This document shows, piece by piece, positions 1 to 64,000 of a stretch of 64,000 nucleotides of DNA. This DNA is from Polaribacter sp. GTDB lineage: Bacteria; Bacteroidota; Bacteroidia; Flavobacteriales; Flavobacteriaceae. Position numbers and translations under genes: made by a program. Every line of letters begins with the position of its first letter. Position 1 is the first letter of the stretch. The notes under the pieces were generated by a model, which worked only from the letters and a program-made list of their open reading frames with translations, was not told where the DNA came from and did not search any database. The stretch is taken from assembly GCA_042091715.1 (NCBI GenBank), contig JBELGW010000009.1:5270-69269 (forward strand). Direction: 5' to 3'.

Positions 1-789
1 CCTTAGAATGGATTTGTCCAAAGCTTTCGCAATTTCTCGATAAGAAACCTGTACTTGTTTTGGTTTTCCACTTAGTAAATCTCTACCCTGAACCAACATG
101 TCTTCTGGAGGGTTGTCTAGGTCTTCTGTGGCAGCTCCTATTTTTATTTTTATTTTTTCTGCTGTGGTTTCACCAACATATAAGTTATGTTGGGTTCGCA
201 TGTAATACATAATATCATTTGTGAATAAATCACCTGCTACTTTAACAGATTGATCACAGACAATTCCAGCCAATGCAATCACTGCGATTTCGGTAGTTCC
301 ACCTCCTATGTCAATAATCATATTTCCTTTAGGCTCCATGATATCTATACCTACACCAATTGCAGCAGCCATTGGTTCAAAAATCAAGTAAATTTCTTTG
401 GCATTCATGTGACGAGCAGAGTCTTGTACGGCACGTTTTTCTACTTCTGTAATGCCAGATGGAATACAAATTACCATACGAAGAGCAGGAGGGAATAGCT
501 TCTTTTTAATGGATGGAATTTGTTTTACAAACTGTTTAATCATTTCTTCCGAAGCTTGGAAATCTGCAATTACGCCATCCTTTAAAGGTCGAATGGTTTT
601 GATGTTTTCATGGGTTTTTCCTTGCATCAGGTTTGCTTCCTTTCCTGTGGCAATAATTTTTCCCGTAATTCTATTTCGAGCTACGATTGAAGGACTATCG
701 ATCACAACTTTACCATTGTGAATAATTAGCGTGTTGGCAGTACCTAAATCGATTGCTATATCTTCAGTCATGAAGTCGAAAAAACCCAT
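1..789 (-). CDS. mreB: Rod shape-determining protein MreB (3' end runs off the window)
   Basis: Manual translation from ATG at 789: MGFFDFMTEDIAIDLGTANTLIIHNGKVVIDSPSIV..., with the actin-like ATPase motif DLGTANT; lies downstream of purH. Absent from the ORF track because the stop is outside the window. Confidence 0.95.
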   Translation of the reverse strand, partial: MGFFDFMTEDIAIDLGTANTLIIHNGKVVIDSPSIVARNRITGKIIATGKEANLMQGKTHENIKTIRPLKDGVIADFQASEEMIKQFVKQIPSIKKKLFPPALRMVICIPSGITEVEKRAVQDSARHMNAKEIYLIFEPMAAAIGVGIDIMEPKGNMIIDIGGGTTEIAVIALAGIVCDQSVKVAGDLFTNDIMYYMRTQHNLYVGETTAEKIKIKIGAATEDLDNPPEDMLVQGRDLLSGKPKQVQVSYREIAKALDKSILR

Positions 790-826
790 AAAATTATCTT
801 TTTTGATATTATTCTTTGTAACCTTA

Positions 827-834
827 CAAATCTA
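827..834 (-). promoter_or_regulatory. Bacteroidetes sigma70 -7 element (TAGATTTG) for mreB
   Basis: Matches TAnnTTTG about 40 nt upstream of the ATG. Confidence 0.55.
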
Positions 835-878
835 CTAAATTTCTATGTGCAAAGCACAGATTATCGCGTAGTTATTTT

Positions 879-2411
879 TTAATGTTTAAAATGTCTAATA
901 CCAGTGAAAACCATCGCAATATTTTGTTGGTTGCAGTAATCAATACTGAGTTGATCTTTAATCGAACCTCCAGGTTGAATCACACTCTTTATTCCTGCAT
1001 GATCTGCAATTTCTACGCAATCGGGGAATGGGAAAAATGCATCACTCGCCATCACCGCTCCGTTGAGGTCAAACCCAAAATTTGTTGCTTTTTCGATAGC
1101 TTGTTTAAGTGCATCAACCCTGCTTGTTTGTCCAGTTCCGCTCGCTAATAGTTGCTTGTTCTTTGCCAGTACAATGGTATTCGATTTTGTATGCTTGCAG
1201 ATTTTTGAAGCAAACAATAAATCCGATAATTCGTCTTCAGAGGGCTTTGTCTCTGTGGCATAGGCCAGGTCAGTAAGGGTGTCGGTTTTGTGGTCTTTGT
1301 CCTGGACAAGAATTCCATTCAAACAGGTTCTTACCATGTCTTGAGGCATCTCAGTTTCTTTTTGAACAAGTAGCACTCTGTTTTTCTTCCCTTTTAAAGT
1401 CTTTTGGGCTTCCAAAGAAAAAGAAGGGGCAATCACAACCTCACAAAATAATTTATGAATTTCTTCTGCTGTTGCTGCGTCTATTTCTGTATTTGAAATC
1501 AATACACCACCGAAGGCAGAGGTTGGGTCACCTGCTAAGGCATCTAGATAGGCTTGTTTAACTGTTTCTCTTTGTGAAAAACCACAAGCATTATTGTGTT
1601 TTAAAATGGCGAAAGTAGGGAGTTCATTTTGAAACTCATTCATTAAATTCACCGCTGCATCAATGTCTAATAAATTGTTATAACTAAGTTCTTTTCCATG
1701 TAGCTTTTCAAATATCTTTTCTAAGTTTCCAAAGAAAAATCCTTTTTGATGCGGATTCTCTCCATAGCGAAGCGCTGTTGCATTAGGTTCGCTTATTTTT
1801 AACACAGTTTCTTGGTCATCTGAATTGAAGTAGTTGAAAATAGCTGTGTCGTAATGAGAGGAAATGTGAAATGCTTTGCTCGCTAATTTTTTTCTATCAG
1901 CAATTGTTGTAGTTCCTTGATTTTGTGAAATCAGTTGTAAAAAGTCATCATATTGCTCCATAGAAGAGAGAATAACGGTGTCTTTAAAGTTTTTTGCAGC
2001 TGCTCTTATCAGAGAAATTCCACCAATATCAATTTTTTCAATGATCTCTTGCTCAGTTGCTCCTGAAGCAACCGTTTTTTCGAAAGGATAAAGATCAACA
2101 ATAACGATGTCTATTTGAGGGATGTCAAACTCTTTTAATTGAGCGGCATCATGCTCATTTTCTTGTCTATTTAAAATGCCTCCAAACACTTTTGGGTGCA
2201 ATGTTTTTACCCTTCCTCCTAAAATCGATGGATATGAAGTAACGTCCTCTACCGGTACTACAGGAATATCTAATTGCTGTATGAATTTTTCCGTACCTCC
2301 CGTAGAGTAAATAGTGACGTTCTGTTCGTGTAGCTTTTGTACTAAAGGGGCTAATCCGTCTTTGTGAAAAACAGAGATTAATGCTGATTTAATAGTCTTT
2401 GTGTTGCTCAT
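879..2411 (-). CDS. purH: Bifunctional AICAR transformylase / IMP cyclohydrolase
   Basis: Motifs ALISVFHK, STGGT, GGRVKTLHP, IDIGG, LRYGENPHQ, KHNNACG and SDAFFPF. Confidence 0.98.
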   Translation of the reverse strand: MSNTKTIKSALISVFHKDGLAPLVQKLHEQNVTIYSTGGTEKFIQQLDIPVVPVEDVTSYPSILGGRVKTLHPKVFGGILNRQENEHDAAQLKEFDIPQIDIVIVDLYPFEKTVASGATEQEIIEKIDIGGISLIRAAAKNFKDTVILSSMEQYDDFLQLISQNQGTTTIADRKKLASKAFHISSHYDTAIFNYFNSDDQETVLKISEPNATALRYGENPHQKGFFFGNLEKIFEKLHGKELSYNNLLDIDAAVNLMNEFQNELPTFAILKHNNACGFSQRETVKQAYLDALAGDPTSAFGGVLISNTEIDAATAEEIHKLFCEVVIAPSFSLEAQKTLKGKKNRVLLVQKETEMPQDMVRTCLNGILVQDKDHKTDTLTDLAYATETKPSEDELSDLLFASKICKHTKSNTIVLAKNKQLLASGTGQTSRVDALKQAIEKATNFGFDLNGAVMASDAFFPFPDCVEIADHAGIKSVIQPGGSIKDQLSIDYCNQQNIAMVFTGIRHFKH

Positions 2412-2432
2412 GTTGTTGTGTTGTTAAGCACA

Positions 2433-2440
2433 CAAAGCTA
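2433..2440 (-). promoter_or_regulatory. -7 element (TAGCTTTG) for purH
   Basis: TAnnTTTG about 22 nt upstream of the ATG. Confidence 0.55.
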
Positions 2441-2701
2441 CTAAATCTCAGAGGTAAATGCACTACAAACAGATGAAAAATAAATGACAAATGTAGGACT
2501 GTATTTGCGCAAGCATACCTCATGATAATCATTCCATTTTTAGACTTCCTTCATCGATATTCTATCGCGCTACCTTTAGCGTCTTCTCCAACAAAAATAC
2601 GATCAATAAGGTTGTTTATATTCCAACGCACCTGGAAAAATCGCTTCCTTGCGTCTGGTATTATGAGCACATAATCTAGCGCAGAGCTATGATAGATTAG
2701 A

Positions 2702-3154
2702 TCATAAGTAATTAGAGATCATTGAACAGGTAAATTCTAATAAAGCTTCATCCTGTTTCGTAAAAATATTTGCGGTATGAGAGTCGATATCTATTTGTCC
2801 GATATTTTCTCCTTTGACAAAGATAGGAATGACAATTTCAGATTTTACTTTCCAACCACAAGAAATATAATTATCCTGCTCTGACACATCTTGTACCACA
2901 AAATTTTCATTACTCACAGCTACTTGTCCACAAATGCCTTTTCCAAAAGGAATGATAGTGTGGTCTGTTGGTTCTCCCGTGTATTGAGCAAGTTTTAATT
3001 CTTCCTTATCTCCATTCTTGAAATAAAACCCCACCCAATCATAATACGAAACTTGAGCCTCCAAATAGTCGCAAATAGCTTGTAGCTTGTCGCCAATAGC
3101 GTCCGTTCCTTCTAAGATGGTTGCAATAGTTGCTTTTAAATTTTCTAGTTGCAT
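2702..3154 (-). CDS. GAF-domain protein, free methionine-R-sulfoxide reductase (fRMsr/MsrC-like)
   Basis: YDWVGFY, IPFGKGICGQVA, YISC...SEIVIP and IGQIDIDS. Start moved to MQLENLK (3154) because the ORF-track upstream extension looks non-coding. Confidence 0.85.
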   Translation of the reverse strand: MQLENLKATIATILEGTDAIGDKLQAICDYLEAQVSYYDWVGFYFKNGDKEELKLAQYTGEPTDHTIIPFGKGICGQVAVSNENFVVQDVSEQDNYISCGWKVKSEIVIPIFVKGENIGQIDIDSHTANIFTKQDEALLEFTCSMISNYL

Positions 3155-3420
3155 AATGAGATGTGTTAATTGTATTAGAACATGGTTCGTTATAGAATAA
3201 TGCACAAATAACTGAATTTTGTGGCAAATATCTGACAAAAGAGTCGTCTTTTTTTGTCTTCTTGTTGTGTCCAAATCATTACAAAGAAACATCTGTTTTA
3301 TAAGATTATGATCTGTGTTTTTTTTGAGGTCTATTGTTTGTATTCCTTATAAACTGCACGTTACAAGATTGAAACATGAAATAAACACCTCGTTATGATC
3401 GGTTTTTACAAGAATGTTTG

Positions 3421-3428
3421 TATTTTTG
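3421..3428 (+). promoter_or_regulatory. -7 element (TATTTTTG) for the HYC_CC_PP/TBDR/HMA unit
   Basis: TAnnTTTG 10 nt before ATG 3439, implying a very short 5' UTR. Confidence 0.5.
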
Positions 3429-3438
3429 TGCTGATTTT

Positions 3439-3843
3439 ATGACACGCTTTCTACACAAAATAGCATCCTTATTCATGGCAGTAATTGTACTGCTTTCAAC
3501 CATGTCTTTTACAATTGAAAAACACTACTGTGGAGATTATTTGGTGGATATTTCTATACTTGGAAATTTGGAGAAATGTGATATGAAGTCAGAGCAAGCA
3601 GCGGTATTGAAAAAGAAAGACTGTTGTTCAGACGAAATACTTCATGTTGAGGGTCAAGATGAATTGCAAAAAGAAAATTTCAATACACTCCCTATTTATC
3701 AGAAGCTTTTTCTAACCGATGTGTTTTTTAAGAAACTTGCTTTTCTTGATTCAAAAGAAGGGTTGTCTGCAAGAAATTCAGGACCACCCGACCTCCATCA
3801 ATGCAAAAATTTACAGATCTTTTACCAAACCTTTTTAATCTGA
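3439..3843 (+). CDS. HYC_CC_PP family protein (N-terminal hydrophobic helix, Cys motifs, C-terminal GPP)
   Basis: Hydrophobic N-terminus, then EKHYCG, KKDCCSDE and SGPP, ending QTFLI; directly upstream of a TonB receptor. Confidence 0.85.
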   Translation: MTRFLHKIASLFMAVIVLLSTMSFTIEKHYCGDYLVDISILGNLEKCDMKSEQAAVLKKKDCCSDEILHVEGQDELQKENFNTLPIYQKLFLTDVFFKKLAFLDSKEGLSARNSGPPDLHQCKNLQIFYQTFLI

Positions 3844-3916
3844 TTTTACAAAAATTACAGCAAGAAGCCTCTCATAACCAGAAGAGATACGTGTATAATT
3901 TTTATAAAATAAAGTA

Positions 3917-6157
3917 ATGAAGAAAATAGTTGTCAGTCTATGTTTACTGATTCCCATATTATCATTCGCTCAACAAAAATTGAAAGGGATGATTATCGAT
4001 AAAGAACGTTCAAAAGATACGCTAGGAGTTTATGCAGCCAATGTATATTGGCTTGGGACCTCTGTAGGAACAATAACCAATGAAAAGGGGTGGTTTGTAA
4101 TACCCTATAAGAAGTCATATAAACAATTAGTTGTGAGTTATGTGGGTTATAAGACGGATACATTGACCATCACCAACCTTGATCCGATTCGTCATGTTTT
4201 AACTCCGGAGGGGCAGCTCGATGAAGTGGTTCTTTCCAATACGAAAAAGGGCATCCAAAAATCGTTTTTAAAAACTCAAAATACATTTACGGTAAACAAA
4301 GAGGAGCTTTTAAAGGCTGCATGTTGTAATCTATCGGAGAGTTTCGAAACAAACCCGTCTATTGATGTGAGTTTCTCGGATGCGCTAACAGGAACAAAGC
4401 AAATTCAGATGTTAGGGTTAACAAGTCCGTATTTGCTGTTCAATCAAGAGAACATTCCTTCTATAAGAGGAGCGTCACAGGCATTTGGATTAACGTTTAC
4501 TCCAGGTACTTGGATAGAGAGTATTCAAATCACTAAAGGAGCGGGAAGTGTAGTAAATGGTTTTGAGAGTATTTCTGGGCAAATTAATGCAGAGTTGGTG
4601 AAGCCATTTTCAGACAATACGCTTTTTGTGAACACCTATGCTTCGTTAAATGGACGCTTAGAATTAAATACGCATGTCAATCAAAAGTTGTCGGAAAAAT
4701 GGCAAACAGGTTTCTATGTTCATGCCGATTATCGAGGAGAGAAGTTTGATAGAAATGAGGATGGCTTTTTAGATGTGCCTTTGTCTCGACAAATCAACAT
4801 GATGAATCGATGGCAGTATACAGATGCTGCAAAAGGATGGATTAGCTTTGTGAATGTGAGATACCTTCAGGATACCAAGCAAATGGGTCAAATTAATTTT
4901 GATCATGATACAGATGAAGGAAGTTCTGAGGTTTGGGGTAGTGAAATAGCAACCAAACGATTTGAAAGTTCTGCGAAATTAGGCTATGTTTTCCCGCAGA
5001 TGCCTTTTCAAAGTTTTGGGTTGCAAGTTGCCTATAGCAATCACGAACAAGATTCCTATTTTGGTTTGAATTTATACGATATAAATCACAAGAGCTTTTA
5101 TGGAAACCTATTGTTTAACTCCATTATTGGAGATACCAGAAACAAATTTAAAACTGGGATTGGTTTTTCACAAGACACCTATTCAGAGCAGGTGAATCAA
5201 TTGCGCTATGATCGAACAGAAGCCGCAGCTGGAGCGTTTTTTGAGTATGCATACGACAATTTAAATAATTTTAGTTTCACCGCAGGCCTGCGAATAGATC
5301 GGCATACCTATCTAGGGACTTTTGTTACACCTAGGCTGCACCTTCGCTATGTGCCATGGGCAGATGCTGTGCTGCGTGCATCGGTAGGGAAAGGAAGAAG
5401 AAATGCTGCTATTTTTGCCGAAAATCAAAAGTACTTTGCCAGTTCAAGACAGGTGAACATATCAAGTAGTGGTGACAACGTGTATGGTCTGTCTCCAGAA
5501 ATTGCTTGGAATTTTGGGCTGTCGTATTTGCAGAAGTTTCGACTTTTTGATAGAAAAGGAGATGTTACTGTAGATTTTTACAGAACCGATTTTTCGAATC
5601 AAGTAGTTGTCGATGTGGAAAACCCACAGGAACTCTCCTTTTACAATTTAGCAGGAGCAAGTAAGGCAGATAGTTTTCAGATCGAGATGAATTATGAATT
5701 GGCCGATCGATTGGGTGTGCGAACGGCCTATAAGTATTACAATGTTTTTACAGATTATAGCGCTGGAAGGTTTCAAAAGCCACTACAAGCCAAACACCGA
5801 TTTTTTGGCAATATTTCTTATGAAACAGCGCAAAGATTGGAAGATTCACAGTGGAAATTTGATGTTACTTATCACTTTATTGGTGAGCAACGTTTGCCAG
5901 CGACTTTGTCAAATCCTGCAGGCTATCAGTTGCCGATACATTCCAAACCTTACAGCTTGTTAAATGCACAAATAACGAAAGTATTCTCGGAGAAGTTTGA
6001 ACTGTATGTAGGTACAGAAAACCTAACAAATTACAAACAACAAAATCCTATTGTAGGGAGTGATGCTCCTTTTGGCCCATATTTTGATACCACTATTGTG
6101 TATGCGCCAATTTTCGGAAGAATGCTCTATATGGGATTTCGATTTAAATTAGATTAA
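3917..6157 (+). CDS. TonB-dependent outer membrane receptor with Cys-Cys motif in the plug
   Basis: Signal peptide, CarboxypepD_reg-like N-domain (VSYVGYKTDTL), plug region (ELLKAACCNLSESFE; IESIQITKGAGSVVNG), barrel ending GRMLYMGFRFKLD. Confidence 0.93.
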   Translation: MKKIVVSLCLLIPILSFAQQKLKGMIIDKERSKDTLGVYAANVYWLGTSVGTITNEKGWFVIPYKKSYKQLVVSYVGYKTDTLTITNLDPIRHVLTPEGQLDEVVLSNTKKGIQKSFLKTQNTFTVNKEELLKAACCNLSESFETNPSIDVSFSDALTGTKQIQMLGLTSPYLLFNQENIPSIRGASQAFGLTFTPGTWIESIQITKGAGSVVNGFESISGQINAELVKPFSDNTLFVNTYASLNGRLELNTHVNQKLSEKWQTGFYVHADYRGEKFDRNEDGFLDVPLSRQINMMNRWQYTDAAKGWISFVNVRYLQDTKQMGQINFDHDTDEGSSEVWGSEIATKRFESSAKLGYVFPQMPFQSFGLQVAYSNHEQDSYFGLNLYDINHKSFYGNLLFNSIIGDTRNKFKTGIGFSQDTYSEQVNQLRYDRTEAAAGAFFEYAYDNLNNFSFTAGLRIDRHTYLGTFVTPRLHLRYVPWADAVLRASVGKGRRNAAIFAENQKYFASSRQVNISSSGDNVYGLSPEIAWNFGLSYLQKFRLFDRKGDVTVDFYRTDFSNQVVVDVENPQELSFYNLAGASKADSFQIEMNYELADRLGVRTAYKYYNVFTDYSAGRFQKPLQAKHRFFGNISYETAQRLEDSQWKFDVTYHFIGEQRLPATLSNPAGYQLPIHSKPYSLLNAQITKVFSEKFELYVGTENLTNYKQQNPIVGSDAPFGPYFDTTIVYAPIFGRMLYMGFRFKLD

Positions 6158-6158
6158 G

Positions 6159-6530
6159 ATGAAAAAAATAGTATTAATTGTGATGGCATTCTTGCTATCT
6201 GTTTCTGTGCAAGCACAGAAAAAAAATAAAAATGCCAAAGTAACTATTGAGGTAGATGGAGTGTGTATGATGTGTAAAAAGCGGATTGAAACGGCGGCGC
6301 TAAAAACCAAAGGTGTAAAATTTGCCTTGTGGGATTTGAAAACACATCAGTTGCAATTGATTATTGATGAGCGTAAAATAGATGTGACATCAATTCAGAA
6401 AAATATAGCTTTAGTAGGTCATGATACCAAGCCTATAAAAGCTACTGATGCCGCCTATGACACCGTGCATCCATGTTGTAGGTATAGAGACGATGATCCA
6501 ATGAAAGATTACCGAGGGCAGGATGATTAA
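6159..6530 (+). CDS. Exported heavy-metal-associated (HMA) domain protein
   Basis: Signal peptide (SVQA/Q), VDGVCMMCKKRIE CxxC motif, C-terminal HPCCRYRD; 1 nt after the receptor stop. Confidence 0.9.
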   Translation: MKKIVLIVMAFLLSVSVQAQKKNKNAKVTIEVDGVCMMCKKRIETAALKTKGVKFALWDLKTHQLQLIIDERKIDVTSIQKNIALVGHDTKPIKATDAAYDTVHPCCRYRDDDPMKDYRGQDD

Positions 6531-6561
6531 AGAGCTGCTTAATATTATGTGTGATGTAAAT

Positions 6562-6596
6562 AAAAAAAAACCTCGAGAATTTCTCGAGGTTTTTTT
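6562..6596. terminator. Bidirectional intrinsic terminator between the HMA gene and groEL
   Basis: A9-CCTCGAGA-ATT-TCTCGAGG-T7 between convergent genes. Confidence 0.9.
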
Positions 6597-6617
6597 ATTT
6601 ATATAGCTACCTTATCA

Positions 6618-8264
<1,647 letters not shown>

Positions 8265-8268
8265 TTAA

Positions 8269-8544
8269 TTAAATAATTGCTAAAATATCGCTCTCTCTCA
8301 TCATTAAATAATCAGAGCCTTCTAGTTTCAATTCAGTTCCTGCATATTTTCCGTACAACACAGTATCTCCTATTTTCACTGTTAAAGGAGTGTCTTTGGT
8401 TCCGGTTCCAATAGCAACAACGGTTCCTTTTTGAGGTTTTTCTTTTGCGTTGTCTGGTATGATTAAACCAGAAGCTGTTTTCGTTTCAGCAGCAGCAGGT
8501 TCTACAAGAACTCTGTCTGCAAGTGGTTGAATGTTTAATGCCAT
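8269..8544 (-). CDS. groS: Co-chaperonin GroES
   Basis: [37 protein letters not shown]. Confidence 0.99.
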
Positions 8545-8641
8545 TATATAAGTTTAAATATGTATTATTTCTGCTTCTGTATTCTCAGAAACTATGCCAG
8601 TGCTAAAAAACTGACAATCTTTCAAATACTCGGTTTGAATG

Positions 8642-8649
8642 CAAATGTA
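8642..8649 (-). promoter_or_regulatory. -7 element (TACATTTG) for groES-groEL
   Basis: TAnnTTTG immediately downstream of the secG terminator. Confidence 0.55.
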
Positions 8650-8655
8650 GGGTAT

Positions 8656-8692
8656 AAAAAAATGCCAACGTGTCATTTACGTTGGCATTTTT
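8656..8692 (-). terminator. Intrinsic terminator after secG
   Basis: AAAAATGCCAACG-loop-CGTTGGCATTTTT inverted repeat with U tract. Confidence 0.85.
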
Positions 8693-8711
8693 AATAAGGT
8701 TGTAGCGCGTA

Positions 8712-9044
8712 TTAGTTTACGCTATCTTTTGTTGCTGGAGCAGTTGTTGTTTCAGCAGGTGCTGTAGTTACATTTTCTAGCGTGTTTTCTAGTTGCGGAT
8801 TGTTGCTGTTCCCTCTAGGAATTGCAAAGTTTGCCAATAAGATTAAAGCAAACATTGAAATAGCTAAAGTCCAAGTAGAGCGATCTAAGAAGTTATTGGT
8901 GTTTTGTACACCCCCCATTGATTGTGCTCCACCGCCACCAAATGATGATGACAAACCTCCTCCTTTAGGATTTTGTACCATTACAATTAATATCAAAGCA
9001 ACTGCGACAATTAATATCAACACTAAAAATAAGTTATAACTCAT
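8712..9044 (-). CDS. secG: Preprotein translocase subunit SecG
   Basis: Two TM helices; VMVQNPKGGGLSSSFGG and NFLDRSTW. Confidence 0.95.
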   Translation of the reverse strand: MSYNLFLVLILIVAVALILIVMVQNPKGGGLSSSFGGGGAQSMGGVQNTNNFLDRSTWTLAISMFALILLANFAIPRGNSNNPQLENTLENVTTAPAETTTAPATKDSVN

Positions 9045-9047
9045 GAT

Positions 9048-9752
9048 TTATTTATTTTGTAAAATTCTAATTCTTTTAATTTGGTCTGCAAAGAAACTAC
9101 TTTTTTCTGGATATTTCAAACTTAATATTTCATAAGCTTTTATTGCATTTTCGTATTTTTTTTGCTCCAAGTATACTTTGGCAAGTGTTTCTGTCATCAA
9201 GTAGGCATCTTCCTGTTCTGTAATCCTTGTTGCTTTCTTGTCAGAATCTTTTGAAATCTTACTGATTTTTGGATTTTTTCTGATGAAATTATCGATGATC
9301 GCAGTTTTTTGATTTTCCTTGCTTTCCTGCCTGTCAATTTTTTTATGGCTGGAAAGCTGCAACCATTGGTTGAATGAATATTGTTCCTGGTGAGTAAAAG
9401 AAATGGGAGTTCCTATATCTAGTGTTTTTTCAATAGCGGCAACTGACTTTTCTACGTTCGATAATACATCCACGGTCTGATTGCTATCAATAACTATGTT
9501 TTTCTCTTGCGTAAATACTTGCGAAATGATAAAATCAAATAATACAGCTCTATCTGTGGTATAAGCAGCAGTTTTTTTTAAGGCTTTGTTGTATTTAAAA
9601 CTTCCATTTTTTTTCAGTTCTTTCAAATAGATTGCTCTTACTCCTTGAAAGTACGGATATTCATTGATTAAAGATTCTAAGTCATCTAGATGCTCTATCT
9701 CGATATTTTTAGGTGCCTTCAAAAGGTCTGTGAAGCTTTGTAGGTTCATCAT
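9048..9752 (-). CDS. Conserved TPR-like hypothetical protein
   Basis: EYPYFQ N-terminal helical region; C-terminal MTETLAKVYLEQKKYENAIKAYEILSLKYPEKSSFFADQI TPR-like repeat. Confidence 0.7.
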   Translation of the reverse strand: MMNLQSFTDLLKAPKNIEIEHLDDLESLINEYPYFQGVRAIYLKELKKNGSFKYNKALKKTAAYTTDRAVLFDFIISQVFTQEKNIVIDSNQTVDVLSNVEKSVAAIEKTLDIGTPISFTHQEQYSFNQWLQLSSHKKIDRQESKENQKTAIIDNFIRKNPKISKISKDSDKKATRITEQEDAYLMTETLAKVYLEQKKYENAIKAYEILSLKYPEKSSFFADQIKRIRILQNK

Positions 9753-9756
9753 ATAA

Positions 9757-10263
9757 CTACCATTTTGCTACAGAGGCATTAAAAATATCTTGAGTGATTC
9801 TTTCTATAATTTCGTTAAAAGCTGTTTCCAAAGCTCCTCCAATTAATTGTGTGTTTGCAGGGTAGTCATAATAGAATGAAAAAGCTTTTTCAAAGTTGTC
9901 TTTTTCTACAAACTTATTGAAATACCTCACATTAATAGTTATTGTGAGTCTATTTTGTGCAGCTGTTTGTTGTGCTGTTGCACTCATAGGAGCAATCCTG
10001 TATCCGGTAATTTCTCCTTCAAAATGCAGATCACCTCCACTTGTAGTTGCAGATAAGTTTGTTTGTCTTGCAAATAAATCTTGTAGATCTTGTGTGAACT
10101 TTTGACTGAGTGAAGGTTCTATTAAGGGCGCGTTATTTCTGAAAAAATCTATTTGTATGGTTTTTGCTTTTCCGGTGTCCCCTCCAGTAAATGAATAAGA
10201 ACCACATGATGCTATCAGCAAAAGACTAAGAACAAAGCTTGCAAGAAATAAGAGTTTTTTCAT
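9757..10263 (-). CDS. lptE: LptE-family outer membrane lipoprotein
   Basis: Lipobox LIASC, YSFTGG, KTIQIDFFRN, QNRLTITINVRY, consistent with the Bacteroidetes LptE fold. Confidence 0.8.
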   Translation of the reverse strand: MKKLLFLASFVLSLLLIASCGSYSFTGGDTGKAKTIQIDFFRNNAPLIEPSLSQKFTQDLQDLFARQTNLSATTSGGDLHFEGEITGYRIAPMSATAQQTAAQNRLTITINVRYFNKFVEKDNFEKAFSFYYDYPANTQLIGGALETAFNEIIERITQDIFNASVAKW

Positions 10264-10292
10264 ATTGATTTCAAATATAGATAAAGAATGTT

Positions 10293-11525
10293 TTATAAAT
10301 CGTATTGTTTAATTTTGCGATACAATGTTCTTTCGGATATGCCAAGTTCTTGTGCAGCAAGTTTTCTTTTATTATTGTTTTTTTCTAGAGACTTTTTAAT
10401 CATTTCAACTTCTTTCTCTTGTAAAGATAGTGATTCATCTTCTTCAATAGGTTCAATATAGTCGTACGTGTTTTGATCCTCTATGGCATTTGCTTCAGGT
10501 ATTTTCACAACTTCAATATTGCCTGAATCTGTTGGTCTTTGTTCTTGGTATATTTTTTCTATCAGTTGGTGGTTCTCTTCTTTTATCTCGTCAATGTTAC
10601 CCGTTTTCATAATGTCTAACGTGAGCTTTTTTAGGTCATTGATGTCATTGCGCATGTCAAAAAGAATTTTGTACATGATGTCGCGTTCATTGGCAAAGTC
10701 TGTCTGCGTGTTATTGCCAATAACCGCTGGTAGATTTTTGCGATTGTTTGGTATGTATTCAATGAGTTTTTCAGGGGCAATCAATCTGTTTTCCTCGACC
10801 ACAGAGATCTGTTCTGCAATATTGCGTAATTGTCTAATATTACCAGGAAATCGGTAGCTCTCTAGCACATGAACAGCAGGTTCGGTTAATCGAATCGTTG
10901 GCATATTATATTTTTGAGCAAAATCGGCCGAAAATTTTCGAAACAGCAAATGAATGTCTTCTTTTCGCTCTCTCAAAGGAGGAAGAGAAATTTCAATGGT
11001 ACTCAAGCGATAATACAGGTCTTCTCTAAATTTACCTTTTTGTATGGCACTAGTCATTTCAAGATTCGTAGCAGCGGCAATTCTTACATTGGTTTTTTGG
11101 ACCTGAGAAGAACCAACTTTTATAAATTCGCCGTTTTCTAATACACGCAGCAGTCGCACCTGTGTGGTCAAGGGGAGTTCTCCAACTTCATCTAAAAAAA
11201 TAGTACCTCCGTCTGCAACTTCGAAATATCCTTTTCTAGTGGATGTAGCTCCGGTAAAAGCTCCTTTTTCATGACCAAATAACTCACTATCTATGGTTCC
11301 TTCTGGAATTGCGCCGCAGTTTACGGCAATGTATTTTGCGTGTTTTCTATGCGATAACTGATGTATGATTTTTGGAATATTTTCCTTACCAACACCACTC
11401 TCTCCTGTAACGAGCACAGAAATGTCTGTAGGGGCTACGCGTATCGCTTTCTCTAAAGCTCTATTTAAAAGCGTGTCATTTCCTATAATTCCAAAGCGCT
11501 GTTTTATGACTTGTAAATTTTCCAT
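10293..11525 (-). CDS. Sigma54-dependent enhancer-binding protein (AAA+ and Fis HTH, no N-terminal sensor domain)
   Basis: GESGVGKE, ELFGHEKGAFTGA, FLDEVGE, FREDLYYRL, FPGNIRQL and C-terminal AAQELGISERTLYRKIK. Confidence 0.95.
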   Translation of the reverse strand: MENLQVIKQRFGIIGNDTLLNRALEKAIRVAPTDISVLVTGESGVGKENIPKIIHQLSHRKHAKYIAVNCGAIPEGTIDSELFGHEKGAFTGATSTRKGYFEVADGGTIFLDEVGELPLTTQVRLLRVLENGEFIKVGSSQVQKTNVRIAAATNLEMTSAIQKGKFREDLYYRLSTIEISLPPLRERKEDIHLLFRKFSADFAQKYNMPTIRLTEPAVHVLESYRFPGNIRQLRNIAEQISVVEENRLIAPEKLIEYIPNNRKNLPAVIGNNTQTDFANERDIMYKILFDMRNDINDLKKLTLDIMKTGNIDEIKEENHQLIEKIYQEQRPTDSGNIEVVKIPEANAIEDQNTYDYIEPIEEDESLSLQEKEVEMIKKSLEKNNNKRKLAAQELGISERTLYRKIKQYDL

Positions 11526-11623
11526 TTGTATGTGGTTCCACTCGTTTAAAGTTCGAGCATTTTTAAAAGATAAAAAGCAACGCCTATTTCGCTTTTTATC
11601 AGCCCAGTGCTCTCGTAATCAAT

Positions 11624-13078
11624 TTAATTATTTTCAGAATAACCAACAGCAGTTCCTTTCAATGTTGCAGAAGTACAGTCTTCCACTTTCACGTCCACAA
11701 AATCTCCTACTTTGTAGTGTTCTTTTGGAAAAACAATTACCATGTTTTGTGTATTCCTAGCTTTCCAATGTAATGTCGATTTTTTTGATTCACCTTCAAT
11801 TAAAAATTCTTCCGTCTTGCCAAGATGCTGTTGCGTTCTATATAAACTATGGGATCTTTGTAATTGAATCACTTCGGCGAGCCTTCTTTTCTTTACCTCT
11901 TCTGGCACATCGTCTTCCATCTTTTTAGCAGCCAATGTTCCCGGTCTTTCCGAATAAGCAAACATATATCCGTAATCATATTTGACATACTCCATAAGAC
12001 TAAGTGTATCTTGATGATCTTGTTCTGTTTCTCCACAGAAGCCTATGATCATATCCTGAGATAGAGACATTTCCGGAATAATTCTAAGAATGTTGTCTAT
12101 CAGTTCCATGTACTCCTCTCTTGTGTGTTGTCTATTCATCGCTTTCAACATGCGCGAACTTCCGCTTTGTACAGGCAGGTGCAGGTATTTGCAAATATTT
12201 CGATGCTTTGCCATAACGTGAATTACATCTAAACTCATGTCTTGAGGGTTCGATGTAGAAAAGCGAAAACGCATTTTTGGAAAGCGAATGGCTGCCATGT
12301 CTAATAATTGTGCAAAATCTACGGCTGTTGCTTTTGCGATATCCGACGCCTTTTTAAAGTCTTTCTTTAGGCCTCCACCATACCACAAATAGCTGTCTAC
12401 ATTTTGACCAAGTAGTGTAATTTCTTTATAATTCTGGTCATGCATGTTTTGTATTTCCTCTAAAATACTTTTTGGGTCTCTACTGCGTTCTCTTCCTCTT
12501 GTAAAAGGAACCACACAAAAGGTGCACATGTTATCACAACCACGAGTAATTGATACAAATGCAGAAACACCGTTGTTGTTTAGTCTAACAGGAGATACAT
12601 CTCCGTAGGTTTCGTCTTTCGACAAAATTACATTCACAGCGTCTCTACCCGCGTCTATTTCCTCTAGTAGGTTTGGTAAATCTCTGTATGCATCGGGTCC
12701 AACAACTAAATCTACAATTTTTTCTTCTTCTAAAAACTTTTCTTTTAGTCGTTCTGCCATGCATCCCAATACACCAACTTTCATTTTTGGATTGGTCTTT
12801 TTAACCGCATTGTACTTCTCTAAGCGTTTCCGAACTGTTAGCTCCGCCTTCTCCCGAATAGAGCATGTATTTACCAATACTAAATCTGCTTCTTCCAAAA
12901 GTTGTGTCGTATTAAACCCTTCTTCTGCAAGTATTGAGGCTACAATTTCACTGTCGTTCATGTTCATCTGACAGCCATAGCTTTCTATAAAAAGTTTTTT
13001 TCTGTTTTCAGGGTTGTTTTCTTTTACAAGCGCTTTCCCCTGCAAATCTTCATCTATAACCTTATCTATGTGTTCCAT
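11624..13078 (-). CDS. miaB: tRNA-i6A37 methylthiotransferase MiaB
   Basis: ESYGCQMN, NTCSIREKAE, radical SAM GCDNMCTFCVVP and C-terminal TRAM domain. Start set at MEHIDK (or 13084) because a -7 element sits at 13100. Confidence 0.97.
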   Translation of the reverse strand: MEHIDKVIDEDLQGKALVKENNPENRKKLFIESYGCQMNMNDSEIVASILAEEGFNTTQLLEEADLVLVNTCSIREKAELTVRKRLEKYNAVKKTNPKMKVGVLGCMAERLKEKFLEEEKIVDLVVGPDAYRDLPNLLEEIDAGRDAVNVILSKDETYGDVSPVRLNNNGVSAFVSITRGCDNMCTFCVVPFTRGRERSRDPKSILEEIQNMHDQNYKEITLLGQNVDSYLWYGGGLKKDFKKASDIAKATAVDFAQLLDMAAIRFPKMRFRFSTSNPQDMSLDVIHVMAKHRNICKYLHLPVQSGSSRMLKAMNRQHTREEYMELIDNILRIIPEMSLSQDMIIGFCGETEQDHQDTLSLMEYVKYDYGYMFAYSERPGTLAAKKMEDDVPEEVKKRRLAEVIQLQRSHSLYRTQQHLGKTEEFLIEGESKKSTLHWKARNTQNMVIVFPKEHYKVGDFVDVKVEDCTSATLKGTAVGYSENN

Positions 13079-13099
13079 ATCCATAATCAAAATCTGTGG

Positions 13100-13107
13100 C
13101 AAATATA
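13100..13107 (-). promoter_or_regulatory. -7 element (TATATTTG) for miaB
   Basis: TAnnTTTG about 20 nt upstream of the start. Confidence 0.6.
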
Positions 13108-13193
13108 CAACCAAATTCTCTATTTTGTGACAGATTGGCAGAAATTTAACGGTCGCGTATCGGTTTAAATACCCCTAAAAATGGGCTTAAAGA

Positions 13194-13223
13194 TTTGAGA
13201 TAAAAAAAAACTTCCTACTTTTG
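13194..13223 (+). promoter_or_regulatory. -33/-7 promoter for topA
   Basis: TTTG (13194) - N18 - TACTTTTG (13216), matching the Bacteroidetes consensus. Confidence 0.65.
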
Positions 13224-13278
13224 CAATCGAGAGTCGCCTTATTTACAAAAGGTGTAATGAGTTCAATTGAGAAGATTT

Positions 13279-15792
13279 ATGGCAAAGAATTTAGTAATAG
13301 TAGAGTCACCAGCAAAGGCAAAGACAATAGAGAAATTTCTGGGAAAAGATTTTCAAGTAGAGTCTAGTTTTGGGCATATCGCAGATTTGCCATCCAAAGA
13401 ATTAGGAATCGATGTAGATGGTAATTTCATGCCAGATTACATTGTTTCTGATGATAAGAAAGCAGTGGTAAAGAAGTTGAAAACCCTTGCTAAAAAGGCA
13501 GATGTTGTTTGGTTAGCAAGTGATGAAGATCGAGAAGGAGAAGCGATTGCATGGCACTTAAAAGAACAGTTAAAGTTAACCGAAGAAAATACAAAACGTA
13601 TTGTTTTTCATGAGATTACAAAGAAGGCCATATTAAAAGCTGTAGACAATCCAAGAGATATTAACTACAACATGGTCAATGCCCAACAAGCTCGAAGGGT
13701 GTTGGATCGTCTGGTTGGTTACGAATTGTCTCCGGTATTATGGAGAAAAGTAAAAGGAGGGCTGTCTGCAGGTAGAGTACAATCTGTTGCTGTTCGTTTG
13801 CTTGTAGAAAGAGAACGAAGTATTCAGGAATTTAAAACAACGGCAAGTTACAAGGTTGTTGCTCAGTTTTCAAATTCACAAAGCAAAACATTTAAGGCTG
13901 CGATACCAAAGAGTTTTGAGACGAGAGAAGCGGCAGAGCAATTTCTGAAATCATGTGCAGCAGCTGACTTTAGTATTGCAGATTTGCAGAAAAAACCAGC
14001 TAAAAAATCCCCAGCAGCACCATTTACAACCTCCACATTACAGCAAGAGGCGTCAAGGAAATTAGGATTTCCTGTTGGGAAAACAATGCAAGTTGCTCAG
14101 CGGTTGTATGAGGCTGGTTTGATTACCTATATGAGAACTGATAGTTTAAATTTATCAGAAGATGCAAGAACCGCAGCTCAAGAGGAAATTACAGCGAGTT
14201 ATGGCGCAGTATATAGCCATCCAAGAGTTTTTAAGACCAAAAATAAAGGCGCTCAAGAAGCACATGAGGCCATTAGACCAACAGAAATGAAGCGTCACTC
14301 TGTGCAGGTAGAATATGATCAGGACCGCTTGTATGATTTAATTTGGAAAAGAACGGTGGCATCTCAAATGAGTGATGCTCAATTAGAGCGAACCAATGTA
14401 AAAGTTGCCAATACTAAAAATGATAAAATCTTTACGGCAAACGGAGAAATGATTCAGTTTGACGGGTTTTTAAAAGTATATTTAGAAGGAGTAGATAATG
14501 ATGACGAAGAGCAGGCCGGAATGCTGCCCAACCTTCAGATTGGGGAAGGATTGTTGTATGAGATGATGACGGCAACACAACGTTTTACAAGTCCGCCTTA
14601 TCGATTTACAGAGGCTTCTCTCGTAAAAAAACTAGAAGAATTAGGTATTGGAAGGCCTTCTACATATGCACCAACAATTTCTACAGTACAACGAAGAGGT
14701 TATGTAGAAAAAGGAGAAACCGAGGGAGTTGAGAGAAGTTATGAGCAATTTCAATTAAAGGCAGGAACTGTGGTGAGCAAGTCTTTATCCGAAAAAACAG
14801 GCTCAGACAAAGGGAAGTTGATTCCTACCGATATTGGCAATATTGTGACTGATTTTTTAGTGGCTAACTTTTCGAATATTTTAGATTTTGGTTTTACGGC
14901 AAAGGTAGAGTCATCTTTTGATGATATTTCTGAAGGAGCAGAAGATTGGATTGAGATGATCAAAGGTTTTTATAATGAATTTCATCCAACAGTAACCTTT
15001 GTTTCTGAAAATGCGGAAAGAGAAAGTGGTGAGCGAATTCTTGGAAAGCATCCAGAAACAGGAAAGACCGTGCTTGTACGTCTTGGTAAATTTGGAGCTA
15101 TGGCCCAAATTGGTGACCGAGATGATGAAGAGAAATTGTTTGCCAGTTTGCAGCGAGATCAAAACCTAGGGACCATTTCCTTAGAAGAAGCCTTAGAGCT
15201 GTTTTTACTACCAAAAACACTCGGGAGCTACGAGTCGGAAGAAGTGATTGTCTCCAACGGAAGGTTTGGTCCTTATATTAAGTTTGGAACCATGTATGTT
15301 TCCCTTGATAAAGGCGAGAATCCTATGGAGGTTGATTTGGAAAGAGCAACAGCGCTTATTGTGGCTAAACAAAAAGCAGATGCTCCAATAGCAACCTACG
15401 AAGATTTACCAGTGCAGAAAGGTGTTGGACGTTTTGGCCCATTTATCAAGTGGAATGGAATGTTTATCAATGTGAATAAAAAATACGATTACGATCACTT
15501 GACCTTTGAGGATATTACAACGCTTATAGAGGATAAAAAACGCAAAGAAATCGAAAAGGTTATTCATAACTGGGAAGAGGCTGGAATTCGTGTTGAAAAA
15601 GCACGTTGGGGTAGGTTCAATATCCTGAAAGGGAAAATCAAGATTGAAATGCCGAAAACAACCAATGCACAAGAATTAACATTGGAAGAGGTTGAGCAAA
15701 TCATAGAGGCAAAGGCGCCCAAAAAGAAAGCACCCAAAAAGAAAGCACCCAAGAAAAAGCCTACAGCAAAAAGAACAACTAAAAAAAAATAA
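13279..15792 (+). CDS. topA: DNA topoisomerase I
   Basis: NLVIVESPAKAKTI, ASDEDREGEAI, SAGRVQS, ITYMRTDS, AQEAHEAIRPT, Toprim_C repeats and a Lys-rich tail. Confidence 0.98.
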   Translation: MAKNLVIVESPAKAKTIEKFLGKDFQVESSFGHIADLPSKELGIDVDGNFMPDYIVSDDKKAVVKKLKTLAKKADVVWLASDEDREGEAIAWHLKEQLKLTEENTKRIVFHEITKKAILKAVDNPRDINYNMVNAQQARRVLDRLVGYELSPVLWRKVKGGLSAGRVQSVAVRLLVERERSIQEFKTTASYKVVAQFSNSQSKTFKAAIPKSFETREAAEQFLKSCAAADFSIADLQKKPAKKSPAAPFTTSTLQQEASRKLGFPVGKTMQVAQRLYEAGLITYMRTDSLNLSEDARTAAQEEITASYGAVYSHPRVFKTKNKGAQEAHEAIRPTEMKRHSVQVEYDQDRLYDLIWKRTVASQMSDAQLERTNVKVANTKNDKIFTANGEMIQFDGFLKVYLEGVDNDDEEQAGMLPNLQIGEGLLYEMMTATQRFTSPPYRFTEASLVKKLEELGIGRPSTYAPTISTVQRRGYVEKGETEGVERSYEQFQLKAGTVVSKSLSEKTGSDKGKLIPTDIGNIVTDFLVANFSNILDFGFTAKVESSFDDISEGAEDWIEMIKGFYNEFHPTVTFVSENAERESGERILGKHPETGKTVLVRLGKFGAMAQIGDRDDEEKLFASLQRDQNLGTISLEEALELFLLPKTLGSYESEEVIVSNGRFGPYIKFGTMYVSLDKGENPMEVDLERATALIVAKQKADAPIATYEDLPVQKGVGRFGPFIKWNGMFINVNKKYDYDHLTFEDITTLIEDKKRKEIEKVIHNWEEAGIRVEKARWGRFNILKGKIKIEMPKTTNAQELTLEEVEQIIEAKAPKKKAPKKKAPKKKPTAKRTTKKK
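15715..15759 (+). repeat. 3 x 15-bp tandem repeat encoding (APKKK)3 in the TopA tail
   Basis: gcgcccaaaaagaaa / gcacccaaaaagaaa / gcacccaagaaaaag. Confidence 0.85.
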
Positions 15793-15826
15793 GAATTGAC
15801 GATTCTTATAAAGCTATAAAAAGTAC

Positions 15827-16987
15827 ATGAGTTTTGATTTTTTAACACCGATAAAAGATACGATTATCGCGCATTTGGTGCTGCAGCCTTCGCAAAGCTT
15901 AGGTTGCAATATAGCAGTACATTCAATACAAAACGGTTTTCCCGACCTTGAAGATATTCAAGTGGCTATTTTTGGTGTTTTAGAAGATCGAAATGCAGAA
16001 GATAACTTGGGTTGTGGTGAAAGCTTAGATGCAATTCGTACCCATCTGTATCAGTTGTTTCCTGGCAATTGGCATACAAATATTGCAGATCTTGGAGATA
16101 TACAAAAAGGAAATACGATTGAGGATACTCATTTTGCTGTTACAACATTAATTACAGCATTGTTAAAGAAAAATATCATACCTGTGGTGCTTGGTGGAGG
16201 TCAAGATATTACTTATGCCAATTACAGAGCATATGATGCACTGGAGCAAACTGTAAATCTCGTTTCTGTTGATAGTAAGTTTGATATCGGTACTTCAGAG
16301 TCAGCATTGAATTCTCGTTCCTATCTAAGTAAGATTGTCATGGATCAGCCCAATAACTTGTTCAACTTTAGCAATATTGGGTATCAGACGTATTACAATT
16401 CTCAAGAAGAGTTAGATTTATTGAATAGTTTATTTTTCGATGCTTTTCGTTTAGGAGAAGTAAAGGACTTGACAAAAGTGGAACCCATCATGAGAGATGC
16501 AGATATGGTGAGTATCGATATCGGCGCGATTCGACAAAGTGATGCTCCTGCGAATGGTAATTGCTCTCCAAACGGATTTTATGGAGAAGATCTTTGTGCT
16601 ATTTCAAGATATGCGGGCATCAGTGATAAAGTATCTTCCTTCGGTATTTATGAGTACAATCCAAGGTATGATGTGAACAAACAAACGGCACATCTTATAG
16701 CGCAAGTGATTTGGTATTTTATTGAGGGTGTTAACTTTAGGGCGAACGATTACCCTTTTTCTTCAAAAGAGAGCTATCAGAAATTCATTGTTCTGCAAGA
16801 GAATGATGCTCCGATAAACTTTTATAAAAGTGATAAAAGTGGCAGATGGTGGATGGAGATTAATATATTTACAAATAATAAATACAAAAGACATGCGTTA
16901 ATACCATGTACCTACCAAGATTATTTGGAAGCAACAGCACAAAAAATACCAGAACGATGGTATAAAGCACAAAGGAAATTAATGTAA
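15827..16987 (+). CDS. Arginase/formimidoylglutamase-fold protein with degenerate metal site and C-terminal extension
   Basis: IADLGDI, PVVLGGGQD, VDSKFD, SIDIG, SPNGF, IYEYNP follow the ureohydrolase layout, but three metal ligands are substituted. Confidence 0.8.
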   Translation: MSFDFLTPIKDTIIAHLVLQPSQSLGCNIAVHSIQNGFPDLEDIQVAIFGVLEDRNAEDNLGCGESLDAIRTHLYQLFPGNWHTNIADLGDIQKGNTIEDTHFAVTTLITALLKKNIIPVVLGGGQDITYANYRAYDALEQTVNLVSVDSKFDIGTSESALNSRSYLSKIVMDQPNNLFNFSNIGYQTYYNSQEELDLLNSLFFDAFRLGEVKDLTKVEPIMRDADMVSIDIGAIRQSDAPANGNCSPNGFYGEDLCAISRYAGISDKVSSFGIYEYNPRYDVNKQTAHLIAQVIWYFIEGVNFRANDYPFSSKESYQKFIVLQENDAPINFYKSDKSGRWWMEINIFTNNKYKRHALIPCTYQDYLEATAQKIPERWYKAQRKLM

Positions 16988-17093
16988 AAAGTTAAATTAA
17001 CTTATTGATAAGATTTAAAGTAATGAAAAGGATTGTTTTTTATCAAAAAAAAGAATAAGTTTACACTTTTTGTGGATAAGATTAAAAATTTAT

Positions 17094-18479
17094 ATGAGAA
17101 GAGTAGCTTTATTTGCACTTATACTAACCATGCTTAATAGCTGTGGTTCTAACGACAGAGGAGAATTAATAGGTGTAAGTTCTAAGAGGCAATGGTTTGC
17201 CGAAAAACCAACAGGAATGGCCTTAATTCCCGGGGGGTCCTTTACCATGGGTAAGCAAGATGAGGACATGGTAGGGACGTTAAGTGCCCCTACAAGAACT
17301 GTAACCGTTCGACCATATTACATGGATGAAACAGAGGTTACCAATAGCGAATATAAGCAGTTCGTTCTTTACGTGAAAGATTCTGTGGTGCGAACAAGGC
17401 TAGCATTTAAAGCAGATGAAGGACAACTATTGTCTGATGGAAATGCAGACGGAACACCGCTAACAGGTGGAATTTACGATTTTGCCTTCGCATCCGTAGA
17501 TACAACAGATGCAACTCCGTATTACAAATACATGTACGAAAACTATTACGATATCGGTGGAGGTCTAGATTCATTGAAGCCGTTGAATAAAGAAGTGGAT
17601 GTAATATGGGAAGTTAATGACTATCCAGATGCTGACTATGTAGAGGTGATGGATTCATTATATATCAAAAAACATGAGTCTGTAGATGGTAATAGAAGTT
17701 TCAATAAAAAATATTTAAACTACAAGTATACTTGGTTTGATAGAACTGCAGCAGCAAGAAAAGGAGGAGATCGAAGGGAGTTTTTGCGTACAGAAATTCT
17801 CAATGTATATCCCGATACAACGGTATGGGTAAAGGATTTTTCATACTCTTATAACGATCCGATGCACCAAGATTATTTTTCTCACCAAGCCTATGGAGAT
17901 TATCCTGTTGTTGGAGTAAATTGGCATCAGGCAGAGGCGTTTTGTAATTGGAGAACGAAGAATAAAAACGATTACCTAAAAACAAGAAAAAAATTAAATA
18001 CAGTTCCTAGTTTCAGACTTCCTACGGAGGCAGAATGGGAATATGCAGCTCGAGGTGGATTAGAGTTTGCCAAATACCCATGGGGAGGTCCAAATACAAC
18101 AAGTGATCGAGGCTGTTTTTTAGCAAATTTTAAACCGGTAAGAGGAAACTATGCCGTGGACGGAGCCCTCTACACGATGGAGGCGAAATCCTTCAATGCA
18201 AATGATTTCGGTCTCTATAATATGTCAGGAAACGTGTCTGAATGGACAAGTTCTTCCTACAATATGTCATCCTACTACATGGGGTCAACCTTGAATCCAA
18301 ATGTAGAAGATAGAGATAATAAAAGAAAAATCACTCGTGGAGGCTCTTGGAAAGATGTTGCATACTTCTTAGAAGTAGGCTCTAGAGATTATGAATATGC
18401 GGATACAGCAAGAAGCTACATCGGTTTTAGAACAGTACAAGATTATCTTGGAACGATAAATGGAAAACTAACAAATTAA
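17094..18479 (+). CDS. gldK: Gliding motility / T9SS lipoprotein GldK
   Basis: Lipobox LNSC-GSNDRGELIGV and FGE-sulfatase-like domain (FRLPTEAEWEYAARGG, NDFGLYNMSGNVSEW); first gene of the KLMN run. Confidence 0.95.
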   Translation: MRRVALFALILTMLNSCGSNDRGELIGVSSKRQWFAEKPTGMALIPGGSFTMGKQDEDMVGTLSAPTRTVTVRPYYMDETEVTNSEYKQFVLYVKDSVVRTRLAFKADEGQLLSDGNADGTPLTGGIYDFAFASVDTTDATPYYKYMYENYYDIGGGLDSLKPLNKEVDVIWEVNDYPDADYVEVMDSLYIKKHESVDGNRSFNKKYLNYKYTWFDRTAAARKGGDRREFLRTEILNVYPDTTVWVKDFSYSYNDPMHQDYFSHQAYGDYPVVGVNWHQAEAFCNWRTKNKNDYLKTRKKLNTVPSFRLPTEAEWEYAARGGLEFAKYPWGGPNTTSDRGCFLANFKPVRGNYAVDGALYTMEAKSFNANDFGLYNMSGNVSEWTSSSYNMSSYYMGSTLNPNVEDRDNKRKITRGGSWKDVAYFLEVGSRDYEYADTARSYIGFRTVQDYLGTINGKLTN

Positions 18480-18510
18480 AATCACTAATCCCTAAAAAAA
18501 AAAAAAAAGT

Positions 18511-19137
18511 ATGGCACAGTCAAAGAAAAGTAAGAAAATAATGAATATGGTATACGGTCTTGGAGCCGCAATTGTAATTATTGGAGCCCTCTTCAAAATT
18601 CAGCACATCTCTTATGGTTTCCTAACCGGTGGAGTGATGCTTTCCGCTGGTTTAATTGTAGAAGCAATTGTTTTTGCGATCTCTGCGTTTGAACCCGTTG
18701 ATGAAGATTTAGATTGGACCAAAGTATATCCAGAATTGGGAGATGCAAAGCATCAGGCAGAAGGACCCGGTGGTATGTTATCTCAAAAATTAGACGCGAT
18801 GTTGCAAGAAGCAGAGTTAGATGGAGCTTTGATTGCAAGCTTGGGTGATAGTATTAAAAATTTCGAGGGAGCTGCACAAGGACTCTCATCAATGACTCAA
18901 ACAATATCATCTACGAATAGTTACAATGAACAAATGTCATTGGCGTCAACCCAAATGGAATCGCTGAATGGTTTGTATCAGGTGCAAATGGAAAATGCAA
19001 ACAGACAAGCTGCATTGAATACTTCTATGGTAGAAAATTCAGAAAAATTAAAAGAGCAAATGGAAGTGTTGTCAAGAAATATGTCTTCTTTGAACGGAGT
19101 TTATGGAGGAATGCTTTCAGCAATGTCAAGTAAATAA
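18511..19137 (+). CDS. gldL: Gliding motility / T9SS motor protein GldL
   Basis: MNMVYGLGAAIVIIGALFKIQH, LIVEAIVFAISAFEP, DWTKVYPEL; ends YGGMLSAMS. Confidence 0.97.
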   Translation: MAQSKKSKKIMNMVYGLGAAIVIIGALFKIQHISYGFLTGGVMLSAGLIVEAIVFAISAFEPVDEDLDWTKVYPELGDAKHQAEGPGGMLSQKLDAMLQEAELDGALIASLGDSIKNFEGAAQGLSSMTQTISSTNSYNEQMSLASTQMESLNGLYQVQMENANRQAALNTSMVENSEKLKEQMEVLSRNMSSLNGVYGGMLSAMSSK

Positions 19138-19172
19138 TTAGGAATTATGTATAACTTAAAAACTAATTAGAT

Positions 19173-20708
19173 ATGGCAGGAGGAAAAATGTCTCCAAGAC
19201 AAAAAATGATCAACTTAATGTACCTTGTTTTTATTGCAATGCTTGCAATGAATATGAGTAAAGAGGTACTATCTGCATTTGGTTTTATGAATGCGGGGAT
19301 TGAAGAAAATAACGCAACCACGACGGCAAAAAACACCAAGGCCTATGCCACGTTAGCATCAAAAGCAAGTGATCAACCAGAGGAGTATGAAGCGTTGAAC
19401 ACCCAGGCATTAGAAATTCAAAAGTTATCAGGTGATCTTTATGATTATTTAGATGATCTGAAAAAAGAAATGACCAAAACTGTAGAGGATGCCAAAGATT
19501 ATCAATCTATGGACAAAACAGAATTCTTAGATACTTATTTCTTTCAAGGAGATGCCTATACAGCGAAAGGAGAAGAATTTCTAGCGAAAATAGGAAGTTT
19601 TAGAGAAGGTATTTCGGCTTCTTTAGGATCAGATAGTTCTTTAATTACTGCTGTGAATAGAAGATTTAATACCGATGTGCAAATCGATAAAGATGGGAAT
19701 GAAATTCCTTGGTTAAAATATAGATATGAAGGCTTTCCTTTAATTGCATCGATAGCTAATTTGACGCAAATGCAGTCAAATATTAAAAACACAGAAAGTG
19801 ATATTTTGACTTCCTTGCTTGGAGGAAAATTAGAAGAAGAGGTTTCTTTAAATAATTATGAAGGGATTGTTTCTTTGAGAAAATCGGCTTATTATGTGGG
19901 TGAAAAAGTAGAAGGAGTTGTTGTTTTAGGTAGATATGATAAAGGCTTGAAGCCAGATAAAGTAACCTTGAATGGACGCGATTATGGCAACATTGAAGAC
20001 GGTCAAGTTGTACTTGATTTCAATGCCGATCGATTGGGAGAAAATCCACTGAAAGGAGAAATTACTTTTACACAAGACGGTAAACCGATTAACGTGCCTT
20101 TCAACGGTATGTATACCGTAATACCTAAACCAAATGATGCCGTTATTTCTGCAGATGCGATGAACGTGGTTTATCGAGGAGTTGAAAACCCAATTTCAGT
20201 CTCTTTGCCGGGTGTGAGCAATAATAGTTTAAGAGTAACTGCCAAAGGTGGTAGCATTTCTAAAAAGGGTACAAGTTATATTATAAAGCCGGGTAAGGCC
20301 TCTGAAGTCACAGTAAATGTTGGCGCTACTTTGAGTAGTGGAGAACTGGTAAACTCACCGAAGAAATTTAGAGTGAAAGATATACCTGCAGCCATGGGAA
20401 TGATTCGTGGAACTTATGGAGTAGTAAAAATGCCAAAAACAAGCATTGCACGTGCTAGTCTAACTGCTGGTTTGCCAGACTTTGTTTTTGATTTGAAGTT
20501 GAAAGTGACGCAGTTTACGGTAAAAGTACCAGGTCAATTGGCGGTTACAGTAAAAGGATCTTCTTTCAATGCTGCAGCTAAGAGAATTTTAGCCAAAGCA
20601 CGTAGAAGAGATCAAATAACTATTTACGATATCAAGGCTGTTATTGAGAATAATACCTCTTACAAACTCAATAAAGTATTGCCAGTAATTATCGAGGTTT
20701 CTAATTAA
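19173..20708 (+). CDS. gldM: Gliding motility / T9SS motor protein GldM
   Basis: MAGGKMSPRQKMINLMYLVFIAMLAMNMSKEVLSAFG and ADAMNVVYRGVENPISVS. Confidence 0.97.
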   Translation: MAGGKMSPRQKMINLMYLVFIAMLAMNMSKEVLSAFGFMNAGIEENNATTTAKNTKAYATLASKASDQPEEYEALNTQALEIQKLSGDLYDYLDDLKKEMTKTVEDAKDYQSMDKTEFLDTYFFQGDAYTAKGEEFLAKIGSFREGISASLGSDSSLITAVNRRFNTDVQIDKDGNEIPWLKYRYEGFPLIASIANLTQMQSNIKNTESDILTSLLGGKLEEEVSLNNYEGIVSLRKSAYYVGEKVEGVVVLGRYDKGLKPDKVTLNGRDYGNIEDGQVVLDFNADRLGENPLKGEITFTQDGKPINVPFNGMYTVIPKPNDAVISADAMNVVYRGVENPISVSLPGVSNNSLRVTAKGGSISKKGTSYIIKPGKASEVTVNVGATLSSGELVNSPKKFRVKDIPAAMGMIRGTYGVVKMPKTSIARASLTAGLPDFVFDLKLKVTQFTVKVPGQLAVTVKGSSFNAAAKRILAKARRRDQITIYDIKAVIENNTSYKLNKVLPVIIEVSN

Positions 20709-20723
20709 GATTAATTGAAGAAT

Positions 20724-21581
20724 ATGCATAAGAAATTTTATTTCATCGTTTGTTTGGCAATTATAACTTCAGGAGTTATGCATGGACAAGCTAATTTATT
20801 AAACGCGAATAGTGTTGAGCAGATTGGGAAAAAGACCGTCCAACAGATAGCGGCTGATAACGATGCACCATTGCCATATAGTTACATAGATCAAAGAGAT
20901 GTACTCTGGTCTAAGGTAGTTTGGGAAGTAGTTGATTTAAATCAAAAAATTAACTTACCGTATTACTTTCCAATTGATACAATTAATATCTCAAATGATC
21001 GTCGTTCTTTATTTGATACCTTATATAAAGGCCTTCGAACGGGTGCCATAAAGGAAGCGTATTCAGATTCTTTTTTTAATGGAAAAGTAACGAGAGAGGA
21101 GATTGCAGATCTGTTAATCAATGTGCGTAAAGAGGGTGCTAATATTGATACTTTTAAAATTAGCACACAAGATATCACAGCGTTTAAGATTAAAGGAATG
21201 TGGTATTTTGACAAAAGACTCGGAGAGTTAAAATATAGGATGTTGGCAATTGCTCCATTGGGTCCTGATGTGAAAACATTGGGGGTTTCAGAAATAGAAG
21301 ACAATAATTTGTACGAATTATTTTGGGTGTTTTATCCTTCTGCAAGAGAACTATTGCACAAAGCGAAAGTATTCAACCCAAAGAATTCTTCACATCCCAT
21401 TTCACTTGACCATTTGCTCAATGCCCGCAGGTTTTCGTCTGTGGTGGTGAGAACAGAGAACATCTACAACAATCGTAAGATCTCAGATTACGTTCGAGGG
21501 AATTCTTTATTTCAACTGTTAGAAGCAGATAAGATAAAAGAAGACATTAGAAATAGAGAGATTGATATGTGGAATTATTAA
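20724..21581 (+). CDS. gldN: Gliding motility / T9SS protein GldN
   Basis: QANLLNA, DVLWSKVVWE, IKGMWYFDKRLGELKYR, LLNARRFSS; ends DMWNY. Confidence 0.96.
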   Translation: MHKKFYFIVCLAIITSGVMHGQANLLNANSVEQIGKKTVQQIAADNDAPLPYSYIDQRDVLWSKVVWEVVDLNQKINLPYYFPIDTINISNDRRSLFDTLYKGLRTGAIKEAYSDSFFNGKVTREEIADLLINVRKEGANIDTFKISTQDITAFKIKGMWYFDKRLGELKYRMLAIAPLGPDVKTLGVSEIEDNNLYELFWVFYPSARELLHKAKVFNPKNSSHPISLDHLLNARRFSSVVVRTENIYNNRKISDYVRGNSLFQLLEADKIKEDIRNREIDMWNY

Positions 21582-21600
21582 TAACTATCTAAGATAAACT

Positions 21601-21633
21601 AAAAAAGCGCTCTGAATTTCAGAGCGCTTTTTT
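21601..21633 (+). terminator. Intrinsic terminator after gldN
   Basis: AAAAAAGCGCTCTGA-AT-TTCAGAGCGCTTTTTT. Confidence 0.9.
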
Positions 21634-21645
21634 ATTTTATTAGCG

Positions 21646-21653
21646 TATTTTTG
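21646..21653 (+). promoter_or_regulatory. -7 element (TATTTTTG) for the FAD oxidoreductase
   Basis: TAnnTTTG 4 nt before ATG 21658. Confidence 0.5.
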
Positions 21654-21657
21654 TACT

Positions 21658-22698
21658 ATGAAAGTAGATTATATTGTGGTTGGTTTGGGTTTGGCAGGCC
21701 TAGCATTTATTGAAGAGTTGCTAGCGGCGAACAAAACCTTTGTTGTGTTTGAAGACGCTTCTCAGACCTCTTCGTTAGTGGCAGGAGGTGTGTACAATCC
21801 GGTAATTCTAAAGCGTTTTACACCAGTTTGGAATGCCAAGGAACAATTGGCAATAGCATTGCCTTTTTATAAAAGAATTGAAGATAAACTCCAGATTCGT
21901 GTGGATGAAAAGTTTGTCATCAAGAAAGTATTCAAGTCTATTGAAGATCAGAACATGTGGTTTGAAGCACTAGATAAACCGAGACTTGTTGATTACATGA
22001 GTCCCGATTTGGACACGAAAAGCTATCCAGGGGTTTTAGCCAATTATAGTTTTGGTAATGTTCAACAAGCCGGGAGAGTAGATACTGAAAAATTGGTTAC
22101 TGCTTACCGATCTTATCTAGAAGAAAAGCAATGCATTCGCTTTGAAAGATTGATATATGAAGATTTGTTGCTCGATGATCATGGCTTGAGCTATAAGGAC
22201 ATCACCGCGTCGAAAATCATATTTTGTGAAGGCTTTGGAATCAAGAAAAATCCTTTTTTTAAACACCTCCCTTTAAATGGTACCAAAGGAGAAGTGATTA
22301 CCATACATGCACCTGACCTAAACATTGATTTTTTATTAAAATCTAGTCTTTTTGTGCTGCCTTTAGGCGGTAACTTGTTCAAAGTAGGGGCAACTTTTAA
22401 TTGGGCAGACAAAACATCTGATCCTACCCAAGAGGGAAGGACAGAGTTGGTTGAGAAATTGGATAACATAATAGACGTTCCTTATCGTATTGTAAAGCAA
22501 TCTGCAGGGGTGCGGCCTACAGTAGCCGGTAGAAGACCACTGGTAGGAGTTCATCCAGTATACAAGCAATTACTCATTTTAAATGGCTTGGGTACCCGTG
22601 GTGTAATGATTGCTCCAACCATGGCCAAAAGCTTATTCAATCACGTTGAAAACGGGCAGGTCCTAGCCGAAGAAATAGACATTCGTAGATTTTCTTAG
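21658..22698 (+). CDS. FAD-dependent oxidoreductase (DAO/glycine oxidase-like)
   Basis: IVVGLGLAG dinucleotide fold, GTKGEV, KVGATF, AGVRPT, NGLGTRGV. Confidence 0.88.
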   Translation: MKVDYIVVGLGLAGLAFIEELLAANKTFVVFEDASQTSSLVAGGVYNPVILKRFTPVWNAKEQLAIALPFYKRIEDKLQIRVDEKFVIKKVFKSIEDQNMWFEALDKPRLVDYMSPDLDTKSYPGVLANYSFGNVQQAGRVDTEKLVTAYRSYLEEKQCIRFERLIYEDLLLDDHGLSYKDITASKIIFCEGFGIKKNPFFKHLPLNGTKGEVITIHAPDLNIDFLLKSSLFVLPLGGNLFKVGATFNWADKTSDPTQEGRTELVEKLDNIIDVPYRIVKQSAGVRPTVAGRRPLVGVHPVYKQLLILNGLGTRGVMIAPTMAKSLFNHVENGQVLAEEIDIRRFS

Positions 22699-23081
22699 AC
22701 TTCCTTCTCTGAGACGTTCTTGAAGGAAACAAACATATTGATCCAAAGGATTCTTGACAATCTTAAATTCAAGGGCATCAAGATTAAGGTGGCGGCTATA
22801 ATAACTCCAAAAGAGGCTAAGAGTTCTAAATCAAAGAGCAAGGTTGTAATTAAAAATGTTACAATGCATGTAGCCACTGTAATGGCATATCCTACATACA
22901 TGGCTCCATAGAAAAAAGATGGCTCTAGCATATAATTTAAGTTGCAGTGCTGACAATGTTCATGGAGTTTAGTGACTCTACTTGGGGCATAGGTATAGCG
23001 ATATTTAAAAAAATCTCCTTCATGACATTTCGGACATTTGTTGTAAAATACGCTATAACTTTTTGTGCCTTTTTTAAACAT
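22695..23081 (-). CDS. DUF983-like membrane protein
   Basis: N-terminal CPKC and CQHC motifs, EPSFFYGAMYVGY, two TM helices. Confidence 0.75.
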   Translation of the reverse strand: MFKKGTKSYSVFYNKCPKCHEGDFFKYRYTYAPSRVTKLHEHCQHCNLNYMLEPSFFYGAMYVGYAITVATCIVTFLITTLLFDLELLASFGVIIAATLILMPLNLRLSRILWINMFVSFKNVSEKEV

Positions 23082-23102
23082 TATTAGATGAATAATTTAA
23101 TG

Positions 23103-23110
23103 TAGATTTG
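23103..23110 (+). promoter_or_regulatory. -7 element (TAGATTTG) for the ABC-F gene
   Basis: TAnnTTTG 24 nt upstream of ATG 23135. Confidence 0.55.
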
Positions 23111-23134
23111 CAAATACAAAATTACGAAAAATAG

Positions 23135-25054
23135 ATGCTTAACGTACATAATTTATCGGTCTCTTTTATGGGGTCAGATTTGTTTTCTGGAATCACTTTT
23201 AAACTAAATAAAGGAGATAGAGTCGGATTGATTGGAAAAAATGGAGCAGGGAAATCTACGCTCTTAAAAGTCTTGTCTAAAGACATTGAGACAAGTGGAG
23301 GAACCATGGCCTTTGACAAGGATATACGCATGGGATTCTTGCGTCAGGATATCGATTTTGTTGCAGGAAGAACCATCCTTGAAGAAGCCTACCAAGCTTT
23401 TGAAGAAATTAAAGAAATTGAGCAGAAACTGGAGGGGATCAACAATCAATTGGCAACAAGAACAGATTATGAAAGTGAGGCATACAGTCAATTAATTATT
23501 GATTTAACCGATTTAACAGAGCGTTATGAATTGTTAGGAGGTTACAATTACCAAGGAGATACAGAGAAAATTTTACAAGGTTTAGGTTTTCAACGCGAAG
23601 ATTTTGACAAACTCACAGATACCTTTTCTGGTGGATGGAGAATGCGCATTGAACTGGCAAAATTATTGTTACAAGACAACGATATCTTATTACTCGATGA
23701 GCCAACAAACCACTTGGATATCGAATCTATTATTTGGTTAGAAAACTTTTTAAAAGGATATTCTGGAGCCATTGTACTGGTGTCGCATGATAAAATGTTC
23801 TTAGACCATGTAACCAATAGAACCATTGAGATTTCTTTAGGCCAGATTTACGATTATAAAAAGCCCTATTCTCAGTTCTTATTATTGCGCGGAGAGATTA
23901 AAGAAAAACAATTGCAGGCGCAGAAAAATCAGGAAAGAGAAATCAAGCAGAAGCAACATTTAATTGATAAGTTCAAAGCTAAGGCAAGCAAAGCCTCTAT
24001 GGCACAATCGCTAATGAAACAGCTCGATAAAGTAGAGAGAATTGAGGTAGATCAAGATGATAATGCCACCATGAATGTGCGCTTTGCAGTTTCCAAAGAG
24101 CCCGGTAAAATTGTAGTCGAAGCAGAAAACATGAGTAAAAGTTATGGTGAAAAACACGTACTTGAGCATGTAGACTTGTTAATTGAGAGAAATAGCAGAA
24201 TTGCTTTTGTAGGACAGAATGGACAAGGAAAATCTACCTTGGCAAAAATGATGGTGGGTGACATCCCTTTTGAAGGGCATTTAAAGTTAGGGCATAATGT
24301 TGAGATTGGGTATTTCGCACAAAATCAGTCAGAGCATTTGCCTCCAGAGAAGACCGTGTTGCAAATTATGGAAGATGCTGCCACAGATTCAAACAGAGCG
24401 CGTGTTCGAGACATGTTAGGAGCCTTTTTATTTGGAGGAGATGCGGTAGATAAAAAAGCAAAAGTACTTTCTGGAGGAGAACGTAATCGTTTGGCTTTGT
24501 GTAAATTGTTGTTGTCTCCATTCAATGTATTAATCATGGATGAGCCTACAAATCACCTTGACATAGCCTCTAAGAATGTCTTAAAACAAGCCCTGCAGAA
24601 CTTTAAAGGAACCTTGATTCTAGTATCGCATGATCGTGATTTCTTGCAAGGATTGACAAATACCGTATATGGTTTTAAAGACAAGGTCATCAAAGAATAC
24701 CTTGGCGATATTGATTATTTCTTGGAGCAGCATAAAATGGAAAATCTGCGAGAGGCAGAAAAGAAAACCGTGGTGAAAGTAGCGAAGTCCTCTTCAAAAA
24801 AAGAAGACTATCAACTTAGCAAAGCAGATGAAAAGGAGTTGAAAAAGCTCAAAAATAAATTGTCTAAAATAGAGTCCGAGATTGCAGCTTTAGAAACCGA
24901 AATTGAAAAAATCGATTTGGAATTGGCACAGAATTATGAAGAAGTTGCAGCGAGGCCAAATTTCTTTGAAAATTACAAAGCAAAAAAAGCAACATTAGAC
25001 ACATTGATGACAGACTGGGAGCGCATAGAGGAGCAAGTTTCGGCCATTTCATAG
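23135..25054 (+). CDS. ABC-F family ribosome-associated ATPase
   Basis: Two ABC cassettes (GKNGAGKST/FSGGW/LLDEPTNHLD; GQNGQGKST/LSGGE/MDEPTNHLD), no TM segments, C-terminal coiled coil. Confidence 0.95.
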   Translation: MLNVHNLSVSFMGSDLFSGITFKLNKGDRVGLIGKNGAGKSTLLKVLSKDIETSGGTMAFDKDIRMGFLRQDIDFVAGRTILEEAYQAFEEIKEIEQKLEGINNQLATRTDYESEAYSQLIIDLTDLTERYELLGGYNYQGDTEKILQGLGFQREDFDKLTDTFSGGWRMRIELAKLLLQDNDILLLDEPTNHLDIESIIWLENFLKGYSGAIVLVSHDKMFLDHVTNRTIEISLGQIYDYKKPYSQFLLLRGEIKEKQLQAQKNQEREIKQKQHLIDKFKAKASKASMAQSLMKQLDKVERIEVDQDDNATMNVRFAVSKEPGKIVVEAENMSKSYGEKHVLEHVDLLIERNSRIAFVGQNGQGKSTLAKMMVGDIPFEGHLKLGHNVEIGYFAQNQSEHLPPEKTVLQIMEDAATDSNRARVRDMLGAFLFGGDAVDKKAKVLSGGERNRLALCKLLLSPFNVLIMDEPTNHLDIASKNVLKQALQNFKGTLILVSHDRDFLQGLTNTVYGFKDKVIKEYLGDIDYFLEQHKMENLREAEKKTVVKVAKSSSKKEDYQLSKADEKELKKLKNKLSKIESEIAALETEIEKIDLELAQNYEEVAARPNFFENYKAKKATLDTLMTDWERIEEQVSAIS

Positions 25055-25063
25055 GATTCATGT

Positions 25064-26002
25064 ATGTTTAGCGCTCCGATAGAAACAGCAAATCAAGAAG
25101 TTCATTTCTCTCCATTAAAAGAGAAAAATATTCGCCTGTTTTTAAAGAGAGAAGATCAGATTCATCCCTTTGTTTCAGGAAATAAATATAGAAAGCTGAA
25201 GTACAATATTCAAGAAGCTAAGAATTTGAGAAAAGACACTTTACTCACTTTTGGAGGTGCTTTTTCAAATCATATTGTTGCAGTGGCGGTTGCAGGAAAT
25301 CGCGCGGGACTCAAAACTATTGGTGTCATTCGAGGAGAAGAGCTTGGTGTTGATCTGGCTAAGACCTTGGCAAACAATGCTACCTTGAGAGAAGCTCATG
25401 CCCACGGAATGCAATTTCATTGGGTTAGCAGAGCGGCCTATCGTACCAAAACAACTCCAAACTTTATTGCGTCTTTAAAAGCAACATTTGGAGATTTTTA
25501 TCTCATACCCGAAGGAGGAACGAATCCATTAGCAGTGCAGGGGTGTGAAGAAATATTAACGTCAAAAGATACTCGTTTTAATTATGTTTGTGCTGCAGTA
25601 GGAACAGGAGGTACACTTGCCGGTTTGATAAATGCTACACAGAGCCATCAAAAGGTTCTCGGTTTTCCCGCACTTAAAGGAGAGTTTCTAACCAAAGAAA
25701 TTACACATTTTATAAGGAGTTCTAACAGATGGGACTTGATAGATGACTATCATTTTGGAGGCTATGCAAAGTACAATGAATCGCTGATCTCTTTTCTAAA
25801 CACTTTTAAAGAAGAAACAAGCATACTGTTAGATCCTATTTATACGGGAAAAATGCTCTTCGGTATTGTTGATTTGATTAAAAAGAACTATTTTTCAGAA
25901 AATACAAGTGTTTTAGCAATTCATACTGGCGGACTTCAAGGCATTGATGGTTTCAATCGTATGCTGGCTAAAAAGAACCAAAAATTGATCAACCTTTCAT
26001 GA
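25064..26002 (+). CDS. PLP enzyme, ACC deaminase / D-cysteine desulfhydrase family
   Basis: KREDQIH, SGNKYRKL (PLP Lys), GGAFSNH, IPEGG, AVGTGGT, LDPIYTGK, IHTGGLQG. Confidence 0.9.
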   Translation: MFSAPIETANQEVHFSPLKEKNIRLFLKREDQIHPFVSGNKYRKLKYNIQEAKNLRKDTLLTFGGAFSNHIVAVAVAGNRAGLKTIGVIRGEELGVDLAKTLANNATLREAHAHGMQFHWVSRAAYRTKTTPNFIASLKATFGDFYLIPEGGTNPLAVQGCEEILTSKDTRFNYVCAAVGTGGTLAGLINATQSHQKVLGFPALKGEFLTKEITHFIRSSNRWDLIDDYHFGGYAKYNESLISFLNTFKEETSILLDPIYTGKMLFGIVDLIKKNYFSENTSVLAIHTGGLQGIDGFNRMLAKKNQKLINLS

Positions 26003-26868
26003 AATTACAATCGTATATCCTTATTGCTTTGTTGACTCTTTTTATCGCGAGCTGTGGTGCTAAAAAAACAGTGGTTGCAGCGTCAAAGAAAACATCGAAG
26101 AAAACATCAAAGAAAACAAAAGCCGTGGCTAAATTGCCCTCTGTACAGCAAAAGGAACACGTTAAAAAGCTTGTAAAGAAGAATGTAAATCTCAATAAAT
26201 ACACCTTAAGTTATATTAAAAAATACGCTCCTCTTGCTGTAATTAAAATGCACGAATATAATATTCCTGCAAGCATCACTCTGGCACAAGGAATCTTAGA
26301 ATCGGGGAATGGTAGAAGCATCTTGGCTTCAAAGTCTAACAATCACTTTGGTATCAAATGCCATAGGGGTTGGACAGGAGAACGAGTATATCACGATGAT
26401 GATAAAAAAGACGATTGCTTCAGAAAGTATCCCTATGTAGAGCAGTCATACAATGACCATTCTAAATTTCTAACAGGAAGAAATAGATATGCGTTTCTCT
26501 TTAAACTAAAGAGAAATGATTACAAAGGTTGGGCAAAAGGCTTGAAGAAAGCAGGATATGCCACCGATAAAAAATATCCTAAGAAATTGATGAGAATCAT
26601 TGAAACCTATGAATTATTTACTTTTGATAAGGTCAAGAAGAAAGATTTAATGAACTACAAAAAAACAAATAGCAAGGACGTTGTTGTTGCAATCGCTAAA
26701 AAGCCATCTTCATCGAATACAAAGGCAGGTGCTTTTTACATTGTGAAAAAAGGAGATACTTTGTATTCCATCTCAAGAAAAACAAACCTTTCTGTGAGTG
26801 AATTGATAAAGCGTAATAACTTAAAGTCTAATATCATTAGCATTGGGCAGCGCTTACAATTAAACTAA
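25999..26868 (+). CDS. Lipoprotein peptidoglycan hydrolase (GH73 glucosaminidase plus LysM)
   Basis: Lipobox IASC, IPASITLAQGILESG, NNHFGIKC, LKKAGYATD and C-terminal LysM (YIVKKGDTLYSISR). Confidence 0.93.
   Translation: MKLQSYILIALLTLFIASCGAKKTVVAASKKTSKKTSKKTKAVAKLPSVQQKEHVKKLVKKNVNLNKYTLSYIKKYAPLAVIKMHEYNIPASITLAQGILESGNGRSILASKSNNHFGIKCHRGWTGERVYHDDDKKDDCFRKYPYVEQSYNDHSKFLTGRNRYAFLFKLKRNDYKGWAKGLKKAGYATDKKYPKKLMRIIETYELFTFDKVKKKDLMNYKKTNSKDVVVAIAKKPSSSNTKAGAFYIVKKGDTLYSISRKTNLSVSELIKRNNLKSNIISIGQRLQLN
26083..26118 (+). repeat. 3 x 12-bp tandem repeat encoding (SKKT)3
   Basis: tcaaagaaaaca / tcgaagaaaaca / tcaaagaaaaca. Confidence 0.85.
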
Positions 26869-26874
26869 GACGTC

Positions 26875-27390
26875 ATGAAAATTATCAAAGCCGTAAACGG
26901 TCACTATCCACAAATACCTGAAGGGTGCTTTATCGCAGAAAATGCAACCATTGTAGGCGAGGTTTCCATGGGAAAAGATTGCAGTGTTTGGTACAATGCA
27001 GTCATTCGCGGAGATGTACACTATATCAAAATGGGCACTAAGGTAAATGTGCAAGATGGCGCTGTAATTCATGCGACCTATCAAAAATCTCCAACAACTA
27101 TCGGCAATAATGTTTCTATTGGACACAATGCCATTGTGCATGGATGTACCATTCATGATGATGTGTTAATTGGCATGGGAAGTATTGTGATGGATGATTG
27201 TATTGTAGAGAGCAATTCTATTATTGCAGCAGGTGCTGTACTCACAAAAAACACACACGTAAAAAGTGGTAGTGTCTATGCAGGAGTACCAGCGCGGAAA
27301 GTAAAAGATATTTCTAAAGAATTGATTTCAGATGAAATACATCGCATCGCAGAAAAATATGTGACCTATGCTTCCTGGGTAAAAGAATAG
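26875..27390 (+). CDS. Gamma-class carbonic anhydrase family (hexapeptide repeat) protein
   Basis: VWYNAVIRGD, NVQDGAVIH, IGHNAIVHG (Zn-binding His residues), IGMGSIVMD. Confidence 0.92.
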   Translation: MKIIKAVNGHYPQIPEGCFIAENATIVGEVSMGKDCSVWYNAVIRGDVHYIKMGTKVNVQDGAVIHATYQKSPTTIGNNVSIGHNAIVHGCTIHDDVLIGMGSIVMDDCIVESNSIIAAGAVLTKNTHVKSGSVYAGVPARKVKDISKELISDEIHRIAEKYVTYASWVKE

Positions 27391-27490
27391 AAAGATTGTG
27401 ATGTCTCAAACGGTATTTTAATGAATGCATAAAACCCAATAGAGCATTCCATTGAGTTTTGGGTATTAGGTGAGTTGTGATATTGGTGAT

Positions 27491-28066
27491 TTATCGACGT
27501 GCACGCTTTAAACGCTTTGCCATTTTCATTTTTTTTGCTTTTTCCATTTTCTGTTTGGCAACACGCATGTTGCGTAGTTGAATTTTCTTATACTTTGCAT
27601 ATTGGCCGTCATTCAAGATGTTTTTCATGCCTTTTCGCATAGCAATCATATGATCTAGAGCACGGTTTTTAGCTTCAAAATTGTCTACACGTTCTCTTTT
27701 TCTCATTTTTGTGGCAAGCGGTCTGTTGATATTTCCATTTTCAAGTTCTCTTTGTACACTTCTTCTGAATTCAGCATCAGATTTACTTTTCTTTCGAAGT
27801 GACATCAGTTTTTCTCGTTGCTGCATGCGCTCTTTTCTTTCTGCGAATCGTCTATTCATTCTTTCTGCTGAGAGCTCTTTCATCAGTGCTTTGACGCTCT
27901 TGGCTTGTTGCTTATTCAAATCTAGTTGTAGGGTTAATTTTTTTACAGCGAGTGTTCTGCGCTGCTCAAGTTGCACTGCATCTGCACGTTTTAGTTGTTT
28001 TCTTTCTTGAGAAAACCCTGTACTAGCCGTAAGTAGGAATGCTACTAAAAATAGGATATTTTTCAT
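27491..28066 (-). CDS. Exported, highly basic alpha-helical hypothetical protein (Spy/CpxP-like)
   Basis: Signal peptide ending GFS/Q; LTLQLDLNKQQ and ILNDGQYAKY resemble LTxxQ motifs; very K/R-rich. Confidence 0.6.
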   Translation of the reverse strand: MKNILFLVAFLLTASTGFSQERKQLKRADAVQLEQRRTLAVKKLTLQLDLNKQQAKSVKALMKELSAERMNRRFAERKERMQQREKLMSLRKKSKSDAEFRRSVQRELENGNINRPLATKMRKRERVDNFEAKNRALDHMIAMRKGMKNILNDGQYAKYKKIQLRNMRVAKQKMEKAKKMKMAKRLKRARR

Positions 28067-28179
28067 CTTTTTTAAATTTAAATGGTTATTTCGTTTGTTT
28101 CTTTGACATTAAAAACTTCAAAAGGTTTAACTTTGAGTGTTCTTTTAATACTTCTTTAACAATTATAATCGCAGTACCT

Positions 28180-29799
28180 ATGAAAAAATTAGTGTTGTTT
28201 TTTTTGCTGATTTCATCAACGATCACCATCGCACAAGAATCTGTAGATGTGAATCTGAGTAGCCCGAACGCCACCATTTATACACATCTCTATTTTTTAC
28301 AGGCAGACTCATACGAGCCCGCGAAAGCGGCCAAGGTAATTCCGCCAAGTGCGTCAAAGAATCCTGAGAAATCTGCCTTGATGCTAAAACAACTATTGGA
28401 CGGAAAAGGACTTCTCGTTGATTTCAATACCATTTCCAAAGATGCAAATTATAAAGACACCATAACCAATACCAATCTTCATAAATATGTCTTGTTTCCT
28501 GTGAAAATGCCATTAATTTCTGTAGAAAAAATAGGAGGTAATTGGTATTATTCGACAGAGACGCTGCGCAATTTAGAGCAGCTATACAACGATGTGTTTC
28601 CATGGTATGTGTTAAAGATAGAAGCACTCATTCCAAGTGAGGGCCATCATAAAATAATTGGTGTTGAGGTATGGAAGTTGATAGGATTACTCATTTTATT
28701 GGGTTTGAGTTATGTACTTCACGTAATTTCAAAGCGATTGATTTATGTTATTTTACGAAAAATTCACAATGGCATCGTAAAGCACAGCGGAGATGAAATC
28801 GCGCAGGTGTTGAAGAAATTGGCCCATCCGATCAGTTTGTTAATTGCCTTGGCATTTGTAGAGAAGCTGTTTCCTTCCCTTTTATTTGATCTCAAAATCA
28901 ATACATGGGTTTTATTGGGCTTAGAAATTGCAGCTACTGTTTTTTGGATCTATGTGTTTTTAAAGCTTGTACGAGTGGTGATGTATATGTATGCAGAGTT
29001 TACCGCCAAAACACATGGGAAGTTAGACAATCAATTGGTGCCTATATTGAACAATTTTTTAACAGGTATTGTGCTTTTTGTAGGAGTTCTCAACATGCTT
29101 ACCTTATTTGGAATTGACGCCAGAACGGTTATTGCAGGAGCTTCTATTGGTGGTTTGGCAGTGGCATTGGCATCCCAAGATACCGTAAAAAACCTGATTG
29201 GTACATTCATGATTTTCTTAGACAAACCATTTCATATTGGTGATTGGATTGAGGCAGGTGAAGTGGTTGGTTCCGTAGAAGAAGTAGGTTTTCGTTCTTC
29301 TCGAATTAGAGCAGTAGATACTTCAATCTATCAAATTCCGAATAGTAAATTATCAGAATTGGTCATTAATAACAAAGGTTTGCGCTTGTACAGACGTTAC
29401 AACACCAAATTAGGACTGCGTTATGATACACCACCAGCATTGATTGAAGCCTTTGTAAAGGGTGTTCGTGAGCTCATCATTGTACATCCCGAAACACGAT
29501 CAGAGTCGTATAACGTAGAGTTTACCGGGTTTGGAGATTCTGCTTTATTGATTATGGTAAATGTCTATTTCAAATCATTGGAGTGGGGTACAGAGCAATC
29601 TTCGAAGCATCGATTGCACATTGCAATTGTCAAATTAGCTAAGGAGTTAGGTGTTGATTTTGCATTTCCATCCTCTTCCTTAATCATAGAACAGTTTCCA
29701 GATAAGACAGGCTTGGACATGAAATACAATACTGATCCGAAAAGAATTGATACGGTGATTCAAAATGCGGTAGCTACGTTTCATAAAGACGGCCCATAG
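28180..29799 (+). CDS. MscS-family mechanosensitive channel with N-terminal periplasmic domain
   Basis: Signal peptide, several TM helices, GGLAVALASQDTVKNL, DKPFHIGDWI, VEEVGFRSSRIR, IPNS, GVDFAFPS. Start moved to MKKLVLFF. Confidence 0.92.
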   Translation: MKKLVLFFLLISSTITIAQESVDVNLSSPNATIYTHLYFLQADSYEPAKAAKVIPPSASKNPEKSALMLKQLLDGKGLLVDFNTISKDANYKDTITNTNLHKYVLFPVKMPLISVEKIGGNWYYSTETLRNLEQLYNDVFPWYVLKIEALIPSEGHHKIIGVEVWKLIGLLILLGLSYVLHVISKRLIYVILRKIHNGIVKHSGDEIAQVLKKLAHPISLLIALAFVEKLFPSLLFDLKINTWVLLGLEIAATVFWIYVFLKLVRVVMYMYAEFTAKTHGKLDNQLVPILNNFLTGIVLFVGVLNMLTLFGIDARTVIAGASIGGLAVALASQDTVKNLIGTFMIFLDKPFHIGDWIEAGEVVGSVEEVGFRSSRIRAVDTSIYQIPNSKLSELVINNKGLRLYRRYNTKLGLRYDTPPALIEAFVKGVRELIIVHPETRSESYNVEFTGFGDSALLIMVNVYFKSLEWGTEQSSKHRLHIAIVKLAKELGVDFAFPSSSLIIEQFPDKTGLDMKYNTDPKRIDTVIQNAVATFHKDGP

Positions 29800-30405
29800 A
29801 GACGTTTTTAAACATCACTTCATTCAAAAGAAATGGATGAGTTGACAATTGGGCTTTTTTTGAATTGGGTCATAGATGCAGGGTCTTCAGAATAAAAAAG
29901 TGTCTGAAGCTTCAGTGCAGCATCGCATGCTTTCCGAAGAGAGCTAGATCTCTTCAGAAAAAACATCATTGCTATGTTGAATTATGAAATTCCTATTTTT
30001 TGAAAGTATCGAAAATGCACTGTCTATTGCCTGCATCATGTCCGAGCTTTCATGAAGAGAAAACTTGATGAAAAAATGAGGGGTGTTTTATAGCTTGGCA
30101 GTCAATTATTGATGTTGTTTGTGTAGTTGTAAGATTTTTTGTTGCCTAAATTTGTGAAATACGATGTAGTTTTTTGCATCTGCGCTAGATAGATGAATCA
30201 TAGATGATGTACTTTGTTATGTTTCATGTGGCATATATATCGTCTTTTGATAGCCCTTCAATCTTAGATTTGGTCAGCAGTCTAATCAGATGTGCCCTTC
30301 GGTGCATTTCATTTTGTGAGCATCTTATTTATCTTTGGTTGTTTAGGTATGGATGAGACGAGAAGTGTTGTCTCAGAGGCTTTAAACCGGTTACTGTCTT
30401 CTAAT

Positions 30406-30434
30406 AAAAAAGACCACTCTGAGAGCGGTCTTTT
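30406..30434 (-). terminator. Intrinsic terminator after the zinc metalloprotease
   Basis: Minus strand reads GACCGCTC-TCA-GAGTGGTC-TTTTTT. Confidence 0.8.
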
Positions 30435-30458
30435 CAATAGGATACGAAATGATATTAC

Positions 30459-32963
30459 TTATTTAGGATCTACAATAGCATCAATTCGTTCTACAATATC
30501 TTGCAAGTGATATTTTGTAATTGTGTTAGGTGCAGCTGCAATGGCTCTTTTGGCATTGGCTTTAATTCTTGTTAATTCACCTCTTACAATCGGTTTTACA
30601 TCAGATAAACTTGCATTGAAGCCTGTTGCCTTGAAATAACCAGCATTTGCAGCACTTTGACTCTTGGCTTTCATCAAGCTCCCAAGCTGATCTATGTGCG
30701 CTCTTTGCAGATTTCTTCGATACACATCGATGGATCTGTTCGAAGGCAATTCAGACCAAACACCTCTACGTAAATCGCCCATTAAGGTTAAGATCGTATA
30801 CGCTTTTGATCCGTTTAATGTTTGGTTTTCAATCATTCTTGTCAAACGTCCTTTCTTTAGGATTCTGCGTAATGCACCACTTTGCATGGCCATAATTTGA
30901 TCTGCATGACCAGAAAAATTGGTTTTGCTAATGATGTCTTTGTCAATCATCCAAGTAGGCGTGGTAAACAAGTGTTTGTTAATGAATCTAAAGGCATTTC
31001 TTTGGTGCTCTTTATGCACATGTGTATACACAGCACCTTCTTGATCTGAGGTTTTAAAATCTTCGTAAACCCCACCAATATTAGATCCAACATGCCCTAT
31101 ATAGCGATTCAAATGACACAGTACTTGTCCGTACATGGTTTTTAGTTCACTGTAGTTCTCACCTTTTTCATTGGTCCATTCTTGCAATCTAGGTAAAATT
31201 CTCTTTAAGTTTTTAATACCGTAATCGCTCGCTTTTACAGCATCATCACCTAAGTCTTCTGTTTGAGAACTTGGGTCGATTACATTGATGACTTGTTGGT
31301 GTCCAAAACGGTAATAAGGATCTCCTGCATGCTTTAAAATCCAGCTGTCTAAGGTTTCTTTTTCTTCCTCAGCTGTTTTATCTAAAATAGGACGGTATCC
31401 CCAGTTAATGGAATATTTGTCATACACACCAATGTTTGGCATCAGTGCAACCCCTTTGTCTTCTGGTTGTGCAACATAATTGAAACGTGCATAATCCATA
31501 ATAGAAGGTGCTGTTCCAAACTTTTTTGTAAACGTAGCAGAGCGCAAAGAATCTACCGGATAGGCTGCAGAACTTCCCATGTTATGAGGAAGTCCGAGCG
31601 TGTGTCCTAATTCATGAGAAGACACAAACTTAATCAGTTCTCCCATTACTTCAGTTTTGAAGTTGTTTGATCTTGCTTCCGGATTGATGGCAGCAGTTTG
31701 AATAAAGAACCAGTTGTGCAATAAAGACATGACATTGTGGTACCAGTTGATATCAGATTCTAAAATTTCTCCCGAACGAGGATCACTTACGTGAGGTCCG
31801 TTGGCATTTGGAATTGGAGAAGCCAAGTAACGAATTACAGAATAACGCACATCTTCTGGACTATATTCAGGATCTTCTTCTTGTGTAGGTGCTCTCTTTC
31901 CAACAATGGCGTTTTTAAAACCAGCAGCTTCAAAAGCAACTTGCCAGTCATTCACACCTTGAATAATGAAAGGAACCCATTCTTCGGGAGTCGCTCTATC
32001 TACATAATACACAATCTGCTCTTTAGGTTCAACAAGTTCTCCTCTTTTAAACTTTTCAATATCTTCCTCTTTGACCTCCAATCGATACCGATCTAAATAG
32101 GTCACTGTTTTACTTTTTTGCGCTGCTTGTCCATAGTCTGTTTGCGATCTTGCAAACCATCCAACTCTTTCGTCAAAATAACGACGCTTCATAGGTACTT
32201 TAGGCAATAAGATCATGGAGTTGCTCATTTCTAAAGAAATAGAGCCTACGTTGCTATTAGAAGGAGCTTTGTTTGCAAAATACGTCTTTACATGTCTCAC
32301 TTCAATATTCTGAGGATAGCTGCTCACTCTTTCAATATAAGAACGTGCCTTGTCTAGACGAGTAACCTGGTATCTTTTTCTGCTTCTCGATGGAAACCCC
32401 AATGGTTTTACATCCGTGTCATATAAAGAGGTCGCGTCTACTACAGTTGCGGTAGAATCTTTGCTAAATGCTTTGATTGGAAATGAAAATAGAATCGGTT
32501 CAAAGTTAGAGTTGACAACCGCTTCGTGAACAGGGAGGTCTTTGTCAGCGACAACATTGTGAGATACAATGCGTAACAAAACTCTTTTTTCTTTTTTCTC
32601 CCAACGGAGTACTTGTTCATTTTGTTTTCCACCGCCAAAGCCAATGCCGTTCGCTGTTTTTGCAATACGAGTAACCATCAACATTTCTCTACCGATCAAA
32701 GAATCTGGTATTTCAAATAGGTATTTTTCGTCTTTTGTGTGTACGTCAAAAAGACCTTTGTCTGTTTTGTGGTCTTTGGTAACTACTTTTGCATAGGGCT
32801 GAATGCCTCCTTTTTTAGGTTTTGGTTTCGGTTTCGCCGCCGGTTTTACGATTTCCTTCGTGTTCTTTTTGCTTTTTCTTCTCTTGCGCTGTGCATCAGC
32901 CTCCATAGAAAATCCAAAAACAACAACAAGAACAAGGATTCTTGAGAGTACTTTTTGTAGCAT
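30459..32963 (-). CDS. Exported zinc-dependent metalloprotease (EcxA-like; DUF5117/DUF5118/DUF4953 architecture)
   Basis: Signal peptide, HELGHTLGLPHN metzincin motif, SIMDY Met-turn, DPRSGEILESDI. Confidence 0.9.
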   Translation of the reverse strand: MLQKVLSRILVLVVVFGFSMEADAQRKRRKSKKNTKEIVKPAAKPKPKPKKGGIQPYAKVVTKDHKTDKGLFDVHTKDEKYLFEIPDSLIGREMLMVTRIAKTANGIGFGGGKQNEQVLRWEKKEKRVLLRIVSHNVVADKDLPVHEAVVNSNFEPILFSFPIKAFSKDSTATVVDATSLYDTDVKPLGFPSRSRKRYQVTRLDKARSYIERVSSYPQNIEVRHVKTYFANKAPSNSNVGSISLEMSNSMILLPKVPMKRRYFDERVGWFARSQTDYGQAAQKSKTVTYLDRYRLEVKEEDIEKFKRGELVEPKEQIVYYVDRATPEEWVPFIIQGVNDWQVAFEAAGFKNAIVGKRAPTQEEDPEYSPEDVRYSVIRYLASPIPNANGPHVSDPRSGEILESDINWYHNVMSLLHNWFFIQTAAINPEARSNNFKTEVMGELIKFVSSHELGHTLGLPHNMGSSAAYPVDSLRSATFTKKFGTAPSIMDYARFNYVAQPEDKGVALMPNIGVYDKYSINWGYRPILDKTAEEEKETLDSWILKHAGDPYYRFGHQQVINVIDPSSQTEDLGDDAVKASDYGIKNLKRILPRLQEWTNEKGENYSELKTMYGQVLCHLNRYIGHVGSNIGGVYEDFKTSDQEGAVYTHVHKEHQRNAFRFINKHLFTTPTWMIDKDIISKTNFSGHADQIMAMQSGALRRILKKGRLTRMIENQTLNGSKAYTILTLMGDLRRGVWSELPSNRSIDVYRRNLQRAHIDQLGSLMKAKSQSAANAGYFKATGFNASLSDVKPIVRGELTRIKANAKRAIAAAPNTITKYHLQDIVERIDAIVDPK

Positions 32964-33048
32964 ATGTATAAATTTTGAATTGATTAAAAATAAGATTTCG
33001 AAATTACTGAATATAAATGCTTAGTTTCTTAAATAAATGTTAAAGCAG

Positions 33049-35247
33049 TTATAAATTGAGCCAATATGAAAGCTTCAAATTGATCGACCTAAAACGTGGA
33101 CTCAATGGAGTATTTGTGTTGTAATTGTCATTGTAGGCAATAAATAGATCTGAAAGCGGCGCAAAGCGCCATTGCAATCTTGAGTTGATTCCTAAGTTTT
33201 GCTCTTGGTTGTTGTATTGTAATAGCGTATTCCAAAATAAACGTTTGTTAAAAGTGATGCTAAATTTCGGTCCGATTAACCAAATAGAGGCTGTTGCATA
33301 GGGGCTTGGAAGTTCTATATAGTTGTAGTTGAGTTCAATGTTTGTTTGGAAATAGGGTTGAATTCGCCAATTAAATCTGCCTTCTATGCTGTACTTTTTA
33401 CCATTGTAAAATGCCCCGAAGGAAGGAGAAAGGTTCAGTGAAAACTCCTTTCTTCGATCCGATTGATAGCTTGCTTCAAAACTTGTATACGCATATCCTT
33501 GATTTCCGGGTAATGGCGTCACACCTGTTCGTGCAGGGTTAAACGAGTCATACAAATAGGTATATCTATTGAACATTGAAAATGAGAGCTCAGAAGCGTT
33601 TTGAAAGCTTCCTGTCCATGAGCTAATAATCACGTAATCTGAATTTTCATAATTTAATGTAGGTCGCCAAATAAAGATAGGAAGTATTGAAAGCGCATGC
33701 TTTTGAAACATCCCTTTTTTTGGATAGCTTGAGTATTCAAAATTCGGGTTTATTTTAAAAAGGTCAGCCCTTCTGATAAAGCCCAAATCTGATCTAAAAT
33801 CATCTTCTATGTACAAGCCACTGAGCCTAATTTTTAAATTCCGACTGTTGTATTCTGTGGAGATCCCTGCAGAGAGGTCGTTTCCATTGCTCGTGGGAGC
33901 GAAAGACTTGTGAATATAATACCGGCCATTCCACGTGTTGTCTTTTGAAGCCAAATTGTAATCGAGACCAATCACCCTATTGAATCGATCTTCCTCTTCT
34001 AAAAAGGAATAGTCTTTCGTGGCTTGTTTATTGATGAATAGGAAATTAATATTCGAGCGGTTAAACACCTTTTGTTGTATGGCAACTACCGCATTGTTGG
34101 TTGCTGGAATTTCGTTGGGGATGTCCTCTTCGGTTTGCACATTGAGAATTCCTAAACGCAAGTTATTATTTACTTTACCACTCAAACGAGCTCCTGCAAC
34201 AATTCCATTTTCAATAGAATTTCCGTCTTTGTCTTTTGCAATACCTATTCTTCTTGAGAAAAAAGGATTGCCATCTCTGCTATTTCCAAAGTCTCCAAAT
34301 AAATCACTATTTTCAATAAAAAATTGACGTCGTTCTGGCAATGAAATTTCAAAACGTGTGAGGTTTGTTTGTTGCTGATCTACTTCTACTTGAGAGAAGT
34401 CTGGATTTAGTGTAAGGTCTAAATTCATGCTACTTCCAATGGCAAACTTAGCATCTCCACCAACGTTGACAGCGTTCATTGAGGTATTGGTTTCAAAGTC
34501 TTTTCCAGAAAAAGCATTGACATAAGGGATGATTGCAACGGGGGCTTTTGATTTTCCTAGTGGTTTTTCAAAAATCATGTCACCCATATATGCCAAGCTA
34601 AAAATCCACTGGTTTTGTGGGATGTTCATCCAAGTGTTTCGTTCATTGCTTTGGGTGTCGAATTGGTAACTGTTAAAACGCCATTTTTTGGTGCCTTCTC
34701 TATACTTAAAAGCCGTTAACGGAATGGCAATTTCTGCGATATAATAGTTGTCATGAATGCTTGTTTCGCAGACCCATTTGGTATCCCAAGCCAAGTTGAA
34801 TCCTTTTAAATTTGTTCCACCACCAGAGAGCAGTGCCTCTCGTTGCACACCTGCAGGATTTGTTCCAAAGAAAAAGGCATTAGAACCATCGTTAAAGGTG
34901 TCAAAAAGGAACGAGATATTATCATTTCCGGAAGCTCTGAAGTCTCTTTTTAGAGAGGGTACGATGTACTTATTACCGGCTGAGTTTACCTGAACGCCTA
35001 TGTATAAATGCGTCTTGTCAAAGAGCATTTTTATGGTTGTTTGATTTTTTGTTTGTGCTGTATCTGTGGGAAAATATTGCCAAAAGTTAGAAGTTGATTT
35101 CGCTTCTTTCCAATCTGTTTCATCAAGTACTCCGTCAATTTTAAGCTTGTTTGTGGAGTATTTTACATACACTTTTTTCGACACTTGTGCTTTCGCGAGT
35201 AGGGTGCTTAAGGCAAAAATAATGAGAAAATAACTTTTCAAGATCAA
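33049..35247 (-). CDS. DUF5916-type protein with N-terminal CBM9-like domain
   Basis: IDGVLDETDW CBM9-like start, DLTLNPDFSQVEVD, LPERRQFFIEN, FFSRRIG; barrel-like C-terminus ending YWLNL. Confidence 0.8.
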   Translation of the reverse strand: MILKSYFLIIFALSTLLAKAQVSKKVYVKYSTNKLKIDGVLDETDWKEAKSTSNFWQYFPTDTAQTKNQTTIKMLFDKTHLYIGVQVNSAGNKYIVPSLKRDFRASGNDNISFLFDTFNDGSNAFFFGTNPAGVQREALLSGGGTNLKGFNLAWDTKWVCETSIHDNYYIAEIAIPLTAFKYREGTKKWRFNSYQFDTQSNERNTWMNIPQNQWIFSLAYMGDMIFEKPLGKSKAPVAIIPYVNAFSGKDFETNTSMNAVNVGGDAKFAIGSSMNLDLTLNPDFSQVEVDQQQTNLTRFEISLPERRQFFIENSDLFGDFGNSRDGNPFFSRRIGIAKDKDGNSIENGIVAGARLSGKVNNNLRLGILNVQTEEDIPNEIPATNNAVVAIQQKVFNRSNINFLFINKQATKDYSFLEEEDRFNRVIGLDYNLASKDNTWNGRYYIHKSFAPTSNGNDLSAGISTEYNSRNLKIRLSGLYIEDDFRSDLGFIRRADLFKINPNFEYSSYPKKGMFQKHALSILPIFIWRPTLNYENSDYVIISSWTGSFQNASELSFSMFNRYTYLYDSFNPARTGVTPLPGNQGYAYTSFEASYQSDRRKEFSLNLSPSFGAFYNGKKYSIEGRFNWRIQPYFQTNIELNYNYIELPSPYATASIWLIGPKFSITFNKRLFWNTLLQYNNQEQNLGINSRLQWRFAPLSDLFIAYNDNYNTNTPLSPRFRSINLKLSYWLNL

Positions 35248-35300
35248 CTATTTTGATGCTTTAAAGATACTCATAATAGGACGAAATATTTTGTTAAAAA

Positions 35301-36248
35301 TTACAATTGCGAAAACAAAAAATCCCGAATCTCTATTTCACAAGAAATACAGGTTTTAAAGGCGTCTTGCTCACCGCCATTGATTGTTTTTAGTACGCTA
35401 TGTAATCCTATATTGTTGGCGTGTTCATGTAAAACCCCTGAGCCATTCGTCCAAATTTCTGTATTATCTACAACCCCATTTAGATATGGAACCACCAGGT
35501 CTTGTGTACCGTGAATGCTGAATAGCACAGGTTCATTTGTTTCGATGATGTTTTTATCAAAGAGCGCTCCAGAAATATTAATGACCCCTTTTACTTGAGA
35601 AGAGAAGTCCGGATTACCGCTATTTCCCTCAAGGCCTCCTTTCTCATTGATATAGTCTAGAAAGTCCGTGCCACCAATACTCCGTATCTCTGTGTCGCTG
35701 CTTAGGTAAGCATAATGCAATGCGGTAATGGCTCCGGCAGAGTATCCTCCAATAAAGATGTTGTTCGGGTCAATATGATACACATTGGTTGTGCTTGCAT
35801 CTTTATTAAAAAAGCGCACCGCTGCTTTCATATCAACTACCGCGTTTATGACTGCACGTTTATAGGTGATTTTTGTTTGTGTTTCATCTAACAATCTATA
35901 GTTGATAGCTGCCACAACATAGCCTGCTTTTGCTAAAAAAGAAGCTGTTTTTTCTAGGTCAGATTTATCTCCGCTTCTAAAATTTTCTCCGTGAGCTAAT
36001 ACAATGAGTGGTCTCTTTGTTTGGATATCATTTTTGGGCTCATAAAAATCCAGAGACAATCCAACAGTACTTCCTCCTTGCGTAACATTATCTCCATATC
36101 GTATGTTTTTTGTAGCGGTAATGCTTTCAAAAATCTGACTATTGTATCTTGCTAAATTGTCAGCTTGATTGATATAGTTGATGTCACTTTCTGAACATGA
36201 TAGGAACAGCAAGAATGAAAAACTGAAGAGTGTGATGTTGCGAATCAT
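35301..36248 (-). CDS. Alpha/beta hydrolase-fold lipoprotein (esterase/lipase-like)
   Basis: Lipobox FLSC, nucleophile elbow GYSAG, INYRL, HGTQDLVVP. Oxyanion and catalytic His positions look altered. Confidence 0.8.
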   Translation of the reverse strand: MIRNITLFSFSFLLFLSCSESDINYINQADNLARYNSQIFESITATKNIRYGDNVTQGGSTVGLSLDFYEPKNDIQTKRPLIVLAHGENFRSGDKSDLEKTASFLAKAGYVVAAINYRLLDETQTKITYKRAVINAVVDMKAAVRFFNKDASTTNVYHIDPNNIFIGGYSAGAITALHYAYLSSDTEIRSIGGTDFLDYINEKGGLEGNSGNPDFSSQVKGVINISGALFDKNIIETNEPVLFSIHGTQDLVVPYLNGVVDNTEIWTNGSGVLHEHANNIGLHSVLKTINGGEQDAFKTCISCEIEIRDFLFSQL

Positions 36249-36330
36249 AATGAATAAACGAATCAATAATGTAAATGGTATGCGCACTCAAAAATAAAGT
36301 AACTTATTGATTTACCACAATAATCTCTCG

Positions 36331-37749
36331 TTATTCTTTCGAAATATTTTCAATCATGCCGCTAAATATCACGCCGTGAAAGGGATAAACGACATACCAA
36401 TATAGTCTACCCCAAACTCCTTTAGGTCTAAACGTAGCGGTTTGATATAAGGTGTTATTTTCTATTTTAAATTCGAGCCATGCTTCTCCGGGTAACTTCA
36501 TTTCTGCAAAAAGTAACAAACGCCCCTCTTGTCTGTTGGCATAGAGCACTCTCCAAAAATCAACTGCATCACCGGCCTCAATTTTAGAGGGATGTGTTCT
36601 TCCTCTTCGCAAGCCTACCCCGCCAACTAATTTGTCCATGAGCCCTCTGATTTTCCAAAGAATGTTGGCTTTGTACCAACCATTTTCTCCTCCAATTTTC
36701 CAAATATTATCTCTGCACTTTTCGAAATTCGAAATACCAATTGATTTTTTATCTCTAAAGCAACCATATTCTGGAATGTTGATGAAGTTTGAAATGTTCA
36801 TGGTAAGGTTTCCACTGACAAAAGAATCTTTCCAACTCGAAACAATCTCATTGCTTTTTATTTTTGTAAAAGCTCTTTTTAAGGCTTCTTTGTAGGGAAG
36901 GTTTTCAATCTGAATGAATTGCTTGATGTCATGATTTCGCACAACCACTTCTACTTTCATACTATTGACAAGTGCACATGCTAATTTATAAGAGGTTGAT
37001 GTCACAAAATACAACCAATAGGAAGAAAGTCTTGGGGTCATAACAGGCACGGTATAAATGCTTCTGGGCAGACCTCTAACCTCGGCAAAGTCAAGAAGCA
37101 TTTGCTTGTAGCTGAGAATATCTGGCCCTCCAATATCAAAATTTTTATCATACAAATCTTCGTGAAACAAGGTGTCTGTGAGTAATTTAATTACATCAGC
37201 GATTCCAATAGGTTGGCATCTGGTGAGGAGCCATTTGGGGGCTACCATAATTGGGAGTTTTTCTACCAAGTCTCTAATGATCTCAAAAGAGGCGCTCCCC
37301 GAGCCAATAATAATTCCAGCACGCAAGGTGGTAAGTTTGTAGTTGCTAGCTTCAAGTTCTTGCTCTACCTTCTTCCGGGAGGTTAAATGCTTCGATAATT
37401 CTTTTTGATTGACAATTCCACTCAGATAAACAACATGCTGAATCTTGGTTCGTTGCAGTGCTTGTTTAAAGTTGATGGCTGATTGCTGTTCTAATTCGGC
37501 ATAATTTTTTGCAGAACTCATCGAGTGCACGAGGTAGTAGGCACCATCGATATCTGTTGGAATTTTCTTTAAAGATTCTCGATCGAGCAAATCGAGTTGA
37601 ACCACTGAAATGTAGGGAAGAAGCGAGCTCGGTGGGTTGAAACGATTGGTGTCTCGGACACAGCAAATCACATGATGTCCTTGTTGAACAAGCACAGGTA
37701 ATAGTCTTTTGCCAATATATCCAGTCGCTCCTGTTAAGAGGATTTTCAT
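36331..37749 (-). CDS. Atypical SDR (NAD(P)-binding) oxidoreductase with C-terminal DUF2867
   Basis: LLTGATGYIG, AYYLVHSM, LRAGIIIGSGSASFE; C-terminal FAEMKLPGEAWLEF. Confidence 0.88.
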   Translation of the reverse strand: MKILLTGATGYIGKRLLPVLVQQGHHVICCVRDTNRFNPPSSLLPYISVVQLDLLDRESLKKIPTDIDGAYYLVHSMSSAKNYAELEQQSAINFKQALQRTKIQHVVYLSGIVNQKELSKHLTSRKKVEQELEASNYKLTTLRAGIIIGSGSASFEIIRDLVEKLPIMVAPKWLLTRCQPIGIADVIKLLTDTLFHEDLYDKNFDIGGPDILSYKQMLLDFAEVRGLPRSIYTVPVMTPRLSSYWLYFVTSTSYKLACALVNSMKVEVVVRNHDIKQFIQIENLPYKEALKRAFTKIKSNEIVSSWKDSFVSGNLTMNISNFINIPEYGCFRDKKSIGISNFEKCRDNIWKIGGENGWYKANILWKIRGLMDKLVGGVGLRRGRTHPSKIEAGDAVDFWRVLYANRQEGRLLLFAEMKLPGEAWLEFKIENNTLYQTATFRPKGVWGRLYWYVVYPFHGVIFSGMIENISKE

Positions 37750-37770
37750 CTAGTGGTTTTCTATAAAGAT

Positions 37771-37802
37771 AAAAAAAAGGAGTCACATTGCTGTAACTCC
37801 TT
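37771..37802 (-). terminator. Intrinsic terminator after lysS
   Basis: Minus strand reads GGAGTTACA-GCAA-TGTGACTCC-T8. Confidence 0.85.
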
Positions 37803-37851
37803 ATTAAATATCTTATTTTTTTGGATTCTGAATACTACTCAGTAAGCACAA

Positions 37852-39546
37852 TTAAAGTGCTTCAACAAACAAGCCTTCATCTGTTTTAGATACTTTCGCT
37901 ACTTCTTTTTTTGTGAGTCCTTTGATGGTTTTATCCCATTTTTTATTAGACAAGCCAGCTTGGGCCTTTAAGTCAATTAGATCAATTTTCTCTGCCTTTT
38001 CAATGAGTGCCAGCACCGCTTTTTCTTCTTCATTCAGTGCAATGGAAGGTGTTTTTTTCTCCGGTCTCATTTGTGGGAAAAACAACACTTCTTGAATGGA
38101 TTGGTTGTTGGTGAGGAACATGATCAAACGATCCATTCCAATACCCATCCCCGAGGTTGGAGGCATTCCATATTCTAGGGCTCTTAAGAAATCAAAATCG
38201 ATGAATTCTGTCGCTTCATCATCTCCTTTTTGAGCGAGTTTTAATTGGTCTTCAAAACGTTCTCGTTGATCAATAGGATCATTTAATTCAGAGTAGGCAT
38301 TGGCAATTTCTTTACCGCAAACCATCAATTCAAAACGTTCGGTCAATTCTGGATTGTCTCTGTGTTCTTTACACAAAGGAGACATTTCTTTTGGATAATC
38401 TGTAATATAGGTTGGCTGTATGTAATTTCCCTCACATTTTTCCCCAAAGATTTCATCAATTAATTTCCCTTTACCCATCGTATCGTCTACTTCAATTCCC
38501 ATGCCTTTTGCAGCGATTCGAATCTCGTCTTCGGTCTTTCCTGTGATGTCAAAACCTGTAAAGTGCTTAATGGAGTCTGCCATGGTTACACGAGCATACG
38601 GCGCTTTAAAGTCGATTTCATGCTCCCCGAAGGTTGCTTTTGTAGTTCCGTTTACTGCAATCGCACAGTGCTCGAGCAGACGCTCACAGAAATCCATCAT
38701 CCAGTTGTAATCTTTGTAAGCAACATAGATTTCCATGGCTGTAAATTCTGGATTGTGCGTTCTGTCCATTCCTTCATTTCTGAAGTTCTTTGAGAATTCA
38801 TAGACACCGTCAAAACCACCAACAATCAATCTTTTTAAGTACAATTCATTGGCAATACGCATGTACAAAGGAATGTCTAGTGAATTGTGATGTGTGATAA
38901 ATGGTCTTGCTGCAGCACCTCCTGGAATCGGTTGTAAAACTGGTGTTTCGACTTCAAAATAGCCAGACTCATTAAAAAATGAACGCATGGCATTGAACAA
39001 CTTTGTTCTTTTTACAAAAACTTCTTTTACATGTGGATTCACTACGAGATCTGCATAACGCTGTCTGTAGCGCATTTCTGGATCTGTAAAGGCGTCGTAT
39101 ACAACCCCGTCTTTCTCTTTGGGTAAGGGAAGTGGCTTGAGTGCTTTGCTTAGAAGCGTAAACTCTTTGACCATCACGGTCTTTTCACCTACTTTGGTGG
39201 TAAATAGTGTCCCTTTGATCCCCACAAAGTCTCCGAGGTCTAACAATTTCTTGAAGACGTCATTGTAAGCTGTTTTGTCTTCACCAGGACAAATTTCGTC
39301 TCTATTAAAATACACCTGTATTCTACCTTCAGCATCTTGCAAATGTGCAAAAGAAGCTTTTCCTTGGATATTGATAGATACCAATCGACCTGCAATTACC
39401 ACCTGTTTATCTTCCGCAAAGTCCTCTTTAATTTGTTTGGAGGTATGATCTACTGGAAATAGATCAGCAGGATATGGATTGATCCCTAATGCACGTAATT
39501 TAGATAGCTTTTCTCTTCGTACAACTTCTTGTTCTGATAACTGCAT
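37852..39546 (-). CDS. lysS: Lysine--tRNA ligase (class II) with C-terminal extension
   Basis: [61 protein letters not shown]. Start at MQLSEQ, supported by the -7 element at 39584. Confidence 0.98.
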
Positions 39547-39583
39547 AATGCCTTTTTGTTTATAGGATGTTTTAATAAAGGCC

Positions 39584-39591
39584 CAAAGATA
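39584..39591 (-). promoter_or_regulatory. -7 element (TATCTTTG) for lysS
   Basis: TAnnTTTG about 38 nt upstream of ATG 39546. Confidence 0.6.
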
Positions 39592-39678
39592 CAATCATTA
39601 AAAGAATAAAGCAATGCCGTTGAATATTGATTTTTTAATAAAAATAAAAATAATTCTTTATCGTTCTAAAAAAAAGTG

Positions 39679-39686
39679 TATATTTG
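39679..39686 (+). promoter_or_regulatory. -7 element (TATATTTG) facing an interval with no credible ORF
   Basis: Perfect TAnnTTTG divergent from lysS, followed about 100 nt later by a terminator. Confidence 0.6.
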
Positions 39687-39689
39687 CAG

Positions 39690-39799
39690 GCTGCTTTTTA
39701 ATAAGTAGCGTTTAGTTGTGTTGTTTTGGCACTTTCGTAAAAGTGTCATGGTTTTGTTAACCAATGGAAAGCTTCCCTTAAATGGGACGCTTTTTTTTT
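39690..39799 (+). ncRNA. Candidate small RNA (family not identified)
   Basis: Promoter, then hairpins GCTGCTT/AAGTAGC, TGGCACTTT-CGTA-AAAGTGTCA and TGGTT/AACCA, then terminator GCTTCCC-TTAAAT-GGGACGC-T9. Confidence 0.5.
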
Positions 39800-39841
39800 G
39801 TGGCTAACCCTAGTTTTGAATTATTTAAAACTAGTTACACA

Positions 39842-40342
39842 CTAAAAGAGGCCTGTTCTATGCTCCCAAACAGCGCTGATAAAAAACCAGAAATAGACCA
39901 GTCCTACTCCAAATTTCAAGCTTGCAGATACGAAAAAACCCAATAAAGATCCAAATGAAGCTTTCAAGGCTTGGGTGTTGTTTTTTTTATCAAAGGCAGT
40001 TTCTCCAATAAAAGCTCCTAAAAAAGCGCCAATGAGCATACCAAATGGGATTGGAGTGAGCAAGCCAACAATCAAGCCGATGGTGGTTCCGTATACACCA
40101 TACTTGCTACCGCCAAAGCGCTTGGTGCCCATCGCCGGAATAAAGTAGTCGAGCACCCATACCAAAACAGCCACGCCTAAAGTGATGCCAAGGAAGGTCC
40201 AATCACTCGAAATTGCTGAGGTAAAACTAAGCAATAGTAACCCGAACCACCCTGTTAAGGGTCCCGGTAAAACAGGTAAAAACGCACCAATGATTCCTAA
40301 AATCATACAAATTAAACCAAGTAATAATAAGAAAATATCCAT
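39842..40342 (-). CDS. DUF456 family membrane protein
   Basis: GIIGAFLPVLPGPLTGW, GTKRFGGSKYG, GAFLGAFIGE. Start moved to MDIFLL. Confidence 0.85.
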   Translation of the reverse strand: MDIFLLLLGLICMILGIIGAFLPVLPGPLTGWFGLLLLSFTSAISSDWTFLGITLGVAVLVWVLDYFIPAMGTKRFGGSKYGVYGTTIGLIVGLLTPIPFGMLIGAFLGAFIGETAFDKKNNTQALKASFGSLLGFFVSASLKFGVGLVYFWFFISAVWEHRTGLF

Positions 40343-40427
40343 GTCATTTTTTTTGAGTGCGCAGTCATCTATGAGATGCGCTATTTCTTCTATAGGACGA
40401 GAGTACAACAACTTTGTTACATTTTTT

Positions 40428-40491
40428 AACTATAAATATAGTTTAAACTAAATATTTAGTTATATTTACCTCGGTAACGATAAAATTAGTT
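40428..40491. promoter_or_regulatory. Three palindromic operator-like sites AACTA-N6-TAGTT upstream of blaI
   Basis: AACTATAAATATAGTT (40428), AACTAAATATTTAGTT (40446), AACGATAAAATTAGTT (40476, one mismatch). Confidence 0.7.
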
Positions 40492-40496
40492 GAAAA

Positions 40497-40862
40497 ATGA
40501 GCAAGCAATTAACAAAAGCAGAAGAGCAGTGCATGCAGGTATTGTGGACACTTGGAGAGGCTTCCGTAAAAGAAGTTATTGATCAACTGCCCAGTCCTAA
40601 GCCGGCTTACAATACCATTTCTACTATTATTAGAATTTTAGAAACCAAAGAATTTGTGAGTCATAAACCTGTTGGAAGAGGCTATGTCTATTTTCCTATT
40701 GTGACCAAAGAGGCCTATAGCAATCAAACCTTACACAAGGTAATGGACGGCTACTTTGGTGGCTCCTTTAAGAATATGGTTTCTTTTTTCGTGAAAAAAA
40801 ATGACATGGATATTTCAGAATTGGAACAAATTTTGATGAGTATGAACAAGAAAAACGAATAG
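40497..40862 (+). CDS. BlaI/MecI/CopY family transcriptional repressor
   Basis: LTKAEEQCMQVLW, AYNTISTIIRILETKEFV, YFGGSFKNMVSFFV. Confidence 0.93.
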   Translation: MSKQLTKAEEQCMQVLWTLGEASVKEVIDQLPSPKPAYNTISTIIRILETKEFVSHKPVGRGYVYFPIVTKEAYSNQTLHKVMDGYFGGSFKNMVSFFVKKNDMDISELEQILMSMNKKNE

Positions 40863-40864
40863 CT

Positions 40865-42136
40865 ATGTTTACGTATATCCTTCAAGTCATCTTATTTCAG
40901 GTGGTTTTTTTAGCCGTGTATGATTTCTTTTTGAGTAAAGAGACCTTTCATACGTATAATAGGTGGTATTTATTGGGAGCACCCATGCTGTCTTTTTTAT
41001 TGCCAATGATTCAAATTTCCAGTTTTCAGGAGGTTGTACCCGAATCATTGATGTTGTCTCTGCCGGAGCTACTCATTTCTCCAGAAACAATAGCAGCGCA
41101 GACCTCTTCATATTCGGGAGATTCTATCAACTACCTTGACCTCATTTTTTATGGTGGAGTAGGGGTGTTTGGTTTGCTGTTTTTAGGGAAATTGATCAAG
41201 ATTCTTGGATTGATAAGCACCAATCAAGTGATAAAAAAACCGGGGCATTCATTGGTGCTTTTAGTCAATCAAACCCATGCATTTTCTTTTTTTCGCTATG
41301 TTTTTTTGGGAACACAATTGTCAAAAGAGAAACAAGAAGTTATTATCAAACATGAATTGATTCATGTGCAGCAAAAGCACTCTCTGGATTTATTGTTTTT
41401 TGAACTTTTTCGAATCATCATGTGGTTCAATCCAGCCCTATATCTATATCAGCGACGCGTCACATTGCTGCATGAATATATTACCGATGCAGTACTCTTA
41501 CAAACCACTCAAAAACACGATTATTTCAACAAACTGCTAGCCCAAACTTTTGATATTGACAACCTATCGTTTGTCAATCAATTTTACAAACATTCACTTA
41601 TTAAAAAAAGAATTGCCATGATGACAAAAAACAAATCAAAACAAATTAAAAAAGCGAAATACCTATTGTTAGTCCCAGTATTAGCAGGGATGCTTTTCTA
41701 CACGTCTTGCTCAAATACAGATAGTACTGCGGAGATTGAGCAATCTAACTCAATGAATGAGCTATCGGCTTCAGGAATGAAGAATACAAGTATTGTTCCA
41801 TTTGCAATCCTAGAGAGTAAGCCTTCTTTTAAAGGAGCAAATACAACAGGTGATGTACCTTTTTACATGCAAGTAAAAAGCTTCGTTGCTAAAAATTTTG
41901 ATTCAAATATTGCAGCGAATTTGGATTTACAAAAAGGCCCAAAAAAGATATATGCTGCAGTTACAATTGACGCAACTGGAGCGATAGAAAGGGTCGGGGT
42001 TCGTGCACCGCATCCAAACTTGAAAGAGGAAATGGAGCGTGTCATCTCTCTGTTCCCAGCAATGAATCCTGGAACCGCAGATGGCGTTCCCGTGGCAACC
42101 AAGTTGGTCATACCTCTGAGAATCGAAAACGAATAA
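40865..42136 (+). CDS. M56 (BlaR1-like) metallopeptidase with C-terminal TonB_C-like domain
   Basis: N-terminal TM helices, HAFSFF, IIKHELIHVQQKHSLD, WFNP, LHEYITD, KKRIAMM; C-terminal VTIDATGAIE...MNPGTADGVPVATKLVIPL. Confidence 0.9.
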   Translation: MFTYILQVILFQVVFLAVYDFFLSKETFHTYNRWYLLGAPMLSFLLPMIQISSFQEVVPESLMLSLPELLISPETIAAQTSSYSGDSINYLDLIFYGGVGVFGLLFLGKLIKILGLISTNQVIKKPGHSLVLLVNQTHAFSFFRYVFLGTQLSKEKQEVIIKHELIHVQQKHSLDLLFFELFRIIMWFNPALYLYQRRVTLLHEYITDAVLLQTTQKHDYFNKLLAQTFDIDNLSFVNQFYKHSLIKKRIAMMTKNKSKQIKKAKYLLLVPVLAGMLFYTSCSNTDSTAEIEQSNSMNELSASGMKNTSIVPFAILESKPSFKGANTTGDVPFYMQVKSFVAKNFDSNIAANLDLQKGPKKIYAAVTIDATGAIERVGVRAPHPNLKEEMERVISLFPAMNPGTADGVPVATKLVIPLRIENE

Positions 42137-42545
42137 AGGAGCCTCTTCCTTCATCTGTTGAAATAGTTATGCAATCTGCATGTCTGTAAAATGAGTCCTT
42201 TTTTTGCTCGTTTTACCTGCATGCAGATTGGTGATTTCTCAACATTCATCTGTTCTTTTAAAAGATTGAAAATGGTTTTAGTAGCTTATTGCAGGTTTTT
42301 ATTGTCATCAAACGTGTATGCCGCTAATACCAATTCAAATCGTTTAAATGAGAGATATAGGTTGCGCAGTTTTTTGCAAAATAGCGTGAAAAATAATTAT
42401 TAAAAAAAGCAGTAACCGTAACATGCTTCTGCATACTTTTTTAAAGTGAATCTGATATAAAGAGTAAGGCACAAGTGAATAGATCCAGTACTACTTGCAG
42501 CCCATACATTGTGCTGCAAATGAACCTAAAAATTAAAAAATAAAG

Positions 42546-43799
42546 ATGAAAAAAATCCTTACGCTGCTATTACTATCCGTTTCTATACCAACAAGTGCAC
42601 AAATCGATCCTTTCTCAAAAGCAGACAGTTTACTGGTAAAAGGACATTACAAATTGGCATTGGCCCATTTAAAAAGTATAGACACTTTAAGAGGAATGAA
42701 AAACTATAAAATAGGAGGTATTTATGCTTCTATTGATGATTTTAAAAACGCCATTACATACTACACTAAATCATTAGAATTTAAAGAAAATTTTAAAGTT
42801 CAACGGGCATTGGCCAGCGCCTATTACCGTATAAAAAAATATAAAGAAGCGATTATAATTTATGAAGCCATTCTAGAAAAGGATACAGAGAATTTGATCA
42901 TTCAATTCCAGTTAGGGAAACTATATATGGCAACGAATGCTTTGAAAAAAGCATCAAAAACGATTAAGATGCTTTCTTTAAAAGACCCACAGAACCCAAA
43001 TTATCAGTATCAATTAGGATTGATTGCTGCAAGAAAATCAAATAGGAATGGCATGTTAACTCATTTTTTAAATGCCTATGAAATTGATACCACCCACATA
43101 AAGTCGGTCTATCAATTGGCCAAAAGATTTTCTGTACTTAGAAAAAGAGATTCCTCGCGTTTATTTACAGACAAAGGTTTGGCGTTAAATCCGCTTCATT
43201 TGAATTTAAATAAATTAAAGATAAATTCACTGTTTCGAAATAAAAAGTATCAAAAGTCAATTGAGAGACTACGCTTGCTAGATTCCTTAGATCCAAATCA
43301 ATTGTACACGCAAAAGATGCTAGGGAGGTCTTACTTTGGTTTAGATTCCTTGGATTTGGCAGTAGTTTACTTTAAAAAAGCACAAGAAATAGACCAAGAC
43401 GATTTTAATATCCCACTCAACTTAGGGCATATTTATGCAGCGAAAAAAGAGCATAATAAAGCTTCTATGTATTATATCAGGGCGCTAAGCACGGGTAAAA
43501 AAGACAGAAGTGAAGCGTATTATGGTTCGGGCATGCAATATGTTGCATTACAACAACCAAAAATAGCCATTGCAATGTTTAAAAAAGCGCTTATCGAAAA
43601 TGGCGGGAAGTACAAGATACACTATCAACTGGCATTGACCTCAGATTCTTATTACAAGGATAAAAAGATTGCTTATGATCTTTATGACAATTACCTCATG
43701 CGATTTGATGATAAAGACGAGGACTTGACGAAATTTGTCAGTGCGAGAATGAAAGCAATTAAAACAAGTTTATTTATGAGTGGAGTAGAAGTGAAGTAG
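42546..43799 (+). CDS. Exported tetratricopeptide-repeat protein
   Basis: Signal peptide and repeated A...Y/G..Y...G.Y..A TPR-like helices throughout. Confidence 0.85.
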   Translation: MKKILTLLLLSVSIPTSAQIDPFSKADSLLVKGHYKLALAHLKSIDTLRGMKNYKIGGIYASIDDFKNAITYYTKSLEFKENFKVQRALASAYYRIKKYKEAIIIYEAILEKDTENLIIQFQLGKLYMATNALKKASKTIKMLSLKDPQNPNYQYQLGLIAARKSNRNGMLTHFLNAYEIDTTHIKSVYQLAKRFSVLRKRDSSRLFTDKGLALNPLHLNLNKLKINSLFRNKKYQKSIERLRLLDSLDPNQLYTQKMLGRSYFGLDSLDLAVVYFKKAQEIDQDDFNIPLNLGHIYAAKKEHNKASMYYIRALSTGKKDRSEAYYGSGMQYVALQQPKIAIAMFKKALIENGGKYKIHYQLALTSDSYYKDKKIAYDLYDNYLMRFDDKDEDLTKFVSARMKAIKTSLFMSGVEVK

Positions 43800-43854
43800 G
43801 ATTTGTTTTTTATGACTCACTTTAATAGTGTACTTTTACTTACAAATGTATGTC

Positions 43855-44334
43855 ATGCTGTTGCGAGTATTTTCTATTTTCATTGTGTTATTGACCTGTA
43901 CTTCTTGTGATTTTTTCAGATTGAAGAAGACACTGCCTTTGCAGGAGCTAGATACAGTGATCGACTATTCTTCTGTAGACACATCGCCATCCTTTGAAAA
44001 TTGTATTGATTTGATTGATAAGTCGGCAAAAACGATCTGTTTCAGAACCACCATGCACAGACATATCACCACAAGTTTGCAATCGTACCCGATGCAACTT
44101 GTTGCATCTATTGAAGAGACGATCACAGTGACGCTACTTATTGATATTTATGGAAAAGTAAGCGTTCAGCATATTGATACATCTGATCAGTTAAAAGAGG
44201 TGCAACAAGTACTCGATTTTGCGATACACGAGAGTGTGGATGACATACCATTATTGTTTCCTGCATTGAAAAGAGGCATTCCTGTTGCGTCGCAATATCA
44301 AATTCCAATTCAAATTCGTGGCAATAAAAAATAG
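43855..44334 (+). CDS. Lipoprotein with TonB C-terminal-like domain
   Basis: Lipobox CTSC-DFF; VDTSPSFENC, LLIDIYGKVSV, LFPALKRGIPVASQYQIPI resemble TonB_C. Confidence 0.65.
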   Translation: MLLRVFSIFIVLLTCTSCDFFRLKKTLPLQELDTVIDYSSVDTSPSFENCIDLIDKSAKTICFRTTMHRHITTSLQSYPMQLVASIEETITVTLLIDIYGKVSVQHIDTSDQLKEVQQVLDFAIHESVDDIPLLFPALKRGIPVASQYQIPIQIRGNKK

Positions 44335-44361
44335 ATGCTCTGGTAGAAAGCATCTATTTTT
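44326..44361. terminator. Bidirectional terminator between the TonB_C-like gene and obgE
   Basis: AAAAAATAGATGCT-loop-AGCATCTATTTTT. Confidence 0.85.
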
Positions 44362-44382
44362 ATTCGTTTTTTGGAAGTACTC

Positions 44383-45372
44383 TTAATTCAACATTTCCCA
44401 CAATTTATCTTTGAGTTCTACAAGGCCAGTATGTGCCATGGAAGAAAAGAAGATGTGCGGCAATTCTTTGGGCAATTCTTTGGAGATTTCAGCTCTCAAT
44501 TCATCATCGAGCATGTCGTCTTTAGAAATGGCAAGCAATCTGTTCTTGTCGAGAAGCTCTGGGTTGTGCGTCTTTAATTCGTTTAATAATATGTTGTATT
44601 CCTTTTGAATATCTTCGCTGTCTGCTGGGATTAGAAATAACAGTGTGGAGTTGCGCTCTATGTGACGTAAGAAACGGTGTCCTAGTCCTTTTCCTTCTGC
44701 AGCTCCCTCAATAATTCCTGGAATGTCTGCCATCACAAAACTCTTGTAACCACGGTAGTCTACAATTCCTAAGTTGGGTTTGAGTGTGGTAAAGGCATAG
44801 TCTGCAATTTTAGGTTTTGCAGAAGTAATTACAGATAGCAAGGTAGATTTTCCTGCATTTGGAAATCCAACCAAACCAACATCAGCCAACAATTTTAGCT
44901 CTAAGAGAAACCATCCTTCGGCACCTTCCATTCCTGGTTGCGCATATCGAGGTGTTTGGTTGGTAGAAGATTTAAAGTTCCAGTTTCCTAGTCCACCTTT
45001 CCCTCCACGTAACAAAACAACTTCTTGTCCTTCATCCGTTACTTCAAAAAGAATTGCATTGGTGTCTGCGTCTCTAATAATTGTTCCCAGCGGTACATCA
45101 ACATAGACATCTTTTCCATCATGCCCGGTGCTTCTGCTCTTGCTTCCAGATCCTCCTTGTTCTGCTCTAAAGTGCTTCTTAAATTTTAAATGAAAGAGTG
45201 TCCACATATTTTTATTCCCACGAATAATAATATGTCCACCGCGTCCACCATCTCCACCATCAGGACCACCTTTTGTAATAAATTTCTCTCGGTGCAAATG
45301 CATGGATCCACTACCACCATTACCAGAAGATGCATATACTTTTATGTAGTCGACAAAATTCCCCTCAGTCAT
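44383..45372 (-). CDS. obgE: GTPase ObgE/CgtA
   Basis: [50 protein letters not shown]. Confidence 0.98.
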
Positions 45373-45441
45373 TATTTCTAGTATTTATGTGTTGATGTGT
45401 TCTATGCTTTTATGAAAACAAAGAAAAGTATCAACTGTTAT

Positions 45442-46014
45442 TTACAGTTTGTCAAAAACAGCCGCCAACCTTTCAGTAATGTTTTCTATTGAACCTACTC
45501 CATTCACGCCGAAATAGTTTCCTTGTGCTTGGTAATAGTCTTTTAGAATGGCTGTTTTTGTATTGTATTCATTAAAACGATTTCTAATTTTGCCTTCATC
45601 AGTATCGTCTGTTCTTCCACTTGTTTTTCCACGTTCTAATAAGCGTTCAACTAACAAGTCTTCTGCAACTTCCAAGGCAACCATTCCATTGATTTTCGCG
45701 TCTTTTTCATTCAAGAAACTATCCAAGGCTTTTGCCTGAGATTCGGTTCTCGGGAATCCATCAAAAATGAAACCATGGGCTTCACTATTTCTATTGACTT
45801 CTTCCTTGAGCATGTTAATGGTTACTTCATCCGGAACTAAATTTCCATCATCCATATATTTCTTGGCCAATACACCAAGTGCTGTTTGGTTTTTGATATT
45901 GAAACGAAAGACATCTCCTGTTGAAATGTGTACCAAATTGTACTTTTCTTTTAATAGCGTTGCTTGCGTTCCTTTTCCTGCACCTGGAGGTCCAAATAAT
46001 ACAATATTTTTCAT
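45442..46014 (-). CDS. adk: Adenylate kinase
   Basis: GPPGAGKGTQA, HISTGD, LVPDE, FDGFPRT, RTDD. Confidence 0.97.
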   Translation of the reverse strand: MKNIVLFGPPGAGKGTQATLLKEKYNLVHISTGDVFRFNIKNQTALGVLAKKYMDDGNLVPDEVTINMLKEEVNRNSEAHGFIFDGFPRTESQAKALDSFLNEKDAKINGMVALEVAEDLLVERLLERGKTSGRTDDTDEGKIRNRFNEYNTKTAILKDYYQAQGNYFGVNGVGSIENITERLAAVFDKL

Positions 46015-46016
46015 CG

Positions 46017-46562
46017 TTATTGTTGTGTTGTTATTAATTGATAAACGCTAGGATAGTTTCTTCCTAAGCCGTTGTAATCGAGACCATATCCGACAATGAA
46101 TTTGTCTGGAATGCTTTTCCCGATATAGTCTATTCCTAATTCTTTTTTAAATACCGTTGGTTTAAAGAAAAGTGTGGCAATCTTTAATTGCTTTATGTTT
46201 TGATCTTTAAAGAGTCTGTAAATTTCTTGTAAGGTGTTTCCGGTGTCAATGATATCCTCTAAAATAACCACTGTTCTGCCTGTTAGATCTTCATTCAGTC
46301 CAACGAGCTGTGTTACGTTTTCTGAAGAAGTAGTACCTTGGTAGGAGGCTAGTTTTACAAAGGAAACCTCACAGGCATCTGGATATGCTTTTACAAAGTC
46401 AGAAACAAACATAAACGAACCATTGAGAATCCCAATAAACAAGGGAGTTTCTCCTTTGCAGTCCTCCGAAATACATGTTACGAGCGATTGTATGATCCCT
46501 TTGATTTCTTCTTCCTCTAGAAAAGGTTGAAATTGTAAATCATGTAGTTTAATGTTGCTCAT
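46017..46562 (-). CDS. hpt: Hypoxanthine phosphoribosyltransferase
   Basis: GILNGSFMF, VILEDIIDTGNTL PRPP loop, FIVGYGLDY. Confidence 0.92.
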   Translation of the reverse strand: MSNIKLHDLQFQPFLEEEEIKGIIQSLVTCISEDCKGETPLFIGILNGSFMFVSDFVKAYPDACEVSFVKLASYQGTTSSENVTQLVGLNEDLTGRTVVILEDIIDTGNTLQEIYRLFKDQNIKQLKIATLFFKPTVFKKELGIDYIGKSIPDKFIVGYGLDYNGLGRNYPSVYQLITTQQ

Positions 46563-46566
46563 TTTG

Positions 46567-46574
46567 CAAAGATA
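46567..46574 (-). promoter_or_regulatory. -7 element (TATCTTTG) for hpt-adk-obgE
   Basis: TAnnTTTG 4 nt before ATG 46562. Confidence 0.5.
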
Positions 46575-46592
46575 CGCGCTTGTTATTGAATG

Positions 46593-46625
46593 AAAAAACC
46601 GTTTTGAATTTAGTTCAAAACGGTT
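46593..46625 (-). terminator. Intrinsic terminator after secDF
   Basis: AACCGTTTTGAA-loop-TTCAAAACGGTT with a U tract on the minus strand. Confidence 0.8.
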
Positions 46626-46647
46626 GATTTAAAATTTATTAGTATGC

Positions 46648-49632
46648 TTACTCTTTTTCTTCTTTTTTAGAAGTATCAAACATTACTGGAGTTGCAATGA
46701 ATAATGAAGAATATGTACCTACTGCTACACCCACAATTAAGGCAAACATAAATCCTTTAATCGAATCTCCTCCAAATAAGAAGATTGCCAACATTACTAA
46801 CAATGTGGTTAAAGAAGTGTTGATAGTTCTACCTAAAGTACTGCTTAAGGCTTTGTCTACTACTTCTGAATAGTTCCATTTTGTATGGATTCCGGCGAAT
46901 TCTCTGATTCTATCAAAGATGACTACCGTATCATTCAAGGAGTATCCTACTACGGTTAAGATGGCTGCGATAAATGATTGTCCAATTTCCATATCAAAAG
47001 GCATGAATTTGTAGGTGATTGAGAAGATTCCCAATACGATCAATACATCATGGAATACTGCTACTACAGCACCTAAACTAAAGGATACTTTTCTAAAACG
47101 CAATAGGATGTACAAGAATACTACAATTAAAGAACCTAATACCGCCCATAGTGCTGATGTCTTAATATCATCTGCAATGGTAGGATCTACTTTTCTGTAA
47201 CTCATAATTCCGCTCGCATTTTCAGCTTTTTCGAAACCAGGTTTAAAGTTTTCGTAGGTGGTTGTTCCAATGTATGATTTTAATCCGTCGTATAAAGCAC
47301 GTTGCACTTGCTCATCTGCGCTTTTTCCTTCATCATCAATTTTAAAAGCAGTGGTAATTTTTAACTGGTTGTCTGCACCATAGGTTTTTACTTCTGGAGC
47401 TCCGTTAAATACCGCTGTCAATTCATTTCTTACTTCAGCAGAATTCATTGCTTTGTCAAAACGAACCATGTACGAACGCCCTCCTTTAAAGTCAACTCCT
47501 TGCTTCAATCCTAAGGTTGCTATTGACGCGATTCCAGCAACAATAATTGCAGCAGAAACTACATATCCAAGCTTGCGTTTTCTTAAGAATTCAATATTTA
47601 TTTTTTGGAACCAACTTTTTGTAATGGATGTATTGAAGGTTAAGTTGCTGTTTTTTTGTACTGCGTTATCAACTAGCATACGTGTAATGAATACCGCTGT
47701 AAATAATGAAGTTGCAATACCGATCATTAAGGTCAATGCAAAACCTTTAATCGGTCCTGTACCAAATACATATAAGATTACACCGGTTAATAGCGTGGTA
47801 ATGTTTGCATCAATAATTGCAGACAATGCTCCTTTTACACTAAATCCTTCTTCTACCGCTAATTTTAATCCTTTACCACCTCTTAATCCTTCTTTAATTC
47901 TTTCGAAGATAATTACGTTTGCATCTACAGACATACCAATGGTTAAGATGATTCCTGCAATACCTGGCAATGTTAATACCGCGCTAAATGATGCTAAGAT
48001 TCCGAAGATAAACAAGATGTTTACAAGCAAAGCAACATTTGCATAGATTCCTGCTTTACCGTAGTAAAACAACATCCAAATCAATACCAATGCAATGGCA
48101 AGTCCAAATGAGTTGAATGATTTGTCAATAGATTCTTGCCCTAAGGAAGGTCCAACAACACTCGATTCAATAATTCTGGCTGCGGCCGGTAATTTACCAG
48201 CTTTCAAAACGGTAGCAATGTCTTGTGCTTCAGCAACTGTCATGGCACCTCCAGAAATAGAAGTTCGACCTCCAGTAATTGGTTGATTTACCGATGGAGC
48301 TGTATATACATAGTCATCTAAAACAACAGCTACAAATTTCCCGGCATTTTCTGTGGTCATTTTTTCCCATTGCTTAGCACCTGTGCTATTCATAGTCATG
48401 CTTACTTCTGGTTTGTTCCCAAGTTGGTCAAACTCTTGTGAAGCATCTACAATAACATCTCCTTCAATGGTTGCTACATCTTTTCTGTTTGATTTGATGG
48501 CATACAATCCAATCACAGCTGCAGACTTGTCTGCATTTGCTTGTGCTTTGTAATCCCATAAGAATTTTACATATCTCAGGTTGTTTGGTAACAAGGCTCT
48601 CACTTCTTTATTAGCCAATAAGCTATTCACAGTTGCGGTATCAGAAACCTTCGCTTGTGCAACCAATGAACTTACTTGTTGTTGGTTTTGCGCCACGTTT
48701 GGATATAAATAGGTAAATAATGTTTTTTGATTCTTAGTTGCTGTAGAATCTTGCGCTCCTAATAAATCATCAACATTGTCTTTTTGTAAAGCCTCTTCAG
48801 TAGTTTCCGGAGATTCTTCTTTTAAAAGTTCAGCTACTTTGGTGTTGGCAGCGAAGAAAAAGTTCTGTACCTCTGCGTTTGAGTATACTTCCCAGAATTG
48901 TAATTTTGCAGTGCTTTCCAATAATCTACTCACACGGTCAATGTCTTTTGCTCCTGGCAATTCAATTTGAATTCTTCCGGAATTTCCTAAACGTTGAATG
49001 TTTGGCTGAGTTACACCAAACTTATCAATTCTACTTCGCAATACCTCAAAAGCAGTATTGATTGAATTGTCAATTTCTGATTGAATGATTGGTTTGATCT
49101 CGGCATTTGTTTTGTTAAAGTTGATGCCTTTGTCTGCTAAGTTTTTTGTTCCAAAAATAGAAGGATCACTTAGTTTTACACCGTCTGCTATTTTCTCAAA
49201 TTCTATAAAAAATAAGTTCAAGTAGGTGTCTGAACTACTTTTTAATGCAGCGTCTGCAGCAGTCAAAGCATTGTTAAATGCCACGTTATTAGAGTCGTTT
49301 GATAGTCCAATTAAAATGTCTTTTACAGAAACTTGTAAAACCGCATTGATACCACCTTTTAAATCAAGACCAAGATTCATTTCTTTGTCTTTGATGTCGT
49401 TGTAGCTATATTCAGCAAACCCTAAGTTGATGTTCTTTGTATTGCCAATACTATCTAAATATCTTTTTTCAAAATTAGCAAGTGCTTTACCGTCATTATT
49501 GGTAACTTTTGCCTTCGCATAGTCCTTTGCATCGTTTTCTACATTTCCTGCGAAATAGGTGAAAGAGAGTTGGTATAAACTCACTAGTCCGAATAGAATA
49601 GCGAATAATCTGATTAGTCCTTTGTTTTGCAT
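46648..49632 (-). CDS. secDF: Fused protein translocase subunit SecDF
   Basis: LGLDLKGG, RIDKFGV, IELPG, VGPSLG, GMSVDANVIIFERIKE, GVDFKGG, GYSLNDTVVIFDRIRE. Confidence 0.98.
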   Translation of the reverse strand: MQNKGLIRLFAILFGLVSLYQLSFTYFAGNVENDAKDYAKAKVTNNDGKALANFEKRYLDSIGNTKNINLGFAEYSYNDIKDKEMNLGLDLKGGINAVLQVSVKDILIGLSNDSNNVAFNNALTAADAALKSSSDTYLNLFFIEFEKIADGVKLSDPSIFGTKNLADKGINFNKTNAEIKPIIQSEIDNSINTAFEVLRSRIDKFGVTQPNIQRLGNSGRIQIELPGAKDIDRVSRLLESTAKLQFWEVYSNAEVQNFFFAANTKVAELLKEESPETTEEALQKDNVDDLLGAQDSTATKNQKTLFTYLYPNVAQNQQQVSSLVAQAKVSDTATVNSLLANKEVRALLPNNLRYVKFLWDYKAQANADKSAAVIGLYAIKSNRKDVATIEGDVIVDASQEFDQLGNKPEVSMTMNSTGAKQWEKMTTENAGKFVAVVLDDYVYTAPSVNQPITGGRTSISGGAMTVAEAQDIATVLKAGKLPAAARIIESSVVGPSLGQESIDKSFNSFGLAIALVLIWMLFYYGKAGIYANVALLVNILFIFGILASFSAVLTLPGIAGIILTIGMSVDANVIIFERIKEGLRGGKGLKLAVEEGFSVKGALSAIIDANITTLLTGVILYVFGTGPIKGFALTLMIGIATSLFTAVFITRMLVDNAVQKNSNLTFNTSITKSWFQKINIEFLRKRKLGYVVSAAIIVAGIASIATLGLKQGVDFKGGRSYMVRFDKAMNSAEVRNELTAVFNGAPEVKTYGADNQLKITTAFKIDDEGKSADEQVQRALYDGLKSYIGTTTYENFKPGFEKAENASGIMSYRKVDPTIADDIKTSALWAVLGSLIVVFLYILLRFRKVSFSLGAVVAVFHDVLIVLGIFSITYKFMPFDMEIGQSFIAAILTVVGYSLNDTVVIFDRIREFAGIHTKWNYSEVVDKALSSTLGRTINTSLTTLLVMLAIFLFGGDSIKGFMFALIVGVAVGTYSSLFIATPVMFDTSKKEEKE

Positions 49633-49673
49633 CTTCTTATATAAAATTTAATCGAAATTCTTTGTCAAAGCGG

Positions 49674-49681
49674 CAAATATA
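49674..49681 (-). promoter_or_regulatory. -7 element (TATATTTG) for secDF
   Basis: TAnnTTTG about 42 nt upstream of the ATG. Confidence 0.55.
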
Positions 49682-49792
49682 GTATTTCAAATATCAGAAA
49701 CCAATTGTTTTGTCATATTTGTAAGATAAGAATCTTGTTTTTCAAATCATTAAATAGATGCATCTCTTTGAGACCTCAAATTTTTATATATT

Positions 49793-49800
49793 TACCTTTG
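49793..49800 (+). promoter_or_regulatory. -7 element (TACCTTTG) for fhs
   Basis: TAnnTTTG upstream of TTG 49819 / ATG 49837. Confidence 0.55.
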
Positions 49801-49818
49801 TAAAAAGCACCTTAACGA

Positions 49819-51513
49819 TTGAGTACTACAGAACAAATGACGCAGCTATCAGACATCCAAATAGCCCAAGCAAAAGAGCTTGTGCACATCAAAAATATTG
49901 CTACAAAATTACAGATTTCAGAGGATGATTTGGAGTTGTATGGGAAATACAAAGCGAAGCTACCATTGTCATTAATTGACAACACTGCTATTGCAAACAA
50001 CCATCTGGTATTAGTAACCGCGTTAACACCTACTCCGGCAGGAGAAGGGAAAACTACGGTTTCTATTGGTTTAACAGAAGGATTGAATGCGGTCGGTAAG
50101 CAAGCAACAGTTGTTTTAAGAGAGCCTTCTTTGGGCCCTGTATTCGGAATCAAGGGAGGTGCTGCTGGCGGTGGATATTCTCAAGTGGTGCCCATGGAGG
50201 ATATCAATTTGCATTTTACAGGTGATTTCAATGCCGTGGAAAAGGCAAATAATTTATTGGCTGCCTTGATAGATAACAATCTGCAATCCAAAGAACATTC
50301 CTTACATATGGATCCTAGAACCATTTTATGGAAACGGGTGATTGATATGAATGACAGAGCTTTGCGAGACATAACCATCGGTTTGGGCGGCACTGCAAAT
50401 GGCATTCCAAGACAGGACGGATTCAATATTACGCCTGCCTCAGAAGTGATGGCTATTTTATGTATGTCCACTGATTTTGACAATTTAAAGGAGCGATTGG
50501 GTGCTATTTTGGTTGGATTTACTTTTGATAAGCAGCCTGTTTTTGCGCGCGACTTGCATGCAGAAAATGCCATGGCTATTTTGTTAAAGGATGCCATTAA
50601 GCCAAATTTAGTGCAAACATTGGAAGGGAATCCTGCCATTATTCACGGAGGGCCTTTTGCCAATATTGCACAGGGTACAAATACCATATTGGCCACAAAA
50701 ATGGGCTTGTCACTTTCTAATTATGTGGTAACAGAGGCAGGGTTTGGTGCCGATTTGGGCGCTGAGAAGTTCTTGAATATCAAGGCATCCTTTGCGGGTT
50801 TGAATCCTAAATGTGTGGTATTGGTTGCTACTGTAAGAGCCTTGCGCCATCATGGAGGTGCAAAAAAAGAGGCCTATGATACTCCGGATTTAGAGCGCGT
50901 GAAAGAAGGGTTTAAAAATCTTGAAAAGCACATCGAAAATATTCGTAAGTTTCAAATAGAGCCTGTGGTGGCTATCAATTCGTTTCATTCCGATACAGAT
51001 CCGGAGGTGGTATTTATTCAAAATGCCTGTGAACGTATGGGGGTAAAAGCAGTCCTTTCTGAAGGTTGGGCAAAAGGAGGAAAAGGGACCAAAGCATTGG
51101 CAAAAGCGGTGGTTGCTGTGGTGCAAGAGACCACTCGAGAATTTAAACCTTTGTATGATTGGAAACAGCCCATCAAAGAGAAAATTGCAACGATTGCAAA
51201 AGAGATTTATGGTGCAGATCGTGTGGTGTATTCTAAAAGAGCCGAATTGAGTTTGCGTAGAATTGATCGTTTAGGATTTAATGATTTTGCCATTTGTATG
51301 GCAAAGACACAGAAGTCTTTTTCAGACAATGCAAGTCTCATTGGAAGACCGGCTGGTTTTGCAGTGACTGTGCGCGCTATTGAGATTGCAGCGGGGGCAC
51401 AATTTGTCATTCCGATATTAGGGAAAATGATGCGCATGCCTGGTTTGCCGTCTCGACCGGCTTCTATGAACATGAATATCGATAGCAAGGGTGTTATTAC
51501 CGGACTGTCCTAG
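49819..51513 (+). CDS. fhs: Formate--tetrahydrofolate ligase
   Basis: LYGKYKAK, TPTPAGEGKTT, LREPSLGPVFGIKGGAAGGG, NLHFTGD, HGGPFANIA, TEAGFGADLG, MRMPGL. The true start may be ATG 49837. Confidence 0.98.
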   Translation: MSTTEQMTQLSDIQIAQAKELVHIKNIATKLQISEDDLELYGKYKAKLPLSLIDNTAIANNHLVLVTALTPTPAGEGKTTVSIGLTEGLNAVGKQATVVLREPSLGPVFGIKGGAAGGGYSQVVPMEDINLHFTGDFNAVEKANNLLAALIDNNLQSKEHSLHMDPRTILWKRVIDMNDRALRDITIGLGGTANGIPRQDGFNITPASEVMAILCMSTDFDNLKERLGAILVGFTFDKQPVFARDLHAENAMAILLKDAIKPNLVQTLEGNPAIIHGGPFANIAQGTNTILATKMGLSLSNYVVTEAGFGADLGAEKFLNIKASFAGLNPKCVVLVATVRALRHHGGAKKEAYDTPDLERVKEGFKNLEKHIENIRKFQIEPVVAINSFHSDTDPEVVFIQNACERMGVKAVLSEGWAKGGKGTKALAKAVVAVVQETTREFKPLYDWKQPIKEKIATIAKEIYGADRVVYSKRAELSLRRIDRLGFNDFAICMAKTQKSFSDNASLIGRPAGFAVTVRAIEIAAGAQFVIPILGKMMRMPGLPSRPASMNMNIDSKGVITGLS

Positions 51514-51526
51514 CGTAATTGTCTAT

Positions 51527-51557
51527 AAAAAAAACCAGCCAATTGGCTGGTTTTTTT
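51527..51557. terminator. Bidirectional terminator between fhs and mdh
   Basis: A8-CCAGCC-AATT-GGCTGG-T7. Confidence 0.9.
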
Positions 51558-51575
51558 ATGCGATGTGTTTTTGAA

Positions 51576-52502
51576 CTACAATTCTAACAAACCGTTTGTT
51601 GCTTTTACTCCCTCAGCAGACGCTTGCATTTGCGCTTTTTCAGCGTCATTCAACTGAATGTCTACAATGCTTTCAATACCGTTTTTTCCTAATACAACAG
51701 GAACTCCGATACAGAGGTCGTTCAATCCGTATTCTCCTTCTAATAAGGTAGAACAAGGGAATATTTTCTTTTGATCACAAGCAATGGCTTGTACCAATCC
51801 AGAAACCGCAGCGCCAGGTGCATACCAAGCAGAAGTACCTAATAATCCTGTTAAAGTAGCCCCACCAACTTTGGTGTCTTGTAGTACTTGCTCCAATCTT
51901 TCTTCAGAAATAAATTGAGATACAGGTACTGAATTTCTGGTTGCCAAACGTGTTAAAGGAACCATTCCTTTGTCTGAGTGCCCACCAATAACCATTCCGT
52001 CAACGTCAGAAATAGGTGCCTCTAAAGCTTCTGCCAATCGATATTTGAAACGAGCAGAATCTAATGCGCCTCCCATTCCAATGATTCTATTTTTAGGAAG
52101 TCCAGTTGTTTTGTGTACCAAATAGGTCATGGTATCCATAGGGTTCGATACCACAATGATAATGGTGTTTGGAGAGTGCTCGATAAGGTTTGCAGAAACT
52201 GTTTTTACAATGCCTGCATTGATGCCGATTAATTCTTCACGTGTCATTCCTGGTTTACGAGGAATACCAGAGGTAATAACACAGATGTCAGAACCTGCTG
52301 TTTTTGTATAATCATTGGTGCTTCCTGTAATTTTTGTGTCAAATCCGTTTAAAGAAGCTGTTTGCATTAGATCCATTGCCTTCCCTTCTGCAAATCCTTC
52401 CTTGATGTCAAGAACTACAACTTCAGAGGCGAAGTTTTTAATAGCGATATACTCTGCACAACTAGCACCTACTGCACCTGCTCCTACAACTGTTACTTTC
52501 AT
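51576..52502 (-). CDS. mdh: Malate dehydrogenase (LDH-like type)
   Basis: VGAGAVG, GIPRKPGMTREEL, VSNPMD, LDSARF, IGGHSD, TSAWYAPG. Confidence 0.97.
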   Translation of the reverse strand: MKVTVVGAGAVGASCAEYIAIKNFASEVVVLDIKEGFAEGKAMDLMQTASLNGFDTKITGSTNDYTKTAGSDICVITSGIPRKPGMTREELIGINAGIVKTVSANLIEHSPNTIIIVVSNPMDTMTYLVHKTTGLPKNRIIGMGGALDSARFKYRLAEALEAPISDVDGMVIGGHSDKGMVPLTRLATRNSVPVSQFISEERLEQVLQDTKVGGATLTGLLGTSAWYAPGAAVSGLVQAIACDQKKIFPCSTLLEGEYGLNDLCIGVPVVLGKNGIESIVDIQLNDAEKAQMQASAEGVKATNGLLEL

Positions 52503-52537
52503 ATTATTTTTGTTTTGATTTGAATTTATTTTCTAGA

Positions 52538-52545
52538 CAAAAGTA
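52538..52545 (-). promoter_or_regulatory. -7 element (TACTTTTG) for mdh
   Basis: TAnnTTTG about 36 nt upstream of the ATG. Confidence 0.55.
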
Positions 52546-52580
52546 CTATAAATTATTGGAAATGAATAGGCAACTAAATG

Positions 52581-52609
52581 AAAAAAGGCTGCGAAATTCG
52601 CAGCCTTTT
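52581..52609 (-). terminator. Intrinsic terminator after the DUF6588-like gene
   Basis: AAAAAAGGCTGCGAA-A-TTCGCAGCCTTTT. Confidence 0.85.
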
Positions 52610-52632
52610 GTTCTTGTTGTTACAGGGTGTTT

Positions 52633-53676
52633 TTATCTAAAGCTAAAAGCGATTCCTGCGTTTAAGGTATTGTATTCTTGCAAGGTGTAATTCGCGAATA
52701 ATTTAAAGAATCCTACGCTTAATCTGGCTCCTAATGTTGTTTTTACACCACCTGCATCAAACTCCATATCTGTTGGTACATCAAGCGTCTCGCTCGCAGT
52801 AAAGGTTTGTCCTGCTGCACTGTATGAATATACACCAGTATAGGTTCCGTTGACATCAAGGGTTGCTGTTCCGCTGCTGTAACCAAAACCTCCATAAATG
52901 GAAATAACAGGAAAATTCAAAGAAGCAATGGCTTCCATTGTATATGCTTTTAAACCGAATCCTGCTGATCCATTATTGATGACGATGTCACCGTTTTCAT
53001 CAGGGAATCCATAGGTCACATCCATAGAGGTGTAAGCTGCTAAAAGAGATACGTGTAGTGGCAGTTTGTCTAAAGGTCCAAACCAACTGGTAATTTCTTT
53101 TTTCAATCCTACACCGAACATTTTTGCTTTTCCTCCATCATCTCCAAGACCGGTTTCTGGGAAAAAACGAACCATGGCATCCAGTTTAAAAGGAAGTCCT
53201 ATGTTTAATTGTGCCGCGGGTACAGGAATTGCTTTTAAAGGCAGGTCACCTGCAATTCCATTGGGTAAAGAGAGCGGCGCTGTTACCGTTTGTGTTTGAC
53301 CATTAACGGTCATTGTTTTTGAAACAGTGAGTCCAGTAGCTCCATTACCCTCTCCTGCTATCGTAGCAGATGTAAAGCTATTAGGAGCGATAGAAGTGAG
53401 TCCTGCAACGCTAAAAACTTTGTCTTTTGATGGAATCATTGAAGCATTCGCTCCCAATGTCAAGTCAAATCCAAACTTCTTGTGTACTTTGGCGGTGTGG
53501 TACCATCCATTATTCATTCCGTAAATAAACCCTTTCATTCCAGGGTTAAAATATCCTTTTATCAACTTGGTGGCATCCGCTTTGTCTGCTAATAAAATGG
53601 TTTCAAAGCCTTCTTGGGCTTGGGTGCTTAAGGTAAAGGTGCATACACCTAAAAATACTAAAATTGATTTTTTCAT
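52633..53676 (-). CDS. DUF6588-like outer membrane beta-barrel protein
   Basis: Signal peptide (TQA/Q), MNNGWYHTAKVHKKFGFD, amphipathic strands, C-terminal NAGIAFSFR. Start moved to MKKSIL. Confidence 0.7.
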   Translation of the reverse strand: MKKSILVFLGVCTFTLSTQAQEGFETILLADKADATKLIKGYFNPGMKGFIYGMNNGWYHTAKVHKKFGFDLTLGANASMIPSKDKVFSVAGLTSIAPNSFTSATIAGEGNGATGLTVSKTMTVNGQTQTVTAPLSLPNGIAGDLPLKAIPVPAAQLNIGLPFKLDAMVRFFPETGLGDDGGKAKMFGVGLKKEITSWFGPLDKLPLHVSLLAAYTSMDVTYGFPDENGDIVINNGSAGFGLKAYTMEAIASLNFPVISIYGGFGYSSGTATLDVNGTYTGVYSYSAAGQTFTASETLDVPTDMEFDAGGVKTTLGARLSVGFFKLFANYTLQEYNTLNAGIAFSFR

Positions 53677-53785
53677 GATTATTCTTTTTCTTACTAATAT
53701 CATTGCGTTTAGGGAGCGAATATAGCACAATTATTTTTAGCAAGCAGTATGGTTTTTGTGGTCACTTTCACTGCGCAGTCTGTCT

Positions 53786-53816
53786 AAAAAAAAAGCCTTC
53801 GTATTTGAAGGCTTTT
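53786..53816 (-). terminator. Intrinsic terminator after gyrB
   Basis: AAAAGCCTTC-GTATTT-GAAGGCTTTT with A9 on the plus strand. Confidence 0.8.
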
Positions 53817-53825
53817 GGTGGTTTG

Positions 53826-55775
<1,950 letters not shown>

Positions 55776-56089
55776 TTATTGTTTTAATTTCAAAAAAAAA
55801 TCGCCTCCAAAAGACGATGTATACCTAAGCAAATTTAGTGAAATTTTAGACGTTATAAAAAGATATTTGCGTTTTGCTGCTGAAATTATCAACATTTGTT
55901 AATTACTTAAAGATCTCTTAAAAGGGCTTAAAATGACTTTAAAATGGATTTTTGATTTTTGATTGTACTTTGTTTTATGGAAAAAACCCAAAATAGCGCT
56001 AAGCTGCTCTTTTGGGTTCATTTGAAAAGGATGTACTGTTTCAAAATTTCTTAAAACGGTTGTATGCGTCTTAAAATGCTTTGATGAGA

Positions 56090-57754
56090 CTAGTAGGCGT
56101 CTTCATGTACATTTAAAATGGCTCTTCCTGATGGTTCGTTCATGTTTTTAAATGCTTCATCCCATTCAAGTGCAATTTTTGTACTACAAGCAACACTGGG
56201 TTCTTGAGGAACACTCAAGGCAGCGGTATCGCTTGGGAAATGTCCTTCGAAAATAGCTCTGTAGTAAAATTCTTCTTTGTTTTGTGGTGTTTGTATTGGA
56301 AAACGAAACTTGGCATTGGCCAATTGTTCGTCGGTTACTTCTTGTTCTACCACTTCTTTGAGGGTATCGATCCAGTCATAGCCTACACCGTCTGAAAATT
56401 GTTCTTTTTGTCTCCAGGCAACGCTTTCAGGTAACAGGTCTTCAAAAGCCTTTCGAATGACCCATTTTTCCATACGTTCCCCGTTGATCATTTTGTCTTG
56501 CGGATTGATGCGCATGGCAACATCCATGAATTCCTTGTCTAAAAAAGGTACACGTCCTTCAATACCCCATGCCATGAGGCTTTTATTGGCACGCAAGCAA
56601 TCATACATGTGTAGTTTGTCTAATTTACGCACTGTTTCTTCATGAAATTCTTTTGCATTTGGTGCTTTGTGAAAGTACAAATAGCCTCCAAAAATTTCAT
56701 CTGCTCCCTCTCCAGAGAGTACCATTTTGATTCCCATAGATTTGATGACACGTGCCATGAGATACATAGGAGTAGAGGAACGTATGGTGGTAATGTCATA
56801 TGTTTCAATATTGTAAATCACATCCTTAATGGCATCTAAGCCTTCTTGTATGGTGAATTTGATTTCATGGTGAATGGTTCCAATGTGGTCTGCCACTTTT
56901 TGTGCAGCTGCTAAATCTGGAGATCCTTCAAGACCTACAGAAAAGGAGTGCAATTGCGGGTACCAGGCGTCTTGTGTGTCATCAGATTCTATTCTCTTTT
57001 GAGCGTATTTTTTTGCAATTGCTGAGGTAACAGAAGAATCCAATCCGCCAGAGAGCAATACCCCATAAGGCACATCAGACATGAGTTGTCTGTGTACGGC
57101 AGCTTCCAGGGCTTCTTTTATGGTTTCAATGCTTGTGGAATTGTCTTTTACAGCATCATACTCAGACCAATCTCTTTTGTACCATTGCACCAGTGTACCT
57201 TCTTTGCTAGAGAGATAGTGTCCTGGAGGAAACAACTCTATTTTAGCACAAACTCCCTCCAATGCTTTGAGTTCTGATGCTACGTAAAAGGTGCCGTTTT
57301 GATCCCATCCAATGTACAAAGGAATAATGCCCATATGATCGCGTGCAATGAAGTATTCGTCTTTTTCTATGTCGTAGAGCGCAAAACCGAAAATTCCATT
57401 CATATCATCAATAAAGTCAACCCCCTTTTTTTTGTACAATGCTAAAATAACTTCACAGTCAGAAGCTGTTTCAAAGTGGTAGTTTCCCTCAAATTGCTGT
57501 CTTAGTTCGCGATGGTTGTAGATTTCGCCATTGGCTGCGAGCACCAAATTTTTGTCGTCACTAAACAAGGGCTGTTGCCCAGAGGCAGGATCTACAATGG
57601 CCAAGCGCTCATGCGTCATGATTGCTTTTTCATTACTGTAAATACCGCTCCAATCGGGTCCACGGTGTCTTACCTTTTTTGACATTTCTAGTAGTTGAGG
57701 TCGCAGCGTTGCTGCTTTTTCTTTCAAGTCAAATGCACATACAATTCCACACAT
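56090..57754 (-). CDS. asnB: Asparagine synthase B (glutamine-hydrolysing)
   Basis: N-terminal MCGI, RHRGPDW, NGEIYNH, LLSGGLDSS, SGEGADEIFGGY, RVPFLD. Confidence 0.98.
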   Translation of the reverse strand: MCGIVCAFDLKEKAATLRPQLLEMSKKVRHRGPDWSGIYSNEKAIMTHERLAIVDPASGQQPLFSDDKNLVLAANGEIYNHRELRQQFEGNYHFETASDCEVILALYKKKGVDFIDDMNGIFGFALYDIEKDEYFIARDHMGIIPLYIGWDQNGTFYVASELKALEGVCAKIELFPPGHYLSSKEGTLVQWYKRDWSEYDAVKDNSTSIETIKEALEAAVHRQLMSDVPYGVLLSGGLDSSVTSAIAKKYAQKRIESDDTQDAWYPQLHSFSVGLEGSPDLAAAQKVADHIGTIHHEIKFTIQEGLDAIKDVIYNIETYDITTIRSSTPMYLMARVIKSMGIKMVLSGEGADEIFGGYLYFHKAPNAKEFHEETVRKLDKLHMYDCLRANKSLMAWGIEGRVPFLDKEFMDVAMRINPQDKMINGERMEKWVIRKAFEDLLPESVAWRQKEQFSDGVGYDWIDTLKEVVEQEVTDEQLANAKFRFPIQTPQNKEEFYYRAIFEGHFPSDTAALSVPQEPSVACSTKIALEWDEAFKNMNEPSGRAILNVHEDAY

Positions 57755-57998
57755 AATTTTTTGTTTTGAGGAAATTACTCCGTTTTAAGTTTTAGTTTAC
57801 TTCTTTAACTCTTACAAATAAAAGAGGTTTGTTTAAGTATTGAAACATAATTTAAAAAAATGTTTAATAATTTAATGTAAAATAATTTTTATGGTTAAAA
57901 TATGTAACTATTATTTTTGTATTTGTGCAAAAATATTGTCAATTGTTACTTTCTTGCTTTTTTTTGTGTTTTTTTTTGGGTCATTTAAAAATGTGTTA

Positions 57999-58006
57999 TA
58001 CATTTG
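57999..58006 (+). promoter_or_regulatory. -7 element (TACATTTG) for the trp operon
   Basis: TAnnTTTG 7 nt before the leader peptide ATG. Confidence 0.65.
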
Positions 58007-58013
58007 TTGAAGT

Positions 58014-58058
58014 ATGACGAAACAACAAAATATATGGTGGTGGAACTCTCTTAACTGA
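58014..58058 (+). CDS. trpL: trp operon leader peptide MTKQQNIWWWNSLN
   Basis: ATG ACG AAA CAA CAA AAT ATA TGG TGG TGG AAC TCT CTT AAC TGA: three tandem Trp codons upstream of trpE; below the ORF-track size cutoff. Confidence 0.9.
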   Translation: MTKQQNIWWWNSLN

Positions 58059-58089
58059 TAAGTGAGTAACAACCTATATGTATAAATTA

Positions 58090-58134
58090 GAACACAAAAA
58101 AGGCTTATCTCACGATAAGCCTTTTTTGTGTTTC
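58090..58134 (+). terminator. trp attenuator terminator
   Basis: CACAAAAAAGGCTTATC-TCAC-GATAAGCCTTTTTTGTG; upstream GATAAGTGAG...CCT can pair with its 5' arm and loop as an antiterminator. Confidence 0.88.
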
Positions 58135-58226
58135 AGTAGGAGGCATTCATCATTTGAATACAGGAATGTGTCCGTGTCACAGTAAATCGAAGTAGCTACG
58201 TAATTACTTCAAAATAAAAATAAGGT

Positions 58227-59618
58227 ATGAATAAGAAACAATTTAAAACCATTAGTAGGCAGCGTATTGCAGATACCGTGACTCCGGTTGGGATGTATTT
58301 AAGGTGCAGAGATGCTTATGCCAATTCGTTATTGTTAGAAAGCTCAGATTACCACAGTAAGGAGGAGAGTTTTTCTTTTATCTGTATTGAGCCGATCATT
58401 GGTATGCGGGTGGTAGCAGATCAATTTGCCATTTTAGAGGATGGTGTAACCCTTGATAGTCAGCCTATCGAAAAGAATTTTTACCAATTGTTTGATGCGT
58501 TTTCAAAGTCGATTGTTTTGGATTGTGACCCTCAATTAAAGGCTTTTAATGGTTTGTATGGTTATACCACCTATGACAGTGTGCAATACTTCGAAAATAT
58601 TGAGCTCAAGGCAAAGGATGCACCTTCTAAAATACCGTTGATGCAATACAATTTTTATCGTTTTATTATTGTGATGAATCATTTCAACGATGAGCTTACT
58701 TTGATTGAGAATATTGAAGAGGGAGGGGTTTCAAGAATTTCGGAGATTGAGACCTTGATTGAGGCGCAAACTTTTACTACGCATGCGTTTGAAATGACAG
58801 GTGAAGAGACCTCAAATTGTACAGATGCTGATTTTAGAGGCTATGTGTCAAAAGCAAAAGCGCATTGCAAGCGTGGAGATGTGTTTCAATTGGTGGTGTC
58901 TCGTCAGTACCAGCAAGAATTCAAGGGAGATGAGTTTAATGTGTATCGAGCACTGCGCTCTATTAATCCCTCTCCTTATTTATTTTATTTTGACTATGGT
59001 TCGTTTAAATTGATGGGTTCATCTCCCGAAGCACAGATAAAAATCAATGGGGGAAAAGCCATTATCAATCCCATAGCAGGTACGTTTCGAAGAACCGGAG
59101 ATATGGCTGCAGACTTGAAGTTAGGAAAACAGCTTTCAGAAGATAAGAAAGAAACCGCAGAGCATGTAATGTTGGTTGATTTGGCTAGAAATGATTTGAG
59201 TAAGCATGCAGATCAAGTGCGTGTAGCGGTATTTAAAGAGGTTCAATATTTTAGCCATGTGATCCATTTAGTTTCTACCGTAGAAGGACAAGTCAAAGGC
59301 GCTCCCATTGAAGTGGTGGGTGATACCTTTCCGGCTGGTACTTTAAGCGGTGCCCCAAAATACAAAGCCATGCAATTGATTGATTCTTTCGAAAATCAAT
59401 CCCGTGGGTTTTATGGGGGTGCTGTAGGTATTATAGGACTGGACGGTTCTGTAAATTTAGCCATCGCCATTCGCTCTTTTGTGAGTAAGAATAATGTGCT
59501 TTATTCTCAGGCGGGAGCGGGTATCGTGATCCATTCAGACGAAGAAAAAGAATTGCAAGAAGTAACTAATAAATTGGCAGCGTTAAAAAAGGCGTTGTTG
59601 CTAGCAGAACAACTGTAA
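58227..59618 (+). CDS. trpE: Anthranilate synthase component I
   Basis: LLESSDY, GDVFQLVVS, NPSPYLF, GSSPE, EHVMLVDLARNDL, FPAGTLSGAPK, QAGAGIV. Confidence 0.95.
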   Translation: MNKKQFKTISRQRIADTVTPVGMYLRCRDAYANSLLLESSDYHSKEESFSFICIEPIIGMRVVADQFAILEDGVTLDSQPIEKNFYQLFDAFSKSIVLDCDPQLKAFNGLYGYTTYDSVQYFENIELKAKDAPSKIPLMQYNFYRFIIVMNHFNDELTLIENIEEGGVSRISEIETLIEAQTFTTHAFEMTGEETSNCTDADFRGYVSKAKAHCKRGDVFQLVVSRQYQQEFKGDEFNVYRALRSINPSPYLFYFDYGSFKLMGSSPEAQIKINGGKAIINPIAGTFRRTGDMAADLKLGKQLSEDKKETAEHVMLVDLARNDLSKHADQVRVAVFKEVQYFSHVIHLVSTVEGQVKGAPIEVVGDTFPAGTLSGAPKYKAMQLIDSFENQSRGFYGGAVGIIGLDGSVNLAIAIRSFVSKNNVLYSQAGAGIVIHSDEEKELQEVTNKLAALKKALLLAEQL

Positions 59619-59619
59619 T

Positions 59620-60201
59620 ATGAAGGTATTAATTTTAGATAACTACGATTCGTTTACCTATAATTTGGTACACATGGTAGAAGAAATTACGGGAACATTT
59701 CCAGCAGTGTTTCGAAACGATGAAATAGGAATTGAGGCCATTGCGAGCTATGATGTGCTTATATTGTCGCCAGGACCCGGGATTCCCTCGGAAGCTGGTA
59801 TTTTAAAAGAGGTCATTGCCACCTATGCAGGCAAGATTCCTATGTTTGGAGTTTGTTTGGGCTTGCAGGCAATTACCGAGGTTTTTGGTGGACAGATAGA
59901 AAATTTAGAGGATGTGTTTCATGGAGTGGCTACAGAAATGCAAGTGGTAGAAAAAGAAGCGGCTATTTTTAGAGGGATTCCTGAAAAGTTTGTTGCAGCG
60001 AGATACCACTCTTGGATTGCTTCAAAAGAAAACTTTCCGGCAACAATGGCCATCACTGCTGTAGATGAGGATGGCGAGATACAGGCCATTGCGCATCGTG
60101 AATTTAACATTGCTGCCGTACAGTTTCATCCAGAGTCGATTCTCACTGAAGTGGGCGAGCAGTTGGTAAGGAATTTTTTAGATACCGTACAAATTTCGTA
60201 A
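59620..60201 (+). CDS. trpG: Anthranilate synthase component II (glutamine amidotransferase)
   Basis: LDNYDSFTYNL, LSPGPG, GVCLGLQ, RYHS, QFHPES. Confidence 0.96.
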   Translation: MKVLILDNYDSFTYNLVHMVEEITGTFPAVFRNDEIGIEAIASYDVLILSPGPGIPSEAGILKEVIATYAGKIPMFGVCLGLQAITEVFGGQIENLEDVFHGVATEMQVVEKEAAIFRGIPEKFVAARYHSWIASKENFPATMAITAVDEDGEIQAIAHREFNIAAVQFHPESILTEVGEQLVRNFLDTVQIS

Positions 60202-60202
60202 T

Positions 60203-61192
60203 ATGAAAGCTATTTTAGAACACTTGTATCAGCAAAAAAAGTTATCGAGGTCAGAGGCAAAATCGGTCTTGAAAGCCATTGCATCCGAGCAATATGCTCC
60301 TGAGCAGTTGGCTGCATTTATGACCGTTTACAGGATGCGTCCTATTGCGGTTGCAGAGCTGGCTGGTTTTAGAGAAGCATTGCTAGAATTGGCGATAAAA
60401 GTAGATTTGTCTGAATTTAATACCATAGATATTGTAGGTACTGGTGGCGATGGAAAAGATACCTTTAACATTTCTACACTTACCTCTTTTATTGTGGCGG
60501 GAACGGGTCAGAAGGTTGCCAAGCACGGTAATTATTCGGTCTCTTCACAGTCTGGATCTTCGGACATGCTTCAGCAGTTTGGATACACATTTACCAATGA
60601 TGAAAAGGTGTTAAAGCAGCAACTGGCAACGGCAAATATTTGTTTTTTGCACGCACCTAAATTTCATCCGGCCATGAAGGCGGTGGGAGCTACAAGAAAA
60701 GCACTACAGTTAAAAACGTTCTTTAACATGTTAGGTCCGCTGGTCAATCCAAGTGCACCTCAAAATCAACTGTTGGGAACTTACAATCTCGAAATTGCTC
60801 GTTTGTACCGTTATATATTGCAAGAAGAGTCTGTAAATTATGGCATTGTTCATGCACTCGATGGTTACGATGAAATCTCGTTAACGGGTGCTTTTAAATT
60901 CTGTACTAAGCGAGGGGAGCAATTGATTGCCCCAGAAGATTTGGGACTCAAGCAGGTGTCAGCAGCAGCACTGTTTGGTGGTAAATCGGTTGGGGATGCA
61001 GCAAAAATTTTCAAGACAATTATCGATGGAAAAGGGACAGTAGCACAAAACAATGTGGTGTTAACCAATGCTGCATTTGCTTTGCAAATTGTCACAGAAG
61101 GAAGGTCTTTTCAAGAAGCTTTTGCAATGGCTAAAGAGTCTCTTTTTGGATTGAAGGCAAAGAAATGTTTGGAACTATTAGTAACACAGTAA
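60203..61192 (+). CDS. trpD: Anthranilate phosphoribosyltransferase
   Basis: DIVGTGGDG, FNIST, KHGN, GSSD, FNMLGPLVNP, DGYDEIS. Confidence 0.97.
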   Translation: MKAILEHLYQQKKLSRSEAKSVLKAIASEQYAPEQLAAFMTVYRMRPIAVAELAGFREALLELAIKVDLSEFNTIDIVGTGGDGKDTFNISTLTSFIVAGTGQKVAKHGNYSVSSQSGSSDMLQQFGYTFTNDEKVLKQQLATANICFLHAPKFHPAMKAVGATRKALQLKTFFNMLGPLVNPSAPQNQLLGTYNLEIARLYRYILQEESVNYGIVHALDGYDEISLTGAFKFCTKRGEQLIAPEDLGLKQVSAAALFGGKSVGDAAKIFKTIIDGKGTVAQNNVVLTNAAFALQIVTEGRSFQEAFAMAKESLFGLKAKKCLELLVTQ

Positions 61193-61309
61193 TAAAGTAA
61201 ATCAAGAATGAATGGGATTTCACTAGAAAGCGATGTAAAACACCACCTTATCTATGTGGGCATGTGTTTCGCCAATTAGGGAATGATCAAAGATAAAAAA
61301 TAGCATTGT

Positions 61310-62095
61310 ATGACAACACTTGAAAAAATAATAGCATTTAAAAAGAAGGAAGTAGCGAAGATCAAAGCAGAGGTTCCTGTACATAAATTGGTGGAGAGTC
61401 CAAATTTTAAAAGGACTGCATTTTCCTTGAAGAAATCGCTACTAGCGGTGGGTTCAACGGGGATTATTGCAGAATTTAAGCGTCAATCTCCATCCAAAGG
61501 CATTCTCAATGACAAAGTGAGTGTTGTTGATGTGACCAATGGCTATTTGGATGCAAATGTGGCAGCCCAATCAATCTTGACAGACACTTCCTTTTTTGGG
61601 GGAAGCATGGCTGATCTGATGGAGGCTCGGGTGGTCAACCAAGTAAAACCAATTTTGCGAAAAGATTTTATTGTCGATGGTTTTCAGGTGGTAGAGGCGA
61701 AAGCTATTGGAGCAGATGCCATTCTTTTGATTGCCGCATGTTTGACCAAGCAAGAGCTAAAAAATTATGGTCAGTTGGCAACAGATCTCGGTATGGAGGT
61801 GTTGTATGAGGTGCACAGTGAGCAGGATATGGACAAGCTAGATTTGACCAATAAGATCATTGGAATTAACAATCGGAATCTACACACCTTTGAGGTAGAT
61901 ATTGAAAATTCGATTCGTTTGGCGAAGCAAGTGCCTGATAGTTGTGTTAAAATTTCTGAAAGTGGTATCTCAGATCCGTCTGTGATTGCAGGTTTGAAGG
62001 CGCATGACTTTCATGGGTTTCTCATCGGTGAGCAATTCATGCAAGCGGAAGATCCGGGGTTGGCCTGTCAGGAGTTTATCGATCAAATCAGATAA
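61310..62095 (+). CDS. trpC: Indole-3-glycerol phosphate synthase
   Basis: IIAEFKRQSPSKG, SILTD..FFGG, LRKDFIVD, GADAILLI, IGINNRNL, SESGI, GFLIGE. Confidence 0.97.
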   Translation: MTTLEKIIAFKKKEVAKIKAEVPVHKLVESPNFKRTAFSLKKSLLAVGSTGIIAEFKRQSPSKGILNDKVSVVDVTNGYLDANVAAQSILTDTSFFGGSMADLMEARVVNQVKPILRKDFIVDGFQVVEAKAIGADAILLIAACLTKQELKNYGQLATDLGMEVLYEVHSEQDMDKLDLTNKIIGINNRNLHTFEVDIENSIRLAKQVPDSCVKISESGISDPSVIAGLKAHDFHGFLIGEQFMQAEDPGLACQEFIDQIR

Positions 62096-62172
62096 ATGGT
62101 TGACCGGTGTTCTGGCTGGGAATGTAGTTGCCGCTCTGTGGTAAATGGGGTCATTAAAAAGGTTAGTAGTAT

Positions 62173-62835
62173 ATGAAGATTAAAGTTTGTGGATTGAAAT
62201 ATCGAGAAAATATGATGGAGGTTGCCGGGTTGCAACCCGATTATATGGGCTTTATTTTTTACGAGAAATCGAAGCGTTATTTTACAGGGACTATGCCCGA
62301 AATTCCAGCATCGATTCAAAAGACAGGTGTTTTTGTCAATGCCTCTATAGATGTGGTTGTGCAGAAAGTGGTGCAGTATGATTTGCAGGCGATCCAATTG
62401 CACGGCGATGAAACAGTTTCCTATATTCATGCATTGCGAGCTTCACTAGCACAAACATTTGTTACAGTTCAAGCTGCTCAGGTGCTCCAGAAGATTGACT
62501 TGATCAAAGTATTTGCTATTGATAGTCAATTTGATTTCAAGGAGGTTATGGTCTACGAGTCGGTGGTTGATTATTTTCTGTTTGATACCAAAGGAAAAGA
62601 GCGGGGTGGAAATGGCGTTGTCTTTGACTGGTCGTTGCTAGCTCAGTACACATCTTCAGTACCCTTTTTTTTGAGTGGAGGTATTGGATTGGAGCATCTA
62701 GAGAACATTCGAAAATTACGAGAAACGGCATTGCCTGTGCATGCATTAGATATCAATAGTAGCTTTGAAATCAGACCCGGTTTCAAATCAGTAGTAAACA
62801 TACAAAAATTTAAAGATGAACTTTCAACCAACTAA
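62173..62835 (+). CDS. trpF: Phosphoribosylanthranilate isomerase
   Basis: [51 protein letters not shown]. Confidence 0.95.
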
Positions 62836-63994
62836 AGAAGGGTATTACGGCCAGTTTGGTGGCGCGTTTATTCCAGAATTGTTATACCCTAATATCAAAG
62901 AATTAGAGGAGAATTACTTGAGTATTTTGGCTTCTGATGCCTTTCAAAAGGAGTACAAAGACCTCTTACAGCATTATGTAGGAAGACCGAGTCCGTTGTA
63001 TTTGGCAAAGCGTTTGTCAGAGAAATATGGAGCGACGATCTATTTAAAACGAGAAGATTTAAATCATACCGGTGCCCATAAAGTAAATAATACTGTTGGT
63101 CAGATATTGGTGGCAAAGCATTTGGGCAAAACCAAGATCATTGCAGAAACAGGCGCTGGGCAGCATGGTGTTGCTACCGCTACGGTTTGTGCATTGATGG
63201 ATTTGGAGTGTGTAGTTTTTATGGGAGAAACAGACATCAAGCGACAAGCGCCCAATGTTGCCCGTATGAAAATGTTGGGAGCCACTGTGATTCCTGCAAG
63301 TAGTGGAAGTAAAACTTTAAAGGATGCTACCAATGAGGCCATTCGTTACTGGATTCAGCATCCAGAAACTTATTATCTAATAGGGTCTGTGGTGGGTCCG
63401 CATCCTTATCCAGATATGGTTGCACGTTTGCAAGCAGTCATTTCGGAGGAGATGAAGGTGCAGTTAAAGGCGCAAACAGGAAAAGAAAACCCTGATAGTA
63501 TTATTGCTTGTGTGGGTGGAGGATCCAATGCGGCAGGGGCATTTTATCACTATCTAGCTGATGAAGAGGTGGAGTTGATTGCTGTTGAAGCTGCTGGACT
63601 TGGGGTGCATTCTGGATCGAGTGCTGCCACGTCGCAATTGGGTGAAGTGGGCGTGATTCATGGTAGTAAAACTATTTTAATGCAAGACGATTACGGTCAA
63701 ATTGTAGAGCCGTATTCCATTTCTGCAGGGTTGGATTATCCTGGCGTAGGTCCCTTGCATGCCTATTTGTATGAAACAAAACGGGCGCAATTTATGAGTG
63801 CTACTGATCAAGAAGCCATGGATGCTGCCTATGAACTCACCAGAATAGAAGGGATTATTCCTGCGTTGGAAACCGCTCATGCATTGGCTGTTTTGCCGAA
63901 GATGAATTTGAAGAAAGATCAGGTAGTCGTAATCAATTTATCGGGTAGAGGCGATAAGGATTTGGAATTATATACTCATCATTTAAACGCATAA
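62816..63994 (+). CDS. trpB: Tryptophan synthase beta chain
   Basis: [58 protein letters not shown]. Confidence 0.98.
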
Positions 63995-63997
63995 GTC

Positions 63998-64000
63998 ATG
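63998..64000 (+). CDS. trpA: Probable start codon of tryptophan synthase alpha chain (rest outside the window)
   Basis: ATG 3 nt after the trpB stop at the window edge; identity inferred only from operon order. Confidence 0.4.

What the first reader, a model, noticed from the sequence alone, without database searches (positions are those of the whole stretch)
3421..3916. HYC_CC_PP gene may be a metal-sensing, ribosome-stalling upstream ORF controlling the TonB receptor (CruR-like)
Seen: a 134-aa ORF with a probable near-leaderless start (TAnnTTTG 10 nt before the ATG), an N-terminal hydrophobic helix, HYC (3523-3531), CC (3622-3627) and ARNSGPP (GPP at 3781-3789) 17 codons before the stop, then 73 nt to the receptor ATG. 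Established: in Bordetella the DUF2946 protein CruR (membrane-targeting N-terminus, CxxC, C-terminal RAPP) is a copper-responsive uORF that controls the downstream TonB transporter BfrG; RAPP/RGPP motifs are known arrest sequences (ApdA/ApdP). Inference: HYC_CC_PP has the same layout (export signal, Cys metal site, late PP motif, position before a TBDR). It could be a Bacteroidetes equivalent, in which the exported Cys domain senses periplasmic metal while the ribosome is paused at GPP and so sets receptor expression. I know of no such assignment for this family. Caveat: the motif is SGPP, not the canonical R(A/G)PP.
Basis: partly seen in the sequence, partly recalled or inferred. Interest (0 to 1): 0.78.

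Follow-up and report, generated by a model that had tools for sequence, protein, structure and literature searches.

The report
Metal-gene leader ORF with RNA switch
A small exported cysteine-rich protein gene sits on a nearly leaderless mRNA in front of a metal-related outer-membrane receptor. Its stop codon is built into a conserved RNA hairpin that hides the receptor's start site, so it most likely acts as a translation-coupled regulatory leader of a kind not yet described for Bacteroidota.

Summary
Window 3439-3843 encodes a 134-aa HYC_CC_PP protein (NF047658, 99 bits). It has a hydrophobic N-terminus, HYC, CC and GPP, then 17 codons, TGA, and 73 nt to the TonB-dependent receptor (TBDR) ATG.

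For it: in 128 family members from across Bacteroidota the gene always lies directly upstream, on the same strand, of a metal-related gene.
- A Bacteroidetes -7 promoter box sits 4-11 nt before the start codon.
- CC-to-PP spacing is fixed at 54-56 residues.
- A helix with locus-specific pairing joins the last codons and stop of the ORF to the 0-12 nt before the next start codon.

Against its details:
- The family is not TBDR-specific. The neighbours are CusA/CzcA RND efflux pumps, OEP, HMA/HMBD proteins, an AraC regulator and TBDRs.
- It is not DUF2946 and not RAPP-type, because it has no Arg.
- PP lies 12-17 codons before the stop in the near subfamilies (10-22 across the phylum), too far for a ribosome paused there to melt the helix.
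- The tail after PP is conserved as peptide.

My best reading is a CutF-like cis leader in which ribosomes reaching or pausing at the stop unmask the downstream start. Nothing has been tested experimentally. The rival reading is a real small metal-binding membrane protein that is translationally coupled to its neighbour.

The parts
3421..3428 (+). TATTTTTG, a Bacteroidetes -7 promoter element (TAnnTTTG). The predicted transcription start is about 3433, giving a 5' UTR of about 6 nt.
   Evidence: Sequence. The box lies 4-11 nt before the start codon in 68/83 relatives. The G of the box is position -5 in F. johnsoniae promoters (PMC6847099).
3439..3843 (+). HYC_CC_PP family ORF, 134 aa plus TGA.
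   Evidence: NF047658, 99.4 bits; homologues.
3460..3510 (+). N-terminal hydrophobic helix (residues 8-24, IASLFMAVIVLLSTMSF), a signal anchor or signal peptide with an unusually conserved sequence.
   Evidence: AF2 helix 2-21 with pLDDT about 88. Mean KD19 is 2.06. A14, S23, F24 and T25 are invariant.
3523..3531 (+). HYC motif (H29, Y30, C31) directly after the helix.
   Evidence: H29 and C31 are invariant. H lies at residue 29-30 in 88/90 relatives.
3577..3579 (+). Invariant Cys47.
3622..3627 (+). CC motif (C62, C63).
   Evidence: C63 is invariant and C62 is conserved at 90% or more. CC-to-PP spacing is 54-56 in 72/73 relatives.
3649..3666 (+). EGQDEL motif (residues 71-76).
   Evidence: G72 is invariant; Q73, D74 and L76 are conserved at 90% or more.
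3694..3750 (+). Amphipathic helix (residues 86-104). Its sequence varies but its length is fixed, so it behaves as a spacer and not as a transmembrane segment.
   Evidence: AF2 helix 86-104 with pLDDT about 85. Mean KD19 is 0.76 and block conservation is 0.47.
3781..3789 (+). GPP. P117 is invariant and P116 is Pro in about 92% of near relatives.
3790..3840 (+). C-terminal tail of 17 codons (DLHQCKNLQIFYQTFLI), conserved as peptide. It would lie wholly inside the exit tunnel when the ribosome is at the stop codon.
   Evidence: Amino acids are conserved while synonymous codons vary. Tail length is 15 aa in 75/83 relatives, 17 in the window's clade, 12 in another genus and 10-22 across the phylum.
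3843..3857 (+). 5' arm of the outer helix, starting inside the TGA stop codon.
   Evidence: Fold; family geometry.
3869..3886 (+). Inner hairpin at the tip of the intergenic stem-loop.
   Evidence: An inner G+C-richer hairpin is present in most relatives.
3896..3910 (+). 3' arm of the outer helix, covering positions -21 to -7 before the TBDR start codon.
3917..6157 (+). TonB-dependent receptor (CarbopepD_reg_2, Plug, beta-barrel), the controlled gene.
6159..6530 (+). Exported HMA-domain (CxxC) protein, co-conserved with the TBDR.

Best explanation
The HYC_CC_PP gene is the translated leader of the TBDR-HMA operon, not an ordinary structural gene.

Proposed sequence of events:
1. Transcription starts about 6 nt before its ATG.
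2. The nascent chain is targeted to the membrane by its N-terminal helix. This exposes a His/Cys cluster (HYC, C47, CC) on the periplasmic side while the C-terminal part is still being made.
3. The intergenic RNA folds into a long stem-loop. Its 5' arm begins in the stop codon and its 3' arm covers the unstructured, A-rich region that Shine-Dalgarno-less Bacteroidetes mRNAs need for initiation.
4. Only a ribosome on the last few codons or on the stop codon can open that helix and allow the receptor to be translated.
5. The conserved C-terminal module (PP plus 12-17 conserved residues) and the fixed 54-56-residue distance to the CC motif set how many ribosomes reach the stop and how long they stay there. 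The metal or redox state of the exported Cys cluster modulates this, as in CutF and CruR.

Shown here: family membership, leader position, the promoter box, fixed spacings, the peptide-level conservation of the tail, and the conserved helix with its geometry.

Inferred: export, metal sensing, pausing, the direction of the response and the identity of the metal.
For: Position and copy number
- The gene is directly upstream and on the same strand in all 128 cases examined. Neighbours are TBDR 34, CusA/CzcA RND 29, HMA-MauE 18 and an AraC regulator 9 in the near set. In 38 distant members they are RND, OEP, HMA, HMBD, DUF3347 and TBDR.
- The family is found in 116/401 Bacteroidota genomes, with 1-5 copies each.

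Promoter
- TAnnTTTG lies 4-11 nt before the start codon in 68/83 relatives. This implies 0-7 nt leaders, whereas 87% of F. johnsoniae mRNAs have leaders longer than 10 nt (PMC6847099).

Helix
- Intergenic folds have z about -2 to -5 in most loci.
- The stop-proximal and start-proximal segments pair far better within a locus than between loci: -9.5 versus -5.3 kcal/mol, Wilcoxon p = 1e-14.
- They also pair far better than at other same-strand gene junctions: median -12.1 versus -5.8 kcal/mol, p = 4e-18.
- The 5' arm starts between -9 and +3 nt of the stop codon. The 3' arm ends 0-12 nt before, or over, the ATG.

Peptide
- CC-to-PP spacing is 54-56 in 72/73 relatives and the tail after PP is 15 aa in 75/83.
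- The tail is conserved as amino acids with free synonymous sites.
- AF2 finds no confident globular fold despite 63 sequences (pLDDT 61.7, Cys region below 50).

Precedent
- CutF (stem-loop shielding the cutO ribosome-binding site, a Cys motif and a Pro-rich C-terminus; PMC9973294; bioRxiv 10.1101/2025.02.05.636593).
- CruR (PMC9426467).
Against: - There is no expression, ribosome-profiling or genetic data. No RNA runs hold this locus or a relative.
- The window's own helix is weak when taken alone (-9.2 kcal/mol, z -0.93). The case rests on the family.
- The strongly conserved N-terminal helix residues (STMSFT) and the EGQDEL motif would also fit a protein with a function of its own.
- The same design precedes presumed exporters and a presumed importer, so the sign of the response cannot be the same for all unless the TBDR system is also induced by metal.
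- The PP context (S/G-PP-D/N) lacks the Arg needed for strong EF-P-resistant arrest, and EF-P may erase any pause.
- PP-to-stop distance varies from 10 to 22 across the phylum, so a precise tunnel geometry is not proven.
- A stop-to-start helix would also serve plain translational coupling of two real proteins.
Confidence: 0.55

Rival explanations
1. HYC_CC_PP is a genuine small membrane-anchored periplasmic metal-binding protein, either a chaperone or an accessory subunit. It works with whichever metal transporter follows it. The helix only couples the translation of the two proteins or stabilises or processes the mRNA.
For: - The His/Cys residues are invariant, and the transmembrane residues and the EGQDEL motif are unusually conserved.
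- The C-terminal tail is conserved as peptide.
- At 134 aa it is large enough to be a protein in its own right.
- The neighbours are all metal-handling proteins.
- Periplasmic metallochaperones such as CusF are encoded within efflux operons (established knowledge).
Against: - AF2 gives no confident fold (pTM 0.29, Cys region below 50).
- One protein family would have to partner with TBDRs, RND pumps, OEP, soluble HMA/HMBD proteins and even an AraC-type regulator.
- It is always the first gene, on a near-leaderless mRNA, and never in another operon position.
- Several copies per genome each head a different operon.
- The middle region varies in sequence but has a rigid length, as a spacer would.
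Confidence: 0.25
2. The ribosome arrests at GPP (3781-3789) in a RAPP-like manner, and this arrest directly sets TBDR expression as CruR does for BfrG. The arrest either prevents Rho termination or melts RNA structure from that position.
For: - The second Pro is invariant and the first is Pro in about 92% of relatives.
- The residue after PP is mostly N or D. From my own knowledge, PPN and PPD are strong EF-P-dependent pause contexts.
- CC-to-PP spacing of 54-56 resembles the conserved 45-residue CXXC-to-RAPP spacing of CruR. It would place the CC motif just outside the translocon when the ribosome sits on PP.
Against: - There is no Arg at the RAPP position, and Arg is irreplaceable in tested RAPP peptides.
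- PP lies 12-17 codons before the stop, so the paused ribosome's front edge would be about 30 nt or more short of the helix.
- The PP-to-stop RNA has no locus-specific pairing with either arm.
- This model does not explain the peptide-level conservation of the tail after PP.
- The family is not TBDR-specific.
- There is no terminator-like site on the + strand in the spacer.
- A gating version remains possible, in which a pause at PP limits how many ribosomes reach the stop. That version is folded into the best explanation.
Confidence: 0.12
3. The ORF encodes the precursor of a ribosomally made, Cys-derived metallophore. It would be exported by the pump or taken up by the TBDR.
For: It is a small Cys-rich peptide gene next to a TBDR or an efflux pump.
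Against: - No modifying enzymes are present in any of the contexts.
- The N-terminal transmembrane helix and the 130-aa length are atypical for such precursors.
- Some neighbours are soluble HMA/HMBD proteins or a regulator.
Confidence: 0.03

Closest known systems
CutF of Rhodobacter capsulatus (cutFOG; Ozturk et al., mBio 2023, PMC9973294; bioRxiv 10.1101/2025.02.05.636593)
   Same: - It is a small exported protein with a Cys metal motif and a Pro motif near the C-terminus, encoded first in a metal-homeostasis operon.
- A stem-loop between it and the next gene shields that gene's translation initiation region.
- It acts through its own translation.
- Its relatives precede OEP, ACR_tran and TonB-type genes.
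   Different: - No sequence relationship is detectable.
- The metal motif is HYC...C...CC instead of CxxxC.
- PP lies 12-17 residues before the stop (10-22 across the phylum) and is followed by a conserved tail, not at the extreme C-terminus.
- The organism has no Shine-Dalgarno sequences, so the helix masks an A-rich upstream region.
- The mRNA is nearly leaderless.
- The helix starts in the stop codon itself.
- Ozturk's list of 'CutF-like' proteins is 19% Bacteroidota. I could not check whether it contains this family, because File S1 is not held.
CruR (Bp2923) of Bordetella pertussis, DUF2946 (Roy et al., mBio 2022, PMC9426467)
   Same: - It is an upstream ORF of about 140 aa with an export signal and a Cys motif at a fixed distance from a Pro-Pro motif.
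- It heads an operon with a TonB-dependent transporter.
   Different: - CruR has RAPP three residues from the end, works through Rho-dependent termination in a 162-nt spacer, and is a PF11162 member.
- The window's protein has no Arg, fails PF11162, has a 73-nt spacer filled by a stop-to-start helix, and has relatives that mostly precede efflux pumps.
Monitoring-substrate arrest peptides (SecM, MifM, VemP, ApdA/ApdP) and termination-arrest leaders (TnaC, SpeFL)
   Same: - Each has an N-terminal export or insertion signal and a conserved C-terminal module of about 17 residues.
- Each sits directly upstream of the regulated gene, with an RNA structure that the arrested ribosome opens.
- TnaC and SpeFL arrest at the stop codon, which is the position that the helix geometry here requires.
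   Different: - The known ones regulate Sec/YidC components or amino-acid or polyamine genes, not metal genes.
- The motif here resembles none of them.
- Arrest has not been shown.
RAPP-bearing DUF2946-like leaders in other Bacteroidota (loci L083, L084)
   Same: They are small exported His/Cys-rich ORFs that come first in operons containing a TBDR.
   Different: They end in ...SRAPPxx-stop and match PF11162 weakly. They are a different family from HYC_CC_PP and were not found in the window's family of bacteria.

Membership tests
HYC_CC_PP (NCBIfam NF047658 / Pfam PF26622) | Profile score above the curated cut-off | tested here: met
   99.4 bits against a cut-off of 28. PF26622 is precomputed for all 41 homologues.
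HYC_CC_PP (NCBIfam NF047658 / Pfam PF26622) | The signature motifs HYC, CC and PP in order | tested here: met
   H29-Y30-C31, C62-C63 and P116-P117.
DUF2946 / CruR / CutF (PF11162) | Sequence match to the family profile | tested here: not met
   PF11162 finds nothing in the window's genome. There is no Pfam hit even at E of 10 or less for 28 members. hhalign against Bacteroidota DUF2946-like proteins gives probability 0.6%.
DUF2946 / CruR / CutF (PF11162) | A CXXC or CXXXC metal motif | tested here: not met
   The conserved Cys are HYC, C47 and CC. There is no conserved CxxC or CxxxC.
DUF2946 / CruR / CutF (PF11162) | RAPP or a Pro-rich motif within a few residues of the C-terminus | tested here: not met
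   PP is followed by 17 residues here, by 15 in most relatives, and by 10-22 across the phylum.
DUF2946 / CruR / CutF (PF11162) | N-terminal export signal | tested here: met
   There is a hydrophobic helix with KD19 of 2.06 preceded by K/R residues, and AF2 predicts a helix at 2-21. No signal-peptide predictor was available.
DUF2946 / CruR / CutF (PF11162) | First gene, on the same strand, before a metal-homeostasis gene | tested here: met
   True in 128 of 128 cases.
DUF2946 / CruR / CutF (PF11162) | A stem-loop masking the downstream initiation region (CutF) | tested here: met
   This is computational only.
DUF2946 / CruR / CutF (PF11162) | Acts only in cis, through metal-dependent ribosome stalling | not testable with these tools
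   This needs genetics, toeprinting or ribosome profiling. No RNA or Ribo-seq runs were found.
RAPP/RGPP-type arrest peptides (ApdA, ApdP, SecM-like) | Arg two residues before the P-site Pro, which is irreplaceable | tested here: not met
   The window has N-S-G-P-P and the family consensus is D-Y-S-P-P. The requirement comes from PMC12992588. Only the AraC-linked paralogues have Y-R-P-P.
Termination-arrest leader peptides (TnaC/SpeFL-like) | The ribosome arrests with the stop codon in the A site, dependent on the nascent chain | not testable with these tools
   The evidence is only indirect. The helix base lies at the stop codon and the tail is conserved as peptide. TGA occurs in 88/90 near relatives, but TAA and TAG occur in distant ones.

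The most novel reading that the evidence does not exclude
HYC_CC_PP is a Bacteroidota-wide class of metal-sensing monitoring peptide, unrelated in sequence to DUF2946 and not of the RAPP type. It is translated from a leaderless or nearly leaderless mRNA. Its C-terminal module of about 14-19 residues (PP plus a conserved tail) holds the ribosome on the last codons or the stop codon. There the ribosome opens a stop-to-start helix and switches on heavy-metal efflux pumps, TonB receptors, metal-binding proteins or an AraC regulator. The switch depends on what the already exported His/Cys cluster meets in the periplasm. This would be the first nascent-chain regulatory switch described in a phylum without Shine-Dalgarno sequences.
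Probability: 0.3. Interest if true: 0.85.

Novelty: new variant of a known kind. Interest (0 to 1): 0.66.

Why it matters
- Post-transcriptional metal sensing by a nascent exported peptide is known from only two studied cases, CutF and CruR, both in Proteobacteria and both DUF2946.
- This is an unrelated family with the same overall logic. It is present in about 29% of sampled Bacteroidota genomes (116/401) and in nearly all sampled Flavobacteriaceae (27 of 29, counting the window's own genome), and it has no assigned function.
- If it works as proposed, it would explain how many marine and soil Bacteroidota control heavy-metal efflux and uptake operons in loci where no regulator gene was seen next to the operon.
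- It would also show how translational control by RNA masking works where there is no Shine-Dalgarno sequence.
- It would add a new arrest or pausing module to the catalogue.
- The conserved helix, the promoter box and the fixed spacings give precise, cheap mutational tests in tractable laboratory flavobacteria.

Tried and rejected
1. RNAalifold on a MAFFT alignment of 22 spacers gave no consensus structure. The helices differ in sequence and carry indels, so I used alignment-free cognate versus non-cognate duplex tests instead.
2. A covariance model built from three close spacers recovered only 7 + strand loci at E of 1 or less (3 of them its own seeds), plus 3 reverse-strand matches. It was too sequence-specific and I dropped it.
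3. I tested for an alternative (anti-sequestor) pairing of the PP-to-stop coding RNA with either helix arm. There was no locus-specific signal.
4. I considered a second transmembrane segment at residues 86-104 as a force-generating element. Mean KD19 is only 0.76, so I rejected it.
5. I considered an RF2-specific (TGA) termination pause. TGA occurs in 88/90 near relatives, but distant members use TAA and TAG, and TGA usually pairs with TCA in the helix. It is therefore not a family-wide requirement.
6. I looked for an intrinsic terminator or attenuator in the spacer. None was found on the + strand, and the hairpins are not followed by U-tracts.
7. I looked for homology to DUF2946 and found none.
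8. I looked for expression evidence. Only DNA metagenome runs hold the window, and no RNA runs hold a cultured relative.
9. I did not run a fold search, because the AF2 model is of low confidence.
10. This scan's earlier notes held nothing on this sequence.
11. A literature search for the family names returned nothing.

Full report
**1. Observation**

The ORF runs from the ATG at 3439 to the TGA at 3841-3843 and encodes 134 aa.
- TATTTTTG lies at 3421-3428, 10 nt before the ATG.
- HYC is at 3523-3531, CC at 3622-3627 and GPP at 3781-3789.
- Seventeen codons follow PP, then the stop, then 73 nt to the ATG at 3917.
- That ATG opens a 746-aa TonB-dependent receptor (TBDR) with CarbopepD_reg_2, Plug and barrel domains. 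A 123-aa exported HMA-domain protein follows.
- The ORF is a clear member of NCBIfam NF047658, HYC_CC_PP (99.4 bits, cut-off 28).

**2. The family**

- 41 database homologues all carry the precomputed Pfam family PF26622.
- Eighty genome loci were fetched.
- A search of 401 Bacteroidota genomes finds the family in 116 of them. That includes nearly all sampled members of the window's own family of bacteria (27 of 29, counting the window's own genome). Each genome has 1-5 copies.
- In a 63-sequence alignment A14, S23, F24, T25, H29, C31, D37, C47, C63, G72, P117 and I134 are invariant.
- Among 90 near relatives, H sits at residue 29-30 in 88, and CC-to-PP spacing is 54-56 in 72 of 73.
- PP is followed by exactly 15 residues in 75 of 83 near relatives, and by 17 in the window's small clade.
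- The first Pro is replaced in 7 near relatives, while the second is invariant.
- The region between EGQDEL and PP varies in sequence but has a fixed length. AF2 models it as an amphipathic helix (86-104), and it is not hydrophobic enough to be a membrane segment.
- AF2 gives no confident fold: mean pLDDT 61.7, pTM 0.29, and the Cys region below 50.

**3. Context**

- In every one of 128 family members examined, the gene lies directly upstream of, and on the same strand as, a metal-related gene. Gaps range from about 30 to 300 nt, with medians of 74-176 by class.
- In the near set the neighbours are an orthologous TBDR (34), a CusA/CzcA-family RND pump (29; TIGR00914, 785 bits), an HMA-MauE membrane protein followed by the same TBDR-HMA pair (18), and an AraC-type regulator (9).
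- In 38 distant members the neighbours are RND pumps, OEP, exported HMA or HMBD proteins, DUF3347 and TBDRs.
Its neighbours are, however, the same classes reported for CutF-like proteins.
- Genomes with two copies place each in front of a different operon.

**4. Promoter**

- TAnnTTTG lies 4-11 nt before the start codon in 68 of 83 non-redundant upstream regions. Most of the remainder have TAnnTTTA at the same place.
- In F. johnsoniae the G of this box is position -5, and 87% of mRNAs have leaders longer than 10 nt (PMC6847099).
- The predicted 5' UTRs here are therefore 0-7 nt, and about 6 nt in the window (start near 3433).
- Twenty-two relatives use GTG, most of them exactly 4 nt after the box. 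That would make the start codon the first transcribed base.
The ORF is the 5' leader of the operon mRNA.

**5. RNA**

- The spacers differ completely in sequence, yet nearly all fold into a long outer helix enclosing one or more inner hairpins. Most have z-scores of -2 to -5.
- Three alignment-free tests support this.
  - The 25 nt from the stop codon onward pair with the 35 nt before the next start much better within a locus than between loci: -9.5 versus -5.3 kcal/mol, Wilcoxon p = 1e-14, n = 94.
  - The same measure at 111 other same-strand junctions in the same DNA has a median of -5.8, against -12.1 for 66 HYC junctions (p = 4e-18).
  - No such signal exists for the PP-to-stop coding RNA with either arm.
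- The 5' arm begins between 9 nt before and 3 nt after the first base of the stop codon. The 3' arm ends 0-12 nt before, or over, the downstream ATG. The median is 20 pairs.
- In the window the arms are 3843-3857 and 3896-3910, with an inner hairpin at 3869-3886. Taken alone this helix is weak (-9.2 kcal/mol, z -0.93).
- There is no terminator-like site on the + strand.

**6. Where must the ribosome be?**

- From established knowledge of ribosome footprints, a ribosome covers roughly 12-15 nt beyond its P-site codon.
- To invade a helix that starts at the stop codon, the ribosome must be on the last few codons or on the stop itself.
- PP lies 16-18 codons upstream here, so a ribosome paused there cannot touch the helix. 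No alternative pairing links the two.
- The residues after PP are conserved as amino acids, with synonymous codons varying freely. The pattern is PP-[ND]-L-x-x-D-[IY]-Q-V-L-x-Q-x-F-L-I.
- Another genus has a different but equally conserved 12-residue tail, PPLFKLYHQYIFY[SA].
- These residues are made only after PP, and they lie in the exit tunnel when the ribosome terminates.
- I therefore favour one of two readings. Either PP plus the tail forms a stop-proximal pausing module, comparable in length to the SecM or TnaC modules. Or PP gates how many ribosomes reach the stop.
- This step is inference. The variation of tail length across the phylum (10-22) and the use of all three stop codons in distant members argue against a very rigid geometry.

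**7. Relation to known systems**

- CruR (PMC9426467) and CutF (PMC9973294 and bioRxiv 10.1101/2025.02.05.636593) are the precedents.
- HYC_CC_PP shares their layout but is not a detectable relative. PF11162 finds nothing in this genome, no member hits it even at E = 10, and hhalign gives probability 0.6%.
- Genuine DUF2946-like leaders ending in SRAPP do exist in other Bacteroidota, before a lipoprotein and a TBDR. The two families therefore coexist in the phylum.
- The Arg of RAPP is irreplaceable (PMC12992588) and is absent here.
- Ozturk et al. list 5,334 CutF-like proteins, 19% of them from Bacteroidota. [quoted passage not shown]
- Some members of this family may be in that list, but the file is not held.
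- No paper names the family.

**8. Verdict**

- The most likely reading (0.55) is a cis-acting, translated leader that unmasks the downstream start through a stop-embedded helix and senses periplasmic metal through its exported Cys/His cluster.
- The main rival (0.25) is a real small metal-binding membrane protein that is merely translationally coupled.
- It is a new variant of a known kind and is well suited to direct tests.

Noticed in passing
L006, L010, L014, L031, L039, L042-L044, L052, L058, L061, L063, L067, L075, L081 (start regions near locus position 5000): Twenty-two of 90 homologues have no ATG. They start at a GTG, in most of them exactly 4 nt after the TAnnTTTG box, so the GTG would be the first transcribed base. 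These would be truly leaderless GUG-start mRNAs, which is unusual for bacteria.
   Followed up: partly
L049, L051, L053, L056, L057, L059, L060, L062, L080 (second copy, - strand): A paralogous HYC_CC_PP subgroup has HYCC and a Y-R-P-P motif, with a TAnnTTTA box. It lies 131-188 nt upstream of a 193-210-aa AraC-type (HTH_18) regulator, next to or near the copy that heads the RND pump. A leader peptide may here control a transcription factor.
   Followed up: partly
L083:1495-1851 (-) and L084:1390-1773 (+): Other Bacteroidota carry His/Cys-rich small ORFs ending in ...SRAPPFA or ...SRAPPQQA. These weakly match DUF2946 and are followed by a small exported protein and a TBDR. They are canonical CruR-like leaders in the same phylum, and a different family from the one in the window.
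   Followed up: partly
window 2702-3292 (-): The divergent GAF-domain ORF is listed as 196 aa, but relatives align only from about residue 45-47. The real protein is probably about 150 aa, starting near the Met of MQLENLK. It keeps its place beside the HYC-TBDR-HMA unit in many genera.
   Followed up: partly
L013:3666-4916 and L033:3666-4919: In Nonlabens and Dokdonia the HYC_CC_PP-CusA/CzcA unit lies directly after a tyrosine integrase gene (Arm-DNA-bind_5, Phage_integrase). The upstream sequence is nearly identical in the two genera, which suggests a mobile metal-resistance island.
   Followed up: no
L025:4174-4254: A truncated second copy of the N-terminal part of an HYC_CC_PP gene lies about 750 nt upstream of the intact one. 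It reads ...LAFLVLFSTLSFTVEN and then stops before HYC.
   Followed up: no
window 3760-3789: A small hairpin (GGGUUGUCU...AGGACCACCC) pairs the GPP codons with the sequence 20 nt upstream. A terminator-like match on the minus strand covers the same bases. I did not check this for conservation, and it is probably chance.
   Followed up: no
L094-L099, L103, L106, L107, L110: The genus that scores best against NF047658 has a different conserved tail (N-A-P-P-L-F-K-L-Y-H-Q-Y-I-F-Y-S/A, 12 residues after PP). Most of these loci keep the TGATTTTAATGTT...AACATTAAAATCA stop-to-start helix.
   Followed up: partly

Follow-up and report, generated by a model that had tools for sequence, protein, structure and literature searches.

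To our knowledge, little is understood about the outer-membrane uptake of soft metals, copper included, by bacteria, and we know of nothing described for the Bacteroidota, a phylum that dominates the gut as well as the breakdown of polysaccharides in the sea. The receptor closest in function to the one reported here is OprC/NosA of Pseudomonas (TIGR01778). This is an outer-membrane TonB-dependent receptor, and OprC handles a soft metal via sulfur ligands; we know of no HMA partner and no HMA fusion for OprC. ZnuD, the zinc TonB-dependent transporter (TBDT) of Neisseria, and BtuB have a 22-strand barrel and a plug, and neither is known for cysteines in the plug or for an HMA partner. The copper site of OprC is CxxxM-HxM (PMC11213822), and a cruR homologue, coding for a small leader with cysteine, stands upstream of oprC (PMC9426467). 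CruR is the leader of a copper-related TBDT operon, CruR-BfrG(CrtA)-Bp2921, in Bordetella pertussis (PMC9426467). The CutF-like proteins of the Cys type are mostly found upstream of copper genes, and bioinformatic work has placed 19% of them in Bacteroidota (PMC9973294). CruR and CutF illustrate that opposite outputs can arise from one leader family (PMC9973294). In BtuB, the subdomain made of the 50 residues past the Ton box is force-labile and is drawn into the periplasm (PMC5413942).

The window analysed here is a stretch of 64,000 nucleotides from a Polaribacter sp. assembly, and the operon under study lies on its plus strand, to which all coordinates refer unless stated otherwise. It consists of three genes: HYC_CC_PP (3439-3843, 134 aa), a TonB-dependent receptor (3917-6157, 746 aa) and an exported HMA-domain protein (6159-6530, 123 aa), which starts 1 nt past the receptor stop. 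The original prediction had treated the three genes as a unit, and they are indeed one conserved operon. At least 597 species have the HYC-receptor-HMA set, and the module is present in 85 of 301 sampled Bacteroidota genomes, roughly a quarter. The adjacent Cys pairs that had been ascribed to all three genes are also in place, as Cys136/137 in the receptor, HPCC in the HMA protein and Cys62/63 in the HYC_CC_PP protein. The neighbours are the housekeeping genes mreB, purH and groEL, which is a core-genome setting. A single terminator had been placed at 6562. There is one common terminator, but its hairpin (15-bp stem, with A and T runs on the flanks) lies at 6564-6596 and is bidirectional, being common to the convergent groEL gene (6618-8252, minus strand).

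At the other end of the operon, HYC_CC_PP most likely starts at ATG 3439, which is preferred over TTG 3418. The stretch TATTTTTG at 3421-3428, read off the sequence, resembles a Bacteroidota-type -7 promoter element (TAnnTTTG) and may serve as the operon promoter. Since it lies 10 nt upstream of the start codon, the 5' UTR would be very short. A TTTTGTAnnTTTG-like box, 12-18 nt ahead of the start codon, is kept across 38 orthologous upstream regions; a sigma-70 scan was uninformative. We also considered a TTTAAC or GTTAAT element that recurs upstream at variable distance as a transcription-factor site, and rejected it because it is indistinguishable from the AT-rich background.

The receptor is a TonB-dependent transporter, as given by plug and barrel profiles, a 22-strand barrel and a flexible TonB box. 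Its signal peptide, cleaved at about the junction of SFA and QQ, is followed by a CarboxypepD_reg-like domain (residues 23-105; PF13715), the TonB box LDEVVLS (residues 101-107, nt 4217-4237), the plug (residues 121-221) and then the barrel. The other Pfam domains are PF07715 (27.0 bits, cut-off 23.9) and PF00593 (81.3 bits, cut-off 27). The AF2 model has a pLDDT of 88.9, and disorder is confined to residues 101-107. The best Foldseek matches of this model are BtuB, Cir and FepA (E = 1e-30) at 11-14% identity, so the likeness to ZnuD and BtuB lies in the fold; ZnuD differs also by its His/Asp-rich loops. A phmmer search of PDB sequences with the receptor gave no match, and a profile search of the PDB returned XusA only, covering the N-terminal domain and plug. 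The comparison with OprC made in the original prediction stands as a functional analogy, but the receptor does not belong to that family. This is because it lacks the CxxxM-HxM motif and has no TIGR01778 match. In a genome-wide TIGR01778 search, the operon receptor was not even listed and no OprC-type receptor was found, and OprC is structurally no nearer to the receptor than BtuB or FepA.

In contrast to the OprC site, the only two cysteines of the mature receptor stand side by side in the N-terminal plug. They are the vicinal Cys136-Cys137 of the plug motif ELLKAACCNLSESFETN, encoded by TGT TGT at 4322-4327 within KAACCNLSE, at exactly the coordinates expected. The pair lies about 30 residues past the TonB box, in a loop ahead of a conserved plug helix. 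It had been called unusual for such receptors, and the genome bears this out: of 39 TBDR-like ORFs (at least 450 aa), the operon receptor alone has a Cys-Cys dipeptide, and 27 have no cysteine at all in the mature part. Nor does the pair fail the test of conservation on which the original prediction depended. It is invariant across 51 aligned homologues and is present in 91 of 92 receptors from fetched loci, 81 of which have precisely these two cysteines. It is also found in all 149 full-length representatives of the best 150 receptor clusters at 50% identity. Conservation of this kind supports a functional role for the Cys pairs of the operon proteins. In the oxidising envelope, the plug pair could form a vicinal disulfide.

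The HMA protein has the features foreseen for it, that is, export, CMMC and a C-terminal HPCC. A Sec signal peptide, MKKIVLIVMAFLLSVSVQA, precedes Q at the cleavage site; the CxxC, CMMC, is at 6264-6275 (residues 36-39), and a C-terminal HPCC-RYR has its Cys-Cys at 6474-6479. The protein matches PF00403 with 30.1 bits (cut-off 24.8), with the CxxC in place. It stays below the cut-offs of the CopZ equivalog model (29 bits against 91) and the MerP equivalog model (19.6 bits against 92.55), and in the PDB we found weak CopA and ZiaA matches together with spurious repeat-protein matches. Among 83 HMA partners, all have CxxC and 81 have the C-terminal Cys-Cys, within a kept (H)PCC(K/R/L)YR motif. 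The receptor and this HMA-CC protein adjoin in 79 of 80 Flavobacteriaceae loci, with a gap of 1-40 nt, and they also adjoin in other classes, in either gene order. Fusions occur as well: 20 of the 150 cluster representatives (about 13% of receptor clusters) carry HMA-CC at the receptor N-terminus, as one or two copies ahead of the CarboxypepD_reg/plug region, and loci L151-L156 have such an arrangement too. N-terminal extensions of TBDTs are periplasmic. These natural fusions place HMA-CC at the periplasmic end of the receptor and mark the HMA protein, in line with the earlier suggestion, as its direct periplasmic partner. A literature search on the receptor-HMA pair (TonB/HMA/Flavobacteria) returned nothing relevant, and a paper on ZntR of Riemerella gave no link to the receptor.

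The pair recalls MerP-MerT-MerA, where an exported HMA protein with CxxC is likewise present and Cys pairs, including vicinal Cys-Cys, carry out the hand-over; here such a hand-over would be assumed from the Cys pairs. The differences are that the membrane step here belongs to an outer-membrane TBDT, in place of the inner-membrane MerT, and that the module sits in the core genome of a host without MerA, MerT or MerR.

The first gene belongs to the family NF047658 of NCBIfam (HYC_CC_PP; 99.2 bits, cut-off 28); Pfam gave no family for it at E <= 0.01, and our literature search found no paper mentioning HYC_CC_PP. Its motifs are His29-x-Cys31, Cys47, Cys62-Cys63 (3622-3627, KDCCSDE) and Pro116-Pro117 (3784-3789). 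The protein has an N-terminal hydrophobic export or anchor helix (residues 2-21) and a hydrophobic C-terminus ending in FLI. All 32 sequences compared share H29, C31, C47, C62, C63, P117 and I134. The distance from Cys-Cys to Pro-Pro is 54-56 aa in 86 of 107 sequences, and 90 of 107 have a tail of 15-16 aa past Pro-Pro; in the protein of the window this tail has 17 residues. The AF2 model (pLDDT 66) shows a small beta-hairpin with His29 and Cys31, and residues 42-61 are disordered. HYC_CC_PP is the first gene in every case. It heads not only receptor operons but also CusA-like RND efflux operons and other metal loci. The RND operons are of the CusA/CzcA family (TIGR00914; TM4 motif AIAIGxMVD) and include HMBD and DUF3347 proteins. 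The position of HYC_CC_PP ahead of CusA-like efflux operons, its fixed Cys-Cys/Pro-Pro spacing and the structured spacer that follows it are newly described here.

This spacer runs for 73 nt from the HYC_CC_PP stop to the receptor start (3844-3916) and folds as a clamp. The outer helix pairs 3844-3857 with 3896-3909, and a small inner hairpin occupies 3869-3886. The 5' arm of the outer helix begins at the first nucleotide past the stop codon, and the 3' arm lies 8-21 nt ahead of the receptor ATG. Taken alone, the spacer of the window has a folding z of -1.8, which is of modest significance, and the fold of the longer stretch 3780-3930 is not significant (z = 0.04). The family gives a clearer signal: 41 orthologous HYC-to-receptor spacers have a median z of about -3, compared with -0.9 in 80 control spacers (Mann-Whitney p = 1e-5). 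In 30 of the 41, the 5' arm begins within 3 nt of the HYC_CC_PP stop. The same architecture is seen in 14 spacers between HYC_CC_PP and CusA-like genes, with a median z of -3.9. RNAalifold on seven spacers recovered the inner hairpin only, the divergent outer arms not being alignable by MAFFT, and an Rfam search of the clamp gave nothing above the gathering score.

These features resemble those of CruR-BfrG(CrtA)-Bp2921 and of CutF-CutO-CutG from Rhodobacter capsulatus. In these systems too, the first gene encodes a small exported Cys-motif protein, the Cys motif is followed at a fixed distance by a Pro-rich C-terminal element, and the spacer ahead of the regulated gene is long or structured. 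The leaders of both kinds head TBDT and copper-efflux or copper-oxidase operons. HYC_CC_PP is not, however, detectably homologous to DUF2946 (PF11162), which gave 7 marginal matches only in 301 Bacteroidota genomes. Its motifs are HxC, C and CC, in place of CxxC or CxxxC; Pro-Pro stands 15-16 residues ahead of the stop in the family (17 in the window), compared with 3 in CruR, and the regulated receptor is from another family than CrtA. Measured against the operational definition of CutF-like proteins (PMC9973294), the gene agrees in size, helix and spacer (134 aa, helix 2-21, 73 nt on the same strand) and has structured RNA ahead of the regulated gene, as judged from the 41 spacers and their controls. 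Its tail of 17 residues past Pro-Pro falls outside, and the 15-16 of the family are at the edge of the filter. We suggest that HYC_CC_PP is most likely a CruR/CutF-like exported metal-sensing leader and not a relay station. This is because it is always the first gene, carries an export signal, keeps fixed spacing between Cys-Cys, Pro-Pro and C-terminus, and has a poor predicted fold. In addition, the structured clamp is found ahead of receptor and efflux genes alike, DUF2946 is nearly missing from the phylum, and CruR and CutF provide precedents.

We consider it an even call that the operon encodes a TBDT for a thiophilic metal, most probably copper, in which the plug thiols hand the metal to the HMA domain and a leader-peptide switch exerts control. 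The vicinal dithiol sits in the N-terminal half of the plug; by homology with BtuB, TonB would pull on this half and unfold it. At the periplasmic face, beside the TonB box, the exported HMA protein would wait and swap metal with the dithiol. We take import as the likeliest direction, since all structural features are of the importer type and the genome lacks metal-efflux hardware. As for control, metal bound to the Cys/His motifs of HYC_CC_PP during translation and export would alter the passage of the ribosome over Pro-Pro and the C-terminal segment. A ribosome at the HYC_CC_PP stop codon would unzip the clamp, and the closed clamp would hold the start region of receptor translation in a helix. 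Bacteroidota generally lack initiation based on Shine-Dalgarno sequences, so that the masked element would be an A/U-rich start region.

The alternative that survives best is unlikely in our estimate. It takes all three proteins as stable stations of a thiol relay, in which the plug pair passes metal to the HMA protein and on to HYC_CC_PP as a membrane-anchored metallochaperone, not a regulator. The invariant Cys pairs in all three proteins agree with it, as do the transmembrane or signal helix of HYC_CC_PP and the small beta-hairpin bearing His29/Cys31, and the conserved spacing could reflect a folded domain. A dedicated relay station fits poorly with a gene that stands at the head of CusA-like efflux operons and further metal loci as well, and that is always first and followed by a long structured spacer, whereas the receptor-HMA gap is 1-40 nt. 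The predicted structure of HYC_CC_PP is poor, and its hydrophobic C-terminus and Pro-Pro resemble short-lived leaders (PMC9426467, PMC9973294). The original prediction had counted the first gene as a third relay station; a CruR/CutF-like metal-sensing leader with an RNA clamp accounts for it better (PMC9426467, PMC9973294).

The genomic context bears on the metal and on the direction of transport. That no P-type ATPase or RND efflux gene is present had been stated for the sequence alone, and it holds across the assembly (2.8 Mb, about 90% complete) with the exception of one generic RND match. PF00122, detected in 14 of 14 control genomes, was not found in the whole assembly; the RND match (21-25% identity) lies on another contig, and no CusA-like pump was found in the assembly. 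The window encodes no inner-membrane importer. In 26 of 80 loci, the operon includes a GMTCxxC-HMA/MauE membrane protein with a cytoplasmic HMA domain, at two different positions. The family context supports a soft metal of the copper type. From this context, we take Cu(I) as the most likely cargo, and Zn or Cd-type metals as possible. A dedicated copper supply to heme-copper oxidases is weakened as an explanation. The host genome has such an oxidase, and COX1 is found in 272 of 301 Bacteroidota genomes. Yet of the 7 Bacteroidia genomes that lack a heme-copper oxidase, 6 retain the Cys-Cys receptor; the module is thus not tied to respiratory copper demand.

That the module is present in these anaerobic-type Bacteroidia also fits metal-induced protection in place of acquisition, which we regard as rather improbable. 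In that case, the HMA-CC protein would capture a periplasmic Cu(I)-type metal for disposal or sequestration at or through the outer-membrane protein, or, in a variant that we take together with it, the receptor would import a protective ligand. The identical leader and clamp cassette stands ahead of CusA-like efflux pumps, and Oar, a TBDT-like protein with a CarboxypepD_reg domain, reportedly mediates export (PMC6434023). The TonB box and plug architecture are importer-type, however, and the module has a core-genome site among mreB, purH and groEL, where it is kept in a 2.8-Mb genome without other metal-resistance hardware. A shared cassette need not imply a shared output either, since CruR and CutF produce opposite outputs from one leader family (PMC9973294).

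It is very unlikely that the operon serves thiol-disulfide chemistry and not metal, either as a redox-gated receptor or by thiol/disulfide uptake via mixed disulfides with a MauE-like redox partner. Vicinal cysteines can form redox-active disulfides, the envelope is oxidising, and the MauE/DoxX family is redox-associated. Yet the partner has the canonical HMA fold, CxxC included, the context is consistently one of heavy metals (CusA-like RND, HMBD and P-type ATPase loci), and MauE is absent from the host genome. A Mer-like relay for mercury or organomercury uptake is rejected as hardly credible: the vicinal Cys pairs and exported HMA protein do resemble the chemistry of MerP, MerT and MerA (PMC3466566), with Cys pairs so used in MerT, MerC and the MerA C-terminus, and weak MerP and MerTP matches occur, but the genome has no MerA (TIGR02053; best match 306.6 bits, cut-off 454.45), MerP falls far below its cut-off, the module, unlike the sporadic mer, is core and found across the phylum, and import of Hg without a reductase would be harmful.

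Returning to the plug-to-HMA hand-off under a leader switch, a bolder form of it contains two linked novelties, and for this form we claim only that it is possible, with considerable doubt. The first would be a thiolate elevator, in which the metal rides the vicinal dithiol of the plug, TonB drags the force-labile segment into the periplasm, and the metal is there offered to an HMA-CC domain that is tethered or associated. We know of no such transport mode described for TonB-dependent transporters. The second would be a portable control cassette, made up of the HYC_CC_PP leader and a clamp reaching from the leader stop codon to the start codon of the following gene, and non-homologous to DUF2946. 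Bacteroidota would set this cassette ahead of receptor and efflux operons for co-translational sensing of envelope metal.

Several traits of the system can be tested directly, namely the invariant dithiol of the plug segment taken to move, the metallochaperone-domain fusions, and the proposed leader/clamp switch shared with efflux pumps. If the proposal is true, it would provide the TBDT field with a new transport mechanism. It would also show that metal sensing by nascent peptides, recently discovered with CruR and CutF, exists in a family not homologous to these and in a phylum whose translation initiation is unusual. The occurrence of the same leader cassette ahead of efflux pumps would fit metal induction better than a starvation response.

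The three genes lie on the forward strand. The first, a small-protein gene carrying KDCCSDE, most likely starts at ATG 3439 and not at TTG 3418; its product belongs to NCBIfam family HYC_CC_PP (HYC; NF047658, 99 bits against a cut-off of 28), and no family was found for it in Pfam. The TonB-dependent receptor follows at 3917-6157 with CarbopepD_reg_2, Plug and TonB_dep_Rec barrel domains, and its plug carries Cys136/137 (TGT TGT, 4322-4327) within KAACCNLSE. The third gene starts 1 nt past the receptor stop and encodes a protein with a Sec signal peptide and a recognisable HMA domain that scores below the CopZ and MerP cut-offs; CMMC is found at 6264-6275 and the Cys-Cys pair of HPCC at 6474-6479. 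Re-reading the ORFs in the sequence confirmed this layout and these motifs as originally predicted, and the single terminator proposed for all three genes is a bidirectional hairpin (6564-6596), which is also used by the convergent groEL.

The receptors of this genome avoid cysteine. The mature part lacks it in 27 of 39 TBDR-like ORFs, and only the window receptor has a Cys-Cys dipeptide. Loss of this pair among relatives had been named as evidence against the original prediction, and the opposite was found: a search against 1.8 billion sequences gave 949 receptor clusters at E <= 1e-30, and the pair is kept in 149/149 full-length proteins among the top 150 clusters. At least 597 species encode E[LF]xKAACC[ND] (scan of one genome per species), and in a phylum sample the receptor is present in 85/301 genomes and HYC_CC_PP in 82/301. 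In the AF2 model (51-sequence alignment, pLDDT 88.9), which is disordered only at 101-107 (LDEVVLS, the TonB box), the pair is placed in the loop joining two short helices at the plug start. In a profile search, the pair aligns with B. thetaiotaomicron XusA at the variable loop that leads into the conserved helix of the plug. TonB unfolds a mechanically weak subdomain of BtuB, made up of the 50 residues that follow the Ton box, and draws it into the periplasm (PMC5413942). Since the Cys pair is about 30 residues past the TonB box, within this span, its position suggests, by homology, that it belongs to the plug segment moved by TonB. A paralogous CarboxypepD_reg-type receptor elsewhere in this genome (G000:C1:119520-121781, 24% identity) has NCNVCNTGD (CxxC) in its plug at the place of the conserved Gly-rich strand of other receptors.

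The HMA partner is similarly constant, with CxxC in 83/83 proteins and the tail (H)PCC(K/R/L)YR in 81/83. Among the best 80 of at least 597 species' loci, which by record title are all Flavobacteriaceae except L147 and a few whose titles go no further than Bacteroidota or Flavobacteriales, about 68 have the HYC-receptor-HMA trio and 79 have receptor and HMA. L147 (CAWGBV010000019.1) is from a MAG titled 'uncultured Gammaproteobacteria' and carries an HYC-receptor module of flavobacterial type, its receptor 61% identical to that of the window; this contig is probably mis-binned. In Flavobacteriaceae the module sits within a conserved housekeeping neighbourhood (mreB, purH, GAF protein, groES/EL); in other classes the order is HYC-HMA-receptor and the flanking genes are unrelated. 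The GAF protein (about 150 aa; PF13185, PF01590; 2702-3160, reverse strand), divergent and upstream of the operon, presumably resembles single-GAF proteins of the free methionine-(R)-sulfoxide reductase type. It is a conserved neighbour, with purH, mreB and groES/EL, in 60 of about 120 loci and probably just marks this neighbourhood.

In 20 of 150 cluster representatives, HMA and receptor are fused. The ORFs of L151, L153, L155 and L156 run from signal peptide through HMA (CxxC...Cys-Cys), linker, CarboxypepD_reg, TonB box and plug (KAACC) to barrel, and the L152 fusion has two such HMA domains. Because this domain is fused N-terminally and N-terminal extensions of TBDTs are periplasmic, it is predicted to act at the periplasmic side, beside the TonB box. 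The fusions give the strongest support to the predicted hand-off of metal from receptor to HMA protein. An optional fourth component occurs in 26/80 loci, either between HYC and receptor or 3' of the HMA gene. It joins a GMTCxxC HMA domain, on the cytoplasmic side, to a four-helix membrane domain of the MauE type with a QCAC motif; it may complete a path to the cytoplasm, and was not found in this genome. A second protein of the HMA-CC family, encoded outside the window in this genome, is a lipoprotein (lipobox LMGC, CGMC, C-terminal PGCCKYDRD), its gene solitary among unrelated genes (G000:C24:18882-19370).

HYC could be taken for a third relay protein, but it reads better as a leader and is probably not a relay station. 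This is because it is always first, has a fixed geometry, is followed by a structured spacer and gives a poor AF2 model whose central, Cys-bearing part is disordered. Across 107 HYC proteins that share little overall identity, the gene is first in every case, the last Cys-Cys is 52-61 residues from Pro-Pro (54-56 in 86), 15-16 residues follow Pro-Pro in 90, and the C-terminus is isoleucine in 89 (FLI, FII or YLI in 83). The next gene follows after a median gap of 75-93 nt; receptor and HMA, by comparison, are 1-40 nt apart. In 40 fetched phylum-wide loci, HYC precedes the receptor, an RND pump of the CusA/CzcA family (TIGR00914; AIAIGxMVD in TM4) accompanied by an outer-membrane factor and by DUF3347 and HMBD proteins, or other HMA/P-type ATPase loci. 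Compared with 80 co-directional spacers of this genome (median MFE z -0.9), the HYC-to-receptor spacers are structured (n=41, median z about -3, 30 below -2; Mann-Whitney p = 1e-5), as are HYC-to-CusA-like pump spacers of like architecture (n=14, median z -3.9; p = 1e-4). In 30/41 spacers the outer helix begins no more than 3 nt from the HYC stop, and in 27/41 its partner arm ends at most 25 nt from the receptor start; in the window, 3844-3857 pairs with 3896-3909 (z = -1.8). A ribosome sitting on a stop codon also occupies about a dozen nt just downstream, so one at the HYC stop would open this clamp and free the receptor start region. A recurring TTTAAC-N5-GTTAAA-like or GTTAAT element lies 25-45 nt upstream of the HYC -7 box (window 3380-3428; L071-L147). 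Its window copy is degenerate (ATAAACACCTCGTTATG); it is possibly a transcription-factor site, not distinguishable from AT-rich background. Regulators of the AraC type, about 186 aa long and carrying an HMA-like NMVCxRC domain at the N-terminus, recur near HYC and metal loci (L037, L048, L052). They are candidates for metal-sensing transcription factors in Bacteroidota; this genome showed none with such an N-terminal domain.

The proposed control resembles that of CruR and CutF (DUF2946), without homology. These are small exported proteins that regulate in cis a TBDT operon or copper oxidase. They combine a Cys motif that binds Cu with a C-terminal, Pro-rich motif for stalling whose spacing is fixed, and their spacer is either structured or long (PMC9426467; PMC9973294; bioRxiv 10.1101/2025.02.05.636593). 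DUF2946 is almost missing from the phylum in a profile search of Bacteroidota genomes, and a Pfam search detected no kinship of HYC to it. Since Öztürk et al. assigned 19% of their 'CutF-like' proteins to Bacteroidota, where these precede genes of CusA, OEP and TonB type (PMC9973294), the class has already been seen bioinformatically there, but is unstudied. The predicted likeness to OprC holds for purpose, not for family: both tests for OprC/NosA membership failed, and Foldseek returned generic TBDTs (BtuB, Cir, FepA; 11-14% identity) with OprC and ZnuD no nearer. The Mer relay has similar chemistry, but MerA is missing here. Our literature search found no paper on the HYC-receptor-HMA module. 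New here are the family-wide fusion count, the module in oxidase-less lineages, a genome without efflux hardware, the fixed spacing from Cys-Cys through Pro-Pro to the C-terminus, and the RNA clamp from stop to start codon that receptor and efflux operons have in common.

For cargo and direction, we infer, as in all functional statements here, that copper import is most likely. The context near HYC and receptor loci is of copper type (CusA-like, HMBD and GMTCxxC proteins), and Cys-type CutF-like leaders are located mostly upstream of Cu genes (PMC9973294). A Zn or Cd-type metal is a live alternative as cargo. Metal-induced protection is another: receptor and efflux pumps have a common leader cassette and could answer metal in the same sense, but CruR and CutF, one leader family, have opposite outputs. 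A resistance role would lack its partner hardware here, since no P-type ATPase, CusA-like pump or MerA, nor any OprC-type receptor, was found in this assembly, of which about 10% is missing. The predicted absence of P-type ATPases extends to every kind, with zero PF00122 matches in the roughly 90% complete assembly and a probe positive in 14/14 control genomes. CopA, CcoI and Kdp would then all be lacking, which is unusual alongside the one heme-copper oxidase of this genome.

Copper import need not serve respiration: this simple reading is weakened because 6/7 Bacteroidia genomes without COX1 retain the Cys-Cys receptor. In these (L157-L162), the C-terminal Cys-Cys is missing from the HMA partner, or there is no such partner. 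The small protein upstream of the receptor has YCCxxC and 3-4 further Cys-Cys pairs, or a His-rich stretch. It is recognised by neither NF047658 nor Pfam and probably forms a divergent branch of the HYC leader class.
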